Source: a virus
Virus record (IMG/VR): IMGVR_UViG_3300017917_002765
Location: 64,001 to 128,000 of that record
DNA: 64,000 bases
Strand: one strand, 5' to 3'
Of this stretch, positions 1 to 64,000 are shown piece after piece. The stretch's first letter is position 1. Each line of letters starts with the position of its first letter. The notes under the pieces were generated by a model that searched no databases, was not told where the DNA came from, and saw nothing but the letters and a program-made list of their open reading frames with translations. The translations under genes were made by a program, and so were the position numbers.

Positions 1-21
1 ATTCATTTGTAATGTTCATAA

Positions 22-267
22 TTAATTTCTTTTAAATGTTTTGTATTCTCCATTAATAAAATTAAATTCATATTTCTCCAGAGTCTCTAACTTATCATCA
101 GCTTCTGCCAACATTGTTAAGGCTTCGTCAGCGTTTTTATAATAATCATTCGTGGAATGGTCACCAATACCACTAGAATGGTGTGATAATAAATGTAAAG
201 TTAATATAGCCTTGCTTCGTTGAGCCTCTAGTTGCGTTCTCAACATATCAATAATTAATGTTTTCAT
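22..267 (-). CDS. hypothetical phage protein
   Basis: The likely start is the ATG at 267 (MKTLIIDML), overlapping the stop of the upstream gene. It has a GIGDH motif seen in small phage proteins. Confidence 0.6.
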   Translation of the reverse strand: MKTLIIDMLRTQLEAQRSKAILTLHLLSHHSSGIGDHSTNDYYKNADEALTMLAEADDKLETLEKYEFNFINGEYKTFKRN

Positions 268-518
268 TTTTGTATTGTTGTGATAAAGATAGGTGTATGG
301 TCTCCCATCCAAGCACCTATTATGTTAAAGTTGAAAAATTCAAATGCCTCTTCATATGTCATACCATCTCTTTTCATCATAATGTCCATCATAATATCGA
401 CATCGTAGGCAATAACTGGGCCGAGGTTTATTCTCTCGGCCATACCAATTATTGCATCATCAAACCCATCACATAATAAAGCTTCTGGGTTTACCTCAAA
501 CATTTCTTCCTTTGTCAT
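264..518 (-). CDS. conserved hypothetical phage protein
   Basis: 84 aa. The DGFDDAIIG...MTYEEAFEFFNFNIIGAWMGDHTPIF pattern is typical of a widespread small phage family. Confidence 0.75.
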   Translation of the reverse strand: MTKEEMFEVNPEALLCDGFDDAIIGMAERINLGPVIAYDVDIMMDIMMKRDGMTYEEAFEFFNFNIIGAWMGDHTPIFITTIQK

Positions 519-535
519 TAAGTTTTTTATTTATT

Positions 536-949
536 TTAAGCTTCTTCCTCTTGTTCAGATTGATAAAGAGTTTTAATAGATTCCCTAACAACTTCAATAG
601 TATTGAATGTATGTTTGCGTAAGATACCACTATGAGCCATGAAATCTGGTTGTGTTATGATAACCTTATCTTTTTCTGTATCAAAAGAAATATAAGCAAT
701 TGCCTCTTCAACAACTATTCTTTTTTGTTCGTTAGTTAATTTTTCAAAAATATTTTCGTTCAAAACTATGATTACATCATCACCAGTTCTGTATTTAAGA
801 AGTTCATTAGACTTATTAACTTTAAAAATTTCTTTTGCTTTGTTATTTGCAAGAACAGTAATGTTCATGTAATTATTTAACCCAGTTGCGTCAATAACTT
901 CATTAAATAATGCTTGTGTGTCTTCAAAAGGTTGTTCGTACTTAGCCAT
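536..949 (-). CDS. hypothetical protein (weak resemblance to phage metallopeptidase-like proteins, no HExxH)
   Basis: 137 aa ORF with an A-rich start context and a TAnnTTTG promoter upstream. Confidence 0.65.
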   Translation of the reverse strand: MAKYEQPFEDTQALFNEVIDATGLNNYMNITVLANNKAKEIFKVNKSNELLKYRTGDDVIIVLNENIFEKLTNEQKRIVVEEAIAYISFDTEKDKVIITQPDFMAHSGILRKHTFNTIEVVRESIKTLYQSEQEEEA

Positions 950-984
950 TTTTTTTTTGTTTTATTTTTTGTTATTAATTTTTA

Positions 985-992
985 CAAAGATA
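985..992 (-). promoter_or_regulatory. Bacteroidota-type -7 promoter box TATCTTTG
   Basis: Matches TAnnTTTG, with TTG about 20 nt upstream. Precedes ORF 536..949. Confidence 0.65.
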
Positions 993-1016
993 CGATTTAG
1001 TTTAATAACGTACAAC

Positions 1017-2003
1017 TTATGACGTTATATTTTTTAATTTTTCCAATAACTCCCTTTCCTCATCAGTTATAACCTTGGGAATATTTAAACCAATTGAAAC
1101 AATCATATCACCTCTGGTTGCTTCTTTATAACCATATAATCCTTTAGATGGTATTTTAAGATTGGCACCAACACTAGTATGTTCTGGTATACTTATTCGT
1201 ATTCTACCACCTTCTATAGTATCAATTTCAACTTTATCACCTAAAACCAATTGTGGATATGATAAATTTAAAGTTATTTTTAAATCGTTTCTAACACGAG
1301 TGTATAGTTTATGTGTTATTTCAGTTATATTGATGTGCAGGTCTCCACATTCCCCAGCTTTAATTGCATGACCTTTACTAGGCATAACAAATGTCATACC
1401 GCTTTGAACACCTCTTGGTATACTTACATCTATTGTTTCTTCTACCGAAACAACACCAGACCCAGAACATTTTTTACAAGCATCTTCAACAATAAAACCA
1501 AGAGTATCACAATAATTACAAGGCATCATTTGTCTAAACAAACCTACTGGTGTTTCTATAACTTGTGATACCATACCAGAACCATTACAAACACCACAAG
1601 TTTTTTGTTTTGTACCACCAATTCCACTACATTCAGAACACTTATCGTTTCTACGGTATTTATATTGTTTATTTACACCAGTAAAAATTTCCTCCATAGT
1701 TACCTTTATATTCAAAATCATATTTTCACCATATCTAACTCTCCTTTGTTGGAAATCATGTGAAAAATTAATGTTTTGAAAACCAGATGAATTACCAAAA
1801 CGGTCATATTTGGCTCTTTTATCAGTATCTGATAAAATTTCATAAGCCTCAGTTATTTCTTTAAACTTCTCTTCAGCTTCTGGATTACCCTGATTCTTAT
1901 CTGGATGCCATTTCTTCGTAAGCTCACGATACACCTTCTTTAAATCTTCTTGTGATACATTCTTTGCAACACCTAGTATTTCGTAATAGTCCTTTTTGGC
2001 CAT
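1017..2003 (-). CDS. dnaJ: DnaJ chaperone
   Basis: N-terminal J domain ([14 protein letters not shown]), CxxCxGxG zinc-finger repeats, and a C-terminal substrate-binding domain. The G/F linker is very short. Confidence 0.95.
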
Positions 2004-2007
2004 TATG

Positions 2008-2015
2008 ATATTTAT
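2008..2015 (+). promoter_or_regulatory. putative phage late promoter ATATTTAT
   Basis: Same motif as upstream of many minus-strand genes, but here on the plus strand ahead of plus-strand ORF 2063. Confidence 0.5.
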
Positions 2016-2022
2016 TTTTACA

Positions 2023-2030
2023 CAAAAGTA
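2023..2030 (-). promoter_or_regulatory. -7 promoter box TACTTTTG for dnaJ
   Basis: TAnnTTTG match 19 nt upstream of the dnaJ ATG. Confidence 0.6.
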
Positions 2031-2062
2031 CTTAAATTTATCGAGAAAAACAAATTTTACTT

Positions 2063-2719
2063 ATGGAATTTAGGGTGGTATTAGTTGCTAATGGTGAATA
2101 TAAAAAAACCTTACATAGATGTAAGACACGTGAAACTGCTTTTATTAACTTTCATAAGATAAAAGAAACTAATAAGGTTTTATTTCCAAGAAAACTTATC
2201 AACACAAAAGGTATTAAACCAGTTAAGTATCAAATATACATTACAAAACCAACTCAAGAAGGTGATGTTTTTAGAATACTTAGAGATGAGTATGGTAAAC
2301 TATATACTGAAAAACCATTAGGTGATTGGACAATATTACATTCTGATGATTATGATATAGAAGAGACTTTCTGGATGTATGGGTTTGACCCAAAAATAGA
2401 AAGACCTACAATTTCCGAAGTAGTTAAAAGACTTATGATTGGGGCGCACTCCAAGAAAATGGTTAAACAAATTATTGTCGTTTATAATAAACTTATCATT
2501 TATAACGAGGACCAATTTGACATGGTTCTATGTAAGAACATGGAAGATGCTCAAAGATTACACCATACACTAGCTAAGATAGCCAAGAAACAAAAGATTA
2601 AGAGTCTTATGTTTATGGGTACCGCTAGCAAAGCTATGATTGGTAGAATGTATGATTTGATTCATGAGGAAACCAAGTGGCCATACACAAAAATACGTAG
2701 AAGAAATACTAGACCTTAA
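2063..2719 (+). CDS. hypothetical basic protein
   Basis: 218 aa ORF, divergent from dnaJ, with no recognised motif. Confidence 0.8.
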   Translation: MEFRVVLVANGEYKKTLHRCKTRETAFINFHKIKETNKVLFPRKLINTKGIKPVKYQIYITKPTQEGDVFRILRDEYGKLYTEKPLGDWTILHSDDYDIEETFWMYGFDPKIERPTISEVVKRLMIGAHSKKMVKQIIVVYNKLIIYNEDQFDMVLCKNMEDAQRLHHTLAKIAKKQKIKSLMFMGTASKAMIGRMYDLIHEETKWPYTKIRRRNTRP

Positions 2720-2908
2720 TTATCTGAATAGACTTTCTACTCTACCAACAAGCACAGCTATACGTGCTTCGTTTTCTTTAATTTGTTTTTCAATGTGTGG
2801 AGGAATGTTAGCAACGTATTCAGCTTTCAATTTAGAAATCTCTCTTTGAAGTCTATCGCTTTCACGAATACATTGGTCGTATATTAACGCTTTTTGTGCC
2901 TTATCCAT
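2720..2908 (-). CDS. small coiled-coil hypothetical protein
   Basis: The likely start is the ATG at 2908 (MDKAQKALIYD), right after the upstream stop. Confidence 0.65.
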   Translation of the reverse strand: MDKAQKALIYDQCIRESDRLQREISKLKAEYVANIPPHIEKQIKENEARIAVLVGRVESLFR

Positions 2909-2909
2909 T

Positions 2910-3278
2910 TTAATCACATTTACAGTCACCATTAGGGTTATTACCACAATCACATGGTTTACCTTCTGATGTTGATAATTCATCAATCGTTATTTCTTCA
3001 TCTGGTACATCAATATCAGCACCAATAGAAAAGCTTTCTTTAATTTCTTCAATAATCTTGTTTACCTTCTCCATATCAGCTTCGTTAATAATGACTGGGT
3101 TCAATACTTCAACACGGTCTTCACCTTTAGTTGGTAAGAAAAACGCCAAGGCATTGGCATTTTTATATGCAATCATTTGGTTAACCGATTCAGCGAATGG
3201 TTTAATAATTTGTGGGTTTGACATTAACTCATGGTCTAAATAAAACACAATAACGAGTGGATAATTTTTATTTTCCAT
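2910..3278 (-). CDS. hypothetical protein with Cys-rich C-terminus
   Basis: 122 aa, ending PCDCGNNPNGDCKCD. Confidence 0.75.
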   Translation of the reverse strand: MENKNYPLVIVFYLDHELMSNPQIIKPFAESVNQMIAYKNANALAFFLPTKGEDRVEVLNPVIINEADMEKVNKIIEEIKESFSIGADIDVPDEEITIDELSTSEGKPCDCGNNPNGDCKCD

Positions 3279-3534
3279 TTTTTCCTTTTAATATTTCTTC
3301 AAGACAAAATTCTTCGATTATTTCGTCTTTGTTTATTGTTTTAGTGTCACTACTAATTAGATGTTCAACAATTAATTGATTTACCCTTTCTTGTTTAGCA
3401 TCTTCTCCTAATTCAGTATAGGCATGAACTCTTGTTCCATTAACCTCAACATAAATTAAATACTCAGAAATTGTTTTTCCTTTATATAACCTACTAGAGT
3501 ATTTATCTATTTCTTTTATAATTATCCTTTTCAT
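3268..3534 (-). CDS. hypothetical protein
   Basis: The ATG at 3534 lies 3 nt after the promoter box TAAATTTG (3538-3545). Confidence 0.65.
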   Translation of the reverse strand: MKRIIIKEIDKYSSRLYKGKTISEYLIYVEVNGTRVHAYTELGEDAKQERVNQLIVEHLISSDTKTINKDEIIEEFCLEEILKGKNGK

Positions 3535-3579
3535 ATGCAAATTTATACATTTTAATTTTTACTGTAAATAGTAAAAATG

Positions 3580-3606
3580 AAAAAAACCCCATTTCTGGGG
3601 TTTTTT
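3580..3606 (-). terminator. intrinsic terminator
   Basis: On the minus strand: a CCCCA-GAAA-TGGGG hairpin (GNRA loop) followed by a U-tract. The A/T tracts on both sides suggest it is bidirectional. Confidence 0.85.
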
Positions 3607-3611
3607 AAATG

Positions 3612-3768
3612 TGTTCATATCAAGATGCGGGGGCGTTTACTTCAATCCCTATAAGAAGTTTACCGCTTAGAAAAAAATATTTAGAGGAAGCGGCTCCTAC
3701 AATTATTGATTGACTAATAGTTTTTCTTTTTTGTAGTTTGCGGTATGCATCTTTATATACTATGAACA
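3612..3768 (-). ncRNA. candidate structured RNA (Y-RNA-like) downstream of the DUF2828/TROVE-like gene
   Basis: The ends pair (3612-3619/3761-3768 and 3622-3628/3747-3753). Three internal hairpins lie at 3639-3659, 3662-3694 and 3697-3736. It fills the space between the stop codon and the terminator. Confidence 0.6.
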
Positions 3769-3773
3769 AAAAG

Positions 3774-5207
3774 TTAGACAGTTACTGCTGAGTAACGTGC
3801 TGAGTTAACAACATCCAGCATCATAGATACTGGAGTTAAATCCTTGCCAGCCAACAAGTTTGTAAGCAACGCTGGGCTGAAACCAGACACCAACGCAGTA
3901 CCGTTCTTGTCAAAGTGAACTGGGAAATTATCACTTCTGGACTGAATGTTCCAGTAAACAACCTTTGGCATTTTGTACCCAGCTTCAGCATACATCTTTT
4001 CAAACATTTGCTGAGCTGAAAGTCCATTATTACCACGAGTTCCAGCGTTGAACTCCATGTCTGACATAATCAGAATCATGGTTGGCATCTCTTCCGCAGA
4101 CACATTAGAAGCCTTAGCTTTTTCAAGTATCAAACGGAATACAGCCTCAACGTTGGTTGACATCGCCCAATCAGCACTTGACAACTGATTGAATCTCTCT
4201 TGCAAATTACCACTAAGGATTTGCAATTGAGGGTTGGTTGAGAAGGTAACAAACGCATCCTTGAAAGGACCAACGTTACGTTCAGAGATGTACAATCCCA
4301 AAGAGACTGCAACATCCATACAAGTAACATTAGGGTTGTTACCAGCTTGGCATCCCATAGAACCAGACACGTCAACTACTGGCAAGAATCTTTCCGCATT
4401 ACCTTCAAGGTAGTTTGGAAGCGCATTCCATTGTGTGTTAGCTCCAGACTTGTCACCAAATCTCAAGTTCTTCACAATGTCATATGGGTATACGGCACCA
4501 GCGTTGATTTTAGTCTCACCCTTGTTAACACTTTCCAAGTAAGCACTGAAACGCTCCTTGTCGTGTTTGCTGAACGCTTTCATCAAGTCGCTCATAGCCT
4601 TAGAAGGTAACTTAGAGTACTCAATAGCTGACCACTCATTAGCACACATCAATTGCTCAACGGTGTTAGAGTTTTCAACCAACAACTTACGGTATTCTTT
4701 TGGAGAAAGACCCAAGTGCTTTCTTAGAGCAGCAGACCATCTTTTCTTTTCACGGTTGCTAACGTTAGGACGTGGCATCCACTTGGCACAAAGACCATTC
4801 TTGTCTGCCAAACCTTTAGCGATAAGGTCAAGAGCCTCATTTTCAAGAGGTGTTCCAACCAAAACTAAAAGGTCATCCCATCTACCGAATTCTGAAATCA
4901 AGTGAAGGTTTTTAACCAACACTTCCTTACGATTAGCTGCAAGGTATTCGATGATGTCACGGAAGATTTTTCTTTCCCCAGCTCCACCACGAACGTCACG
5001 TGCCCAGAACAATAGCTTCATAGCTGTCAACGGATTCTCACCGAATGCTTTTGTGAAAGCATTGATAAGACGGCTCTTATCTTGGCCTCTCATTGCACCA
5101 ATCTGGAAAAACAAGTTTACACAGTGGTTTAAAGAAGATGAGTTAGTCACCATACCGTTTTCAGTAAGCGAATCATTTGTTTGCATTGCAGCTAATAAAG
5201 TATTCAT
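3774..5207 (-). CDS. DUF2828-family (TROVE/Ro60-like helical domain plus vWA) protein
   Basis: Motifs LTENG, RDVRGGAGER, GRWDDL, AKWMPR, YSKLPSKAM and KINAGAVYPYD. The vWA MIDAS is DVSGSM, followed by SDMEF and YWN. Confidence 0.85.
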   Translation of the reverse strand: MNTLLAAMQTNDSLTENGMVTNSSSLNHCVNLFFQIGAMRGQDKSRLINAFTKAFGENPLTAMKLLFWARDVRGGAGERKIFRDIIEYLAANRKEVLVKNLHLISEFGRWDDLLVLVGTPLENEALDLIAKGLADKNGLCAKWMPRPNVSNREKKRWSAALRKHLGLSPKEYRKLLVENSNTVEQLMCANEWSAIEYSKLPSKAMSDLMKAFSKHDKERFSAYLESVNKGETKINAGAVYPYDIVKNLRFGDKSGANTQWNALPNYLEGNAERFLPVVDVSGSMGCQAGNNPNVTCMDVAVSLGLYISERNVGPFKDAFVTFSTNPQLQILSGNLQERFNQLSSADWAMSTNVEAVFRLILEKAKASNVSAEEMPTMILIMSDMEFNAGTRGNNGLSAQQMFEKMYAEAGYKMPKVVYWNIQSRSDNFPVHFDKNGTALVSGFSPALLTNLLAGKDLTPVSMMLDVVNSARYSAVTV

Positions 5208-5244
5208 AAATTTGGTTTTAGTTAGTAAATTTGGTTAAGTGATG

Positions 5245-5252
5245 CAAAAGTA
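5245..5252 (-). promoter_or_regulatory. -7 promoter box TACTTTTG with upstream TTGAC (5271-5275)
   Basis: TAnnTTTG match upstream of the DUF2828 gene. Confidence 0.7.
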
Positions 5253-5271
5253 CGAAGATTTTTTCTTGTTG

Positions 5272-5490
5272 TCAAGTTTTTTTCAAAAAAAATTTTTTAC
5301 GCTTCTTTTTTTCTTTGATTTTTGTTGATGTTTTTACAGTGTCAAGACCGTTTTTTACAGTGTCAACACCTTGTTTTTGTAAAATATTTGGCAATTCCAA
5401 GTTATGTTTTTTAGGTAATATTAATTCTTCTTTTTCGCAAGAAGATAATGTTACAACAAACAAAATAGCCAATAATTTAACAAATTTCAT
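5272..5490 (-). CDS. small lipoprotein
   Basis: Signal peptide with lipobox LSS-C followed by EKEE, and a Lys-rich C-terminus. The promoter box at 5495-5502 is 4 nt from the ATG. Confidence 0.7.
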   Translation of the reverse strand: MKFVKLLAILFVVTLSSCEKEELILPKKHNLELPNILQKQGVDTVKNGLDTVKTSTKIKEKKKRKKFFLKKT

Positions 5491-5526
5491 TTTGCAAAAG
5501 TATTAAATCTTTTTGAATAAACCAAA

Positions 5527-6138
5527 TTATTTAACAAAATTTTTTACGTAAAGTGTTCTATGATATCTGTTGGCACCGTGCTGCTTTAATGCAGATATAT
5601 GGTCTGGGGTTAAATAACCCTTATTCTTAACCCAATTATACTCAGGATGTATTTCATGTAGTTTACTCATGTAATCATCTCTTCTAACCTTCGCTACTAT
5701 TGCCGCAGCAGCTATGCATGTATAGGTATCATCACCTTTTGGGACCAAAGTATATTTGTTATCTGAATTGGTACCTGTATAGTCTTCCCATACAGTTCCA
5801 TCAATTAGTAAGTATTCTGGTCTAACACTAAGATTATCAATACACTTATGCATAGTGTTGAATGTGGTTTTATTGATTCCTACTTCATTAATTTCAATAG
5901 CAGAACCAGCATGGCAAGCAACCGATATAGCATTTTCCATGATTAGCTTGTACGCTTCATTACGTTGCTTTTCAGAAAGCTTTTTGGAATCTCTAATAAG
6001 TGGTGAAGAAAACCCTTTTGGTAGGATTACAGCAGCCGTAACAACTGGACCAGCACCACAACCACGACCAACTTCATCTAAACCAGATACATAAGTATGT
6101 TCAGGCCAATCCTGTAGTATCTTTTTTTCTTTTGCCAT
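5527..6138 (-). CDS. rnhB: ribonuclease HII
   Basis: GLDEVGRG..AGPV, DSKKL, IDG, KGD, AAIVAKVRRD, NKGY and HR motifs. Confidence 0.95.
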   Translation of the reverse strand: MAKEKKILQDWPEHTYVSGLDEVGRGCGAGPVVTAAVILPKGFSSPLIRDSKKLSEKQRNEAYKLIMENAISVACHAGSAIEINEVGINKTTFNTMHKCIDNLSVRPEYLLIDGTVWEDYTGTNSDNKYTLVPKGDDTYTCIAAAAIVAKVRRDDYMSKLHEIHPEYNWVKNKGYLTPDHISALKQHGANRYHRTLYVKNFVK

Positions 6139-6142
6139 TAGG

Positions 6143-6150
6143 CAAAGGTA
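6143..6150 (-). promoter_or_regulatory. -7 promoter box TACCTTTG
   Basis: TAnnTTTG 4 nt before the rnhB ATG. Confidence 0.65.
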
Positions 6151-6372
6151 CTAAACCTTTTTGAATTTAACAAGTATACCACCCAACATGGCTTCAAATT
6201 CGTCAGTTGGTTCAAACTTGGTTGCGTATGGGTTTGCTTTGTAAAATAGTTCTTCATTTATTTTAAGCAATTCAACTTCTGGAAGTTCATACGTTAACAC
6301 CAACCCACGCTTTTGTATTTTTTCGTTTTCAACAATAAGTGAAACGGTTTCTATTAATTGTAGATAAGTCAT
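6151..6372 (-). CDS. hypothetical protein
   Basis: 73 aa ORF tightly packed in the operon. Confidence 0.7.
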   Translation of the reverse strand: MTYLQLIETVSLIVENEKIQKRGLVLTYELPEVELLKINEELFYKANPYATKFEPTDEFEAMLGGILVKFKKV

Positions 6373-6375
6373 AGT

Positions 6376-6615
6376 TTAAAACTTTGTGAATATTTTTTTA
6401 AGCCAATTGATGAACTTTTCGTATCTTGTTTTTTCAACGATTGTTACACGACCGCCTTTTTGTTTTATTTCAGAACCCAAACCATATTTTATTTCATTGG
6501 CGAATTTAACTTTATTTACAGCTGTTGCTATGGTTTCTTTGACCATCGCTTCTCTTTCATATTTTATTTCAAAGTCAAGCTCGGAATCTGATAATTGGTT
6601 TACATCTTTTTCCAT
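6376..6615 (-). CDS. hypothetical protein
   Basis: 79 aa ORF overlapping the end of the NUDIX gene. Confidence 0.7.
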   Translation of the reverse strand: MEKDVNQLSDSELDFEIKYEREAMVKETIATAVNKVKFANEIKYGLGSEIKQKGGRVTIVEKTRYEKFINWLKKIFTKF

Positions 6616-7148
6616 ATATTGTTTATTTTACTAGTCATTCCATCATATAAAGGACTAGGTAAATTATCTTTTGAAAACCATCCCCAATCCAAATTTTCTT
6701 TGTCTAATTTAGGTTTAAATTCATTAGAAGTCAAGCCCTCATAATAATGAAATATCATGTTTTTTTCTTCTATATTTTCAACATCAATCTTTTTCATCTT
6801 AACTATACTAGAGCTAATTGATAACTCTTCTTCTATTTCACGATTAAGACATTCCATTGGGTCTTCACCATCTTTTAATTCTCCAGACACCAATGACCAT
6901 TTGGGTGTCTTATCATTACGAAGAAGAAGCAATACATTATCTGTATCTTCTGATTTAATTAAAACACCAGCAGCCTTCATTATCTTCTTTTCTTCTTTTA
7001 TATTATCTGGTGTGTTATCAAACCCACACTTGTGACAAAAATACATGTCTGGTCCAGATTCTGATTTTTTCCAAGACCAACCACACTTCTTGCATTTAAT
7101 GGTTTTATCAATCGCTTCTCTGAATAATTGTTTAATTAACTCTTTCAT
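6600..7148 (-). CDS. NUDIX hydrolase with N-terminal zinc ribbon
   Basis: CKKC...CHKC zinc ribbon and Nudix box GELKDGEDPMECLNREIEEELSI. Confidence 0.85.
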   Translation of the reverse strand: MKELIKQLFREAIDKTIKCKKCGWSWKKSESGPDMYFCHKCGFDNTPDNIKEEKKIMKAAGVLIKSEDTDNVLLLLRNDKTPKWSLVSGELKDGEDPMECLNREIEEELSISSSIVKMKKIDVENIEEKNMIFHYYEGLTSNEFKPKLDKENLDWGWFSKDNLPSPLYDGMTSKINNIWKKM

Positions 7149-7152
7149 ACTA

Positions 7153-7160
7153 ATAAATAT
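7153..7160 (-). promoter_or_regulatory. putative late promoter ATATTTAT
   Basis: Recurrent motif 4 nt before the NUDIX ATG. Confidence 0.55.
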
Positions 7161-7182
7161 TGACTAATTGGTCTAGGTTTTG

Positions 7183-7190
7183 TATATTTG
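7183..7190 (+). promoter_or_regulatory. -7 promoter box TATATTTG
   Basis: TAnnTTTG on the plus strand with TTGAC about 19 nt upstream. Precedes ORF 7201. Confidence 0.6.
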
Positions 7191-7200
7191 AAATAAAACT

Positions 7201-7542
7201 ATGGCTATACTAACTTTTATTCTTATCTGTTATGGTGCTTGCAATAACATGATTTACGGTTCCATCTTTGAAGGGTGGAGAAACTTCATTGCCAAATTTG
7301 GTGTTGGAGGATACAGCTTGCATAAATTATTTACTTGTTTTATGTGTCTTGGTACTTGGATGGGTTTTGCCGTTTCTTTATTGATGTTTCATTTTGGTTA
7401 CGGTGATAAAACACCAATTGGTTCTTTAGGCATTACAGACATTTACCTGATGACTTTTTTGAATGGTTTGCTATCCGCAGGTGGTGTTTGGATTCTTCAC
7501 ACAATACAAGAAGCATTTGAACGACATTACCAACAACAATAA
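7201..7542 (+). CDS. DUF1360-like membrane protein
   Basis: Three hydrophobic segments and an LFTCFMCLGTW (CxxC..W) motif. Confidence 0.65.
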   Translation: MAILTFILICYGACNNMIYGSIFEGWRNFIAKFGVGGYSLHKLFTCFMCLGTWMGFAVSLLMFHFGYGDKTPIGSLGITDIYLMTFLNGLLSAGGVWILHTIQEAFERHYQQQ

Positions 7543-7570
7543 AAAAAGCCCCTTTATGGGGCTTTATTTT
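7541..7570. terminator. bidirectional intrinsic terminator
   Basis: AAAGCCCC-tttat-GGGGCTTT between convergent genes. Confidence 0.85.
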
Positions 7571-8280
7571 TAGAATCCTTTCTTGTCTATACATTTAGAA
7601 CAAGCTTCATCTGGTCCACATTCACAATCAGAATCATAATCATCAGCAATAGCCATTTCAATCTTCTTCTTTGGTGGAAGTTCAATTTTAGCAGCAGGAC
7701 TTGGTTTTTTCTTTTGCGCTATGGCTTTCCTATTCCTTTCTGCTCTTGCTTCTTCCTCAAGTATTTCTTTTTCTTCTTCAGTCAATTGAATAGGTGTTTT
7801 ATTTTCATCAACATAAATTATTTGTTCGATTGGTTTTTCTGGTAATTCTACTGTTGGATGCTCAGCTGATATTTCATCATATGTATCATCCACTTCAAAA
7901 TCATCTAGTTTTGGTACCAAATCTTCATCAGCAAACGTAAACTTAAGTCTACTAAGTTTAGCTAATGTGGTTCTTTTAAATAGTTCTTTCAGTTCATTAA
8001 CTTTAACCTTAAGAAGTTCATGTTTTTTCTCACGTTCCTCGTTTAACTTTATTGTTTTCGCTACGTAATCCAATAATTCATCCAACCCAATGCCTTTTGT
8101 TTCACTGAATATCATATAGTAATTCAATTCGTCATTTCCTTTTATTTTTTTAACTGATTGGTCATCTGGGACTGTCCAACCATCTTTAAAAACAGCATCA
8201 ACCAATGGTGTGCCTTCTAAATAACGAATACCAATAACATATGGTTGTAATGAATCAAGTGTTTTTTGTATATTTGACAT
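7570..8280 (-). CDS. hypothetical protein (coiled coil, acidic, Cys-rich tail)
   Basis: 236 aa, ending CECGPDEACSKC. Confidence 0.8.
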   Translation of the reverse strand: MSNIQKTLDSLQPYVIGIRYLEGTPLVDAVFKDGWTVPDDQSVKKIKGNDELNYYMIFSETKGIGLDELLDYVAKTIKLNEEREKKHELLKVKVNELKELFKRTTLAKLSRLKFTFADEDLVPKLDDFEVDDTYDEISAEHPTVELPEKPIEQIIYVDENKTPIQLTEEEKEILEEEARAERNRKAIAQKKKPSPAAKIELPPKKKIEMAIADDYDSDCECGPDEACSKCIDKKGF

Positions 8281-8284
8281 GTAT

Positions 8285-8497
8285 TTATATTTTAAAACCA
8301 GTAAAGATTACAGTTAATATATAGGATATCGATGTTCCTAAGAAAAATAGAGACCATGATGATAACTTATACTTAACTGGAATTTCCTCAGTTGATGTCA
8401 TGAAAGCTTGTATAAAATAATATCCATGTCTAATTACTACCAAACAAGATAGAAAAAACAAAGCAATCAAAAACTTATTTAATAATACAATTAACAT
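8285..8497 (-). CDS. small two-TM membrane protein
   Basis: 70 aa with two hydrophobic helices. Confidence 0.65.
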   Translation of the reverse strand: MLIVLLNKFLIALFFLSCLVVIRHGYYFIQAFMTSTEEIPVKYKLSSWSLFFLGTSISYILTVIFTGFKI

Positions 8498-8500
8498 TTA

Positions 8501-8701
8501 TTAAGCTTCTGTTGATTCACCTGATTCTTCTGTTTTATTCTTAGTAGAAACCTCTATTCTAATTTCTTGAGCAACTGCTTTGATGTCTTGTAACCCTTTT
8601 CTAAGTCTTACACCAGCCGCTTTGTTATCTCTCTCAAAAAATTTTGTTGCATCTTCTTGTAGATTCTCAACAAGTGTTTTTAATTCATTAAACTTTTCCA
8701 T
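8501..8701 (-). CDS. histone H1-like protein (Bacteroidota Hc1 family)
   Basis: The signature DATKFFERDNKAAGVRLRKGLQDIK..AQEIR matches KF.EKGNKAAGTR.RK. Confidence 0.85.
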   Translation of the reverse strand: MEKFNELKTLVENLQEDATKFFERDNKAAGVRLRKGLQDIKAVAQEIRIEVSTKNKTEESGESTEA

Positions 8702-8921
8702 TTTCTTGTTTGGTTTTTGTTTGTTCGTTATTTAACATAGTCATAAACTTACCTAAACTAAGTTCACATATTGCTATGTCTTTAAGTAATTTTTTAATCG
8801 TAAAAACTTTATTGTCGGTATCAATGTCTAAATTAACACTGCGTTCCAACTCTGTTTCTAAACGAAGTTTTTCAGTTGTCATATCCGAAATGACTAATTC
8901 GATAAATCTTTGTGTATTCAT
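8688..8921 (-). CDS. hypothetical protein
   Basis: 77 aa helical ORF. A CTATTTAT motif lies at 8951-8958 upstream. Confidence 0.65.
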   Translation of the reverse strand: MNTQRFIELVISDMTTEKLRLETELERSVNLDIDTDNKVFTIKKLLKDIAICELSLGKFMTMLNNEQTKTKQENGKV

Positions 8922-8969
8922 ATAGTAAAACTAATGATTTTTATGTAAAAATAAATAGTAAATCCAATA

Positions 8970-9437
8970 TTATTTTAAAGAAGCATCCATTAATTTATAA
9001 ATTTCAATAAAAGTATCCATTTCAGAATTAGTTTTTATTTTAGTATAATCAAATATTTCACCCCATAATTTAAGACTAACTCTATCAATATAATCTATAG
9101 GTTTTTTTTCCAAAGAATAGAAAACTTCAAGCATATATTGTAAAAAATAATCGTATAACTTGACGCTATCTATCACTATCCCTTCAGATGTAAAATTTGA
9201 TACATTCTTGTTCCAACACCACTTGAAGTGATTAACCTGACTGTTTGTAGTATTGGTTACATCGTCACCCAAATAAGTTTCATAAATAAGCCTTAACAAG
9301 GATTGCACATAATCACCATAAAGTTCACATCTATCAAACTTTACGTTATTAGCGTCATACATAACCATGATGCTTTCCTTGCTCATAGGATTATTTATAT
9401 AGCTGAAAAAATCCCTATTTTTTCCATCACTACTCAT
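8970..9437 (-). CDS. hypothetical protein
   Basis: The likely start is the ATG at 9437 (MSSDGK), downstream of a TACTTAT motif. Confidence 0.75.
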   Translation of the reverse strand: MSSDGKNRDFFSYINNPMSKESIMVMYDANNVKFDRCELYGDYVQSLLRLIYETYLGDDVTNTTNSQVNHFKWCWNKNVSNFTSEGIVIDSVKLYDYFLQYMLEVFYSLEKKPIDYIDRVSLKLWGEIFDYTKIKTNSEMDTFIEIYKLMDASLK

Positions 9438-9476
9438 ATTATTTAAATATAAGTAGTTGATTTTCAAAATAAACAC

Positions 9477-10091
9477 TTATGCTTTTAACCAAGCGTAAAA
9501 TTGATTGGTTTTAGCTGTTCTATCATCCAAACCATGTGTTCCACCATTTATTTTTTTGGTAATGGATAAAATTGTTTCCGCATTTACACCTTTATCAGCA
9601 ATTTCCCATAATTTATTTTTTGTAAAGAAAAACATAGCTGATTCAAAAGATAATTCAGTTGCAACCAATTCTGGATTTGTCATGATTTCTGGTTTGTTTA
9701 AGTGTTCTGATAATTGTCTATAGTTGTCTTTACCAGTTGTTTGTAAGGCACCTCTACCTCTGAATAAAAACCCTTCTTTTGATGCTTCGTTACCATTTCC
9801 CATTCTATTGGCATAAACTCTAGATGCTATTTTTTCTGGATTTTTAGCATATAATTCAGCTAAATTACCTGGAAAATACTTAGTAAAAACTTTATTTAAA
9901 CCATCCACCGAATAATTTAAATTTTCAGTGAATGTTGAGTAATTTCCAGTTTCATGTGCTGTTTGTCCAAAAAAGTGTGCAGCTCTTTCTGGTGTTAGGT
10001 TAAAAAAAGCAGCTGCTTTTTTCAAAGTAGTTGGTCCAAATACACCATCAGGTGTGACACCAATTTTTTCTTGTAGTTTTTTTAAACTCAT
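9477..10091 (-). CDS. GH19 (chitinase-like) endolysin with N-terminal peptidoglycan-binding motif
   Basis: PG-binding motif LQEKIGVTPDGVFGPTT. GH19 motifs HFFGQTAHET, ENLNYS, YANRMGNG, FRGRGALQTTGKDNY and TKKINGGTHGLDDR. Confidence 0.9.
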   Translation of the reverse strand: MSLKKLQEKIGVTPDGVFGPTTLKKAAAFFNLTPERAAHFFGQTAHETGNYSTFTENLNYSVDGLNKVFTKYFPGNLAELYAKNPEKIASRVYANRMGNGNEASKEGFLFRGRGALQTTGKDNYRQLSEHLNKPEIMTNPELVATELSFESAMFFFTKNKLWEIADKGVNAETILSITKKINGGTHGLDDRTAKTNQFYAWLKA

Positions 10092-10114
10092 GGCTTTTGT
10101 TTTAGGTTTATTTA

Positions 10115-10792
10115 TTATTCTTTTTTATCGGATGCATATTTAACACCCATTATTGTACCGACAATACTAAATGCATTAGTTAAAAGAATACCAAACATGT
10201 TGCTCCATGTTGAACCAATTATTTGTGTTTCTTTATTCATAAAGATAGCAACTAAATATAAAATTGTTGTTGTTATTCCAACTCCAACGATTACATATAA
10301 GGCACTTTTAACTATTGTATTGATGAGTTCAAATTGAGTTTTCTTTTGAAGGACATCTAAATCGTTTTCAACATTCTTTTTAGCGTTTTCAGCTTCCTGT
10401 CTTGCCAATTCAGATTTTTTCATTTCTTCAACAAGTTCTCTACCAATTCTTTCATTATCTTCTTTCCAAGCAATCAATTCTCTATTTTGCAATTCAATCT
10501 GATTTTTTGAATCTTCAACACTTTTTAGTGTTTCTTGGATTTCAACCATCATTTTCTCGTTTTCATTATTAAGGTCAGATAACTCTTTATTTTTTGTTTG
10601 GATTTGTTTTGTCATTTCCAGACGTTTCTTACGAACTTCTTTATCTCTAGTAAAACAATCATCAAGATACTTCTTGAATTCTTCGTCACCAGATGAATCA
10701 ATTAGTCTAATAATATTACCTTCTAACCCTATATTTTTTTTATTATATAGTTCTATAAGGTCTTTTCTAGTTGTTTCATCTAACTGTATCAT
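10115..10792 (-). CDS. coiled-coil protein with two C-terminal TM helices (holin-like candidate)
   Basis: A long heptad-rich region followed by two hydrophobic helices. Its start overlaps the receiver stop (TAATG). Confidence 0.75.
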   Translation of the reverse strand: MIQLDETTRKDLIELYNKKNIGLEGNIIRLIDSSGDEEFKKYLDDCFTRDKEVRKKRLEMTKQIQTKNKELSDLNNENEKMMVEIQETLKSVEDSKNQIELQNRELIAWKEDNERIGRELVEEMKKSELARQEAENAKKNVENDLDVLQKKTQFELINTIVKSALYVIVGVGITTTILYLVAIFMNKETQIIGSTWSNMFGILLTNAFSIVGTIMGVKYASDKKE

Positions 10793-11223
10793 TATTTGTA
10801 AATTTTAAAAGGTGCCGTTCTATTCTTATAGCCTTTGTAATCTTTTTTAAATTCCTCTAGTCTTGGTTCTATTTCGTCTGACTTAATAATCCAGAATTGA
10901 GCACCAGCTTGAATTGCTTTAGCTTGTTCTTCTGATTCGTTTGATGAAGAAATAATACCAATTACCACATGGTTACCGTATTCAAAATTGATTCGTCTAA
11001 TTAATTCTATACCATCAAATGATGAACCAATTATGTTTAAATCAACAAATACACATTCTGGTTTGTCTTGCGGGTCCTTATACCATTTCTTAAACAATTC
11101 AGCAGCTTCATCTGAACTCTTTAACGTTTTAAGTGATAGTGTAATGTCTAATAGACTGCAACAGTCTTCAAAAACTAAGTGGAATAAATCCTCATCATCC
11201 ACCAACAACAATGAATCAATCAT
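10792..11223 (-). CDS. single-domain response regulator (receiver)
   Basis: Acidic pocket LLVDDE, phosphoacceptor VFVDLN, ISSS, and GAQFWIIKS with the conserved Lys. No output domain. Confidence 0.9.
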   Translation of the reverse strand: MIDSLLLVDDEDLFHLVFEDCCSLLDITLSLKTLKSSDEAAELFKKWYKDPQDKPECVFVDLNIIGSSFDGIELIRRINFEYGNHVVIGIISSSNESEEQAKAIQAGAQFWIIKSDEIEPRLEEFKKDYKGYKNRTAPFKIYK

Positions 11224-11224
11224 T

Positions 11225-12352
11225 TTAATTTGTTTTATTTAAGTTTATTGTTATTTTTGTACCAATTTCCAATTTTTCGGAAGTTATTTTAAATCCGTGT
11301 TCCTTAAGTATTGCAACACATATATTTAACCCTAAACCGCTGCCACTTTCTTTTTGACCTTCTTTTCTTGTATAAGGTTTTGATAGTTTTAAAAACTCTT
11401 CTTGTGTTAAACCTCTACCATTATCTTGTATTATTATTTCATTAGGATTTTCAAAATAAACTTTAACTATTTTAGTACTACTGTCATTATATTTCAAACC
11501 ATTTCTAATCAAATTATCTATTGCAGTACAAAATAATGGTTCATTAACTTCTATTGTGGGTAAACTATCATCTAAGATTACTTGAGAAACATATGCTGTC
11601 GAGGACAAATAGTCTTTGAGAATGTCTTTGATATTACACATAGTTTTTGTTAGACAAGCATCTTTTTTAACTAGATTTGTAAATTCATAAACACCTTTAT
11701 AAACCTTTTGAGTGTGTCTAAGCCCTTCTTTAATCATTTTCATAGGGGCCTCTATTTTAAGATTTTCAATATCTTCTGGTTTTAATCTACGTTCAAGTGA
11801 ACTTAATCCTCTTGGTATGTAAGTGTTGATACCAGAGTGCATATCGTGACGTATGATTTTAGCAGCGTGTTCTAAATAGGTGTTTTTTCTCTCTATTTCA
11901 TCTTTTGCAGCCATTATTTCGGTAACGTCTTGTCTAATAGAAACAAAACCTTTAAGACTTCCAATTTCATCAAATTCTGCTTTAATAAAAGTGTCTACAT
12001 AATATAATTCACCATTTTTTGTTTTATTGATACAGACACCATTCCATATTTTTTTATCTTTAAGAACCGTTTTGTACATTTCAAACCACATGTCCTTTGG
12101 ATGAATACCAGAATTGAGAATATTATGGTCTTTACCTATAACTTCATGCAATTTCCACCCAGATACAATTTCAAACTTTTTGTTAACATATGTTATCTTA
12201 CCATGTTTATCAGCTTTGGTTATAATAGCAGCTTCATCAATAAAAGCTTCTAGTTCACGCAATTCTTTAACAACCTTATCATTCTTAATAAATGATGTTA
12301 AAGCATAGAGATTGCATTTAAATTTATTAAAAAAATTTTTAAAAACTTCCAT
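11225..12352 (-). CDS. soluble PAS-domain sensor histidine kinase
   Basis: PAS/PAC (GKITYVN...IRQDVTE), H-box IIRHDMHS, N-box NLIRNGLKY, G1 DNGRG and G2 GSGLGL. No TM helix. Confidence 0.92.
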   Translation of the reverse strand: MEVFKNFFNKFKCNLYALTSFIKNDKVVKELRELEAFIDEAAIITKADKHGKITYVNKKFEIVSGWKLHEVIGKDHNILNSGIHPKDMWFEMYKTVLKDKKIWNGVCINKTKNGELYYVDTFIKAEFDEIGSLKGFVSIRQDVTEIMAAKDEIERKNTYLEHAAKIIRHDMHSGINTYIPRGLSSLERRLKPEDIENLKIEAPMKMIKEGLRHTQKVYKGVYEFTNLVKKDACLTKTMCNIKDILKDYLSSTAYVSQVILDDSLPTIEVNEPLFCTAIDNLIRNGLKYNDSSTKIVKVYFENPNEIIIQDNGRGLTQEEFLKLSKPYTRKEGQKESGSGLGLNICVAILKEHGFKITSEKLEIGTKITINLNKTN

Positions 12353-12400
12353 TTATACTAACAAACTATTTACTTTTTTATTTTATAACCTTTGTCACTT

Positions 12401-12408
12401 ATAAATAT
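12401..12408 (-). promoter_or_regulatory. putative late promoter ATATTTAT for the kinase-receiver-membrane-endolysin cluster
   Basis: Recurrent motif immediately after the terminator at 12420-12448. Confidence 0.55.
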
Positions 12409-12419
12409 CTTTATAAAAT

Positions 12420-12448
12420 AAAAAACCCCCTAAATTAGGGGGTTTTTT
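12420..12448 (-). terminator. intrinsic terminator
   Basis: AAAAAACCCCCTA-aat-TAGGGGGTTTTTT. Confidence 0.9.
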
Positions 12449-12467
12449 GTATTGTTAATATAAATGA

Positions 12468-14396
12468 TTACAAATCACCATATTTTTTCATCTCATCATA
12501 GATTTTTTCTGCTCTGTCAATGGCTTTCATTGATTTGTCTTTTGCAATTGATGTATAAATTTCATCATCTGGAACGTCAATCATTTCACCTTTAACCATA
12601 ATTTTGAATTCATCTCTAGCATTTGAGAATAATTTGAAACCTTCATCATCCATTGATGTTGAAGATGGCACCACAAGGTCTTCTTCATCATCAGCTTTTA
12701 TGTCAGTTGGTAAATCGGTTTTAAAATCACCAACTTCTGGTTCTTTTTCGTCAGAATCGTTATCATCAGATTTTGCCCAGTTGCTATCATCAGCTGGTTC
12801 TTCTCCTTCTTCGTCATCGATTTCTGGTTCAGATGGTAAGTCAGAAAATTCTTCCTCTTCTTCCTCAGTTACTTTTTTTTTTGAAAGTTCTTCCATGTAT
12901 TCTTTCATCATAGATTCTTCATCCATTGGTTCTTCATTCATAAGGTCAAAAGTTTCATCCATCATTTTACCTTCTTCTTGTTCTTCTTTAGCCTCACTTT
13001 TCATCCAACCTTCTTTTGTTTCTGTTTCATCCTTTCTTTTTTTAGAATAACAACCAACAACACAAGGTTTTTTACCTTCTTTTTCTTTATCTTCAGAATT
13101 TTTTTTCACTATACTTGATGAACCGTCTTTATTATTTTTATACTCATAATCTTTTTCTTTTTCTTTGGTTTCTTTAAGGTGAACGTGTTTTTTAGCTTCT
13201 GGTGCTTGTGAAACATCAGCATCTTCCCAGTGACCTTCTTTTGGTTTAGCATCTGATTCAATGTTTTTGCCAGATGAACTCTTCATAGGCTTCTTAGCTT
13301 CTGGAGCGTGAGAAACAGCCTTATCAGGGTTTCCATCTTTACTCTTAGCAATAGGGGAATCTTTCTTAACAGAACCTGACACATGCTTGGTTGATTCAGC
13401 AGCTTTTTTGGTTTCTTCATCCCAATTACCCTCTTTAGCATCAGCACCTTCCATATCTTCTGATTCAGTCATCAAAGATTTGGTTTTATTCCAAATATCA
13501 CCAAAAATTTTATTTTCATCAAGTCTTTCTTTACCTTTTAAAACACCAAGAGTTTCATGTGATTTATAACCAAATAAGGCTTTCATTCTGTTAATATCTT
13601 CATTAACTAAATTTTGGTCAGCAGCAGTTAACACAACAGCTTTACCTTCGTTTAATGAACCTTCCCAACGGATTTTGTATGATTCGTTTCCATCAGTCAT
13701 TTCAAATATTTTGTTATTTACTCTATACGCTTCTGGGATAAGTTTTAAAGCGTTTCCAACACCATTAAATGGGTTTTTGAATTTTAATCTTTTCATGGTT
13801 TCTTTTATTTGTGGTTTATTGTTATCGTCTTTTTTTACATCACTTTCATTTACAGCTGAAAATCTTGTATTTTGTAAATTAGGTCTCGATTCGTTTTCTA
13901 CGTCATCACCAAAACTGTAAAGTCCTTTTTCAGCATCAGCTCTTTTCTTGAATGAAGCTTTAATATTCTTCACCAAGTTCTTACCAAATTCTGGTCCTTG
14001 AAATCCTTTTTGTTTTTCAACAACATTAGCCCATTCAGGGTTATTACCCATATTTGAACTACCTTCAATAGCTTCTATAGCTCTTTCTTTAAATCTTTTA
14101 TTTGGTTCTGAAGCATATTGAATCATCTCTTGACCGTTCATGATTTCCATTTGGTCATGATATGTCTTTTCAGACTCATAATCGTAGTTAAATTTATTAG
14201 GCGCCATTTGGTTGGCGTTAGGGTCTTCCTTAACAGCCTTTTCAAATTCAGCAACCTTTTTTTCTATGTCTTTAACACCATCTTTGTTTTCTTTAGCCGA
14301 TTTTTTCTTAGCAGCATTTGTTACAGAAATACCTGGAGTAACTTCTTCTGATAAGAATTTTTTTGCTAGGTGTTTTTTAATTATGTTTTTGTTCAT
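12468..14396 (-). CDS. large acidic protein, putative capsid-internal/head protein
   Basis: 642 aa, E/D/K-rich, with an LVNEDINRMKAL motif and internal repeats. A late motif lies at 14413-14420. Confidence 0.7.
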   Translation of the reverse strand: MNKNIIKKHLAKKFLSEEVTPGISVTNAAKKKSAKENKDGVKDIEKKVAEFEKAVKEDPNANQMAPNKFNYDYESEKTYHDQMEIMNGQEMIQYASEPNKRFKERAIEAIEGSSNMGNNPEWANVVEKQKGFQGPEFGKNLVKNIKASFKKRADAEKGLYSFGDDVENESRPNLQNTRFSAVNESDVKKDDNNKPQIKETMKRLKFKNPFNGVGNALKLIPEAYRVNNKIFEMTDGNESYKIRWEGSLNEGKAVVLTAADQNLVNEDINRMKALFGYKSHETLGVLKGKERLDENKIFGDIWNKTKSLMTESEDMEGADAKEGNWDEETKKAAESTKHVSGSVKKDSPIAKSKDGNPDKAVSHAPEAKKPMKSSSGKNIESDAKPKEGHWEDADVSQAPEAKKHVHLKETKEKEKDYEYKNNKDGSSSIVKKNSEDKEKEGKKPCVVGCYSKKRKDETETKEGWMKSEAKEEQEEGKMMDETFDLMNEEPMDEESMMKEYMEELSKKKVTEEEEEEFSDLPSEPEIDDEEGEEPADDSNWAKSDDNDSDEKEPEVGDFKTDLPTDIKADDEEDLVVPSSTSMDDEGFKLFSNARDEFKIMVKGEMIDVPDDEIYTSIAKDKSMKAIDRAEKIYDEMKKYGDL

Positions 14397-14437
14397 CTTT
14401 TATGATTTAATAATAAATATCTTCGTTTTTAGTAAAG

Positions 14438-16369
14438 TTAATTCGCTTTAGGTGTGTTGTTTGAACTTTCACTCAATGAAGGAGCATTAACATTACTACC
14501 AGTTGTCTTTAATTTAACAACATTGTCAACGGCTCCTTGGCTACAACCACCTTTTTGTGCTTTTTTGCTGTTATTATAACCCACACAGTTTTTGTCAAAA
14601 CTAACCATAGCACCACCAGCATATTGGGTTTTCTTAAAAGCTTTTGGTTTCTTATTTGAAAATTCAGTTGGTGATTTCATTGCAAACGCTGAAGCTGTAT
14701 ATTGTCCAGATGAAGCAGCAGTTGTTGTTTCACCTACTACTGGTACATCCAAATCGTTTGTATCTACTGGCATTTCTCTCTTGGTCATACCCATTGGTGC
14801 TGTAAATGCTCCAGATGACGCAGCAGTTGTTGTTTCTTCAATACCATAACGAGCTTTTAACTTTTCATAGTAAAATTCAAAAGGCATTTCATATAAGTCA
14901 GCCAATACTTTTGCCATTTTAATTACATCGTCTTTGGTCTTTGGTGGTTTATTTTCTTTTGGAGTGGTTGCTTTTATAATGCTCCTTGAAAACTTATCAA
15001 AAACAGAATCTTCAGTTTCGTTTATTGAACCTAACGCTTCTACAAAAGATTTATCTTTATCATACATCTTTAAAAGCTCATCTTTTAAAGGCAAATCAAT
15101 TTTAACCAAATCAACACCATCTTCCCAATCATCAACACCTTCTCCTGTTGTAAGAATATTTAAGTTGTCGTTCACATAATTTCCCAAAATATCGGAATCA
15201 ATGTCAAAATCACCATAATCAAATTCTGGTTGACCATCTTCATCTTTGTCAATATAGTCTCTAGAAACTTCGGCATATGGGCTAAAATCATCTTTATCTA
15301 TCATACCATAGTAAAAATAATATAATGACCCATCACGACCTTTAAGAATTGCTGATTCTCTATTGTACGCAATAACATCAAATAATGATTTTTTAGGTAT
15401 TCTAGCTTTATCCATATCATGCCATGGCGCATTACGGTCATATTCAGCACCAGCTGGTAAATAACCATCAGCTTCTGTTTTTAAAGTCTCGTTTTTATTA
15501 CCAATAAGATTTCTCAATTCGTTTTCAACTGCCATAATGGTTTCTTCTGGTGTACCAAATTTCTTTGATAATTCACACATACCGTTTTCTGTCACAACAA
15601 GACCTCTTGATTTTAAAGCATCTTGAATGTCATCATAGGTTAAACCATGTTTATCCCAAAATGGTGAAAATTGGTCTGTTTTACGATAAAAATATTTTAT
15701 TAAGTCTTTTGTTTCTTTCTTTAATTCCTCATCGGTTTCCATAAGTGGTTTTCCGAATTTTCCTTGAATTGAAGAAGGTAATGAAGGGTTTTTCTTTTTA
15801 ATATCAAAATTTTCTTCTTCTCCTAAATTTTTAATATCAGCACCAGCAAAATATTTTTTAAATTGCTTGTCTGTAGGGTCCATAGCTTCATTTATTAAAC
15901 CAGAAGCAAAGATTCTATTATATTGTTCTTTGGTTATTTTTAATTTTGACACCCCTGTTGGTTTCATTGCTGAAGGCGCTGTGTCAACTACCAATCCATT
16001 AGCTAATATTTCCATTGAACGACCAACACCAGTTATTTTTGGTTCAACATCCATTCCTGTATTTATACTTTTAAGGTTTCTTTTGATAGCATCAAATTCA
16101 TTAGAATCAGTTTTTTTACTGACTATTTTATTAGTCAATTCGTTATATGCAGCGTCAGAATTCTTATCTCTGTTTAAGATGGCTTTAATAACTGCATTTC
16201 TAATGTTTTCTTTTTGTAATGGTTCACCAGAAATAACAATTCTTCTTAAATCTGGACCAAGAGAAACCATTTTACTAATGCTTGAGTCTGGTTCATTCCC
16301 TTCTCCCTCATTAATTTTTTTAATACCAAGTAATTTAGCTTGTTTTTCAGTTATTATGATTTTTTTCAT
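14438..16369 (-). CDS. large putative virion/head protein
   Basis: 643 aa. The MKKIIITEKQ motif recurs internally as KLKITKEQY, and ETTTAASSG occurs twice. Confidence 0.7.
   Translation of the reverse strand: MKKIIITEKQAKLLGIKKINEGEGNEPDSSISKMVSLGPDLRRIVISGEPLQKENIRNAVIKAILNRDKNSDAAYNELTNKIVSKKTDSNEFDAIKRNLKSINTGMDVEPKITGVGRSMEILANGLVVDTAPSAMKPTGVSKLKITKEQYNRIFASGLINEAMDPTDKQFKKYFAGADIKNLGEEENFDIKKKNPSLPSSIQGKFGKPLMETDEELKKETKDLIKYFYRKTDQFSPFWDKHGLTYDDIQDALKSRGLVVTENGMCELSKKFGTPEETIMAVENELRNLIGNKNETLKTEADGYLPAGAEYDRNAPWHDMDKARIPKKSLFDVIAYNRESAILKGRDGSLYYFYYGMIDKDDFSPYAEVSRDYIDKDEDGQPEFDYGDFDIDSDILGNYVNDNLNILTTGEGVDDWEDGVDLVKIDLPLKDELLKMYDKDKSFVEALGSINETEDSVFDKFSRSIIKATTPKENKPPKTKDDVIKMAKVLADLYEMPFEFYYEKLKARYGIEETTTAASSGAFTAPMGMTKREMPVDTNDLDVPVVGETTTAASSGQYTASAFAMKSPTEFSNKKPKAFKKTQYAGGAMVSFDKNCVGYNNSKKAQKGGCSQGAVDNVVKLKTTGSNVNAPSLSESSNNTPKAN
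14706..14836 (-). repeat. 26-bp intragenic direct repeat (ETTTAASSG x2)
   Basis: ccagatga(a/c)gcagcagttgttgtttc at 14706-14731 and 14811-14836. Confidence 0.9.
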
Positions 16370-16370
16370 T

Positions 16371-16613
16371 TTAATTATTTTTGTTTGATAGGTTATTTCT
16401 CCAAACAGCTCTTTTAACCCAGAGAGTTTTATATAATTGTGTTAGAACGTTTCGTGTTATATCAACTACTTTATCTTCTAATTCTTTTTCATTTTTAAGC
16501 CTATCCTTTACAATTTTTTCAATCTTTTTCTTAAAGTCATTGCTATCCATATAGACTTTAATTTCTTTGGATACATCAGATTTATTAAGTTCCTCTTTAA
16601 TGAATTTTTTCAT
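16371..16613 (-). CDS. small hypothetical protein (likely late)
   Basis: 80 aa. A late motif lies at 16633-16640. Confidence 0.75.
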   Translation of the reverse strand: MKKFIKEELNKSDVSKEIKVYMDSNDFKKKIEKIVKDRLKNEKELEDKVVDITRNVLTQLYKTLWVKRAVWRNNLSNKNN

Positions 16614-16652
16614 GATAGGTTAAATGTTTATTATAAATATACAATTTTAAAC

Positions 16653-16677
16653 AAAAAAAGCCCCATTAGAGGCTTTT
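16653..16677 (-). terminator. intrinsic terminator
   Basis: AAAAGCC...GGCTTTT hairpin with a U-tract on the minus strand. Confidence 0.7.
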
Positions 16678-16698
16678 AATATAATATAGTTTATTATT

Positions 16699-17118
16699 TT
16701 AACGACTTAAATGCCAACCTAATAAAAACGATAATATTGCAGCAACTGGAACAGATATTGAAGCAGCAATTTTTGCTCGTCTATTAGCTTTGAATTTGTT
16801 TTCAAAATTATTTATCAGTATGCTATCATTTTTAAATCGAATATTAGCAATACTATCATTTTGAGAGTATTTTTCGGTTTGTTTTAATAAAGAACTAATT
16901 TGTTTTTCTTGACTGTTAATAGTAAATAATTGTTGAGCTTCTACTTTTTTAAGTCCCAAGTAGTCTTTATAAAGCATTCTAGTGGCAACAATATAACGAT
17001 AGTTAACAGTTACTGGTACGGTATCTTTATCGGTTAGTGACGTACTGTTCAAGGTCTCTTGTGAATAAAGAGACATTTGAATCAAAAGGAAGAGTACGAA
17101 TAAGATTAACTTCTTCAT
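16699..17118 (-). CDS. exported protein with signal peptide and C-terminal TM
   Basis: MKKLILFVLFLL signal peptide and a C-terminal hydrophobic helix. Overlaps the upstream gene by 92 nt. Confidence 0.7.
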   Translation of the reverse strand: MKKLILFVLFLLIQMSLYSQETLNSTSLTDKDTVPVTVNYRYIVATRMLYKDYLGLKKVEAQQLFTINSQEKQISSLLKQTEKYSQNDSIANIRFKNDSILINNFENKFKANRRAKIAASISVPVAAILSFLLGWHLSR

Positions 17119-17395
17119 TTGTTTTTATTTTTATAATCTTGGTTATTGTTTTGCTGTTTTCAGTTTTTTTAGCTTGTTCTTCATACATTTTTTTATAAAT
17201 TTCAATACTATCTAGGTTTTTTTGATATTGTTTCATCAATTCTTTATTCTCTTTGACAATAACCTTTACCTCTCTTCTAGTTAAAAACTTTTCAACTGAT
17301 GGTGTAAATACTATAGCTAGTATTATTATAATGACCGCAAATATTAAATAAGTTTTGTATTTATCAACATATTTAAAAAATTCTTTCCAGAACAT
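17027..17395 (-). CDS. N-anchored coiled-coil membrane protein (i-spanin-like)
   Basis: One N-terminal TM helix followed by a coiled coil. Confidence 0.65.
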   Translation of the reverse strand: MFWKEFFKYVDKYKTYLIFAVIIIILAIVFTPSVEKFLTRREVKVIVKENKELMKQYQKNLDSIEIYKKMYEEQAKKTENSKTITKIIKIKTNEEVNLIRTLPFDSNVSLFTRDLEQYVTNR

Positions 17396-17396
17396 A

Positions 17397-17828
17397 TTAC
17401 ATTGGTTTTTGTTTTATTTCATCATTTATTTTTACAGCCCATTCATCTCTCCATTTCTGAAAATAACCAGTTATTTTGTTAACCTTATTGTTATTCTCAG
17501 CTGTTAAATCATATGGTTCAACCGTTGAAAGCTCAGCTTCGTCTTTTATCAATTCAAATCTAAAAGACAATTTACCAAATAACATAGTACCAGTCATGAT
17601 AACATTTTTGTTTTGTGGGTTGATGTAAGCATTAAAGTTGTCTATTTCAATACTAGAATCAACAATGTCTTTAATCTTTTTTAATTCTTCTTGATAAACA
17701 GTGTTACCTGGACCATATTCAATAGTGTCTTTTTGTTCATCTACTTCCTTTATGATACCCATGTAACCACCCCTAATGACATCCATCATTTTCTTGGTCA
17801 TGTCATGTTCGTTAATTCGTTCTTTCAT
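17397..17828 (-). CDS. hypothetical protein
   Basis: 143 aa ORF in the operon. Confidence 0.75.
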   Translation of the reverse strand: MKERINEHDMTKKMMDVIRGGYMGIIKEVDEQKDTIEYGPGNTVYQEELKKIKDIVDSSIEIDNFNAYINPQNKNVIMTGTMLFGKLSFRFELIKDEAELSTVEPYDLTAENNNKVNKITGYFQKWRDEWAVKINDEIKQKPM

Positions 17829-18435
17829 AGTTTTCTATGTTGTTTTTAAATATATCAAAATCCCAAGTTGGACTAGGGTCTGTAAAATGTCTTTCTAAAT
17901 TGCTTTTATACAATACACCACTATAGTTGGCCAAAATATCTATTTTGGTATTATGGCCTACACAAGTTAGTGGTATAGAAAATCTATCACACAGAACCCT
18001 TGTTAAGTTTATTGTCGCACTAAGCTGCTTATTGGTGTATTGTGTCCAGAAACTAAACCCTCTCCACTTTTTAGCAACAATTTTATGTGACTCTATATAA
18101 ATATCATTAAAACAATTAAGATACTGGTCTTTTTCAACATTTCTAGTTAACCACCCATCATTTTCTAGTAAAATAATAATACTCTTTAGATTTTGTTCGT
18201 AATTTTTAAAATATCTTGAATAATATTTCGGGTCAAAATGTTCATATATTATACCATCAAAAGATATTGTATAATGAGCAGTCTTTTTGTATTGACCATT
18301 ATTTCTATGTAACCACCCTTTATAATGACGCATATCGCTATTGAATGTATTCCCGATAACTATTTGAGACTTTCCAGTTTCGGTTAAGATATAATTTTGA
18401 ATTGGTAGTTGATATGTTTTATTATCTATTTGCAT
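17812..18435 (-). CDS. N-acetylmuramoyl-L-alanine amidase-like protein (Amidase_2 fold, degenerate)
   Basis: AHYTISFDGIIYE, YTNKQL, VGH and DPSP motifs are present. The first Zn-ligand His position reads IVIGNT. Confidence 0.7.
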   Translation of the reverse strand: MQIDNKTYQLPIQNYILTETGKSQIVIGNTFNSDMRHYKGWLHRNNGQYKKTAHYTISFDGIIYEHFDPKYYSRYFKNYEQNLKSIIILLENDGWLTRNVEKDQYLNCFNDIYIESHKIVAKKWRGFSFWTQYTNKQLSATINLTRVLCDRFSIPLTCVGHNTKIDILANYSGVLYKSNLERHFTDPSPTWDFDIFKNNIENYERTN

Positions 18436-19619
18436 CAGTCACGTTTAAAAAAAACTTTGTTATTATCTCCGTTTTTAACTATTTTTTGTGAACCAATTCT
18501 TTCTATAGTATTGTTTTTTGCTTTAGGTATGGGTATTGAAAATCCTCTGTCTTTTACTTCTTTTATATCCTCAACAGTTATCTTACCATTTGGTACGACT
18601 GGTTCCCTTTGTTTAATAGGTTCATCAGAAACATCAATTGGTTCTTGAGGTACAAAACCTTGAATTACTTCTTCTTCTATTGGTTTTTCTATAATAGGTT
18701 CAATAGTGTCTTCGTCATCATGTTGGTCATCAATCATTATTGGTTCTTCTTCTGGTTCAGATTCCTCAATTGATTTATCTAGGATATTTTTTACTTTAAC
18801 TTCTTTCTTTTGCTCTGAAGAAATACTCTCATCTTCTATTTCAAACACTCTATTTGTAAGCAAAACCAAAGCAATTGCCAATGGGTCGAATACAAATATG
18901 AATAACAAAATTAATATGTTTACTACTTTACCCATAGGGTAACCAGTTATTTCAGCTATGTATTTTAAAGGACCAACTTCAGCACCAACACTGCTATTAG
19001 CTGTCATTTCTAACCCATTTACCGTATAGAGAGAAATGGAATCAGATAATGAAACATTTTTGTTGTTTAAAACATCAATATCAGTACTTAATTTTTGAAT
19101 CTCATCAGTCGCAATTTGAATATCTTTTCTAACCTTATCCTTAGCAAAACCACTCTTTGCACTATCCAACCTAACTTCTTGTGTGTTTCGTAAATTAGTT
19201 AATTGTTCAATACGCTTATTTTTACTATCAATTATCTTTTGATTATCATCAATTGATTTTTGAAACAAGCCTTTTTTACTATCTAATATACCTAACCTAC
19301 CATTTTCTATTTCTAGTTGACTAGCCGTTTTTTGGTAAGCATTAGACAAAAAACCATAAATACCAGCAGATGTAATCAACATCAATACGCTAACAGCAAT
19401 AACTAAATAAAATTTCAAGTAATTGTTAATTTTACCCCAATATCTGTGTAAAGCTGTTGTTGCTACAACCTTGCTAAATTCTAAAACACTTGCCATTAAA
19501 ATTACTGATAGAGAAGCCCCAGCAAATAATTTACTCAAACCCCATACCGAAAAATAAGCGGCACATAAAGCAACTGCTAAAGATAATGTTAAAATAACAT
19601 AACTAAATTTTAATTTCAT
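18435..19619 (-). CDS. multi-TM coiled-coil membrane protein
   Basis: Three N-terminal TMs, a coiled coil, a further TM (FVFDPLAIAL) and an acidic tail. A late motif lies at 19635-19642. Confidence 0.8.
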   Translation of the reverse strand: MKLKFSYVILTLSLAVALCAAYFSVWGLSKLFAGASLSVILMASVLEFSKVVATTALHRYWGKINNYLKFYLVIAVSVLMLITSAGIYGFLSNAYQKTASQLEIENGRLGILDSKKGLFQKSIDDNQKIIDSKNKRIEQLTNLRNTQEVRLDSAKSGFAKDKVRKDIQIATDEIQKLSTDIDVLNNKNVSLSDSISLYTVNGLEMTANSSVGAEVGPLKYIAEITGYPMGKVVNILILLFIFVFDPLAIALVLLTNRVFEIEDESISSEQKKEVKVKNILDKSIEESEPEEEPIMIDDQHDDEDTIEPIIEKPIEEEVIQGFVPQEPIDVSDEPIKQREPVVPNGKITVEDIKEVKDRGFSIPIPKAKNNTIERIGSQKIVKNGDNNKVFFKRD

Positions 19620-19650
19620 AACATTCTTTTTTTAATAAATATCTAAAACA

Positions 19651-19672
19651 AAAAAGGGCATTAGCCCTTTTT
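19651..19672 (-). terminator. intrinsic terminator
   Basis: AAAAAGGGC-atta-GCCCTTTTT right after the sigma gene. Confidence 0.85.
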
Positions 19673-19673
19673 A

Positions 19674-20501
19674 TTATTCATTAAGTAGAACATACAAATC
19701 GTGGGCATTATTGCGTAGTTTACGAATTGCTTTCTCTTTTATTTGTCTTATTCTTTCTTTTGTTAAACCATATCTCTCACCAATCGCTTCCAATGTCATT
19801 GGTTCGCAATCAATGTTTATACCAAAATATGATTCAATTATCGCTCTTTCTCTATCATTTAATACTGATAATGCGTTATTTATTTCATCCCTAAGTCTAT
19901 TATCAACAACAAACATTTCTTCATCAACGTTGTCTGGAATAAGTTCAATAAGTTCATCACCATCTTCATTTATAACTTCATTTAATGATGTGTGTCTAGG
20001 ATAAGTAACTAAACTTATCGCTTCGTTTTCTTTGTCAAATATTTCACCAAATATTGGTTCCCTTTCATTCTCAAGTTCAAACTTTGCTATTTCTTTATTT
20101 AATTGTAAAATCCTATTGATTACATTGGCTGGTAATCTTACGACTCTAGCATTATCATTCAAACTTTGGATAATTGATTGCTTAACCCACCATACGGCAT
20201 ATGAAATAAATCTAAAACCTTTGTTATGGTCAAATTTTGTTGCTGCTTTTATTAATCCGTAATTACCTTCATTTATTAAGTCTGATAACGGTAAACCCTG
20301 TCCTTGATATTCTTTTGCTATTGAAACAACAAACTTTAAGTTTGCATTTACTAATTTATTTATAGCATTTTGGTCACCATTTTTTATTTTTTTAGCTAAT
20401 TCAATTTCTTCGTTCTGTGTTAATATAGTTGATTTTCTTACATCTTTAAAATACTTCCCTAAACTGTCATCGTTGTTAAAGTTTACAAATTTTTTACTCA
20501 T
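19674..20501 (-). CDS. sigma-70 family RNA polymerase sigma factor (Bacteroidota RpoD-like, no region 1.1)
   Basis: ANLKFVVSIAKEY, DLINEGNYGLIKAA, GFRFISYAVWW and RVVRLP motifs. Region 4 reads TLEAIG...TKERIRQIKEKAIRKLR. Confidence 0.92.
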   Translation of the reverse strand: MSKKFVNFNNDDSLGKYFKDVRKSTILTQNEEIELAKKIKNGDQNAINKLVNANLKFVVSIAKEYQGQGLPLSDLINEGNYGLIKAATKFDHNKGFRFISYAVWWVKQSIIQSLNDNARVVRLPANVINRILQLNKEIAKFELENEREPIFGEIFDKENEAISLVTYPRHTSLNEVINEDGDELIELIPDNVDEEMFVVDNRLRDEINNALSVLNDRERAIIESYFGINIDCEPMTLEAIGERYGLTKERIRQIKEKAIRKLRNNAHDLYVLLNE

Positions 20502-20586
20502 TAAATTTTAATTTTTCATAGTGTGTTGTTATGTGTTTTAGTTAATAAAATATACGAAAAAAACAATAAAAGTCAAGCTTTTAAGG

Positions 20587-21039
20587 TTATTTTGTTTTGT
20601 TTAAAATGTCTCTTATTTTGGCCGCTTTTTCATAATCTTCACAATCCAAAGCATCTTTTAATTGTTCTTCTAAACTTGGTTTGTTTTGCTTTGTTTTAAC
20701 AGTTTTTGTATGTGATGATAATTCAATCGCCTCTTCAAAATTTTTAGTTAATTGTTCTGGATTTACATGTTTTAAAAAACCAAAAAGACCTTCATGTATT
20801 GGTTTTTTAAGTATATGGTAACCAGATGATTCTTTATCTAAGTCAAACACTAAAAAACTTCGTTTGTTTTCAATAAACCATTCTGTTAGTTCATTGGGCT
20901 CAGCCAATGATGAAAATGTAGCAATAAGAATACCTTTTGCATCCAAAATGTTTGGTGTGGTTTCGCTAATCTTTTGAATCTCAGCTTGTACTCCTAGGGT
21001 ATCACCCATAACCACAATACAATAATTCCTAAATTTCAT
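20587..21039 (-). CDS. protein with C-terminal UVR (UvrB/UvrC) motif
   Basis: LEEQLKDALDCEDYEKAAKIRDIL. Promoter box TACTTTTG at 21054-21061. Confidence 0.75.
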   Translation of the reverse strand: MKFRNYCIVVMGDTLGVQAEIQKISETTPNILDAKGILIATFSSLAEPNELTEWFIENKRSFLVFDLDKESSGYHILKKPIHEGLFGFLKHVNPEQLTKNFEEAIELSSHTKTVKTKQNKPSLEEQLKDALDCEDYEKAAKIRDILNKTK

Positions 21040-21084
21040 TGTTTATATTTTAACAAAAGTACAATTTTATTCTAACTTTTACAA

Positions 21085-23448
21085 CTATTTCAATACAAAA
21101 TTTGAAATGTTTGCCACTTTATTGACCGTAATGACATTTTCACCCCAATCACGAACAAGGTCATTGTGTGTAATCAAGAAGACAATTTCATACATGTCTT
21201 TTATTTTATCAAACAATGTTTTTAGTTTTTCAAGGTTCTCTGGTGCTACTTTACCTAAAACCTCATCAAACGTGATGAAATTAGGCATTGGCAAAGTTGA
21301 TAATTTACCCAATACACTTCTCAAAGCTAAACTGGCGGATGTTTTTTCAAAACCACTGGCAGATTTTAATAACTTTGAAGTTTCATCCTTATTAATCAAA
21401 AACTGAACATCGTTCTTATCATCTATAAATATCTCAACTTCAAAATCGCAAACGTCTTCCAACAATCTTTGAACCTCTGAATTTATGATTGGTAGTACCG
21501 ACCTTAATACCAATTTGCTAATACCTTTCTTACCAACCAATTCAATGTAAACCTTGAATATCTTTTCAATTTCCTCTTCTTTTTTGATTGTTTCGATTAG
21601 CTTAGTTTTGGTTGTTATGGCTTCTTTATGTTGTTTTATTTCGCTAGCAACACGTTCTATTTTAGTTATCGTTTCGTCTTTTGTATGTTCAAACACAGCA
21701 ATATCAGTTTTTACCTTAGAAACTGCCATATCTATACGCTTATTATGCTCAATAGCCTCAAGATTAAGATTATACTTCTTCAAATCATTCATCTTAGAAA
21801 CAACCTTGTTTCTTAATCCACCAATTTCAACTTCAAGTCTATCTCTATCTAATTCTAATCGGTTTTTCTGGTCTACCTTAACCTTTATTTGGTTTAATTC
21901 AGCCAAGTTATTGGTGAGTTCAACCAGTTTTTCACCTATAGCCAATAAATCTTCCCCTTTCTTGCTGATTTCAGCGTTGTGTTTATTGATGTGTTCGGTA
22001 TTATCCACATTATCTAACTTCCTATTACAAGATTGACAGATACCACCAGCAATCAAATCCTTAACAACACGTTGTAAACGGGAAATATCAGATTCAATAA
22101 CCGCCTTTTCAGATGAAAATGTGTTGAATTGTTTGGTATATTGGTGATGTAAATCTTCATCAAACTCAATCACACCCATATCTGTTATGGTATTACTTAG
22201 ACTTTCAATCCTAGCCTTTAGTTCTTTACCTTTTAATGTCAAAGAATCAACTTCTTCTTGTAACTTTGACGGGTTCATGGCCGATATGGTTACATCAATT
22301 TTTTCTTTGCTGTTTAACAACGAATCATTCTCATCTTTTAACGATTCAATCTTTGTTTTTGCTTCTTCAAGACGATTTTTAAGAATACTGTTCAACTCTT
22401 CATTCTCAGCTATCTTGACTTCGTGTTCGGTAATATCATTTGTAAGAGAGATAACATCGTATTCGTTAGACTTTTTCTTACGAGAGAATTCGTTATACAT
22501 TTCCCTAACAGCTGCTTCTTTCATTTCCAGTATTTCAAGCCCTATAAGTCTAGTTAATACTTTACCAGATTCGGTAGTAGTTAACCCTATAAGGTCGTCT
22601 AAGTTCTTTTCTGTCGCCAAAACTAGCATTTCAAAGTCCTTCTCATTACCTATTGTTTCCCTAAGTCTAGCAGTTGTCTTTTTAGCATCTTCATCATTCA
22701 ATTCTTGCTCTTCACCATCTGGCAATAGTTTATAGTAGTTAACCTTGTTTACAACAGTCCACCCACCAGCTTTCTTTGCTGTTCTTTTCATCTTACGTTC
22801 AATGATTATTTCTTCACCCTCTATTTCAATCATACCTCTAACTACCAATTCATTCTTACCACTAAACGTATTAAAAACTTCTTCGTTTTTATCTGTCTTG
22901 GTTGTGGTACCATGAAGTAAGAATTTCATTGCATCTATTGTAAGAGTTGTTTTACCCCCTTGGTTAGGTGGGTTTGAATTAACAATTGTTAATCCTTTTA
23001 CCTTACTAAAAGGTAGATAATTGTTCTCACCAAATGATAAGAAGTTATCTATCATAACCCACTTTATAGACCAACTTCTATGTTGAGATTGCGTCAGGTC
23101 CACATTAAGTTGACCATTTACTTTATCATCCAACGCAATGATTCTATCAAAATCAATGTTTTTACCGTCTCTGGTGATGAGTTCTTTCATCAATGCTCTT
23201 TGATAGTTAACATCCATGATGTTCTCTATATTAGCACCAGTTATTTCGATTGTCTCACCCTTATCAGTATATTTTACTGGTCGATAAACAACAATAATGT
23301 TATTCTTGTTTACCCCATACTTTTTAGCAAAGTAATTCTTAACCTTATTCTTAGCTTCCTTTGAATAGTTATGGGGCTGGTCGTCCCAATAAACCTTTAT
23401 CTTTGAATAAGGTGAAATCTTAATGTTTTTTTCTAATGTTGTTTCCAT
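21085..23448 (-). CDS. SbcC/Rad50/gp46-like SMC ATPase
   Basis: Walker A NQGGKTT, zinc hook CQSC, signature ASGFEK, Walker B FDEV and H-loop ITH. It has an extra ~125 aa N-terminal region. Confidence 0.92.
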   Translation of the reverse strand: METTLEKNIKISPYSKIKVYWDDQPHNYSKEAKNKVKNYFAKKYGVNKNNIIVVYRPVKYTDKGETIEITGANIENIMDVNYQRALMKELITRDGKNIDFDRIIALDDKVNGQLNVDLTQSQHRSWSIKWVMIDNFLSFGENNYLPFSKVKGLTIVNSNPPNQGGKTTLTIDAMKFLLHGTTTKTDKNEEVFNTFSGKNELVVRGMIEIEGEEIIIERKMKRTAKKAGGWTVVNKVNYYKLLPDGEEQELNDEDAKKTTARLRETIGNEKDFEMLVLATEKNLDDLIGLTTTESGKVLTRLIGLEILEMKEAAVREMYNEFSRKKKSNEYDVISLTNDITEHEVKIAENEELNSILKNRLEEAKTKIESLKDENDSLLNSKEKIDVTISAMNPSKLQEEVDSLTLKGKELKARIESLSNTITDMGVIEFDEDLHHQYTKQFNTFSSEKAVIESDISRLQRVVKDLIAGGICQSCNRKLDNVDNTEHINKHNAEISKKGEDLLAIGEKLVELTNNLAELNQIKVKVDQKNRLELDRDRLEVEIGGLRNKVVSKMNDLKKYNLNLEAIEHNKRIDMAVSKVKTDIAVFEHTKDETITKIERVASEIKQHKEAITTKTKLIETIKKEEEIEKIFKVYIELVGKKGISKLVLRSVLPIINSEVQRLLEDVCDFEVEIFIDDKNDVQFLINKDETSKLLKSASGFEKTSASLALRSVLGKLSTLPMPNFITFDEVLGKVAPENLEKLKTLFDKIKDMYEIVFLITHNDLVRDWGENVITVNKVANISNFVLK

Positions 23449-23475
23449 TATCGTTCTCCGTATAAATTTTATTTA

Positions 23476-23483
23476 CAAATATA
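23476..23483 (-). promoter_or_regulatory. -7 promoter box TATATTTG for the Rad50-like gene
   Basis: TAnnTTTG with TTGCA about 19 nt upstream. Confidence 0.6.
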
Positions 23484-23555
23484 CTAATATTTTATGTCTT
23501 TTGCAACTTTATTACATATTTATATGTGTATAACAAACTTTTAAAATGTAATACA

Positions 23556-24317
23556 ATGGAATTATTTAATTATCAACTAGATTTATTAGAATCTTATAAA
23601 ACAAATCGATTTGTTTTGGTTAAACATAGTCGACAAATGGGTATAACCACCACTATTATCGAACACATAATCTATTTATTATTAGATAACAAAAAACATA
23701 AAATTACGCTAATAACACCAAGCTTATCTGTTGGTAAAGAAATTCTAAATAAAATTAGGGTTGACGCTAGAATTATACACGCTGGTGTTTTTGACCAAAA
23801 AACAAATAAAATAGTGCTTAAAAACAATAACCAAATTAAAATAGGTCATAATTCTTGTGTGTTTCGTGGTGAAATAGTTACCGATGTTATTATTGATAAC
23901 GGGTGTTTTCTTAAAAACTTAAATGATGTTATTAGTAACGCAAAAGTAAACATCACCCAAAATTATGGTTCTATTATAATAGTTTCTTCAAATAAAAAAG
24001 GATTTACTTATTTTAATGAACTGTTTAATAAAACAGATAATCTATTCAAAAAACATTTAATCCATTGGCATATGAATCCTAATTATGATGAAAAATGGTA
24101 TGAAGAAATTAAAAATTTATATTTTGATAGTGATAAATTAAAATGTGAATATGATTTAATTGACATCGAAGAAACCAAAAAAACAAAAGATAGATTAATA
24201 AGTTTTCGCTTAACTGACGACATATACACCATTTTAACTGAAAATTTACTAAAAAGAGACATGTCATTGTCTGAATATTTAAGATTGTTAATTAAAAAAG
24301 ATTTCAATGGAAAATAA
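23556..24317 (+). CDS. terminase large-subunit ATPase-like domain fused to a C-terminal ribbon-helix-helix
   Basis: LFNYQ (Q motif), KHSRQMGITT (Walker A region), VIIDNG (Walker B with DN), and HWHMNP. The C-terminus ISFRLTDDIY...SLSEYLRLLI is RHH-like. There is no nuclease domain. ATATTTAT lies at 23516-23523. Confidence 0.7.
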   Translation: MELFNYQLDLLESYKTNRFVLVKHSRQMGITTTIIEHIIYLLLDNKKHKITLITPSLSVGKEILNKIRVDARIIHAGVFDQKTNKIVLKNNNQIKIGHNSCVFRGEIVTDVIIDNGCFLKNLNDVISNAKVNITQNYGSIIIVSSNKKGFTYFNELFNKTDNLFKKHLIHWHMNPNYDEKWYEEIKNLYFDSDKLKCEYDLIDIEETKKTKDRLISFRLTDDIYTILTENLLKRDMSLSEYLRLLIKKDFNGK

Positions 24318-25002
24318 TTGTAACACTAAAAAATGCACCAAATGTAATGAGATTAAAAACATTTCTGAATTTGGTTATGATAAAAAAGGAAAATATTTTG
24401 TTAAGTCAGTGTGTAAAGTATGTAAACGAAAAATAGATAAATATTATGTTACTCATAATAAAACAAGTGTGGTAAATTCTTTAAAAAAATACCATAAGAG
24501 TGAAAAAGGAAAACAAACATTGAAAAAGTCTAGGGTTAAGTGGCGTGAAAATAATAGAGAAACATATTTAAAGTCTAGTAAAAAAAGTAATTTAAAATTT
24601 CGTTTAAACAATAAAGAAAAAATTAATTTTTGGTTTAGGGAAAAGAGAAAAACTGACCCAATTTTTAAATTAAGTTGCAATATTAGGTCTAGCATTTACA
24701 CTAGCTTAAAAGAAAATAAATTAATTAAAAATTCTAAAACACATGAAATACTTGGGTGCTCTTTTGAGCAACTTAAACAACACCTTGAAAGTAAATTTGA
24801 GTCTTGGATGAATTGGGATAATTATGGTAAATACAATGGTGAATTGAATCATGGATGGGATATTGACCATATAATTCCAATATCAACTGCGGTGACGGAA
24901 GAAGATGTTATTAGGTTAAATCATTATAGTAATTTACAACCATTATGTAGTTATGTTAACCGAGTAATTAAACGTGATTACACTACTCATGTTTCACCAT
25001 AA
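24307..25002 (+). CDS. HNH endonuclease with N-terminal zinc finger
   Basis: CTKC...CKVC, ILGCSFEQLKQHLESKF..WMNWDNYG, WDIDHIIP and NHYSNLQPL..N motifs. Confidence 0.85.
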   Translation: MENNCNTKKCTKCNEIKNISEFGYDKKGKYFVKSVCKVCKRKIDKYYVTHNKTSVVNSLKKYHKSEKGKQTLKKSRVKWRENNRETYLKSSKKSNLKFRLNNKEKINFWFREKRKTDPIFKLSCNIRSSIYTSLKENKLIKNSKTHEILGCSFEQLKQHLESKFESWMNWDNYGKYNGELNHGWDIDHIIPISTAVTEEDVIRLNHYSNLQPLCSYVNRVIKRDYTTHVSP

Positions 25003-25373
25003 ATATCCTTATTCTTTTTCTTTAATTTTTCAACAGCCAATTCTTTGTTAAGTTGTTCAATTGATTGGTTAGCTTTACTCAAATCAATTTGAGAATCCTC
25101 ATAAAGCTTTATGTATTTCTTAAGGTTTTCAGCAACCTCATCATCAACCATAGTCACTGGGACTTCAACTATCTTTTCTACAATTTTTTCAACTGGAACC
25201 TCAACTATCTTTTCTACAATTTTTTCTTTGGTTGTTACCATCGGTGTTGAACCATATTTTTCAGAAGTAAAACCTTGTTTTAAAAGCTTTAATGTAAAAT
25301 CATCAATATTGGTTATATTGTTTACTCTACAATAATCCCATATCTCATTGTTCAGTTCCTTCGGTATTTCCAC
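24987..25373 (-). CDS. hypothetical protein with VEKIVEVPV repeats and coiled coil
   Basis: The probable start is the GTG at 25373. Contains a tandem 36-bp repeat. Confidence 0.7.
   Translation of the reverse strand: MEIPKELNNEIWDYCRVNNITNIDDFTLKLLKQGFTSEKYGSTPMVTTKEKIVEKIVEVPVEKIVEKIVEVPVTMVDDEVAENLKKYIKLYEDSQIDLSKANQSIEQLNKELAVEKLKKKNKDIYGET
25156..25226 (-). repeat. 36-bp-period tandem repeat encoding EKIVEKIVEVPV
   Basis: actgg.ac.tcaactatcttttctacaattttttc occurs twice. Confidence 0.9.
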
Positions 25374-25617
25374 GGCTATCAATATATTTTAATATGTTAT
25401 TTAGCTCTTCTTCTGATTGATGAAGAAATAACATTTCACCAAATTCTTCATCTATTTCTAAATGAATTATTGGTTTATCTATTCTGGCATAATATGCATC
25501 AAATCTAGCTACCTCTCCATTTACCAATTCAAATTCATCAAATTTTTCTGGTAATTTGTTTAAGAAAGCTTTTAACTCTCTAATTGTTATTCCTTTGTTT
25601 TCATTATTTTCACTCAT
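25345..25617 (-). CDS. hypothetical protein
   Basis: 90 aa, coupled by an ATGA overlap to the Mre11-like gene. Confidence 0.7.
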   Translation of the reverse strand: MSENNENKGITIRELKAFLNKLPEKFDEFELVNGEVARFDAYYARIDKPIIHLEIDEEFGEMLFLHQSEEELNNILKYIDSRGNTEGTEQ

Positions 25618-26426
25618 AAATTTGTTAATTTTTCTTCACCAGTCTCTAGGTCTTCCAAAGACTTTATTTTAAATTGATAATACGGATATTTGTTTTCAAC
25701 ATCATGTTCTGTAAATGTTTTTGATTCAACATCCCACAACAGAAACCCGTGGTTGCTTACATTCTCTCCAAAATTTTGTTGTATAAGTGATGATGGATAA
25801 GCCACCAATATACCTTTGTGATTGAAGACTTGTCTTTTATGTATATCACCCAATAAAACAAAATCACAACCCTCAAATTCATCTAATTCAGCTCCATGGT
25901 CAATTTCATAACCAATATCTGTTTTAGCGTTTATAAGCGGAGCATGAAATAACCCAATGTATGTTTTGTCGTTACCGAATTCATTTCTAGCCGCTTCAAT
26001 GTTTGGTCTTTTGTTTTCTTCAAATATTGAATAAACACACCAAACTATATTATCATCCAAATAACACTTGCTTTCTTTAAAGTAATTTATGTCGTTGTCT
26101 GGTAAGAATTGAACCATCGGTGTTATGCTATCCATGCGGTCTTTGTTATTTTCCAACAAATCATGGTTTCCAGCTATTAAAATTACTGGAGCTATCTTTT
26201 CTAAAGATTTCAATAGCCAAGTCCCAAGTATCAACTGTTCGTTTGAAATGATTATTTTCTGGTGAACTAGGTCACCAGCAATTACTATTCTTATTTCTTC
26301 TCTTTGATAATCTTTTACTAATTCTTTGATGTCTATCAAAAGTTGTTTAAAAACATCTTTATATTCATCATGTAATCTAAATGTTCTGATATGAATATCA
26401 GCCAAATGCACAATAGTTTTAACCAT
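25614..26426 (-). CDS. SbcD/Mre11/gp47-like metallophosphoesterase nuclease
   Basis: ADIH, AGDLVH, AGNHD, FHAP, LGDIH and YPSSLIQQNFGE motifs. It is short (270 aa). Confidence 0.9.
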   Translation of the reverse strand: MVKTIVHLADIHIRTFRLHDEYKDVFKQLLIDIKELVKDYQREEIRIVIAGDLVHQKIIISNEQLILGTWLLKSLEKIAPVILIAGNHDLLENNKDRMDSITPMVQFLPDNDINYFKESKCYLDDNIVWCVYSIFEENKRPNIEAARNEFGNDKTYIGLFHAPLINAKTDIGYEIDHGAELDEFEGCDFVLLGDIHKRQVFNHKGILVAYPSSLIQQNFGENVSNHGFLLWDVESKTFTEHDVENKYPYYQFKIKSLEDLETGEEKLTNL

Positions 26427-27204
26427 TATTTTTCATTATATTATAGTGGTGCATCTCAATCAATTGCTTAGCTTCTTTTTTAAGATACATTATTTGTATT
26501 TTTTGAAACGTCTCTTTTTCTTTATCCCAATATAAAACATAAATCTGTCTGCATTTACGTTTAGGAAATTCTAACTCATACATGTAAGCATAAACACTTA
26601 ATTGTAAACTATATATCGACCATTGACATGCTTGTAGGTGGTCAAAAGGTTTATGAAGTGTTTCAAACCCATATGGGTTATAGAAATTAAAAACTCTGTT
26701 TGTTTTGTAATCAGCAACATCAAAAAACACATCATTAATATCAATGATTAAGTCTGACGTTCCAGCTAATTCATATTCTTCAGAAAACAAAATTCTTTCT
26801 GGCCACATTGCTTGTCCTTCATCTACATTCAAAGTATTGTAGGCATCAATAACTTTTTGTTCAAAAACACCGTCTTCATTGTCTGGTGGAAAATACCATT
26901 TATTTGCCAATAAATAGCGTTCTACAATATCATGCACCTTTGTACCATAAACATTGGCTTCATCATTTAAAAATTGCCAATAATCTAAGATTTGTTGTTG
27001 TGACATACCGATATAGCGTTCTTGCTTAACATTATCGGCTTGTCTAGTAATAGCCAAAGAAACACCTTCTGCATCAAAGTGTGGTTCTATTGATGCTAGA
27101 GTTGTAGTGACTGATTTGTATATCTTACCAGTCTCCCTATGATGATATTTATGTTGGATTGGTTCTAAGAACAATGGCCCAACCCATTTTTTTATTTTAC
27201 CCAT
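26419..27204 (-). CDS. PD-(D/E)XK exonuclease
   Basis: SVTT, GTKVH, E..L....AGTSDL, DYKT and YSLQLSVY motifs. Promoter box at 27209-27216. Confidence 0.85.
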   Translation of the reverse strand: MGKIKKWVGPLFLEPIQHKYHHRETGKIYKSVTTTLASIEPHFDAEGVSLAITRQADNVKQERYIGMSQQQILDYWQFLNDEANVYGTKVHDIVERYLLANKWYFPPDNEDGVFEQKVIDAYNTLNVDEGQAMWPERILFSEEYELAGTSDLIIDINDVFFDVADYKTNRVFNFYNPYGFETLHKPFDHLQACQWSIYSLQLSVYAYMYELEFPKRKCRQIYVLYWDKEKETFQKIQIMYLKKEAKQLIEMHHYNIMKNNG

Positions 27205-27243
27205 AATGCAAATATACTAATTGTTATCTGTATATGCAAGTTT

Positions 27244-28203
27244 TTAATATAATTCATTATCAGAAAGCTGTCTGGCAGACATAAGTAACTTTGTGATACC
27301 CTTTTTACCAAGCTTTTCGTGTATTTTAGACGGGTCATATCCCTCTGGACATCTAACAATCCTGATTCTATTTCTTAAATTACCAAAATTTAGTTGTCGA
27401 TATAGATTTAAAGCATCAATATACGCATCATCATCTAACACTATTACCACATAACTCATAGCATGGTCATGTAACAATTCAATAAGCTTTGGTGGAATGT
27501 ATTTACCTAACAGAGGAACAGAATTTGGTACTACTACATGGTCTGTAACACCTTCTACCAAATAAATTGTAGCGTCAAAATTTAATTTACATTCATTAAA
27601 AATAATTTCTTGTTTTTCAGCTTCTGGATTTATGTATTTTAGCTTGGTTTTCTCTTTTTCGAACCATCTGGCAACAAAATAATTTAGTTTACCATCGACA
27701 TCATAAGATGGAAAAATAACTCTATTATAATATTTACCAACATACGTATACCCAATATCAAATTCTTTGATAATATCATCTGTTATCCCACGCTCATACA
27801 GGTATCTTTTGGCTAATCTAGATTTATAGTCCTTATCTGTACAATCTGAAAGTTTTTTAAAACCATCTGGAAGCGTTACTACAATTTCTTTATGCTCTTT
27901 TTCATAGAAAGTATCAGCATCTGGTTTTACCAATAGGTAATCTCTTAGGTTTTTTTGCGTCCCATAACGCTTTAAAAGCCTTATTACAGAGCCGTGCATG
28001 TCATTAATATCCTGACAAGCCCAACATTTAAATAAACCCCTATTATAATTGATTTCAAGATTGCCTTTACCATCACCTTCTGGCATACCTTTATCAGCTG
28101 AACAAGCTGGACAATCAAAAGATATTTGACCAGTTTCTTCGTTATGCTTCTTGTGTTCACCCAAAAAGCTTTCTAATATGTTAACAAGTAGTAATTGCGC
28201 CAC
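27244..28203 (-). CDS. DNA primase
   Basis: Zinc finger CPAC...CWAC, YLYERGI, RVIFP, KYINP, TOPRIM VEGVTD and LDDDA. GTG start 4 nt after the promoter box at 28208-28215. Confidence 0.9.
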   Translation of the reverse strand: MAQLLLVNILESFLGEHKKHNEETGQISFDCPACSADKGMPEGDGKGNLEINYNRGLFKCWACQDINDMHGSVIRLLKRYGTQKNLRDYLLVKPDADTFYEKEHKEIVVTLPDGFKKLSDCTDKDYKSRLAKRYLYERGITDDIIKEFDIGYTYVGKYYNRVIFPSYDVDGKLNYFVARWFEKEKTKLKYINPEAEKQEIIFNECKLNFDATIYLVEGVTDHVVVPNSVPLLGKYIPPKLIELLHDHAMSYVVIVLDDDAYIDALNLYRQLNFGNLRNRIRIVRCPEGYDPSKIHEKLGKKGITKLLMSARQLSDNELY

Positions 28204-28239
28204 CTTGCAAAGGTACGAATAAAAATTGAATAAAACAAA

Positions 28240-28884
28240 TTACTTCCAAAAACCCATTTTCATCATGTAACCACGAGCAGCGACATAAGCATCTGAAGTA
28301 TCAAATGTTTCCTTCTTTAGCTTATTGTTTTTATCATAGAACCATGTGATTTGAGGTTCCAATTCAGCCACTTTTTCCCATAGGACATATTTCTTGTCTA
28401 CATCAAAGTCATAACCGCCAAATAAAACTGGTTCATTTTTAGCTATTTGTTTTTCTGAAAGTGGTGTTCCATCCTTCTTAAATTTACGAACAGCCATTAG
28501 TTCTGGAAACGCATATTTACGGGCATCGTAAGACGAAATAAAATCTGGAACAACACCAATAGTGTCATAAACAGACTTGGAAATCATACCATTAAAGCGT
28601 AAAAGAGTTGCGATAGTATATACATTGTTTGATTGTAAAAGCGGCTCTTCAATCACAACCTTTGTAATACCAAAATCAGCATATTTGTTTAAAAACTCAG
28701 TTTGGAATATTTCAACCTTTCTAAAAAGTTCTTCCAATTTATTTTCTGGTTTTGGTTTAACTTTCGGACTAACGTGGTGTAATAGTTTTAATTCTCCATT
28801 GTCACCTAAGTCTTCAAATAACGCAATACCAATAGTGGAAGTAGAAACATCTAAGGCTAAAATATAATTTGGCTTTTTACTCAT
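28240..28884 (-). CDS. RuvC-like Holliday junction resolvase
   Basis: ILALDVSTSTIG, VVIEEP and DTSDAY acidic catalytic residues. Confidence 0.8.
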   Translation of the reverse strand: MSKKPNYILALDVSTSTIGIALFEDLGDNGELKLLHHVSPKVKPKPENKLEELFRKVEIFQTEFLNKYADFGITKVVIEEPLLQSNNVYTIATLLRFNGMISKSVYDTIGVVPDFISSYDARKYAFPELMAVRKFKKDGTPLSEKQIAKNEPVLFGGYDFDVDKKYVLWEKVAELEPQITWFYDKNNKLKKETFDTSDAYVAARGYMMKMGFWK

Positions 28885-28929
28885 AGTATTTTTATTTTAA
28901 TCTAATGAGTGTTTTTTAAAGGTAAAGTC

Positions 28930-30132
28930 TTAGAGACTTATTTTCACGTTCAAAGCCAAAAATTCGTTTACATTCTTAACCAAGTGTCTATCTGTTTTTG
29001 CTACTGCGATAAGGTTTCCAGTATTATCATATAAACCAAGTTCACTGATTCTTGGTGAATCAGTTCCTGTAAATGTTGAATTGGTCGAACCACCAAATTC
29101 ACCTCTATTTGCTATACAAGTTACGTTCTGATAAACAGCCGTTGATACACTGTTAAAAGTAACTGATGTAGCACTAGCTACTGTTGCATCATAATTAGAA
29201 ACTATTGATGGGTGTGTGATTACAATAATACCTTTATCTAAATAAGCTATACCAACTGGTGTATCAGCACTAAGACCTAGGTTTGTATTTGTTTGAAGAT
29301 TGTATAGTTGTTTTCCATTAATACTAAATGGTTTACTTGTGTTATAACCAGTTGCCCAACTTAATGAGGCAGAACCACCATTAGGTGTTAGTATGCTGTC
29401 TGAAAACAATAAAGCAATATTTGGTCCTAAAAAACTTGTGACTGTAGAGGTTTCTCTAATATTAGCATCTTGTACATTAACTGAACTAGTTCCATTTTGG
29501 AATGTGCTATACATTGTATATGTACCAGCCGAAGTTGGTAGAACAACTTGAATTGTTTTCCCATCAATACATTCACCATAATTAGCATTATTAATTGCTA
29601 TTGTAACTATATTTGTTTGAGCTAAACCACTAAGAGCTGTATCTGAATAACCACCTAAATTAAAAGTAACACCAGTATAGTTACTATCTTCAATTGATGA
29701 TAAAGAAAGACCAAAAGAATAGAATAAATTAACTAAACTATCAGTTGTATAATTGTTTCTATTGATAGTATTTTTTGTTAAAGTTGTTCCTGTAAGGGTT
29801 GTAACACCGTTTTCGATTTGTTCTACAGTCACATTTATTGATTGAGTTTCTACTGATTTTCTCAACGCACCACTTGGATTTAAAATTAAAGGATTTTTTA
29901 TTACCACTAATTCAGCAGTACTATTACTAGTTGTTGAATTAACACCAATATCACCAGCTTCAGCTGGTACTTGTCCAGTTGTTAACGGTAATGTTACATT
30001 GTAATTTGCATCAGAGTCACCTAAAGCAAATGTAGAAATAAGTGCATTATTAGTAGAAACAAGCTTTTGTCTACCATAAGGTGTTAGCTTTGCTATAAGT
30101 GTTGTTGTTGTTGCTGTTGATATGAATCCCAT
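28930..30132 (-). CDS. virion baseplate/tail protein
   Basis: N-terminal KLTPYGRQKL..FALGDSDANY and C-terminal ISELGLYDNTGNLIAVAK. T/S/N-rich. Confidence 0.75.
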   Translation of the reverse strand: MGFISTATTTTLIAKLTPYGRQKLVSTNNALISTFALGDSDANYNVTLPLTTGQVPAEAGDIGVNSTTSNSTAELVVIKNPLILNPSGALRKSVETQSINVTVEQIENGVTTLTGTTLTKNTINRNNYTTDSLVNLFYSFGLSLSSIEDSNYTGVTFNLGGYSDTALSGLAQTNIVTIAINNANYGECIDGKTIQVVLPTSAGTYTMYSTFQNGTSSVNVQDANIRETSTVTSFLGPNIALLFSDSILTPNGGSASLSWATGYNTSKPFSINGKQLYNLQTNTNLGLSADTPVGIAYLDKGIIVITHPSIVSNYDATVASATSVTFNSVSTAVYQNVTCIANRGEFGGSTNSTFTGTDSPRISELGLYDNTGNLIAVAKTDRHLVKNVNEFLALNVKISL

Positions 30133-30151
30133 TTTATATGTTTTTTACTGG

Positions 30152-32260
30152 TTAAAAATCAAGAGACAATTCAAACATTATAGTATTTCCATTGCTCAAG
30201 TTAACTGGTTTACTAAGTTTACCAATACATACTAAGTTTAAATTGGAATCATAGATACCAACTTCTGTTACTTTAATGTTTGGTGGATTAGTTGATAAAT
30301 CTTTGCTTCTTGTAGGGTTAGAAGTTGTATTAAATTGACTTGAATCTACTCTAATGTCAAATATTGTTTTATAAATAGTAGCACCAATATATGTTTCCAA
30401 GTTACCGTAGAAGAATCTTTCATCCCCGAATTGTAAATAACTTGGTTGATTTGTGGGTGCCATGTTTAATAATGAATATAAACTAAATGTTGTGGCTGCT
30501 GAGTGTTTTAAAGAATCTAATACAAAACCAGTTAATGTTGGTGTTTGATTTTCAAATAATTTAGGGTCAATAGTTTGTCCAGCAACTGATGTAATTGCAG
30601 TACTAGTAAAATCATATGATTTCCAAGCTCCAGCATCTGGTCTTATTGTACTATCAGAAACTATTTGATATAATAACTTAAAGTTTGTAGCATAAAAACC
30701 TAATCCATCGTAACCAGCACTTTCTGCTTTACGCATATATGGTAATAAATCAGTTTCATTGATTCTAAACACAATATCTTTGGCACTGGATGAATTATTG
30801 GTAACCTTAACATAATTTTGACAAGGCAAACTTGTTGTTAAACCACTAGTTAAACCACTGATTTCTAAACTATAAGTAAGATATATTGTTTGATTAGGTT
30901 GTAATACACCAGTTGATGTTCCACCACTTGGAGCTTGAATATTTGCCGCTAATTCTGGTAATGTCCAGTTTCTATTTGATTTATAAGACATTGCAGCTAC
31001 AATTTCATCATCAGTAAAAGCAATCATCTTAAGTTGTGGAAATACCTTACCAACTACTTTAGTCACAGTATTTGCACTTGAAATTAAAGATGGATGTTCT
31101 ATTAAGTCTATATATTGAATGTCACTAGTACCAAGCAATTGTGTGGCACCAGATGCGATAAATGTCATACCCATGCTTGTACCACTAGCTGTAGAATAAC
31201 CATTTCTATGGTACATAATATTAGGAATATGAACTTGAACGTACTTATTATTTGTTGCATCAACATACAAAAATTCACCATAAAGGTTAGATATTGCATT
31301 ATTGGTATAATGAATGATTGATACAGATTTTGAAACATCATCTGGATAACTAAATCCAGGTCCATTACATGTAAGGGTTGTATTTGTAACACCAGTACTT
31401 TCACAAAGAATTTCCAAATATGGGTTTTTAGTACCTAAATATGTATAAGACCCAAATTTAGTATAATCCTCATATAAGGTATTAGCACTCATGCCAGCTA
31501 AATTTTCACACCAAACATTATTCATATTCCAAACTGGAACATCATGACATGTTACGTTTACTGATGAATTAAAAGATAGAGTACCAGAATCCCAATAAGC
31601 GGTTGTAGTACCAGTACCTATTGTATCATAAACCTCACCACCCTTGTAAATAACAGCAACAGAATTACCAGTAAATGCAGAATAAGATGGTAAATTTCTA
31701 TCTAAACCAAGTGTATTTCCAGTTATTCCTTGTATTTTAAACCATAAATTTGGCAAGGCTAAGGTTGTATCATTTGAACTTATTGAACCAGATTTTGTGT
31801 TGGTTAGCTTTAATAATACAATATCACCAACTGATACATTTGTTGTTGATGACAGAGTTAAATTTGATGTACCAGAAATTGTTGTGTTAGATACAGTTTG
31901 GTAATATGGGGTTAATTCTGAACTTAAATCACTAGTAAATGTTGCACCAGTATGAACAAAAAAACCTCTTTCTGGTGCTTCATTATTTACAATTGCTTTA
32001 ATTACATTCAAATTAGAAGCATTAATGCTTTGATAATTTGATGTCGAATTGCTCTGTGTAATAAATGATTTTATATTTGGTTGTCTGTCAACTGGTCTTA
32101 AAATAGTACTTGTTGAAGCTGATAAAGAATCGTAGTTGATTTCAGAATCACCAATTGCCCAATAAGTAAAATTTAATTGACCCAAGGCCAATTGTTCTCT
32201 ACCTTTTTCTGTTAATTTTATGCCGACAAACGGACTTGTACTTGGAATGATATAGCTCAT
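30152..32260 (-). CDS. virion baseplate/tail protein (paralog of 28930..30132)
   Basis: KLTEKGREQL..WAIGDSEINY and VTEVGIYDSNLNLVCIGKLSKPV. Two late motifs upstream (32266-32273, 32292-32299). Confidence 0.75.
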   Translation of the reverse strand: MSYIIPSTSPFVGIKLTEKGREQLALGQLNFTYWAIGDSEINYDSLSASTSTILRPVDRQPNIKSFITQSNSTSNYQSINASNLNVIKAIVNNEAPERGFFVHTGATFTSDLSSELTPYYQTVSNTTISGTSNLTLSSTTNVSVGDIVLLKLTNTKSGSISSNDTTLALPNLWFKIQGITGNTLGLDRNLPSYSAFTGNSVAVIYKGGEVYDTIGTGTTTAYWDSGTLSFNSSVNVTCHDVPVWNMNNVWCENLAGMSANTLYEDYTKFGSYTYLGTKNPYLEILCESTGVTNTTLTCNGPGFSYPDDVSKSVSIIHYTNNAISNLYGEFLYVDATNNKYVQVHIPNIMYHRNGYSTASGTSMGMTFIASGATQLLGTSDIQYIDLIEHPSLISSANTVTKVVGKVFPQLKMIAFTDDEIVAAMSYKSNRNWTLPELAANIQAPSGGTSTGVLQPNQTIYLTYSLEISGLTSGLTTSLPCQNYVKVTNNSSSAKDIVFRINETDLLPYMRKAESAGYDGLGFYATNFKLLYQIVSDSTIRPDAGAWKSYDFTSTAITSVAGQTIDPKLFENQTPTLTGFVLDSLKHSAATTFSLYSLLNMAPTNQPSYLQFGDERFFYGNLETYIGATIYKTIFDIRVDSSQFNTTSNPTRSKDLSTNPPNIKVTEVGIYDSNLNLVCIGKLSKPVNLSNGNTIMFELSLDF

Positions 32261-32315
32261 ATATTATAAATATCTTTTTTTTATTTTAATTATAAATATC
32301 CTATAGTCAATAATA

Positions 32316-33740
32316 TTAATATGAATTTATAGCATTACTTTGAATAACTATTGGAATAGTGTCACTATATGCAATATCTGTTATTATTTGACCACAAAGA
32401 TTTTCGTAGTTTTTTTGGTTTTTAACCCTATAATATAATTTAGTCCCTACTGTACCAGAAACGACAAATGAATCAATATAATTTATTTCATTAACAATAT
32501 AGTTTTGACTGCTAGTATGATAAAAATTTGAAAAACTAGTACCTGTACTTACTTCCAATGTAAAAACACCATTTGTTGTTTGAGGCGGGTTACTTATTGA
32601 CCAAGATACATTTGGTTGGTTAACTATTATACCATTTACTGCCGAAATTGTCGGGATATAAACTATAGTTATAATATCACCAACTTCCAAATCACCTTCC
32701 AATATTATTCTTTTATCGTTCGTAATTGATTGATAATAATCAATATTATAAGCTAGTGTTAAACCATTTAATATAAGAAAAAAAGAAGATGAATCAGACG
32801 GGCTAACACTAGTATATACCTCATATTTTGAAGTTGTAGTATTGTAATAAACATTTTCAGAACCTTCACCATTTGTTGCTCCACTAACTATAGGTTTTGA
32901 AACTGAAATAGTATCACCAACTAAGTTACCACCACCTGCTGTGGTGTAAATTATTGTAATAACATCACCCTCAACTGTTGCCCCACTTAAAGTCACAACA
33001 TTCCCTGAAAATGTATAATCAAGTCCAGGTGATAAAGTCAAACCATTTAATGTACAAATAAAAGCTCCAACATAAGATTGGTCGATAACAAAAACGGTTT
33101 CACCTTCGCTTGGTAATATTATTTGTTGAAATAATTGATTTGGTGGCGGATTATTACTGGCGTTTTGTAATAAAATTGGTTTATCAGCAGTTTTAAATGC
33201 TATAAAATAATAGTCTAAATTATCTTCATAAATACCATATTCATTTCCGTTTATATAATCACGTGTGTTTATGGTTTTACCTAATTTTGATAGAAAATCA
33301 GTACAAACATTAAATTGATAATACCCCTTTATTAAATAATCACCATCTAAATTTAAAGAGGAAACTGGAATGGTCTGTGAAAGTATATTGGTTCCACTAA
33401 AAGCTGAATAAGAATAAGTTTCAGATTCATAAACAGCTGGTTGTGTAAATATATTAGCATTTGTGCTATATTTGTAAATTTCGTATTTATAAGTAGGGCT
33501 TGATGCCGTAAATGTTTCTAAATTACCAGTAAACACAAAAGACAACGGTATTGTTGTTGCAGTAGAGATAACGTAAGTTGTACCAGTAGAACCAGTACAA
33601 TCTATCTTTGAAGCACCACTAACAGAAAACAATGGTGCTTCAAAAACACACATATCAGAACTCATATTGACATTAAAAATATCTTTATTTCTGACTGCAC
33701 TGTTTTCGTTTTGTACATATATTAATTCTTGGTATCTCAT
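32316..33740 (-). CDS. virion structural protein (beta-rich tail protein)
   Basis: Repeated LNGLTL...DY...GD.ITI.Y modules, located in the tail module. Confidence 0.7.
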   Translation of the reverse strand: MRYQELIYVQNENSAVRNKDIFNVNMSSDMCVFEAPLFSVSGASKIDCTGSTGTTYVISTATTIPLSFVFTGNLETFTASSPTYKYEIYKYSTNANIFTQPAVYESETYSYSAFSGTNILSQTIPVSSLNLDGDYLIKGYYQFNVCTDFLSKLGKTINTRDYINGNEYGIYEDNLDYYFIAFKTADKPILLQNASNNPPPNQLFQQIILPSEGETVFVIDQSYVGAFICTLNGLTLSPGLDYTFSGNVVTLSGATVEGDVITIIYTTAGGGNLVGDTISVSKPIVSGATNGEGSENVYYNTTTSKYEVYTSVSPSDSSSFFLILNGLTLAYNIDYYQSITNDKRIILEGDLEVGDIITIVYIPTISAVNGIIVNQPNVSWSISNPPQTTNGVFTLEVSTGTSFSNFYHTSSQNYIVNEINYIDSFVVSGTVGTKLYYRVKNQKNYENLCGQIITDIAYSDTIPIVIQSNAINSY

Positions 33741-33982
33741 TAGTAATCAACGTTTAATGTTATAGGTTGAATGTTTATATTATTTTTTAAACCAAAATTT
33801 AATGGTTTTGAAAGTCTTGAAGTTACTTGAACCTCTGATAAATTTTGTAAAAAAGCAATAAATCCACCTATATTAATATAATCTTCAACTTGAACTTCAC
33901 CAGACACGGACTTTACATAAACCACATTATTTGTTATTGGTTCATAAATTTCCCCCTCTACTTTTTTTAATAACTTTGGCAT
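33740..33982 (-). CDS. small hypothetical structural protein
   Basis: 80 aa. The late motif at 33987-33994 is 4 nt from the ATG. Confidence 0.65.
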   Translation of the reverse strand: MPKLLKKVEGEIYEPITNNVVYVKSVSGEVQVEDYINIGGFIAFLQNLSEVQVTSRLSKPLNFGLKNNINIQPITLNVDY

Positions 33983-34002
33983 CTTTATAAATATTTAAAG
34001 TA

Positions 34003-36408
34003 TTAATCTGAACTTATAAATTTAAATGAGTTTGTTTCATTATTACCATTATTCGTGTTTGTTACAGAAACTTGCCCGATAAATTCTGAACCATAATTAA
34101 GTTGAACAATCCTAATATCATTACATTTACTTGCAATATCTCCTGTATAGCCAGTAGTTATTTTTTCAAGACTAAGACCAACAGATTGTGTTATACCGCT
34201 AGTACCATTAATTGGACTTGGTACCTTTGTACCATAAAATGGATTTTCACAGAAGAATGATGTATACGGTTTATAAGCAAACTTTTGCGTATCAAAAATT
34301 GTGTTTGAATAAATTTTCACACTACCCCAAATTGTTGTTGCTGGAATTACTTGTTCAACAATATCTACCCAATAATCACCAACCAAATCAGAAAACTCTT
34401 CCATAGTCTTATAATCAAATTCTGAACTATTTGTTGAACAATAATCAGAACTTGACATGTATCTATCGTATAAAGCTCTTAATGTTGGGTATGAGGATAA
34501 GGTTCTTCTGTTTTTTACATCAATTAATTCAGATGTTAAATAGTATTGAAAGTCTTCAATTATTGTAACAGCCGATAATGGTTGTGTTAATAATGAATTA
34601 AAATCAATCAAATTATCACCACAACAACCACTTAAACATTCATTACAATTAGTCGTTCCAGTTAATAAACATGGGTTATCTGAAATATATTTCCAAACAT
34701 CAGTTTCAATAGCCATTGATAAATTAATATCTAAATCAATTTCTTTACTATTTAAAACTAATCTTTCATCTTCAGTATTATAATTAGTTTGTCTAATTGG
34801 GTTAGCGCCACTTGAGTTTAATATCTTAAAATCTCTATTTAAAAGTGTTGTATTACTTATCCAAGATTTTTTATTATCTCTAATTCTATCTAACTCAAAT
34901 CCAGGACAATTTGTTACGAAAATATTTGTTTTAGTTACTCTACTACAATCCTTATTAAGTTTTATATTATCTAACAAAACACAAATATCTGTACAAGTAT
35001 TGTTAATATTTAAACTAATTTTTATTTTTTTATCAGCAATGAGCGCTATTATGTTTGGGTCTGTAATAATAGTTGAATAAGATAACCATTTAGAACTAAA
35101 TGAGCCGTCAGTTAACTTATTTAAAGTCTCATTTACTGATAAACCAGACTCTATAGATAAATCATTTAATAAATTAGATGGTAAAGACTTACATGAATCA
35201 GGTATAATATTTGACTTAATTTTCATTGAGTTACCAGTCGTTTCGTCATAAACATAAAACCCACTCTCAGGTGTTGTTGATAGATACTCGTAAAGATTTC
35301 CATTACCAATAGCTGGAAATACGTCAAAGGCTTCATAAACTGAAGTACTTTGATTATTTTCAACAACATACAAAGTCATTGTTACATCAAGCGTTTCAAA
35401 AAAGTTTATTGGTTTGTTACATTCACTTGTTACTAATCCGCTTTCAGTTAAAGCATTTAATTCATTTATTAATGATTGAACTCTAGAATTACAATTAGAT
35501 AATTGTTGTTCTAAAATTTGTTTTTGATTTAATAATTCTGTTTTACTACCAAAAGGTACATTACATAAATAAATCAAATTATTATTTATATTTCTTTGAA
35601 TTAAGACATCAATATCTGCACAAGTATAAGAATTAGAATCACCATTTAAGAATAATGAATAATTAAAATCACCAATTATTCTCTTAAATAAATCAAGACC
35701 ATCGTCAGTTAAACAGTATGTTCCAACATTTTGATTAACTAAAGATTTGTATTCGCTATTAGAATCATCTATTGGTACCTTTTTTGTGTCATCACCAAAA
35801 CCAGTATTTTCAAAAGATTGAGCAACTGATGTTGGGATTGTTGGTAAAGATTCTGGTGTAATATATTCTGCACCACATTCAACTGAATATGGTGTGTTAT
35901 CAATTTGTTGTTGTAATATGTCAATTTGAGTGCTAATTGTTTCACACAATACAGTCTGTTCCTCAATATCATTTTGAAGTTTATTGATTTCAAACTTGAC
36001 TTCTGAATTAAGAAATGAAACGGAAGTGTTTGTGTTAGTTAACATGTTCATTAGAGATTTACAACTAACTTTAAACAAATAATCGAATTCTATATTTAAA
36101 GAACATGTTTCATTATCAAAAACATTAAAAACAGCACCATCATTACCAGTAGGGTTTAGTGTTAATTTATATGAATTATTTATTTCACAGTTAGATGGTG
36201 TACCCCACATACATTTTTGGGTATTTTCATCAAATACATAATTAGGGGATAATGTTTCACAACAGTTTTTGTTAAGTTTAACTGGTATTAATTTATCACC
36301 ACTTTTTTGAAATAAAGATACGGAACCGTCAGTATTTTCAATAACACTACCATTTGTAGCTCTGACTTGTTCTACAGTTAAACACCTATTTATATAATCT
36401 GTTACCAT
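34003..36408 (-). CDS. large Cys-rich virion structural protein
   Basis: 801 aa in the baseplate module. ATACTTAT motif at 36420-36427. Confidence 0.7.
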   Translation of the reverse strand: MVTDYINRCLTVEQVRATNGSVIENTDGSVSLFQKSGDKLIPVKLNKNCCETLSPNYVFDENTQKCMWGTPSNCEINNSYKLTLNPTGNDGAVFNVFDNETCSLNIEFDYLFKVSCKSLMNMLTNTNTSVSFLNSEVKFEINKLQNDIEEQTVLCETISTQIDILQQQIDNTPYSVECGAEYITPESLPTIPTSVAQSFENTGFGDDTKKVPIDDSNSEYKSLVNQNVGTYCLTDDGLDLFKRIIGDFNYSLFLNGDSNSYTCADIDVLIQRNINNNLIYLCNVPFGSKTELLNQKQILEQQLSNCNSRVQSLINELNALTESGLVTSECNKPINFFETLDVTMTLYVVENNQSTSVYEAFDVFPAIGNGNLYEYLSTTPESGFYVYDETTGNSMKIKSNIIPDSCKSLPSNLLNDLSIESGLSVNETLNKLTDGSFSSKWLSYSTIITDPNIIALIADKKIKISLNINNTCTDICVLLDNIKLNKDCSRVTKTNIFVTNCPGFELDRIRDNKKSWISNTTLLNRDFKILNSSGANPIRQTNYNTEDERLVLNSKEIDLDINLSMAIETDVWKYISDNPCLLTGTTNCNECLSGCCGDNLIDFNSLLTQPLSAVTIIEDFQYYLTSELIDVKNRRTLSSYPTLRALYDRYMSSSDYCSTNSSEFDYKTMEEFSDLVGDYWVDIVEQVIPATTIWGSVKIYSNTIFDTQKFAYKPYTSFFCENPFYGTKVPSPINGTSGITQSVGLSLEKITTGYTGDIASKCNDIRIVQLNYGSEFIGQVSVTNTNNGNNETNSFKFISSD

Positions 36409-36426
36409 ATACGTTTTATATAAGTA

Positions 36427-39135
36427 TTATTGAGAAGCATTTAATTGCGAAACTTCTGATATAGCTGATGATGAATAACATCCACTAGCGTCATTTAAAA
36501 CATTAAATTTATAAGCTTTATTTTTATAATGATTAAATAATACACTTGTTGACCCTAAAACAATGTCAGAAATTCCTTTATCAGTTAGTTTACAAGAAGT
36601 TCCTCTTTGGTTAGAATATTTGTCAATAACATTTGGTACTTGTATTGTATAGTCTTTAAGACAATTACAACCATCTGGCATAACAGTTGTTGCCACACCA
36701 CTTGGTTTAAAAAACACAACATACTTATCACCATTGTTATCCGAATATGGTACAGTCGAAGCTGACCAACCACAACTAACTAGACAACCACATCTTTCAA
36801 GACTAAGATTATTAGTTAAAACATATGGTTTACAACAAACATATCCATTATTTTCAAAAAAATCATTTGCTTCAAGATACCATGGAGTACCTTGTAAAGT
36901 TGTTTTGCAACAACCTGTAGATGTATAATATGAATTGTTATAAATAGGGTTTCCATTACTATCTAGGTAAATACTACCATCAATGTTGTATTGATAATAT
37001 TTAAAATTATATAAACCCATCTGTGGATTAAATACACTAGAAGCCAATGATGAATCACAAGGTGGTTCTGTTATATTTTTATTACTAACACAAAGACTCA
37101 TTACATTATCTTCATTTGGTATTTCACATCCACAATCATTTAAAACTGGACTTGGATTTGGGTCTTTTTCAATACTAGGTGTAAATATAACACACTTGTT
37201 TATGTCAATACCATCAAATGTTGATATGTTTACAGTATCTACTACGGTTTGTGTTGTAACTCCATAATTAAACTCACCTAAGTCATAGTTAGTATATAAA
37301 TTATTAGTAAATGTAGTTGTTGTTTCAGAACTAAGAGTTACTGGTTGAAAATTTGGAATCAAACATTTTAATTGCTCAAAATATTTGTGTCCACCATCAT
37401 ATGGACCAACATGTGGATTATTACCAGTAAGTATATCTATCGTGGAACCAGTACCTCCAGTTTCTCTATACCAAAGACCATTGTTTTGGAAATACATATT
37501 ATTGGTATTCGGTAAAAATCTCGGATAACCGTCAGAGTCAATTGGATATAAAGATATATCAGTATCCAATCCGTTTAATCTTAGAACTTCTATAAATAAT
37601 TCTACATCTATTGGTGCATCTGCTTTGTAGATATATTCATTAAACTGAATCAATCCTAATGGTGCCCCAATAAACTTAATTAAAAACTCAACAGCTTTTC
37701 TACTACCTTTTGATTTCCAAATCCAAGGACTGTTTAAAATAATTCTTCTCCAAAGTTCAATATCAGCTTCAACTGCTGTTAAACCAACTGATTGTCCAGA
37801 ATAAGTTGATGGTTTTGGTTTAACATAACTAGCTAATAAATCATTATCAAAAACCGATGATACCAATTCCCACCCTAATACTCTAGCTAAATTTTTAAGA
37901 TAAATGTCTGGTGTATTGTCTAGTTTATCATACGTTACTGTATTTGAAAATTTAATACCAGTAATGTATTTGTTTAACTCATCAAATTCTCTACCATAGA
38001 TTTGAAGAGTTTTGTTAACTTTTTGCCCAGATGTATCTTCATCCAAACCAGAAAGTCTAACTGGTGCTGTATCAAATTCTGAAATTGATTCTGAAACTAA
38101 AAATCTATTCATCAAATTACTAGAAACCAAATCACTATTGGTTGCTATATCAAATAATTTAGTTGCATAATCTTGATAAGCAGTTGTATCAAAATCAATA
38201 TTATAACCATCTGAAACTGGCCATGTTAAACTTTGTTGTGTGTTTAAAATTATACCTAGTTCTGATTTTACGGAGTAACTAAACGTTGCAGTATACAAAG
38301 GAATTACATCCCTACTTAATAAATAATACTGAAAATCTGGTAATTCATTAAAGAATTTATCACAAACAATACTAGAAGGTTTAATATGATAGTTTAAATA
38401 TTGACTAGCAGATGTACCACTAAATGGATTACCTTTAACATTAAAATAAACATAATCATTTGTTTCGTATGTTGAAGCTGTAAATGCTACAACTGGGTAT
38501 TCTACTTTATCATAATAAATAACATATGAAGCATAATTTATTGTTAGATTACGTAAATTATTAGTTTCACTAAAAGTATTTAAAATACTACCATTTTTAG
38601 TATAATTAATAGCAAATTTATTAACTATAAATGATGTGTTTACTTTAAAGCTAGAAACCTCTGTTAATTTATCATAAGCATAGTCTTCAACCGTAAAACC
38701 AACAACTGTTTCACCTAAATTGTTTTGACTTATTGGGTCTAAATACAAAGACGCTGGCCATTTTATGATGATTTCTTCCAAAGAAACTCTCATGAATTCA
38801 CTTAAAGAACCAAACTGAGCGTAGTAGTTTAAATTTGTTTTATCCAAATTTAATATAACTGTGGCATTGTCATTTAATAAAATTTGAGCCTCATCAGGTG
38901 TTACATTTAAATCTGTTAGTGTAATAAAATTCGAAAAGCTAGTAGTTGTGTAAGTTTTAGATATTTTTGGGTCTATATTTGTCGTAATAGAAAAATTACC
39001 AAGAGTAAATAAAGGCGTACCACCATCACTAGCCAATTGAAGACCCACCAAATCTGGTGAGAAATTTCTGTATTCTATACCATCGGCATAAGTAACTTTT
39101 TTTGCGTAACCTACAACTTTAATTCTATTGCTCAT
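36427..39135 (-). CDS. baseplate wedge protein (T4 gp7/P2 gpI-like core)
   Basis: LARVLGW...LWRRIILN..WIWKSKGSRKAVEFLIKFIG motif. Confidence 0.65.
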   Translation of the reverse strand: MSNRIKVVGYAKKVTYADGIEYRNFSPDLVGLQLASDGGTPLFTLGNFSITTNIDPKISKTYTTTSFSNFITLTDLNVTPDEAQILLNDNATVILNLDKTNLNYYAQFGSLSEFMRVSLEEIIIKWPASLYLDPISQNNLGETVVGFTVEDYAYDKLTEVSSFKVNTSFIVNKFAINYTKNGSILNTFSETNNLRNLTINYASYVIYYDKVEYPVVAFTASTYETNDYVYFNVKGNPFSGTSASQYLNYHIKPSSIVCDKFFNELPDFQYYLLSRDVIPLYTATFSYSVKSELGIILNTQQSLTWPVSDGYNIDFDTTAYQDYATKLFDIATNSDLVSSNLMNRFLVSESISEFDTAPVRLSGLDEDTSGQKVNKTLQIYGREFDELNKYITGIKFSNTVTYDKLDNTPDIYLKNLARVLGWELVSSVFDNDLLASYVKPKPSTYSGQSVGLTAVEADIELWRRIILNSPWIWKSKGSRKAVEFLIKFIGAPLGLIQFNEYIYKADAPIDVELFIEVLRLNGLDTDISLYPIDSDGYPRFLPNTNNMYFQNNGLWYRETGGTGSTIDILTGNNPHVGPYDGGHKYFEQLKCLIPNFQPVTLSSETTTTFTNNLYTNYDLGEFNYGVTTQTVVDTVNISTFDGIDINKCVIFTPSIEKDPNPSPVLNDCGCEIPNEDNVMSLCVSNKNITEPPCDSSLASSVFNPQMGLYNFKYYQYNIDGSIYLDSNGNPIYNNSYYTSTGCCKTTLQGTPWYLEANDFFENNGYVCCKPYVLTNNLSLERCGCLVSCGWSASTVPYSDNNGDKYVVFFKPSGVATTVMPDGCNCLKDYTIQVPNVIDKYSNQRGTSCKLTDKGISDIVLGSTSVLFNHYKNKAYKFNVLNDASGCYSSSAISEVSQLNASQ

Positions 39136-39141
39136 TTTCTA

Positions 39142-40065
39142 TTATAAGGTTGTTACAGTTGAAAATCTTTTAGTAAAATCAATACTGGTTCTTTGTTCTC
39201 TAATTTCAAACAATGGAGAACCAGTAAACCTATCTTTGATTTCATACAAGTCATATTGCTTGTAAATATCATTATTAAAGTTATAAATAGTATAAATTCC
39301 ATCTTCAAGAGACTTGGTTTGATTACCAAATATACCAAAAGCTAATGTTTCAATATCGTGTTGTACCACTTCAATTTCAACCATTATAGGGTTAAAAAAT
39401 GTATTTGTAATAATAACATTTTGGTTTGGTTGACCAATGTATGGTAACGCATTTGGTTTAACGTTTGATGCTGAAGCTGGTGAAACTGTACAAAAAGTTA
39501 ATGATGAATTGTCGTTAAATCTATATCTAATAGCCTTTTGATTTGAATTTGTTAAATTTTGATTAACTGCTTCAGCTCTGTTATTTGATGTTATAACCCT
39601 AAAAAAGTTGTGAATCTTTGCATCTGGAGATGATGTGTTTGTATCTAAATATTCAACTCTATAACCAACCAACCCATTATTTTCAAATTTAGCTAAAAAT
39701 TCAGTAGGTATTGTTGATGTGTCAAATAATAAACCAGAAATATCTGGAAAAGCAGATAATACACCAACATCTGTAATTGTTGTTCTAATCTCTATAGGTT
39801 TTATAATAATGGTGTAAAAACCCTTAAGACCAAATGTAGCTGCTGGTAGCTTAAGCGTATACATACCACCAAATAATTCAAAACCAGTTATGTTTGATTG
39901 GATTTTATTTGGGTTATCTATAGGTATTAAAACTTCAGATGGATTCAATTTTGAAAGCGCTGTGTTTCCTATACTATCTCTAGATGGTGTAAAATGATAA
40001 AATATCTCTACATCACTTGGCGTGATGTCAGCTGGTCGTACTATTCCATAGGTGCCTGTTGCCAT
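39142..40065 (-). CDS. virion structural protein
   Basis: 307 aa in the tail module. TTACTTAT motif at 40104-40111. Confidence 0.7.
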   Translation of the reverse strand: MATGTYGIVRPADITPSDVEIFYHFTPSRDSIGNTALSKLNPSEVLIPIDNPNKIQSNITGFELFGGMYTLKLPAATFGLKGFYTIIIKPIEIRTTITDVGVLSAFPDISGLLFDTSTIPTEFLAKFENNGLVGYRVEYLDTNTSSPDAKIHNFFRVITSNNRAEAVNQNLTNSNQKAIRYRFNDNSSLTFCTVSPASASNVKPNALPYIGQPNQNVIITNTFFNPIMVEIEVVQHDIETLAFGIFGNQTKSLEDGIYTIYNFNNDIYKQYDLYEIKDRFTGSPLFEIREQRTSIDFTKRFSTVTTL

Positions 40066-40114
40066 TGTATGTTTTTAAGTTTTAAAGATAGTTATAGTTT
40101 CAAATAAGTAATTA

Positions 40115-40918
40115 TTATGTTCTTCTTATGGTATAAAAACCGTTACCGTATCTGGTAAGTTGTCCCAAATTTGTAATTTCAGACATTCTTAAATGCATAT
40201 CCATAACGCTAGTTACACCTCTTTCTATAAATACATCATTTTGTACTTCTGGTTTAGAAATAATTCCAAATAAATATTCTTCTTTTGTTAAAGCCGATAA
40301 TGATACATTTGTTTGATTTAATCCTTCACCAACAAATCTAAATTCAGTTAAGGGTATTGTGGTTTGAACACCATCTATTATCGTTGTTTTGGTTAATCCA
40401 GTGTAATCTTTATATAAAATTCCAGTATTTTGATTGTTGGTACCAATATCCTGATTATTTTCAGCATCAAATACATATATAGAAGGTTCTCCGTCACTAA
40501 TTATTCTACTAACTCCATCAACATTTACTCCTTGATAATTGGTATAATTTTCAACATCCATATCGAACCCTACAATATATCTATCATCCTCATCGTAAGA
40601 CATCAAATCTTCTTTTTTTGTATCGGTTGTTCCAGTAATAAATAAATTTTGATAATTGTAATAATTCGTTTCATTGGTATTTTGAAATCTAAGTGTAATA
40701 AGTTCTGTAGGTGATAAAGGGGTTGTGTAAGTTGTCGCTGTAATTGATGGAATGTAGTCTAAATTAGTAAAAAGACCCATATCATCAATATTTTGTGTTA
40801 AAAAAACATTAATGTAGAAAGAAGTAGCAGTTAAGGTTCCCCAATTCGAATTGTTGCTACTCCTATCTATACTATTTTCTAGTAATATTTTACGTTTAAT
40901 AATAGAATACATTTTCAA
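40115..40918 (-). CDS. virion structural protein
   Basis: 267 aa, T/N-rich, in the tail module. Confidence 0.7.
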   Translation of the reverse strand: MKMYSIIKRKILLENSIDRSSNNSNWGTLTATSFYINVFLTQNIDDMGLFTNLDYIPSITATTYTTPLSPTELITLRFQNTNETNYYNYQNLFITGTTDTKKEDLMSYDEDDRYIVGFDMDVENYTNYQGVNVDGVSRIISDGEPSIYVFDAENNQDIGTNNQNTGILYKDYTGLTKTTIIDGVQTTIPLTEFRFVGEGLNQTNVSLSALTKEEYLFGIISKPEVQNDVFIERGVTSVMDMHLRMSEITNLGQLTRYGNGFYTIRRT

Positions 40919-40926
40919 TAATTATT

Positions 40927-41784
40927 TTATAATGCCCTTATTTGATATAAATTAACCCTAACAATTTTATTACGGTTGACATAAATAACATTATTTGTAC
41001 CTGTAACCCCTGAATTACCTTGATAAGTGTTATCTATTTCATAATAATAACCATCATCTTTTCTAGTTAATTTATATCTAGTATATAATTCGTGAACTAA
41101 TTTATCAATTGGTTGTGGCGAATTTTTAACCATAAGGTTTGTTGACGTACCAATTTTTGCATTATTAAAACTAGCTCTCATGTATAAATATTTTGATTCA
41201 TTTACCGCCAATTCATCTTTATAATCATATAAATAAAAACCTTCAGAAACTTTATCTGGGACAAATAAAGGACTTTCTATTTTAAAAGTTAACGTAATAG
41301 CAGTTGCTGGTAATGGTTGACCTGGAATACCATTTACACTACTTGCAGGGAATAAATTGTCAACCGTAAGTCTTGGATATAAAGTTATATTATTGACTAA
41401 GTTTTGAACCAAGGGATTGTCACTATCGTAAAAATTTAAATTTATAAAACTTTGTTTAAACGCTTCTGTTTGAAATTTAATGTCATCATTTGTGAATCCA
41501 ATTGCTCCATAATTATTAACATAAGTGTTATTTATGTACATATAGACATTGTAATAAATACCATGTAAATAATTTCCATTTAAATCTAATGGTGTAAATC
41601 TGACTTTTTCATAGTCGATTATAGGGTTTATTGCTTTTTCTGTTTCTACATCAACAAAAACTCTATCAACCAACTCAGCTTGGTCTACCAACTGATATTG
41701 CATATTTATAGGAATATTAATAGTAGTAGCAGTAGTTTCACCACTAATAGTATTCAGATTTATTTTAAAATTATTAACAAACAT
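40927..41784 (-). CDS. virion structural protein
   Basis: 285 aa in the tail module. Confidence 0.7.
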   Translation of the reverse strand: MFVNNFKINLNTISGETTATTINIPINMQYQLVDQAELVDRVFVDVETEKAINPIIDYEKVRFTPLDLNGNYLHGIYYNVYMYINNTYVNNYGAIGFTNDDIKFQTEAFKQSFINLNFYDSDNPLVQNLVNNITLYPRLTVDNLFPASSVNGIPGQPLPATAITLTFKIESPLFVPDKVSEGFYLYDYKDELAVNESKYLYMRASFNNAKIGTSTNLMVKNSPQPIDKLVHELYTRYKLTRKDDGYYYEIDNTYQGNSGVTGTNNVIYVNRNKIVRVNLYQIRAL

Positions 41785-43546
41785 CTTCTGAAGAATTAGA
41801 TTTAAAATTATCAGTTATTCTTTCACCAATAGGGTCAGCAGGAAATTTTCCGTAGTATAAATCCCATTCATCAAATGGGTCTTGTCTTCTAAGGTAAAAA
41901 CAATAGTTATTATACAAATAATGACTACCGTTTAAAAAAGCATAGTCTATTAAACTTGTGTTAGTTTGAATTACCCCAATATCTAAAATATCTCTCCAAA
42001 AATATTGACCATTACCCAAATCAGAAGCATAGCTTGGTATATTACCAGTTGTCGCTGTTGTTCCTTGTTCCACATACGTAGATAGTTGTTTTATTTTTAA
42101 CAAATTGTGTGGTTTGTAAAAATAACCTTCTTGTCTAGGACCTAAATTAGTTGTTACTAGTGTAGAATCATTATTAACTTGTGATGAAATATAAGTTATT
42201 TCAGCAGTATATTGTTCTCTATTAATCGTATTAAATCTATGCAAAACATCAGCTAACACTGTTTCTTTTACTTCATATTTATTATACTCCACCAAATCAC
42301 CATAAAAATCATTAGTTAGTGAATTTATTTTGATATCTAATTCCAATGGAACATGACTAGGCCATGGAGAACCATTTCCGTTATGTATTTTATTAATTAC
42401 TGGAATTTTTCTTAAATATTGAATCGTTGGGCTATCATTTAATCTAGCTATTAAAGGTGTTTCAATACCAGATGAAACTTTTGAAAACAAAGCATTACTG
42501 TCTGTTTTAATCATGCTTAAATAAAGTTCTGTTAATGGTCTCCCTAAATTATCAGTTAAATTACTAATATCAACATCATCATTAAAACAAAATTGAGTTA
42601 TAGAATCATTATATATATTTTGACTAAATGCTACATTATAAACTTCAAAATCACCATCTTTCATTACTGGGTAATTTTTTGTTTTTATTTTTTTAAACCT
42701 TCTAAAATAATATTGTGATTCAAAATTATTTACAACCCTTTTAATTCTAGAATTTTCATTTATTAACCCTATTGTTGGATTGGCATCAATCACAAAATAA
42801 TAGTCTTTTAAATCACCATTATCTTTACCAGTTCTAACAACAATATGGTCACCATCATAATTAACTGTTCCACTTATTCTAACAACATCACCAACTTGTA
42901 AATTATGCTTACATGGCATAGCAAAAGCTGTCATTACCCTTGTAGAAACAACTGCTGGTTCAATATCTGCAATCAATAATCCACCATTAACTAAAGTATG
43001 CTCACTATCTACAGCGTGTGGATACGTAATAGTTAACTCCCAGTTTTTAACAAATGGTAAAGAAGGGTTATTATATGGTTTTATATCTGGTAAAAAATAA
43101 AACCTTTCTCTTTTTGGTTCCATATCAAAAAACCCACAAAAACCAGTTCTAGATATGTCTGGTTCATAATAACCAAACCAACCTTGATTTTCAACCAAAT
43201 TTGAATTTATTACAGTAGTATAAACAGGTTCAAAAAATCTATATTCATTTGTTATTGGGTCTTTATAGTTAAAAGTACTCCAAGTATATTCATCATTATT
43301 GTATGAATCATTTAAATTAAATAATGGGTTTGAAGCTACTAAATTAATTGTACCAATAATCCTATAAAAAGTACTTCTTTGTCTTTCAACATTAAATCTT
43401 TCAGCAACATTAACAATATTAATTATTTCATCTGGAGGTAATAACCTTTCACTATTATCTAAAGAAATCTTCAAATATGCATCAGTATTGGTGTTTTCTT
43501 TAGATAATTCAGAATTTAAAATCTTTTGTATTCTTTCAGTACTCAT
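41774..43546 (-). CDS. virion structural protein
   Basis: 590 aa in the tail module. Confidence 0.7.
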   Translation of the reverse strand: MSTERIQKILNSELSKENTNTDAYLKISLDNSERLLPPDEIINIVNVAERFNVERQRSTFYRIIGTINLVASNPLFNLNDSYNNDEYTWSTFNYKDPITNEYRFFEPVYTTVINSNLVENQGWFGYYEPDISRTGFCGFFDMEPKRERFYFLPDIKPYNNPSLPFVKNWELTITYPHAVDSEHTLVNGGLLIADIEPAVVSTRVMTAFAMPCKHNLQVGDVVRISGTVNYDGDHIVVRTGKDNGDLKDYYFVIDANPTIGLINENSRIKRVVNNFESQYYFRRFKKIKTKNYPVMKDGDFEVYNVAFSQNIYNDSITQFCFNDDVDISNLTDNLGRPLTELYLSMIKTDSNALFSKVSSGIETPLIARLNDSPTIQYLRKIPVINKIHNGNGSPWPSHVPLELDIKINSLTNDFYGDLVEYNKYEVKETVLADVLHRFNTINREQYTAEITYISSQVNNDSTLVTTNLGPRQEGYFYKPHNLLKIKQLSTYVEQGTTATTGNIPSYASDLGNGQYFWRDILDIGVIQTNTSLIDYAFLNGSHYLYNNYCFYLRRQDPFDEWDLYYGKFPADPIGERITDNFKSNSSEDVC

Positions 43547-46500
43547 GTTAATATCTTAGTAATTTCACAACCAACATTGTCAGTTATTTTTATTGTTAAA
43601 GGATTAAAAGTACTTTGAATTGTTGCAACATTGTTATTAATACTAACAGTATTTTGTTGAGTTGATGTTACGTTATATGAACCTATACCACCATTAATAG
43701 TTACCGTATAAGTGTATAAACCAGTATTGTTGTTAAATATTTTGGTATGTGTTGCTGATAAGGCAGCGCTTGGTCTTCTTATTGAATTATACTCTATACT
43801 GTTACTCCTACAATTTCCATTGCCAACTAGTCTAAATGTTATTGAATTTGATATGTAAGCTGAAATATTAAAACTCATTATCTGTCCAGGTGTTGTATAC
43901 AACCCATTACTTTGAATTGAAAACCATGTAGGGTCTGCGTCTAATCTATACTCAATATCCTTCAAAGAATTAACTACACCAGCATCTGTTGCAATAAAAG
44001 ATATTTTATATGTATTAGGGTCGCATTGTTTATAAACTAAAGTGTTAGCAGCTGGGTCAATTTGTAGCGGTTGTGGAGTCGAAATTGTTGAAATAACTCT
44101 AAATATTTGTGGTGGGTTTGAACTATCGCTAACTCTTGATGAATATTGACCTGGTAATAATCCAGTCATAGTTGCTGAATTACTATAAAATGTAGTGTCT
44201 GTTATACCAGTGGTTTCAAAAAAATAAATTGAACGACCACCAGTGACAGTTAAAGTTATTTCACCATCAGGTGTATTTGGACAAGAAGCATCTTTTTTGG
44301 TTGGAGTGACTGTTAATGTTGTTATTCCATTAATGGTTAAACCAGTTGTTATACATTGTTTATTTTCTGAATCACTAATAACAACTTTATATGTACCTAT
44401 AGGTAAATTAGTTATTGTAGCTGGTGATTGAATTGGGTTAGCTAGAGATGTTTGTATTGGATTATTGTTTGAATCATATAAATTATAAGTATATGGTGGC
44501 ACACCACCAATTATATTATATATAGTTATCTCTCCATCAACTGTTGTTAAAGATGCTACATCACTAGATACACTTACCAAACATTCTAATGGTTGAGGAC
44601 CAGAAACTGATACTGTTTTAGAAAAAGGATAACCTAATGAATCAACACCAGTAATAACGTATGTTCCAGAACACAGACCGTTAAGTGGTGATATTGGAAG
44701 AGTTTCTGTATTACCACTATGATAATATGGTTGTTGTGGAACACCATTTATATTAGTATTATTACTCGTAACAGTATAATAATATGGTGCTTCACCACCA
44801 ACAAAATCTAGTATTATTTGACCATTACATCCTACACTTGACGGAGTTATTGTTGTTAATACAGAAATATTTGAAGATGTAACAATAGGACATGGATTAA
44901 AATATCTAAAATTCATCTTAGATAAGGCTGTTTTACCTGGAACCATACCAAAAAACATAAAGTATGAATGTTTTGGTTGAACATAATAATTGTCTGATGT
45001 ATAACCTCTAAAATTAGCGTAATCACGACCATTATCACTTATTGAAGAAAAATCATAAACTCCTCGTCTATTTATATTAAAATTAGTGTCAATACCAATT
45101 GGTAATAAATATCTAGTTGGAAAAGATTGGTTTCTATTAATATATGTATAAGTATCTCTAAACTGTAAATTAAAGTCAGATATTTCCTCAACACTTATTG
45201 TACCATCAGCCTCTTTTAAAACAATATTTGTTTGGTCATCAAAAATAGCAGTATCAACATCAACACCAAATTCACATATGTGTCTTAAATTTAAACATTG
45301 TTGGCTGTTAACATGTAAACCACCACAATTAATATCAAAAAATAAACCATTTGTTTCATTAATAGTTACCATTCCACTTTCAACCAAAGCATAACTACCA
45401 TCTGGTTGTTGTTCTATTACACCAGTTTCTGTTGGTAATTTATATGTGGTTTCAACTAAAAAATCTTGTAATTTTGGATAACCTTGCCAATCACAATTAA
45501 GCACTGAACCTAAACAAATAATATCTGTTGCAAACAATCTAAAATTAGTGCTATGTGTTGTTGATGCATAATATAATTCATCTTCGTATTTTTTTACTAA
45601 TCCTTCTCGTATTTTTACATCTCTAGTTTCTTTTTGACAATCTTGTGTAAAAACAGGATTATCACCACATTTAAAACACGTATCTAGTAATTCTTGGTTC
45701 CAGCAAAAATTATCTGGTATACCATTTTTATTACCATCTGCACCAGTATAATTAGGGTCACTAGTGAAGTCTCTACAATCATATTCACAAAATTTCTCAG
45801 CACCTTTTCTTCTTTTTTTATATTTTAATAAAAAATAATATAATGTACCTACTATCCAATCATTATAGAAATCAAACTTAAAAATATTTAAAGCAACTGC
45901 CATTTGAAAAGACCAACAATCATCTAAACCAACTAATATATTTTCACTACAACTACCATTAAAATCATCTCCACAATAATATGTTAAATTAGAACCATTA
46001 AGATTACTTTGATTAAAACCATTAGAACCCCTTCTACATCCTGGTGCAAATCTAACACCGCTATCTGCTGGACACTCAACAGATATACAAGGTATATAAT
46101 CTGGTTTATTTATTCCAAAACCAAAACTATTTAAAAAATCAATAATACCATTTATTATACTTATTATACCATTTATTATAGCAATAATAGTTATATTTAT
46201 TAAATATATAATAAAACCAACTATACTTATCAATATACAAAGTAATGTAAATATCGGATTGATATCTGTGTCTATTCTATTATATGGAAAAGGATTTCTA
46301 CTACCAACACAAGCATCAACATCTTTCATACCAATCATGTTCCTATTGTTGGCTGCTCTAACTTGTTTCTGATATCTTGGTATAAAATTAGAAATTGTAT
46401 ATATTTTATTCCAATATAAATTTTTAAAACTACTATCTTTAGTATTTTCGTCAAAATTATAATCTATTTCGTTACGATTTTGTGGATTATTAGGTACCAA

Positions 46501-47625
46501 ATATTTTGCTCTAGTCCTAAGCTTTCCTTCACCACCAGTTTCATCCATTGATATTCTAAACCTTACATCGGCTCTAGTTGGTACACCTTCATTTTGGTCT
46601 GCTGATGGGATAGTATTACCAGTTTCATCAGTAATAACATAATCTAAATTCATTGGAATTTGAAAAGCCCAAGTTCCGTCTTCATCAATTACTTTTCCAC
46701 CTTCAACACTAAATTCTTCAATTTGTCCATCAATATTTTTTCTTATCATTTCAATCGTACCAGCACCAACAGTTTGTTCACAAACCTTACCAATATTTAT
46801 TAAAGGACGACATAGTTGCGTTAAGTTGTTTTTTTCATTATCACCATATAAACTACCCATAAAAATAGCTGTTGGTGTTACGATAAAATTCAAATCTACA
46901 TCAGCTCTGGTTATACCAATTTCACAATTATCCATATCACCCCAAAATGGTTGTACATTAATACCAATATTGGTCGATTTTATTTGTGGTAATTTATCTA
47001 AGTTCGTATTTTTTTTAAATTTTGTAGAAGTTTCAAATTGTTTTGGTGAATAACCTTGTCTTATGAAATCATATGGTCTTTGTGAAATGGCTCCAGCATC
47101 TGATAAATCAACATCAACATGTAAAATGTGTGTTCCAACTGGAACACCAAAAATCATAAAATCCCCAGCGTTATTAGTTGTACTGGTAAATTTGTAATAC
47201 TTACAATAAACTTCTTGAACTACTTCATTATCTAATATTTCACGTTTATTAGGTAAAGTTCCAACCGATGTAAAACATTCATTGTCAATAGATGGTTCTT
47301 TAGGTAAAACATTATATCTAATACCCTCATTATTTGTATCTGTTACAACTTCATAAGGATATAAATTTTTTATTACACTATTGTTTTTATCTATATCGTC
47401 TATTGGTATGAAAACACTAACTTTAGCATTTGGTACACCAAAACCACTATTAACAATTACTCTACCAACAACAACACCATAATCAGAACAAAAATTTTGA
47501 TAAGCTTCTTCTTGTGTTACTTTTAATGACAATATTTCAATAAAATCAAATTCTTGGTCTAATTTTAATTTTAAATATTTATCACCTCCATTTGGTGTTG
47601 TTTTTATTCTTATTGAATTTGGCAT
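43543..47625 (-). CDS. large tail/baseplate protein with SprB-like repeats
   Basis: 1360 aa. N-terminal GRVIVNSGFGVPNAKVSVF prealbumin-like segment, an internal hydrophobic stretch, and C-terminal G.I.L...GG.PPY.Y repeats. Confidence 0.7.
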   Translation of the reverse strand: MPNSIRIKTTPNGGDKYLKLKLDQEFDFIEILSLKVTQEEAYQNFCSDYGVVVGRVIVNSGFGVPNAKVSVFIPIDDIDKNNSVIKNLYPYEVVTDTNNEGIRYNVLPKEPSIDNECFTSVGTLPNKREILDNEVVQEVYCKYYKFTSTTNNAGDFMIFGVPVGTHILHVDVDLSDAGAISQRPYDFIRQGYSPKQFETSTKFKKNTNLDKLPQIKSTNIGINVQPFWGDMDNCEIGITRADVDLNFIVTPTAIFMGSLYGDNEKNNLTQLCRPLINIGKVCEQTVGAGTIEMIRKNIDGQIEEFSVEGGKVIDEDGTWAFQIPMNLDYVITDETGNTIPSADQNEGVPTRADVRFRISMDETGGEGKLRTRAKYLVPNNPQNRNEIDYNFDENTKDSSFKNLYWNKIYTISNFIPRYQKQVRAANNRNMIGMKDVDACVGSRNPFPYNRIDTDINPIFTLLCILISIVGFIIYLINITIIAIINGIISIINGIIDFLNSFGFGINKPDYIPCISVECPADSGVRFAPGCRRGSNGFNQSNLNGSNLTYYCGDDFNGSCSENILVGLDDCWSFQMAVALNIFKFDFYNDWIVGTLYYFLLKYKKRRKGAEKFCEYDCRDFTSDPNYTGADGNKNGIPDNFCWNQELLDTCFKCGDNPVFTQDCQKETRDVKIREGLVKKYEDELYYASTTHSTNFRLFATDIICLGSVLNCDWQGYPKLQDFLVETTYKLPTETGVIEQQPDGSYALVESGMVTINETNGLFFDINCGGLHVNSQQCLNLRHICEFGVDVDTAIFDDQTNIVLKEADGTISVEEISDFNLQFRDTYTYINRNQSFPTRYLLPIGIDTNFNINRRGVYDFSSISDNGRDYANFRGYTSDNYYVQPKHSYFMFFGMVPGKTALSKMNFRYFNPCPIVTSSNISVLTTITPSSVGCNGQIILDFVGGEAPYYYTVTSNNTNINGVPQQPYYHSGNTETLPISPLNGLCSGTYVITGVDSLGYPFSKTVSVSGPQPLECLVSVSSDVASLTTVDGEITIYNIIGGVPPYTYNLYDSNNNPIQTSLANPIQSPATITNLPIGTYKVVISDSENKQCITTGLTINGITTLTVTPTKKDASCPNTPDGEITLTVTGGRSIYFFETTGITDTTFYSNSATMTGLLPGQYSSRVSDSSNPPQIFRVISTISTPQPLQIDPAANTLVYKQCDPNTYKISFIATDAGVVNSLKDIEYRLDADPTWFSIQSNGLYTTPGQIMSFNISAYISNSITFRLVGNGNCRSNSIEYNSIRRPSAALSATHTKIFNNNTGLYTYTVTINGGIGSYNVTSTQQNTVSINNNVATIQSTFNPLTIKITDNVGCEITKILT

Positions 47626-47639
47626 TACTAATTACTTTC

Positions 47640-47984
47640 CTATTTTGTTATTTCTTCTGATTGTAATAAAATAACATCACTTTCTGTTAATTCATTTATT
47701 TCATTTGGTGAAAATATTTCATCATCTTCATCTTCTTTTTCTTTAAATTTATTACCAATAAATGTTAATAAAGGAAGCAAAGTCACATTTTTATTTAAAA
47801 TTATTGTTTCAAACATTAACCATATTATGTATAAATTTATTAACGGCAACAAAAGTAACATAATAATAAAACCTACTATTTTCAATGTGTATATTAAAAT
47901 AGTAGTTGAATTAAAAGTTATTTTTTCATCTTTTTTAACCAAATTTTCGTCTGATAAATTATTTTTTTTACAATTACAACCCAT
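47640..47984 (-). CDS. small membrane protein (MGCNCKK start)
   Basis: Probable start at MGCNCKK. Central hydrophobic helix and acidic tail. Confidence 0.6.
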   Translation of the reverse strand: MGCNCKKNNLSDENLVKKDEKITFNSTTILIYTLKIVGFIIMLLLLPLINLYIIWLMFETIILNKNVTLLPLLTFIGNKFKEKEDEDDEIFSPNEINELTESDVILLQSEEITK

Positions 47985-48044
47985 AGTTTTCTTTTTAAAC
48001 TTTATTATTCCCAATTATACACATTTTTATACTATAAGGAAACC

Positions 48045-49865
48045 TTACTTAACCCTAACTTTGATGTCCAACGCTGGATATTTTATTTCAAACATACTTA
48101 TTGGGTCTCCGAACAATGTGTAATCATTTGATATATCTATCTGTCTAGTAGAAGCATCAATATATGGTTGTGAAATTTCATTAACACTATACTTATCATC
48201 ACCAACCTTATTGTAAACCCTCAAATCAATTACGTTCAATACACCACCGACATTATTTATAGCCTCAACAAGTGGTGATAAATAAACGTTATCACCCATT
48301 TGAAACTTATTTATATCCATAAAGTTTTGTACTGTTGAAATAACTTGTGTCGCAATCTGTGATTGTGGTGACTTTTTATCAATAAATAAATCAATTTCAA
48401 AAGCTAAGTTAATTATTTTACCATTAGATATTTGAACATAATCATTCATCATACGGTAATCAGCTAAATAAGTAGCTATATTTTGTTGAAGTGTACTGGT
48501 AGAATTATTTGTCAGTTTTGAATTACTATCTAAACCTAAAATATAAACTTTAATTTTATTTTGTTCCTCAAAAACACCACATCTGAATGGTACACCAAAT
48601 TGGCCTGGCATTAAACCAATTCTTGTTTGATAATCCTTTATTGTTACAGCTCTATTTTGTGAAGAAAAATTATATCTAACAAAGTTTCTTAATTCTTCAA
48701 CACTTGGAGCATCTTTACCACCTAATGCTGGAAAAGCATTGTTTACAGTAATAGAAGCCCTTACTGCCGTGTTTATGTTCTGGTTTGGACCATTAACAAC
48801 CATGTTTATAATACCAGTATTAGTTAATACATTAACACCTAAATTGGTATCAGACCCACCACCAACTCTATACTTAACAAACATTGTTTCGTTTGCTGTT
48901 GGTGTTTCACCTAATGCTGTGTTATTAATAAAATCACCTATTTGGTTTACTAACGCAGTGTTTGTATCAAAATCAGAAAGACTACTGGTATCTATACTAC
49001 CACCACCAAATATGATTCTAGTAAAACCTAGGTCAGTATATTCACGAATAAATCTCTTGGTTGTTGTTATCCATTTTCCAGGTCTAACCCCTGGATTGTC
49101 ACTTACTTGTGCATTGTCTTCAATAAAAACATCTCCCTCAGCTAAAGCATCAACTTCAAACCATCTATTTTCAACATCTAAAAATTGGTCCAAACTTGGG
49201 TCTTTTGTATAATTGGTTCCTTGAAGTGTAATAATTGAATCAATTGACAAAACGTTATCATCTGGTAATATAAGTTCAAAAAATGGTTTTACATCAACTG
49301 GGTTAATAACCTTTTTAAATATTTTCGTAAAACCATTTACTACGATTTCTCTTTTGACTAATGTATAGTTAATCAAAATATTATTCGAATTGAAGTTTGG
49401 AATAATTAATCTATTTGGAATACCACCAATCGTAAAAGGACTTGAGAAATCTATATCATAAGATGTCTCAAATACTTTTCCACCACCAATTGCTTGAGCA
49501 CCAGCTCTAATTAATGGAGCATAAGATATATCAAAAGTGTCACCAAATGGTGGTACTGTAACAGAAAAATCTACAATGGTTACACTTGGACGTTTTCCTG
49601 GTACCTTTAATCCAAATGTTCTAGCCATTGAAAGAATTGATTTTCTTTCTTGTGCATAATCAATTTGTGTTTCTTGAAACATTCTATCTGTATTAAAAGA
49701 TAGCATGTCACCTACGGCAGCATTTAATTCCAATAGCATCATACCCACTGATGCATCATTAAAATCGTTAAAAATATCTGGATAATACTGTCTAACCATA
49801 TCAACTAGGTCAGACCTTATGTCAGCAAAATTGCGTGATGAATAATTAATACCTTGATTTGCCAT
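48045..49865 (-). CDS. baseplate wedge subunit (T4 gp6-like)
   Basis: INYSSRNFADIRSDL, DFNDASVGMMLLE, AQERKSILSMARTFG, YRVGGG and QNRAVTIKDY motifs. Confidence 0.9.
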   Translation of the reverse strand: MANQGINYSSRNFADIRSDLVDMVRQYYPDIFNDFNDASVGMMLLELNAAVGDMLSFNTDRMFQETQIDYAQERKSILSMARTFGLKVPGKRPSVTIVDFSVTVPPFGDTFDISYAPLIRAGAQAIGGGKVFETSYDIDFSSPFTIGGIPNRLIIPNFNSNNILINYTLVKREIVVNGFTKIFKKVINPVDVKPFFELILPDDNVLSIDSIITLQGTNYTKDPSLDQFLDVENRWFEVDALAEGDVFIEDNAQVSDNPGVRPGKWITTTKRFIREYTDLGFTRIIFGGGSIDTSSLSDFDTNTALVNQIGDFINNTALGETPTANETMFVKYRVGGGSDTNLGVNVLTNTGIINMVVNGPNQNINTAVRASITVNNAFPALGGKDAPSVEELRNFVRYNFSSQNRAVTIKDYQTRIGLMPGQFGVPFRCGVFEEQNKIKVYILGLDSNSKLTNNSTSTLQQNIATYLADYRMMNDYVQISNGKIINLAFEIDLFIDKKSPQSQIATQVISTVQNFMDINKFQMGDNVYLSPLVEAINNVGGVLNVIDLRVYNKVGDDKYSVNEISQPYIDASTRQIDISNDYTLFGDPISMFEIKYPALDIKVRVK

Positions 49866-49866
49866 A

Positions 49867-50253
49867 TTATATGTTAATTATTACGAAATCTGTTGTTTCG
49901 AAAACGTTATCTGTTATTGTGTAATCTATCCTAACCACAGCAGCGTATTCACTCTCTTCTGATGGTGTTACACTGACTTCATTTACTTGTAAGTTAGGTA
50001 GATATTTTTTAACTACATTTGTTATTTCTTGTTTTATCCCACTAAGTGTTAATGAATCATTTGGTTCAAAAATAAACCTCAATAAATCCGTACCAAAGTC
50101 TGGATTGTATAATCTTTGACCCCTTCTGGTTAAAATAAGATGCATTAAATCAGCTTTTATAGCTGACCTATCATCAGAATTTAGATTTAAGAAAAAACCT
50201 TTTGGGCTATTCTTAAATGGATAGTCAATATTTATATATTTTCCTTTAGCCAT
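49867..50253 (-). CDS. baseplate wedge subunit (T4 gp25-like)
   Basis: IKADLMHLILTRRGQRLYNPDFGTDL..FIFEP motif. Late motif at 50268-50275. Confidence 0.9.
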   Translation of the reverse strand: MAKGKYINIDYPFKNSPKGFFLNLNSDDRSAIKADLMHLILTRRGQRLYNPDFGTDLLRFIFEPNDSLTLSGIKQEITNVVKKYLPNLQVNEVSVTPSEESEYAAVVRIDYTITDNVFETTDFVIINI

Positions 50254-50310
50254 TTGCTTGTTTTTACATAAATATTATAGCTAAAGATTTTTGTAAGTAA
50301 ATGTGCAAAT

Positions 50311-50337
50311 AAAAAAGGGCCAATTTAGGCCCTTTTT
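50311..50337 (-). terminator. intrinsic terminator
   Basis: AAAAAGGGCC-aattta-GGCCCTTTTT after nrdA. Confidence 0.9.
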
Positions 50338-50355
50338 ATTATTTTCTATTTTTTT

Positions 50356-52509
50356 TTACGCTGAACAACCAAAACATTCAAATTGACTATCTTTTGGTTT
50401 TTTGGTAACCGATACTTGTGTAGTCGCCAATTTTGTATTGGTTTCTAACTTAGATTTGGTTCTAGTATAGTAAACACCAGTTTTCAACCCACCTTTCCAA
50501 GCATACATCAAAGCACTAGCAATCTTTGCGTATTTTGCATCAGCATGATAAACGTTTAATGATTGTGATTGGTCTACATATTTGTTTCTAATTATAGCTA
50601 AATCTAATAAAACCCTTTGTGGTATCTCCCAAACATCTTTATATCTAAATCTTATGTCTTCTGGAATTTCAACAATACTTTGAATACTTCCCTTGTTTTT
50701 AATAACCTTATCAATCATATCAGAATCCCAAAGTTCGTTTTCAATCAATTCATTAACCAAATATTTGTTAACAACCAAGAACTCACCCTGTCCTACACGT
50801 CTCGTAAATAGATTGGCTGTTACTGGTTCAAATGATTCAAAAGAACCCAATAATATTGCTGATGAAGCAGTTGGCATTAGACCTAATAACAAGCTATTAT
50901 ACATCGGTATAGGTTCTCCAGCTGGTTTTGGTGACCAACCTTCAATATAGGTTTCACCATTAGAATATGGACTACCTTCCCAAGATGGATAATTTACACC
51001 AAGTTCATCAGCCATAGCCATTGATTCTTCAACAGCTGCCTTATACATGGTTTCAAATATTTCATGCATCCACTTTTTAGCTTCATCACTTTCAAAGGAT
51101 ATTTTCTTCTTAGCAAAGAAATCAGCCAAACCAGCAACACCAATTGCCAAAGCTCTTTGGTCTAACCCAGCAGACATACTCCAATCATCACTCCATTTGT
51201 TCTTATTGATAACTTGATTAAGACCTCTAACCATAACCTTTGTTGATTTCTCAATTGATTTAAGACCGTTATGTTCGGTTAGATTAATTGAACCTAATGT
51301 ACATTGCGGAGTGTATCTTGGTTTTGAAGCTTGGAAGACTTCTATACAAAGATTTGATTGTGTAATGGGACCAATATTTGCTTGCATATTACGTCTGTTC
51401 GCATTGTCTTTGAACATAACATATGGTCTTCCGCTTTCAACCTGTGCTTTGATAATTGAGTCGAAGATTTCTTTTGGGTTAATCTTCTTACCTATACCTA
51501 AATCAACAGCTTTTTGGTATTCTGTTTCAAATTCTTCACCCCAAATAGTATGAAGAGCTTTTAATCCAGCTTTTTTGATGTCGTTAGGGCAAAATAAATA
51601 CCAATCTTCATTCTTTTCCAACTTTTTCATGAATAAGTCGTTGATGATAACAGCAGTAAACAAATCCCTAGTTCTCAATTGTTCATCACCTATCGGTAAT
51701 GTAAGTTCCAAGAAATCTAATATGTCTTTATGCCATACTGATAAATAAAGCGCACAGCTACCAGAACGAGAACCTTGCTTATAAAAACGCATTTTAGATT
51801 GAACCATGTCTGCTAAACGAACAACACCACCAGCATTTCCTTGAAATGATTCTACCACGCTATCCTTGCTTCTTAGTGGGTCTATAAGTAATCCAATACC
51901 AGAACCCTCTTTTGATGCCGCAGCTATCTTTGTTAGGGTAGCTTCAATACCTTCAAAAGAATCTTCTTCTAAGTGTGTTAAATTACAACTAATCATACCG
52001 CCTCTTTTTTCAATACCAGCATTGGTATAGATTGGAGTGGCAAAGTTTAATCTTTTAGTTTTAAGTTCTTTTAATAATTCATTCTTAGCCTTTTCATCAT
52101 CACCATGCAAATGACTGGCAACACGCTCATACATACATGATGGTAGTTCAATAGGCGCTTTTGTGTTATCTCTCATTGAATATTTTGATAAGAATGTTGT
52201 TGCAGCAAAGAAATCATAAGTTAAATCTATTGGTTGAAGTTCTTTTCCTATTAACTTTGATTGTCTACTCAATAAAATACGACCACCTAATAAAGCATAG
52301 TCTGGATGTTGAATTATCTTATCAGCAGCTTTAAACGCAATTATCTCATCAATTTCAGTTGTTGTGATGTTGTCAGAAATTAAAGGCATAACCTCAAGAA
52401 ATAGAGCATCAGCATCAACTTTCAATCCAATTGATTGTGCCTTGATTCTACTCAAGATTTTATTAGGCATAAAAGCCTGTGTTGTTTTATCTCTTTTTAC
52501 GATTCTCAT
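50356..52509 (-). CDS. nrdA: ribonucleotide reductase class Ia alpha subunit
   Basis: Starts MRIVKRD (ATP cone). Contains ISCNL, SNLCIE, MPTASS, GVYY and a C-terminal CFGC. Confidence 0.95.
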   Translation of the reverse strand: MRIVKRDKTTQAFMPNKILSRIKAQSIGLKVDADALFLEVMPLISDNITTTEIDEIIAFKAADKIIQHPDYALLGGRILLSRQSKLIGKELQPIDLTYDFFAATTFLSKYSMRDNTKAPIELPSCMYERVASHLHGDDEKAKNELLKELKTKRLNFATPIYTNAGIEKRGGMISCNLTHLEEDSFEGIEATLTKIAAASKEGSGIGLLIDPLRSKDSVVESFQGNAGGVVRLADMVQSKMRFYKQGSRSGSCALYLSVWHKDILDFLELTLPIGDEQLRTRDLFTAVIINDLFMKKLEKNEDWYLFCPNDIKKAGLKALHTIWGEEFETEYQKAVDLGIGKKINPKEIFDSIIKAQVESGRPYVMFKDNANRRNMQANIGPITQSNLCIEVFQASKPRYTPQCTLGSINLTEHNGLKSIEKSTKVMVRGLNQVINKNKWSDDWSMSAGLDQRALAIGVAGLADFFAKKKISFESDEAKKWMHEIFETMYKAAVEESMAMADELGVNYPSWEGSPYSNGETYIEGWSPKPAGEPIPMYNSLLLGLMPTASSAILLGSFESFEPVTANLFTRRVGQGEFLVVNKYLVNELIENELWDSDMIDKVIKNKGSIQSIVEIPEDIRFRYKDVWEIPQRVLLDLAIIRNKYVDQSQSLNVYHADAKYAKIASALMYAWKGGLKTGVYYTRTKSKLETNTKLATTQVSVTKKPKDSQFECFGCSA

Positions 52510-52522
52510 TTTTTTTTGTTGT

Positions 52523-53476
52523 TTAAAATTCTTCATCAAAAATTCCATCAGTAGTTACTGGAATATCTACTCTGGTATATTCACCTTCTCTCTTTTCAAA
52601 GAAGTTATTCTTAGATGACAAACCAATTCTTGACATATATTCCAATGGGTTTGAAACCTTAAATTCTCTTTCACATCCAAAGTCATTTAAAACAATATCT
52701 GTTACATACTGAACATATTTAACCATGTCATTCTTAGTGATACCTTGCAATCCATCAGGCATACTTTCTTCCACAAATGTTTTTTCTACTTCATAACAAC
52801 CAAGTATGATATTCCTTAATTCATCTTGAGAAAGCTTGTAATCATCTTTTAAATAATTGTTATATAGATTTATAGCAAATTCATAATGGAATGTTTCATC
52901 TCTAAGAATAAGTTCATTCATTGCAGCTAAACCTGGCATCTTATTTCTACTTCTAAACCAAAAAACACCAGAAAATACACTAGAAAACGCAATACCCTCT
53001 ACACAAGCAAATGCAACAAGTCTATGTGCAAATGATGGGTGTTGTATCCAATTCTCAGCCCAAGCTGCTTTTTTAGCAACAGCCTGATTACTTTCCATAG
53101 AATTAAATAATTCTTCTTTTTCAAGAAGATTTTTTATGAACGTATCTATTAACAAAGAATACCCATTTGCATGAACTTGTTCAATAAATGTTTGGTGACC
53201 ATAAAAATATTGAGCCTCCAATATCTCAACTTCATTTAGAAAGTTGGTTGCTAGATTATCTATAACTAACCCATCAGATATAGCAAAAAAAGCTAATATG
53301 TTTTTAAGATATGTTTTTTCATTTTCTTTTAATTCATCAAACTTATCTTTGCTCAAATCTGTTTCTTCAGCAACCCAAGTTTGGGATTCCGCTTTTTTAT
53401 ACATTTGCCACAAATCATTATGAATGATTGGGAAAATAGAGTAACGTTTTTTAAGTGTTTTATCTTTTAAATACAT
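52523..53476 (-). CDS. nrdB: ribonucleotide reductase class Ia beta subunit
   Basis: FFAISD, EQVHANGY (radical Tyr), VEGIAF, RDETFH and NFFEKR motifs. Confidence 0.95.
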   Translation of the reverse strand: MYLKDKTLKKRYSIFPIIHNDLWQMYKKAESQTWVAEETDLSKDKFDELKENEKTYLKNILAFFAISDGLVIDNLATNFLNEVEILEAQYFYGHQTFIEQVHANGYSLLIDTFIKNLLEKEELFNSMESNQAVAKKAAWAENWIQHPSFAHRLVAFACVEGIAFSSVFSGVFWFRSRNKMPGLAAMNELILRDETFHYEFAINLYNNYLKDDYKLSQDELRNIILGCYEVEKTFVEESMPDGLQGITKNDMVKYVQYVTDIVLNDFGCEREFKVSNPLEYMSRIGLSSKNNFFEKREGEYTRVDIPVTTDGIFDEEF

Positions 53477-53497
53477 TTTTAATTTTTTTTAATTTTT

Positions 53498-56002
53498 TTA
53501 TTCACCTTCTAAGGCTTCTCGTCTAGCTTTTGAAGCTATAAATACTTCTGCTGCCCTATTAACACCAGCCCTTTCAACATCTTCACGGTGTTCTACACGT
53601 GTTCTACCAACCTTATTTTGATTCATGTCAATTTGTATTTTTGCATTATCAAAAATAATGTCTTCGAATATGATACCGTCCTTACCGAAACGTGATTTAA
53701 GAATAGCCATCGTAGCGGTTCCAGCATCTTTTTGGTCAAGATTCTTTGCTATAGACACAATAAAGTGACCTATTTGACCTTTCTTGATTGAACCACCCAT
53801 TTGGTCAGCTTCTACTACGTTTGCTTTTATAGAACTTCTGTTACCTTGCACGGCTGTCCATCCAGCTACATCTAACTCAGCTAACATTGATTCAAATTGA
53901 CGCATTACACTACCTTCACCAGAGAATATGTCATCATATTGTCTAGATGGTTGTACACAATCAATGTAGTCTAATAGAACAATATCTGGTCTAAAACCTT
54001 CAGCAATTTTTTTTCTGATGTATTGTCTAATCATAGGCATAGTAGTTCCATCACTAGGAAACTTTTTAAGCTTTAAGATACCTCCACCAGATTTTGATTC
54101 TAATTCTTTTTTAACACACATATCAATAATCTCATCCTTATGTAATGCAAGACTATTAAGGTCAATTCCAGACCAACAAGCTAAGTGTTTTCTCTGGATA
54201 ACTTTTGGGTTGTCCTCAAAGAATATTTGTAAAACATTGTGACCATCGTTTACAGCAGTGTTAGCAAGCTTGGTAATCATGGTGGTATTATGCGTTACAA
54301 TATAATCATCAGTAACGTATAAATGTTCTGGGTTATCAACCATAATACATTTAGCATCCTCTTCACCAAAATATTCAATAGATTCTATAAATTTATTTTC
54401 AGAATATTTTGTTCTAGGTTTAAATTTATTTAGTTTTCTAGCTAATCTACTTGGAACAACACCATTATCTGGAAAACTGAAAGTAATTCGATAATATGTT
54501 TTACAAAATGTATCACCATACTTACCAATTTGTTCAGTTATTGACACCCTACCACCTAATGATAGAATTAATTCTCTAATACCAATTGATAAATTTTTAG
54601 AAACCGTGGATATCTCAAGCCTATGTCCGTCAACATACCCATCAGTGTCAACTAATCCTTGTAATAAACTAACCCTATCAGACACTGATGAGTAAAGATA
54701 ATCTGTTGGTATGAATTTAGAGGTGGAATTACTACCATACAAATTAAGCTTAACCAATGAGTCTTTAATACCCAATAACGAAACCTTAATTAATGAGCGT
54801 TTGATTAATACTAATTCACCATCAACGTCTTTTTCAATATTTCTATTTTGTTCACTAATTGAAATATTCTTATAAACTTTATTAACTTCAGAAATGATTT
54901 CATTATCTTTAGTAACAAAATGTGGTTGATTTGACGTTGTTATACAACCATCACCAAGAATTACACCTAATAAATATGGGTCAATTATTAACTCTTTTTT
55001 GTTGAATTCAACTGGTGATACGATAGGAATTTTATAATTTAACCTTTTACCATTCCAAACCTTAACATTATTAACCATATCAATAGTTTTCATCACTTTA
55101 AAAGAGTTGTCTGATTCTAAATAAATAATCTTACCATCTTTTTTAGTTTTCCTATTTCTTTGGTTAATAGTGTTAACACTCCATAAATGTTCAGCGTCAC
55201 ACAATGTTTCTGTACCATCATTTATTTTAACCTTATATATCGGCCTTTTACCTTGTGAGAAAACACCAATTACTTTTGTAGGCTTACCATCTCTACTAAT
55301 AACATATTCACCAACATTAATTTCACCCATTGTTTTCCAACCATTTGGTGTTAATATTTTAGAAAACAATGGTTGAGCTTTACCAACACCAAATGGTGCA
55401 AGTATTACCGCCAATTCACCCTTAGATAAGCCACCGTCCATGACTTCATCCAAACCCTTGATACCAGTTCTTATTGGTTTCCTAAAATCATCAACCAACA
55501 CATTATCAATATTATCAAAAATATCCATGCCATCATCTTTATTGTCACCATGTTCCAATGCTTTCCTTAAAATGGTTTCACATTGTTCATAATTTTCAAT
55601 ATCACCAACATCTATGATTTTTTGAATTTGTTTGATTGATTTTTTTAATTCTTGTTGTTTGCAAAATTTCATTGCGATGTCTTGAACTTTAAGACCATCA
55701 TATGAACTAGCTTCTTGAATCTTGGCTAATTGCTTAATAATATATTTTCTTTGTATATCATCAGTCACGCTTTCAAACAATCTAAACTTAATACTTCCCA
55801 TATCTGGGACAATATCATCTTTTTCTTTAGCTTCTTTTACAGTGGCAGCAATTACTCTTAGATAAGAATCGCTAAAATAATTTGGGTCGACTATATCTAT
55901 AATAGCATTTGCGAATTTTCTATCTATTAACAGTTGAGCTATAAGACGAAATTCATAGTCTATACCCAAAAAAGCTAAATTATCTCTGTTTATCTTTGCC
56001 AT
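53498..56002 (-). CDS. dnaB: DnaB-like replicative helicase containing an intein
   Basis: TGIKGLDEVMDGGL. The P-loop APFGVGK|TT is split by the intein. Also LLDYID, TAVQGNR and KSRFG. Confidence 0.92.
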   Translation of the reverse strand: MAKINRDNLAFLGIDYEFRLIAQLLIDRKFANAIIDIVDPNYFSDSYLRVIAATVKEAKEKDDIVPDMGSIKFRLFESVTDDIQRKYIIKQLAKIQEASSYDGLKVQDIAMKFCKQQELKKSIKQIQKIIDVGDIENYEQCETILRKALEHGDNKDDGMDIFDNIDNVLVDDFRKPIRTGIKGLDEVMDGGLSKGELAVILAPFGVGKAQPLFSKILTPNGWKTMGEINVGEYVISRDGKPTKVIGVFSQGKRPIYKVKINDGTETLCDAEHLWSVNTINQRNRKTKKDGKIIYLESDNSFKVMKTIDMVNNVKVWNGKRLNYKIPIVSPVEFNKKELIIDPYLLGVILGDGCITTSNQPHFVTKDNEIISEVNKVYKNISISEQNRNIEKDVDGELVLIKRSLIKVSLLGIKDSLVKLNLYGSNSTSKFIPTDYLYSSVSDRVSLLQGLVDTDGYVDGHRLEISTVSKNLSIGIRELILSLGGRVSITEQIGKYGDTFCKTYYRITFSFPDNGVVPSRLARKLNKFKPRTKYSENKFIESIEYFGEEDAKCIMVDNPEHLYVTDDYIVTHNTTMITKLANTAVNDGHNVLQIFFEDNPKVIQRKHLACWSGIDLNSLALHKDEIIDMCVKKELESKSGGGILKLKKFPSDGTTMPMIRQYIRKKIAEGFRPDIVLLDYIDCVQPSRQYDDIFSGEGSVMRQFESMLAELDVAGWTAVQGNRSSIKANVVEADQMGGSIKKGQIGHFIVSIAKNLDQKDAGTATMAILKSRFGKDGIIFEDIIFDNAKIQIDMNQNKVGRTRVEHREDVERAGVNRAAEVFIASKARREALEGE
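54287..55378 (-). mobile_element. class 3 intein with LAGLIDADG homing endonuclease (364 aa)
   Basis: Begins with Ala (AQP) and ends VTHN before Thr. It has the W-C-T triad (EHLW, AKCIMV, VTHN) and LAGLIDADG motifs LLGVILGDG and LQGLVDTDG. Confidence 0.9.
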
Positions 56003-56055
56003 TATACTTTAATACTTTAATAACTATTTTATGATAAATATAAGAAAGTGGTTGT

Positions 56056-56553
56056 TTAGACAACCACCTTCTCATAATTTTCTCTACTTAAAAATTCCCT
56101 GATTTCAGATATAATTGATGGAATAACTTCCTTAATATCAACAGCATAACGAACTTTTGTTGGAAAAACATTACCAGAAAATTCACTTTTAGCCACAGAT
56201 TTTTTATCAATTTTTATTTCAAATTGGAAATTATCAATTCTTTCTGGTGTGTTTTTAACAGGTGAATCAATATTTGTAACAAATGGGTTATAATAAGACC
56301 ATAATAATTCTTGTGATTTCTTTTTCAAGAAATTAGGTATTATACCCATGCTACCTAATTGGCCATTATTCATGCCGCAAATAATATCCATAAGCTCTTT
56401 CATTTCATAAGACTTAACGGATTGTTCATTAAAATTGCGGATGTGGAAATACCTCTGACAAATAATGTGATTGTTGATGTAGAGGACGAATTCAAAACGT
56501 TGTTCTTCAATCTTTTTTTGGTCAAACGTATTTGATTTTGTTGTAGTTGTCAT
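56056..56553 (-). CDS. hypothetical protein
   Basis: 165 aa in the replication operon. Confidence 0.8.
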   Translation of the reverse strand: MTTTTKSNTFDQKKIEEQRFEFVLYINNHIICQRYFHIRNFNEQSVKSYEMKELMDIICGMNNGQLGSMGIIPNFLKKKSQELLWSYYNPFVTNIDSPVKNTPERIDNFQFEIKIDKKSVAKSEFSGNVFPTKVRYAVDIKEVIPSIISEIREFLSRENYEKVVV

Positions 56554-56571
56554 TTTTTTTTGTTTAAAATG

Positions 56572-57621
56572 TTAAAAAATATTTTCTCTGTCGATAAGTT
56601 TTTTAAATGGTAAAAGAAATTCTGCGAATCTAGTTTCACCAAGGGTCTTATCCAACCCATTTTTTTTCATCATAATAAGAACATTCTTTAAATCACGCCC
56701 TGATGAATCCAACGTGTTTTCTTTTAGAAGTTCTAATTCACCTACCGCATCTTCTGTTATCATTGGCCGATGTAAATTTACAAGTCTTTCATTAATCTCA
56801 TAAATCTTTTCTTTTTGAACACCATCAGTAACTCTATTGATAATGTTATCCAAAATCTTAAGAGGTTTTTGTTTGGAAGATATGCGCTCTTCTTGTTGTT
56901 TTTTAGCTTTTTCTACGATTTCATCAATAGTTAATTTTTTTGTTTTAAGTTCAGGAAATAAAGATATTAATTTTGTCTCACCTAGACCTTTTATACCCTT
57001 GATACTATCACTAACATCACCAGTCATTGTCTTCATTAAAACGCAATTATCTTTGTGATAACAAAAATACGAAGAATAGTTTGATAAATCAACATAAACC
57101 TTCAAATCTAAAAAATAAATTTTAATATCTTCAGAAAGCAATTGTAGAAAATCCCTATCAGTTGATACAATAGTTATATTCTCATTTTCTTTTTTTGTTA
57201 AACAATAATAAGCAATAAAATCATCACTCTCAATCACTTCATGACTTATTTGTCTAACATACATATCATTTAGATAGTTCCAAACCATCCTACGCTGCAT
57301 TAGCTCGTTTATATCATCAGGTTGAGTACCATTAATGTAATCCTTGCCTCTGCCGCTTTTGTATGGCTCATAAATCTCATAACGAAGCTTGCCACTAAAA
57401 TTACCATCCCAGAAGACATATACCCTATGATATATGTCTTCCGTTAATATCTTTCTTAGGATGGTTAAAAATGAATACAAACCACCAATATGTTCACCAT
57501 GATGATTGTATTCATTTTTGGCACCGAAATACCCCATTTTAAACAGAGCATTTCCATCTACCAAAAGTGTGTTTTGTTTTTTTATTATTTTTTCACCGTT
57601 TTTTGGTGGTCTTTTATTCAC
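56572..57621 (-). CDS. 5'-3' exonuclease / flap endonuclease (PolA N-terminal, T4 RNase H-like)
   Basis: LLVDGN, FWDG, YKSGR, ESDDFIA, STDRDFLQL and GDVSDSIKGIKGLGE motifs. Confidence 0.92.
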   Translation of the reverse strand: MNKRPPKNGEKIIKKQNTLLVDGNALFKMGYFGAKNEYNHHGEHIGGLYSFLTILRKILTEDIYHRVYVFWDGNFSGKLRYEIYEPYKSGRGKDYINGTQPDDINELMQRRMVWNYLNDMYVRQISHEVIESDDFIAYYCLTKKENENITIVSTDRDFLQLLSEDIKIYFLDLKVYVDLSNYSSYFCYHKDNCVLMKTMTGDVSDSIKGIKGLGETKLISLFPELKTKKLTIDEIVEKAKKQQEERISSKQKPLKILDNIINRVTDGVQKEKIYEINERLVNLHRPMITEDAVGELELLKENTLDSSGRDLKNVLIMMKKNGLDKTLGETRFAEFLLPFKKLIDRENIF

Positions 57622-57649
57622 AAATTTAATTTAAAAGGTTAACAAATAA

Positions 57650-58747
57650 TTAAGCCATCATATCTTCTTTGCTTAATCCAATTTCTTCTTTCTCAATTAA
57701 AAAATCATCATATTCAGTGTTCAAGTGTTGTTTGATGAAATCTTTGTGTTCTTCTTTGTAATCATTGATTTTGTCTGGATTCCAATATCCGTGTGGAGTT
57801 GACGCAATCTTACCCTTCTGTTCGATACCGTTAACTTGGTTCTTTTCACACCTGATTCTTGTCTCAACACCAAATTGAAACTCTTCACCATTTAATGTAG
57901 CTTTAAGCTTTTCAGTGCTATGTGTAAGAATTCCTCCAAAGTGGAAGATAAGTCTTGGTGAATAAAAGAATGCTTCACCACCCTTATGTTTGATGACTTT
58001 GTTTTCGTTATCCAACCATATTTGTTGTACAACAGCAAATGTAGCTGTGTATGGAGCATCTTCTCTTCTTGATGCTGGGATACGATAGTTGATAAGAGAT
58101 TTGAAACATGTTGACAATGCACCAGCAGTCCACTGGTTATTGGTTGTTTTTGATGTTGCACCCTTAAAGCAGTTGATTGAACCAACAGAATCCCAGAAGA
58201 AACAAACGTTTCTTGGTAATTTACCTTCTTGTTGTGCATCTAAAATAGTATGCATATGGAATGATACGTCTTCAACCACTGGTTCATATCTTAGTGGTTT
58301 GGTAGTCATTTTGCTGTGTTGGTGGTCGTAGTTAGCGTACATCCTTACTAAGTCTGGACCCTGTAAGAAAATGAAGTCTCCACGATAATTTACCTCACCA
58401 GTTTCTTCATCAACATATTCTTCAAATTGAACACCAACATTTTTTGCATGTTCCCAATTCCAGTTACCTTCTGTTTCATAGATTACTGGTAGGATACCTA
58501 ATTTTTGACACCCAGCAACTCCTTCATATATCGCAGTTGATTTACCCGTGTTTGAATAACCACGGAATGATGTGAAATAACCAACTGGAATTCCTGGAAC
58601 CTTAACAGCATCATGGAACGCTTCTGATAAAGGAATCCATGATAATTCTTTTTCCTTAACTGTGAATGTAAGGCCTTGTGATTTTTTAAAATCTTCTAAA
58701 TCAAATTCTTTTTTTTCAATAGGTTGTTTACTTGGTTTCTTTCCCAT
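57650..58747 (-). CDS. RecA/UvsX-like recombinase
   Basis: Walker A GYSNTGKST, ETE, WDSVGS, GGEAFFY and EKNQV motifs. Confidence 0.85.
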   Translation of the reverse strand: MGKKPSKQPIEKKEFDLEDFKKSQGLTFTVKEKELSWIPLSEAFHDAVKVPGIPVGYFTSFRGYSNTGKSTAIYEGVAGCQKLGILPVIYETEGNWNWEHAKNVGVQFEEYVDEETGEVNYRGDFIFLQGPDLVRMYANYDHQHSKMTTKPLRYEPVVEDVSFHMHTILDAQQEGKLPRNVCFFWDSVGSINCFKGATSKTTNNQWTAGALSTCFKSLINYRIPASRREDAPYTATFAVVQQIWLDNENKVIKHKGGEAFFYSPRLIFHFGGILTHSTEKLKATLNGEEFQFGVETRIRCEKNQVNGIEQKGKIASTPHGYWNPDKINDYKEEHKDFIKQHLNTEYDDFLIEKEEIGLSKEDMMA

Positions 58748-58782
58748 TTTTTAATATTCTTAATGTATTGTTATTCTAGAAT

Positions 58783-58808
58783 AAAAATGGGCGATTCCTC
58801 ACCCATTC
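58783..58808 (-). terminator. intrinsic terminator
   Basis: On the minus strand: AAUGGGUGA-GGAA-UCGCCCAUU followed by a U-rich tail. Confidence 0.75.
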
Positions 58809-58838
58809 TTATTTTTTATGAAACACTAAATCACTATT

Positions 58839-59735
58839 TTAGAATGGGAGGTCATCAGTTTCCTCTTCTTCGATAGTTACACTTGGTGCAGAAGTAGCTG
58901 TTTGAATCTTAGCCTTTACCGTTTCAACACCCATAGTCAATTCAGACTCAAGATTACTAGCTTCTCCTTCGTTACTAGATAAAGAAGCTTTGTCAACAAA
59001 TGTCTTCTTTTCTTTGTCCCATACTGGCGAACCACCTTTAACGATGATTTCCAAGTAGTCATAAGTCTTAACAGCATAAACATCTTCCCATGTTCTTGTA
59101 TCACTCAACCAAGTATTTGATTGTTCAGCGTCTTCAGAAAGAACTGATGGGTCCAAAGATGCCACAGCTGATACAACTGGAACACCGTTTTGGTTTCTGT
59201 TAATTGTGAGCAACAAATCACGACCATTTTCAGGGTTAGTAACATCTTTCTTAATAGCGTTCAACACACCGATAATTTTGTCGTAAATACCCTCTTTACG
59301 ATAGTCATGGTTAAATCTCCAGAATTTAACACCGTCAGCCTCATTTTCTCTGTCGATAATCTTTACAACGTACATAAGCTTAGCGTTGTACTTCTTAGCC
59401 AATTCTTTGTCTGATTCTTTACCAGTAGACAATAAAGCTTCACGAGCCTCACAGAACGGACATGCTTCACCCTTCTCATGCTTCAAGCAAGCAAATGTTT
59501 TCCATTCACCATCAACTTGAACTTTGTGACCATACATTTCAACAAATGGACTTGAACCATCTGTAGTAGGTAGGATTCTGATTTGTTTTGTGGCTGACTT
59601 AACACCCTCTTTAATGTAGGTATTAAAGTAGTTTTTAAGGTCATAAACCTTTTCACTTTTCTTTTCGTACTTAGGCTTGTTGTTGCTTTCGTACTGTTCT
59701 AGCATTGCGGCTAGTGCGTTCTTTTTTTCACTCAT
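58839..59735 (-). CDS. single-stranded DNA-binding protein (T4 gp32-like)
   Basis: IRILP, C...CPFCE, DVTNPENGRDL, and an acidic C-terminal tail ending DDLPF. Confidence 0.85.
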   Translation of the reverse strand: MSEKKNALAAMLEQYESNNKPKYEKKSEKVYDLKNYFNTYIKEGVKSATKQIRILPTTDGSSPFVEMYGHKVQVDGEWKTFACLKHEKGEACPFCEAREALLSTGKESDKELAKKYNAKLMYVVKIIDRENEADGVKFWRFNHDYRKEGIYDKIIGVLNAIKKDVTNPENGRDLLLTINRNQNGVPVVSAVASLDPSVLSEDAEQSNTWLSDTRTWEDVYAVKTYDYLEIIVKGGSPVWDKEKKTFVDKASLSSNEGEASNLESELTMGVETVKAKIQTATSAPSVTIEEEETDDLPF

Positions 59736-59791
59736 TTTGTTTTTGTTTTTGTTCTATATATGTATTGTTATTTTACTTGCTTTTGTTTCTA

Positions 59792-59862
59792 CAAATATAC
59801 TAAAAAATACAAGAAAGTCAAGCAAAAATAGCCATTATTTTCTTGTTGTTTTTGCAAAGATA
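59792..59862 (-). promoter_or_regulatory. tandem -7 promoter boxes TATATTTG (59792-59799) and TATCTTTG (59855-59862)
   Basis: Both match TAnnTTTG with TTG about 19-20 nt upstream. They precede the SSB gene. Confidence 0.7.
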
Positions 59863-59904
59863 CTACTCTTTTTTGAATGATGCAACTTGTAACTATAAAA
59901 AAAT

Positions 59905-59930
59905 AAAAAAGCCCCAATTTAGGGGCTTTT
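59905..59930 (-). terminator. intrinsic terminator
   Basis: AAAAGCCCC-aattta-GGGGCTTTT. Confidence 0.9.
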
Positions 59931-59931
59931 A

Positions 59932-60684
59932 TTAGTAGTTTTCTTCTGTATAATCTTGTATTTCATCCTCTTCGTATGGGTTATCTTTACTTGAAAAAGA
60001 TTGTTTAATGTTTGCTTCACTATAACCAGCATCAACATCATCTTTTGTCAAAACATATTCTTTCTTTTTCTTTTCACCCATTACATTATATGGACCCTCT
60101 TTATCAGCCCAATAATCTGTTAATTTTTGGTTAAAAGGATATGAACTAAGTGACCTCATTTCCAATCTTTCAACTGGTGTTGGATTTCTCTTCACAATTT
60201 CTTTTTCAAGGTCTTCAATTTTATTTGTAATAGCACTCATGTTACCAATACGAGATTCCAATTCATCAAATTTTTGCAATAATGCTTCAATACTCTTATT
60301 AGCCATATCAGCTGATTGCTTAGCATCTTCTGAACTCTTTACAAGTGAAGTAACATCAACCTCAACTTCATCAGAAGATGGTTCTTCCATAGGAGGCTCA
60401 GCATCAATTGGTTCTTCATCAGAAGCTGGTTCTTCCATTTCTGGTTCTGGAATATCCGCAGTGGTTTCTTCACCTGGAACATCAATACCCAAATCAGCCG
60501 AAATTTCATCAGCACCAGCAACATCTGCTGGTTCATCTTCTTCAGCTTCTTCTAAATCACCAAGGATAATATCTTTTTTAAAGGTAGGTGGTTCTTTTCT
60601 CTCTTGGTAAAAATCATATTCCAAAAGGGTTTTGAACCTATTTTGTTCTTCCTTTAACAATTCTGGATTAAATTTCTTTCTCAT
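59932..60684 (-). CDS. acidic coiled-coil protein, putative head/scaffold-associated
   Basis: 250 aa with an LLKEEQNRFKTLLEY motif, an acidic linker and a coiled coil. Confidence 0.75.
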   Translation of the reverse strand: MRKKFNPELLKEEQNRFKTLLEYDFYQERKEPPTFKKDIILGDLEEAEEDEPADVAGADEISADLGIDVPGEETTADIPEPEMEEPASDEEPIDAEPPMEEPSSDEVEVDVTSLVKSSEDAKQSADMANKSIEALLQKFDELESRIGNMSAITNKIEDLEKEIVKRNPTPVERLEMRSLSSYPFNQKLTDYWADKEGPYNVMGEKKKKEYVLTKDDVDAGYSEANIKQSFSSKDNPYEEDEIQDYTEENY

Positions 60685-60685
60685 C

Positions 60686-60880
60686 TTAAAATAACAATTG
60701 TCTTCCGTCTTCAGTTATTATTTTTTTATTGATTCTTTCAACTAGGCTTTTATCACCCTTTATTACACAAACCCCAGATGTGCAATCCATTTCTTGGTTA
60801 TTCTCTAACATAGCATTTAAAGCCTTATCCAATGCTTCTGCTTTTTTATCTTTTTTTTCAGTTGTTAATTTGTTTTCCAT
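60686..60880 (-). CDS. small hypothetical protein
   Basis: 64 aa. Late motif at 60914-60921. Confidence 0.7.
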   Translation of the reverse strand: MENKLTTEKKDKKAEALDKALNAMLENNQEMDCTSGVCVIKGDKSLVERINKKIITEDGRQLLF

Positions 60881-60931
60881 AAAAAAAAATGTTTAGATAG
60901 TCGTTATCTACTAATAAATATCAGACTATCA

Positions 60932-61330
60932 TTAAAAAACCCTTTCTATGGGAAAAATACTAACATCATCATTATTTATCAAAATAAACTTGTTTTGATA
61001 TTCTGACCAATCAATCTTGACCGATTTATAATCAATGTTACCATTACCACCCATCTTTTTATCTATTAATTTATTAAGGGCATTTATAGTATAGAATGTA
61101 GTACCTTTTTTATGTATGGTTACAGCACTTGGAAATAAATCTTTAAGGTTAAGATATTTACCTTCTTGTACCACCAACTTGAACGTCATAATTAATTTGG
61201 ATTCATCTTCCAAATTTTTATAACAAAATACTTTATCTTTTGTGATTGAGAATTTAGCCTCTAAGTAACTTATGAACCAATCAACCCTCTCTGGGAATAT
61301 GAATGATGCTAGAAGTATCGTTTTGTTCAT
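60932..61330 (-). CDS. conserved hypothetical phage protein
   Basis: 132 aa with an IHKK..TFYTINALN motif. Confidence 0.75.
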   Translation of the reverse strand: MNKTILLASFIFPERVDWFISYLEAKFSITKDKVFCYKNLEDESKLIMTFKLVVQEGKYLNLKDLFPSAVTIHKKGTTFYTINALNKLIDKKMGGNGNIDYKSVKIDWSEYQNKFILINNDDVSIFPIERVF

Positions 61331-61919
61331 TTTTTATAGAATACAAATATGGGATATACCTTACTTTATTGTTTAGTATATCAATGTAATTTTGGTATTC
61401 TATAAGTATCTGGTTTTCAGTCAAAAATGTATCTGATAAGTAATTAATTTTTTCTTTTATTTTGTTTTGGTTTAGACCAACAAAAGATAATAATTTTAAA
61501 TCAACACCAAAGATTATATTTTCACCATAAATGTATATCATATCTTTATGTTGATAAACAATTGGGTTTCTTAATGAATATATTTTCTTAACTATCTTTT
61601 TTAGAGTTCTAGGTTTATATTGGATAGGGTCTACAAAAACATACACCAATTTATTGGTTAAATCTTCATAAACTTTTTTTATAAACCAATTCAAATCTTC
61701 TTCGTATTTATCTCTTTTTTCTGTCCTTTTAAATGTCCAGAATAAATTTGGTTCTATTTCTATATTTGTGATGTCAAAATCTGGATAATGTTTATTAACC
61801 AAATCATAACCAATGATTAATGTGGGTAAACCGTCAATAACGCTATTGATGGATTTTACCACATTAAACTCTTCTGGAACCTCAATTTTTGAAGATGAGA
61901 CAATATTTGCTAAAATCAT
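61281..61919 (-). CDS. hypothetical protein
   Basis: The likely start is the ATG at 61919, 5 nt after the promoter box TATCTTTG (61925-61932). Confidence 0.75.
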   Translation of the reverse strand: MILANIVSSSKIEVPEEFNVVKSINSVIDGLPTLIIGYDLVNKHYPDFDITNIEIEPNLFWTFKRTEKRDKYEEDLNWFIKKVYEDLTNKLVYVFVDPIQYKPRTLKKIVKKIYSLRNPIVYQHKDMIYIYGENIIFGVDLKLLSFVGLNQNKIKEKINYLSDTFLTENQILIEYQNYIDILNNKVRYIPYLYSIKNEQNDTSSIIHIPREG

Positions 61920-61975
61920 ATCTGCAAAGATACAGAATAAAATTGTAATAACCAACAATTAACTTTATTAATGTA

Positions 61976-64000
61976 TTAAACAATAGGTGGTTTTGCATTA
62001 GCTTTGATAGTTTCATAATCAATTTCTGGTGATTTATTTGGATTTAAGTTTTTCCAAGTAGATATTAAAGCTTTAGCTACGTCTAACGCACAAAATTTAG
62101 CTGATGCGCTATTTCCAGCTTTACCACCATACAAACTAGTTTTTTGTAAATATCCTCCTGGATTTATTTTTTTAATCGCAATTTCTTTATTTGGACCAAA
62201 AAATGTTGGCATTGATGCAAATTCTAACGCTAAATCTGTTATTGCTGATTGCAAATCTGATTCTTTACCTGTGCTATTTTGACTAAAATAATTTCTCAAA
62301 CCTTTTCTATTATTTCCACCGTAAATAATTAACCAAATACCAGCTTGTTCTTGTTTTTTAGCATCAAATATATCATCATCTTTAAATTCTAAACTAGTCA
62401 CCATAGCTTTAAATGTTTCTGGTATTAATTGATATTTACCAACAGCAAAAATTCTTTTTACATCATTTTCTGGTAATGCTTGTAATTCCTTAATTCTTTT
62501 AATAGTAAAAATTGATGGTTTGTAATTCATATTACCAGAAACACCAGCAATACCTGTATTATATGCGTCATATCCAGCAAGACCGCTTTCAACACTAGCG
62601 ACTAAATCTCTTATTGGTTTAGTTGCTGTTAATGTAGGAACTTCAGTATCTGTTGTTAAATCTTTTACCCCTCTAACATTATACGTACCACATGTATCGT
62701 CACCTACCACCCAACTTCCAATAGAACTTTGACTACCAAAAGTTGTACCTTCAGTTGTATTAAATTGTTTTATGTTTTCTAATAATGACATATAAAAATC
62801 ACTTGTAGAAAACAATGTTGTTTTTGGTCTTTTAATTCTAACACCAGTGAAATTGGTGGACATATGATTTGGTTTGATACTATGTGTTACTTTAATAATC
62901 ATATAGGCACCATGAAACATTGGAATGTTATCCAACTGAAAATACATCATGGGTTGAATCATGACATTACCCATCATTTCAATTTCAGCTTTATAACTTC
63001 TTACTGACCATATATTATACATGTTTTGTCCACCTATTGTTCTGTATTTTGGATTACCTCTTTGTGATATGTCTTCCATTATTTGTTGTGATTCTAGTGT
63101 TTCACTAAATTCACTTTGGTCTAAGACTATATCTTTGAATAAATTTTGATTTTGTTGACCATAAACAACTTTAAATGCAGTTACAGGTAAATCATTTTCA
63201 CCAAGTGCGCTGTTAAAATCTTCTGGAGCATCAGTTAAATCTTCACTTAAATCAAAACCATCATTTAAATATTCTGAATTTGTAAAATCTAAACTGTTTG
63301 ATGCCTCTCCAATATATGTACAAATAAATGTTGGTCCATATGTTGAATTTTTAAAATTATCATAAGTTGGAAAAGTTTTAAAAATTGAATCTAAAGAGTT
63401 TTGGTCTCTATAATTAATAAAATTAGGTAAAGGAACAAAATTAAAATTATTTGATGATAATAAACTTGTTATTAAATCATATGAACTAGAATTTACATTA
63501 TCTGTTAAATAATCCATCAACGGAAATGGGTTTACAGCTAACGTATCACCTATATCTTTAAATGCTCTATCTAAAAACCTAAAACTATCAATCAAATTTA
63601 TTTGTTGAGTATTACTATCTGTTGATTCACATTGAAAGAATATTGACCCTGGATTTTTTACACCACCAATCCATTTATCATAAATGTTTTTACAAAGTTT
63701 ATATAACTGAAGCTTAATTAATTTATCGCTTACAGTACCAAAAATTTCTTGTTTTAATTGTTCTTCCTCATTTAAACCTACAGATTCTGTGTTACCACTA
63801 AATTTATTTACAAGTATTTTTATGTAAGTATCTAAAGATTTTTTATCAACATCAAAATCTTTTCTGTTTAAAAAGTCATCACTCTGTGGCTTATTATTCC
63901 AAATACGGTAATTTGTGTTAGCTATAAAAATTTCTTCTTTATACAAAGAAATTAAATCTTGGTTTATTGCTGCATCATCTCTTAATTCTAACCATAAATT
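61976..64000 (-). CDS. baseplate hub-like protein with C-terminal lysozyme-like domain (5' end outside window)
   Basis: The frame is open to the window edge. Hub-like segment SYKAEIEMMGN..IQP..YF......GAYMIIKVTHSI, followed by VASVESG..YDAYN, AVGKYQLIPET and EFASMP muramidase-like motifs. Confidence 0.7.
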   Translation of the reverse strand, partial: NLWLELRDDAAINQDLISLYKEEIFIANTNYRIWNNKPQSDDFLNRKDFDVDKKSLDTYIKILVNKFSGNTESVGLNEEEQLKQEIFGTVSDKLIKLQLYKLCKNIYDKWIGGVKNPGSIFFQCESTDSNTQQINLIDSFRFLDRAFKDIGDTLAVNPFPLMDYLTDNVNSSSYDLITSLLSSNNFNFVPLPNFINYRDQNSLDSIFKTFPTYDNFKNSTYGPTFICTYIGEASNSLDFTNSEYLNDGFDLSEDLTDAPEDFNSALGENDLPVTAFKVVYGQQNQNLFKDIVLDQSEFSETLESQQIMEDISQRGNPKYRTIGGQNMYNIWSVRSYKAEIEMMGNVMIQPMMYFQLDNIPMFHGAYMIIKVTHSIKPNHMSTNFTGVRIKRPKTTLFSTSDFYMSLLENIKQFNTTEGTTFGSQSSIGSWVVGDDTCGTYNVRGVKDLTTDTEVPTLTATKPIRDLVASVESGLAGYDAYNTGIAGVSGNMNYKPSIFTIKRIKELQALPENDVKRIFAVGKYQLIPETFKAMVTSLEFKDDDIFDAKKQEQAGIWLIIYGGNNRKGLRNYFSQNSTGKESDLQSAITDLALEFASMPTFFGPNKEIAIKKINPGGYLQKTSLYGGKAGNSASAKFCALDVAKALISTWKNLNPNKSPEIDYETIKANAKPPIV

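What the first reader, a model, noticed from the sequence alone, without database searches (positions are those of the whole stretch)
9477..12448. Phage two-component system wired into a lysis cassette: PAS kinase, receiver, coiled-coil 2-TM protein, GH19 endolysin
Seen: after a strong terminator and a late-type ATATTTAT motif come four tightly coupled genes (1-nt gap, TAATG overlap, 23-nt gap). They are a soluble PAS histidine kinase with intact H/N/G boxes (atypical H-box RHDMHSG), a receiver with all phosphorylation residues but no output domain, a long coiled-coil protein ending in two TM helices, and an endolysin without a signal peptide. Known: stand-alone receivers act by protein-protein contact (CheY-like), such endolysins need a holin, and complete two-component systems are rare in phages. 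Inference: the phosphorylated receiver may control the 2-TM protein as a holin or antiholin, letting the phage time lysis to host physiology. That would be a phospho-relay lysis clock.
Basis: partly seen in the sequence, partly recalled or inferred. Interest (0 to 1): 0.85.

Follow-up and report, generated by a model that had tools for sequence, protein, structure and literature searches.

The report
Phage sensor relay beside its lysin
An uncultured 137-kb freshwater phage carries its own sensor kinase, a bare phospho-receiver and a virus-only membrane "hairpin" protein next to its cell-wall-cutting enzyme, and the gene neighbourhoods of related phages suggest that this module adjusts the moment of host bursting to the state of the cell.

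Summary
On the minus strand lie a soluble PAS histidine kinase (11225-12352), a receiver-only response regulator (10792-11223), a 225-aa protein with a coiled coil and a C-terminal 2-TM hairpin ("TM2", 10115-10792) and a GH19 endolysin (9477-10091). The spacings are as stated, and a terminator plus an ATATTTAT motif lie upstream.

Kinase-receiver-TM2 is a conserved trio: 83 of 86 informative viral loci. Receiver and TM2 overlap by 1 or 4 nt in 60 of 72 unique pairs. The lysin link is looser: an endolysin lies within four genes in 42 of 95 loci, and one relative has it about 58 kb away.

The hairpin family is virus-only. It also occurs fused directly to PAS or GAF sensor domains. Those fusions have an endolysin of one of four enzyme types within three genes in 69 of 80 loci.

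The kinase's PAS domain best matches the FAD redox sensors MmoS, NifL and Aer, and keeps three of four named flavin-contact residues.

My reading (about 0.5): a redox/energy-sensing relay acts at protein level on a membrane hairpin that controls lysis timing. No step has been tested experimentally.

Four literature searches found no description. Earlier agents of this scan reached similar readings on other DNA.

The parts
12420..12448 (-). Intrinsic terminator ending the upstream gene (12468-14396)
   Evidence: stem of 13-15 pairs with 5 G-C pairs, followed by a T run. Sequence read.
12401..12408 (-). ATATTTAT promoter-like motif, 49 nt upstream of the kinase ATG
   Evidence: 28 copies in the window against 17.1 +/- 4.7 in shuffles; 20 of 63 genome copies lie within 60 nt upstream of ORFs of 100 aa or more, often with CTTTT(T) about 12 nt further upstream. 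The timing class is not established.
11225..12352 (-). Soluble PAS histidine kinase, 375 aa. PAS domain is aa 42-145 (nt 11918-12229). H-box His169 is nt 11846-11848. HATPase_c is aa 274-373 (nt 11234-11533).
   Evidence: Pfam hits. No hydrophobic segment. Best PDB matches of the PAS domain are 3ewk (MmoS, 7e-21), 9qq6, 8dik (Aer) and 2gj3 (NifL). H76, N109 and R140 align with MmoS H132, N164 and R195.
10792..11223 (-). Stand-alone receiver, 143 aa. The phospho-acceptor Asp61 is nt 11041-11043. The C-terminal tail TAPFK(I/V)Y(K/R) is conserved.
   Evidence: Pfam Response_reg only. D9, D10, D61, S92 and K114 are invariant in 34 sequences with 86% mean column identity. Receiver fold with pLDDT 87. 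At least 500 PDB chains match at E <= 0.001, and those listed are receiver domains.
10115..10792 (-). TM2, 225 aa, of a virus-only family. N-terminal small domain is aa 1-36 (nt 10685-10792). Coiled-coil stalk is aa 37-162 (nt 10307-10684). The 2-TM hairpin with a short charged tail is aa 163-225 (nt 10118-10306).
   Evidence: AlphaFold model and hydropathy. The hairpin is near-invariant in 35 relatives. Stalk length varies only in whole heptads. No Pfam, NCBIfam or PADLOC family. No PDB fold match. Its start overlaps the receiver stop by 1 nt.
9477..10091 (-). GH19 endolysin, 204 aa, with no signal or SAR segment
   Evidence: Pfam Glyco_hydro_19. phrog_181 endolysin at 1.3e-55. 68% identical to the endolysin of Flavobacterium phage immuto. 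No hydrophobic peak.
8285..8497 (-). 70-aa ORF with two hydrophobic segments. It is the only other membrane protein on the same strand before the next terminator, so it is an alternative holin candidate.
   Evidence: peaks at 3-21 and 50-68. Conserved only in L017 and L018. No family hit.
7545..7565 (.). Two-way terminator. It is the first terminator-like site on the minus strand downstream of 12420-12448, so the unit may run from the kinase through nine genes.
   Evidence: This is a consensus scan only; transcripts were not observed.

Best explanation
This is a phage-encoded signalling module whose output is a membrane protein, not transcription.

Proposed mechanism:
1. A soluble kinase senses the infected cell's redox or energy state through a PAS domain of the MmoS/NifL/Aer (FAD) type.
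2. The kinase autophosphorylates on His169 and passes the phosphate to Asp61 of a receiver that has no output domain.
3. The receiver then acts by contact on the cytoplasmic N-terminal domain of the translationally coupled TM2 protein.
4. TM2's rigid, heptad-phased coiled coil transmits the change to a near-invariant 2-TM hairpin.
5. The hairpin promotes or restrains permeabilisation or depolarisation of the inner membrane, and so sets when the signal-less GH19 endolysin reaches the wall.

What is shown: the domains, the intact catalytic and phospho-acceptor residues, conservation and coupling of the trio, direct fusion of PAS and GAF sensors to the same stalk and hairpin in other phages, and the position of those fusions in lysis cassettes.

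What is inferred: phosphotransfer, receiver-TM2 contact, the FAD/redox signal, and whether the effect on lysis is positive or negative.
For: (a) An intact two-component pair. It has PAS + HATPase_c and Response_reg domains. The H-box His was conserved in all 53 HSPs that reach a histidine-kinase H-box; the other 29 of the 82 HSPs show F there, which I take to be first PAS domains of double-PAS kinases aligned past their end. The receiver residues D9, D10, D61, S92 and K114 are invariant.

(b) The trio is conserved. TM2 has 317 relatives in IMG/VR, of which 80 were fetched. By my reading, 83 of 86 loci with enough upstream DNA have HK-RR-TM2 in this order. Three distant contigs found in the genome collection have it too.

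(c) RR and TM2 are the tightest pair. They overlap by 1 or 4 nt in 60 of 72 unique pairs, and 10 more have gaps of 8 nt or less. Inputs vary while the output is constant: soluble PAS here, but GAF-PAS-PAS, membrane-anchored PAS-PAS, or a second kinase with a signal-like N-terminus in relatives.

(d) Domain-swap evidence. A hairpin-only profile found 113 representative clusters. Among them are PAS-PAS-stalk-hairpin (P0034), PAS-stalk-hairpin (P0030) and GAF-stalk-hairpin (P0006). Of 68 representatives scanned, 4 carry PAS, 1 carries GAF and none carries a receiver. Cytoplasmic sensors therefore drive this hairpin directly in other phages.

(e) Link to lysis.
- PAS-PAS-hairpin loci have an endolysin within 3 genes in 69 of 80 cases (29 directly adjacent). 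The nearest enzyme is GH19 in 41, GH24 in 12, PG_binding_1/phrog_3000 in 8 and M15 in 8.
- 53 of 63 distinct 7-gene contexts contain an endolysin.
- 2 of 3 GAF-hairpin loci have a GH19 lysin within 2 genes.
- Two-component loci have an endolysin within 4 genes in 42 of 95 cases, on either side and on either strand.
- TM2 directly precedes the lysin in the window, L017 and L018, and also in the distant L016, whose TM2 is 51% identical.

(f) The stalk varies only by whole heptads. The anchor spacing is 59, 66, 73, 80, 87 or 94 residues in 73 of 74 unique TM2 proteins, and 45-94 in 12 representatives. All values equal 3 modulo 7.

(g) PAS type. The best PDB hits are MmoS 3ewk (7e-21), 9qq6, Aer 8dik and NifL 2gj3. 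NifL is also the best NCBIfam hit. Three of the four flavin-pocket residues named in PMC9668731 (passages read) are kept: H76, N109 and R140.

(h) The lysin has no export signal, so it needs a membrane lesion to reach the wall. That requirement is established holin biology (passages of PMC9025707).
Against: - In 53 of 95 two-component loci no endolysin of the four recognised types lies within four genes. Some of these loci are cut short upstream.
- In one relative (G003) the GH19 lysin is about 58 kb from the module.
- TM2 is three times the size of typical holins and matches no holin family in Pfam or PHROGs.
- Its hairpin is near-invariant across clades, whereas the holin-like genes beside the lysins differ between clades.
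- Related cassettes often hold their own holin-like genes. Phage_holin_4_1 lies within 3 genes in 13 of 80 loci, and other small 2-TM proteins occur as well.
- The fourth flavin-contact residue is Ala, not Thr, in the window.
- Only 38 of 82 related PAS alignments keep the Asn and Arg, and by eye the fused PAS domains of P0034 do not, so a flavin signal cannot be general.
- No expression, binding or activity data exist.
Confidence: 0.5

Rival explanations
1. TM2 is itself the phage's holin, a large class-II-like hole or pinhole former with both termini in the cytoplasm. The phosphorylated receiver simply gates its triggering, and no separate holin exists in this phage.
For: - TM2 lies 23 nt upstream of a signal-less endolysin.
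- The genome has no homologue of the holin candidates of related phages (c71, c31, c263, c18) or of the immuto holin at E <= 0.01.
- TM2 has two TM helices with a short charged C-terminal tail.
- Its second TM helix carries an invariant stripe of small and polar residues: N198, T205, S209, G212, T213, G216. This recalls the glycine-zipper face used by pinholin S21 68 (passage in PMC9025707).
Against: - In other clades the same hairpin co-occurs with a Pfam-recognised holin (Phage_holin_4_1) and with other small 2-TM genes next to the lysin.
- TM2 is often separated from the lysin, or far from it.
- It matches no holin family.
- A 70-aa 2-TM ORF (8285-8497) lies in the same putative unit and could be the holin.
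Confidence: 0.2
2. The module controls a membrane process other than lysis, such as superinfection exclusion, envelope or energy management during infection, or interference with a conserved host membrane machine. Its nearness to lysins would then reflect shared timing or a shared variable genome region.
For: - More than half of the two-component loci have no endolysin within four genes, and one has it about 58 kb away.
- The near-invariance of the hairpin across divergent phages fits binding to a conserved host membrane target.
- Neighbours of the module vary widely and include a DnaK/Hsp70-like protein (my reading of the sequence, not scanned), phosphoesterase-like genes and others.
Against: - Sensor-fused hairpins lie within three genes of an endolysin in 69 of 80 loci. 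This holds across four unrelated lysin types and 53 of 63 distinct contexts, which is hard to explain by descent alone.
- I estimate about 5% by chance for one lysin in a genome of 120-150 genes. This is my estimate, not a computed control.
Confidence: 0.22
3. The kinase and receiver mainly act on host targets: cross-talk with host two-component proteins, or a CheY-like action on a host machine. TM2 would be an unrelated neighbour.
For: - The receiver is the most conserved of the three proteins, with 86% mean column identity and an invariant C-terminal tail, as expected if it contacts a conserved partner.
- Stand-alone receivers act by protein contact (established knowledge of CheY-type regulators).
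Against: - RR and TM2 overlap in 60 of 72 unique pairs.
- RR is missing next to TM2 in only 2 of the 86 informative loci, L091 and L095.
- PAS and GAF fusions to the same stalk and hairpin show that the hairpin protein is a signalling output in its own right.
Confidence: 0.08

Closest known systems
T4 lysis inhibition: holin T with antiholins RI and RIII
   Same: Lysis time is set at protein level by a sensor input acting on a large holin with a soluble regulatory domain. T is described as a cytoplasmic N-terminal domain, one TM helix and a periplasmic domain, and RI blocks its oligomerisation (abstract of PMC11413866). A cytoplasmic regulator (RIII; recalled) is a conceptual counterpart of the receiver.
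   Different: There is no sequence or fold relation. TM2 has no Pfam or PHROG holin hit. The T4 signal is superinfection sensed in the periplasm. Here the input is a cytoplasmic PAS kinase and a phospho-relay, and the regulatory domain of TM2 is cytoplasmic.
Pinholin S21 68 and its antiholin S21 71 (class II, two TM helices)
   Same: Both have a two-helix hairpin with both termini in the cytoplasm, and a small-residue zipper face on the second helix. Triggering is tied to collapse of the proton motive force (passages of PMC9025707).
   Different: S21 68 is a small protein with a 5-aa N-terminus (PMC9025707) and has no sensor input, whereas TM2 has a cytoplasmic stalk of about 160 aa. The window's lysin has no SAR anchor, so depolarisation alone would not release it.
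LytSR two-component control of the holin-like lrgAB/cidAB genes in Firmicutes
   Same: A two-component system is linked to holin/antiholin-like membrane proteins and to cell lysis (search listing and abstract of PMC6997555; the rest is recalled).
   Different: LytR is a DNA-binding regulator that acts on transcription, and the system is cellular. Here the receiver has no output domain, the system is viral, and the inferred control is by protein contact.
FAD-binding PAS redox sensors MmoS, NifL and Aer
   Same: These are the best PDB and NCBIfam matches of the kinase's PAS domain. The residues aligning with Aer H53/N85/R115 and MmoS H132/N164/R195 are conserved.
   Different: The residue equivalent to Aer T18 / MmoS T103 is Ala. 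The outputs of the known sensors are chemotaxis signalling, NifA inhibition or a hybrid kinase, not a bare receiver and a membrane hairpin. Flavin binding was not tested.
Single-domain response regulators (CheY, Rcp1/RcpA, the bacteriophytochrome regulator)
   Same: A receiver fold without an output domain. Rcp1, RcpA/B and the Deinococcus phytochrome regulator are among the best structural matches.
   Different: Sequence identity is only 15-24%. This receiver has its own invariant C-terminal tail. It is encoded by a virus and always lies next to TM2.

Membership tests
Classical two-component system (histidine kinase + receiver) | Kinase with an H-box histidine and an N/G1/G2 ATP-binding domain | tested here: met
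   HATPase_c at 5e-14. RHDMHSG, NLIRNGLKY, DNGRGL and GSGLGL are read. The His is conserved in all 53 HSPs that reach an H-box (53 of 82 HSPs in all). No Pfam HisKA hit, so the H-box region is atypical.
Classical two-component system (histidine kinase + receiver) | Receiver with an acidic pocket, a phospho-acceptor Asp, and conserved Ser/Thr and Lys | tested here: met
   D9, D10, D61, S92 and K114 are invariant in 34 sequences. Response_reg at 2.4e-9. Receiver fold.
Classical two-component system (histidine kinase + receiver) | Phosphotransfer from the kinase to the receiver | not testable with these tools
   Requires an in vitro assay. Only adjacency is shown: a 1-nt gap in the window, and gaps of -8 to 37 nt in 58 of 61 unique pairs.
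Holin (functional class) | Membrane protein with at least one TM helix and a charged C-terminus, encoded beside the endolysin | tested here: met
   Two TM helices, tail KYASDKKE, 23 nt upstream of the lysin.
Holin (functional class) | Match to a described holin family | tested here: not met
   No Pfam, NCBIfam or PHROG lysis-family hit. The only hit is phrog_6631, of unknown function, at E 0.005. No PDB fold match.
Holin (functional class) | Forms lethal membrane lesions that release the endolysin | not testable with these tools
   Requires expression and lysis assays.
FAD-binding PAS redox sensor (MmoS/NifL/Aer type) | Flavin-pocket residues equivalent to Aer T18, H53, N85 and R115 (PMC9668731) | tested here: inconclusive
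   H76, N109 and R140 are conserved, but the Thr position is Ala47. Among related PAS alignments H is kept in 82 of 82, N in 38 of 82 and R in 38 of 82. Flavin binding itself was not tested.
LytSR-type transcriptional control of holin-like genes | Response regulator with a LytTR DNA-binding output domain | tested here: not met
   The receiver is 143 aa and carries Response_reg only. The model shows only a 25-aa tail after the receiver fold.
Known anti-phage defence systems with kinase/receiver parts (e.g. Detocs; name recalled) | Match to PADLOC models | tested here: not met
   No hit for the kinase, the receiver or P0034. TM2 gives only coiled-coil noise at E 0.002.

The most novel reading that the evidence does not exclude
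A virus-only family of sensor-gated membrane hairpins forms a signal-transduction layer on phage lysis. In some phages a PAS or GAF sensor is fused to the stalk and hairpin. In this phage and its relatives a complete phage-encoded two-component relay drives the hairpin through a bare receiver. This would be the first phage two-component system with a non-transcriptional, membrane-level output. It would let large phages of Bacteroidota-type hosts bring lysis forward or delay it according to host redox or energy state.
Probability: 0.45. Interest if true: 0.88.

Novelty: new variant of a known kind. Interest (0 to 1): 0.78.

Why it matters
Lysis timing sets phage fitness. So far it is known to be set by holin accumulation and a few antiholins. 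T4's lysis inhibition is the main case of an external signal feeding into it.

A phage-borne sensor kinase and receiver acting on a membrane effector would add real signal transduction to lysis control, reading redox or energy state inside the infected cell.

It would also define a new output class for stand-alone receivers, and a new effector family with hundreds of members in IMG/VR. The system is compact and could be rebuilt from four genes.

For ecology, it would mean that abundant freshwater phages adjust burst timing to host physiology.

If the lysis link is wrong, the conserved trio with its heptad-phased stalk and invariant hairpin is still an undescribed viral signalling module that needs an explanation.

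Tried and rejected
- Receiver + TM2 complex prediction: no answer. Scores were 0.26 and 0.28 against a mark of 0.32, and the controls were not run. This counts neither for nor against binding.
- RNA evidence: no RNA holder is listed. The best DNA holder may be the source sample. I did not use read laying because contigs of DNA runs cannot show transcripts.
- Foldseek of the TM2 model against the PDB: no match at E <= 0.001.
- ESM Atlas for TM2: only virus clusters named 'hypothetical protein'.
- PADLOC and NCBIfam gave no family for TM2. The kinase and receiver hits were all below the curated cut-offs, except the generic PAS S-box domain model TIGR00229 (44.8 bits against a cut-off of 22.9).
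- tblastn of the receiver and of TM2 against 50,697 GenBank phage records: no match. The kinase gave only partial domain hits, such as Aer-like PAS domains in P1-like records.
- Search of the window's own genome for homologues of the holin candidates, spanin-like genes and small TM proteins of relatives, and of the immuto holin, YneF and gp192: nothing at E <= 0.01.
- 'Jumbo phage' is rejected: the genome is 136,575 bp, although relatives reach 322 kb.
- 'Late' promoter could not be settled.
- A defence-system reading (Detocs-like) and a LytSR-like transcriptional reading are rejected.
- Prophage or cellular origin of TM2 is rejected. There are only 4 hits in one genome each of 185,579 species. 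All are on MAG contigs of four unrelated phyla, which I take to be mis-binned viral DNA.
- PAS-to-hairpin spacing in the fusions is constant: 92 residues in 54 of 57 unique sequences. It therefore gives no test of heptad phasing there.
- Literature: (listings and abstracts only) found no paper describing a phage two-component system tied to lysis. PMC7824862 (passages) describes only a different, kinase-independent receiver-like domain in jumbo phages. Supplements were not consulted.

Full report
**What is in the window**

The window is bases 64001-128000 of a single 136,575-bp virus record with about 30% G+C. Four co-oriented genes lie on the minus strand:

| Gene | Coordinates | Length |
|---|---|---|
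| Kinase (HK) | 11225-12352 | 375 aa |
| Receiver (RR) | 10792-11223 | 143 aa |
| TM2 | 10115-10792 | 225 aa |
| Endolysin (LYS) | 9477-10091 | 204 aa |

- They are separated by a 1-nt gap, a 1-nt overlap and a 23-nt gap.
- Pfam finds PAS and HATPase_c in the kinase, Response_reg alone in the receiver, Glyco_hydro_19 in the lysin and nothing in TM2. PHROGs calls the lysin an endolysin at 1.3e-55.
- A strong terminator (12420-12448) and an ATATTTAT motif (12401-12408) precede the kinase. The next terminator-like site on this strand is at 7545-7565, so the unit may continue through five more small genes.
- The kinase, receiver and lysin have no hydrophobic segment. TM2 has two, at 165-185 and 199-217.

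**The promoter label**

- ATATTTAT is enriched in the window: 28 copies against 17.1 +/- 4.7 in shuffles.
- 20 of its 63 genome copies lie within 60 nt upstream of an ORF of 100 aa or more. Most are 14-17 nt from the ATG, with CTTTT(T) about 12 nt further upstream.
- It precedes a baseplate wedge gene and a terminase-like fragment, but also a NUDIX gene and a helicase-like gene.
- It is a real promoter-like element, but 'late' is not established.

**Anatomy of the three signalling proteins**

Kinase:
- It shows an H-box (RHDMHSG, His169) and N, G1 and G2 boxes (box names recalled).

Receiver:
- It is the most conserved of the three, with 86% mean column identity.
- D9, D10, D61, S92 and K114 are invariant, and so is a C-terminal tail TAPFK(I/V)Y(K/R).
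- Its model is a standard receiver fold plus a short extension. Stand-alone phytochrome regulators are among the best structural matches.

TM2:
- It is modelled as a small N-terminal domain, one continuous helix from 37 to 184, a tight turn and a second helix 190-222 (pLDDT 86.8).
- Lysines flank both membrane helices on the stalk and tail sides. I infer that both ends, and the whole stalk, are cytoplasmic.
- Across 35 relatives the loop and second helix are almost invariant (DTQIIGSTWSNMFGILLTNAFSIVGTIMGVKYA), while the stalk changes in length.
- The stalk changes only by whole heptads. The spacing between an N-domain anchor and a hairpin anchor is 59, 66, 73, 80, 87 or 94 residues in 73 of 74 unique TM2 proteins, and 45-94 in 12 further representatives. 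All values equal 3 modulo 7.
- The phase between the N-terminal domain and the hairpin is therefore kept while length is free. This is expected of a continuous coiled coil that transmits a signal or holds a fixed geometry.

**Conservation of the trio**

- TM2 has 317 relatives in IMG/VR, of which 80 were fetched. The kinase search added 15 loci.
- By my reading of the tblastn table, 8 of the 94 fetched TM2 loci are cut off at or just before TM2 or the receiver.
- Of the remaining 86, 83 have kinase-receiver-TM2 in this order. L054 lacks an adjacent kinase, and L091 and L095 lack both.
- Receiver and TM2 overlap by 1 or 4 nt in 60 of 72 unique pairs, and 10 more have gaps of 8 nt or less.
- Inputs vary while the output stays fixed. 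Relatives have GAF-PAS-PAS kinases, membrane-anchored PAS-PAS kinases, and a second kinase with a signal-peptide-like N-terminus preceded by a secreted protein.
- The family is viral:
  - No GenBank phage record has a receiver or TM2 homologue.
  - Atlas clusters are 96-100% viruses.
  - Only four MAG contigs from four unrelated phyla match among one genome each of 185,579 species. Three of them again carry the trio.
- Signal peptides of neighbouring genes and the nearest lysins (Flavobacterium and Cellulophaga phages) point to Bacteroidota hosts. That host assignment is an inference.

**Is the module tied to lysis?**

For the two-component form the link is real but loose.
- I counted four endolysin types: GH19, an M15 peptidase, a PG_binding_1/phrog_3000 type and GH24.
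- An endolysin lies next to the module in 18 of 95 loci and within four genes in 42 of 95. It can be upstream or downstream and on either strand.
- Direct TM2-lysin adjacency occurs in the window's closest relatives (L017, L018) and also in the distant L016.
- Against this, 53 loci show none within four genes, though several of them are truncated.
- A search of five whole contigs found the GH19 lysin about 58 kb from the module in one relative (G003). Two others had weak GH19-like matches about 4 and 18 kb away, and two incomplete records had none.

**The decisive lead: sensor-fused hairpins**

- A profile of the hairpin alone, searched against 1.84 billion representatives, found 113 clusters.
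- These include proteins in which PAS-PAS (P0034), PAS (P0030) or GAF (P0006) replaces the N-terminal domain on the same stalk and hairpin. Of 68 representatives scanned, 4 carry PAS, 1 carries GAF and none carries a receiver.
- P0034 has 253 relatives in IMG/VR. In the 80 loci fetched, an endolysin lies within three genes in 69 and directly adjacent in 29. The nearest enzyme is GH19 in 41, GH24 in 12, PG_binding_1/phrog_3000 in 8 and M15 in 8.
- 53 of 63 distinct 7-gene contexts contain one.
- 2 of the 3 GAF-hairpin loci have a GH19 lysin within two genes.
- These cassettes often also hold a Pfam-recognised holin (Phage_holin_4_1, within three genes in 13 of 80) and spanin-like pairs.
- The hairpin protein is therefore a lysis-cassette component under the control of a cytoplasmic sensor. 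In those phages it is an addition to a holin rather than its replacement.
- The window phage has no homologue of any of those holin candidates. Its only other membrane protein in the unit is a 70-aa 2-TM ORF (8285-8497).

**What is sensed**

- The kinase's PAS domain best matches MmoS (3ewk, 7e-21), then 9qq6, Aer (8dik) and NifL (2gj3). NifL is also the best NCBIfam hit.
- PMC9668731 (passages read) describes these as FAD-based redox sensors. It names Aer T18, H53, N85 and R115 (MmoS T103, H132, N164, R195) as flavin-pocket residues.
- In the alignment these positions are A47, H76, N109 and R140 in the window, so three of four are kept.
- Among 82 related PAS alignments H is universal, but N and R are kept in only 38.
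- A flavin or redox signal is therefore plausible for this kinase but not general for the family.

**Mechanism I commit to (confidence about 0.5)**

1. The kinase reads redox or energy state.
2. It phosphorylates the receiver.
3. The receiver binds the cytoplasmic N-terminal domain of TM2.
4. The heptad-phased stalk transmits the change to the hairpin.
5. The hairpin's invariant face of small and polar residues (N198, T205, S209, G212, T213, G216) mediates helix packing or pore formation. This promotes or delays membrane permeabilisation, and with it endolysin release.

Holin triggering is known to be coupled to collapse of the proton motive force, and a glycine-zipper face is used by pinholin S21 68 (PMC9025707, passages). 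That is an analogy only. The sign of the effect, and whether TM2 is a holin, an antiholin or a depolarising trigger, cannot be decided here.

**Rivals**

- TM2 is the sole holin (0.2).
- The module has a non-lysis membrane function and co-locates with lysis genes (0.22).
- The receiver acts on host targets and TM2 is unrelated (0.08).

**Comparison with known systems**

- The module works most like T4 lysis inhibition, where a signal acts at protein level on a large holin (abstract of PMC11413866).
- In topology it resembles class II holins and pinholins.
- It shares the theme, but not the mechanism, of LytSR-lrgAB, because there is no DNA-binding domain here.
- It is not a member of any described holin, antiholin or defence family.

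**Literature and earlier notes**

- Four literature searches (listings and abstracts) found no description.
- Earlier agents of this scan read related loci on other DNA in a similar way.
- I confirmed the fused-sensor claim.
- I found the claim that 'most' two-component loci sit among lysis genes to be overstated: 42 of 95.

**Verdict**

I class this as a new variant of known kinds, namely a two-component relay and a lysis regulator, with an undescribed virus-only effector. The functional claim rests entirely on gene neighbourhoods and domain swaps.

Noticed in passing
window 12401-12408, 14413-14420, 19635-19642, 32266-32273, 50268-50275, 7153-7160 (all minus strand) and others genome-wide: A two-part promoter-like element: CTTTT(T), about 12 nt, then (G/C)ATATTTAT, usually 14-17 nt before an ATG. 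20 of the 63 genome copies lie within 60 nt upstream of ORFs of 100 aa or more. It precedes baseplate, terminase-like and homing-endonuclease-like genes, but also NUDIX and helicase-like genes. The phage sigma factor at 19674-20501 (phrog_351) could be its reader.
   Followed up: partly
window 10307-10684 (TM2 stalk) and TM2 genes of L002-L096: The coiled-coil stalk of TM2 changes length only in whole heptads, over a range of seven heptads (45-94 residues between the anchors, always 3 modulo 7).
   Followed up: yes
window 53498-56002 (-) and 23556-24317 (+): An 834-aa ORF matches both terminase-large-subunit-type and DnaB-like helicase PHROGs. A separate 253-aa ORF on the other strand matches the C-terminal part of terminase large subunits. 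Several homing-endonuclease-like ORFs lie elsewhere in the genome. Split or invaded genes are possible.
   Followed up: no
window 61976-63946 (-): A 656-aa ORF has an endolysin-like domain at residues 440-581 (phrog_90). This is a second peptidoglycan hydrolase, perhaps carried in the virion.
   Followed up: no
window 12468-14396 and 14438-16369 (-): Two very acidic, low-complexity proteins of about 640 aa lie directly upstream of the module. They match no family and are conserved only in L018.
   Followed up: no
L048:1242-4785 and similar loci (25 loci with cluster c13): Many relatives have two kinases. One is membrane-anchored with PAS-PAS. The other has a signal-peptide-like N-terminus and no PAS. 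A secreted protein of about 205 aa lies between them. This looks like a branch that senses outside the cytoplasm and feeds the same receiver.
   Followed up: partly
L023, L056, L058, L073, L092 (between kinase and receiver): A 240-aa ORF (cluster c134) is inserted between the kinase and receiver genes in five loci. From memory its N-terminus looks like a GIY-YIG homing endonuclease. I did not scan it.
   Followed up: no
L182-L185 (MAG contigs labelled Gemmatimonadota, Bdellovibrionota, Alphaproteobacteria, Promethearchaeia): The only hits to TM2 in the genome collection are on MAG contigs of four unrelated phyla. Three of them carry the full trio. They are most likely viral contigs binned into MAGs.
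   Followed up: partly
L059:4159-6024 and 22 other loci (cluster c12): A phage-encoded DnaK/Hsp70-like protein of about 620 aa lies near the module in many relatives. I identified it by reading the sequence and did not scan it.
   Followed up: no
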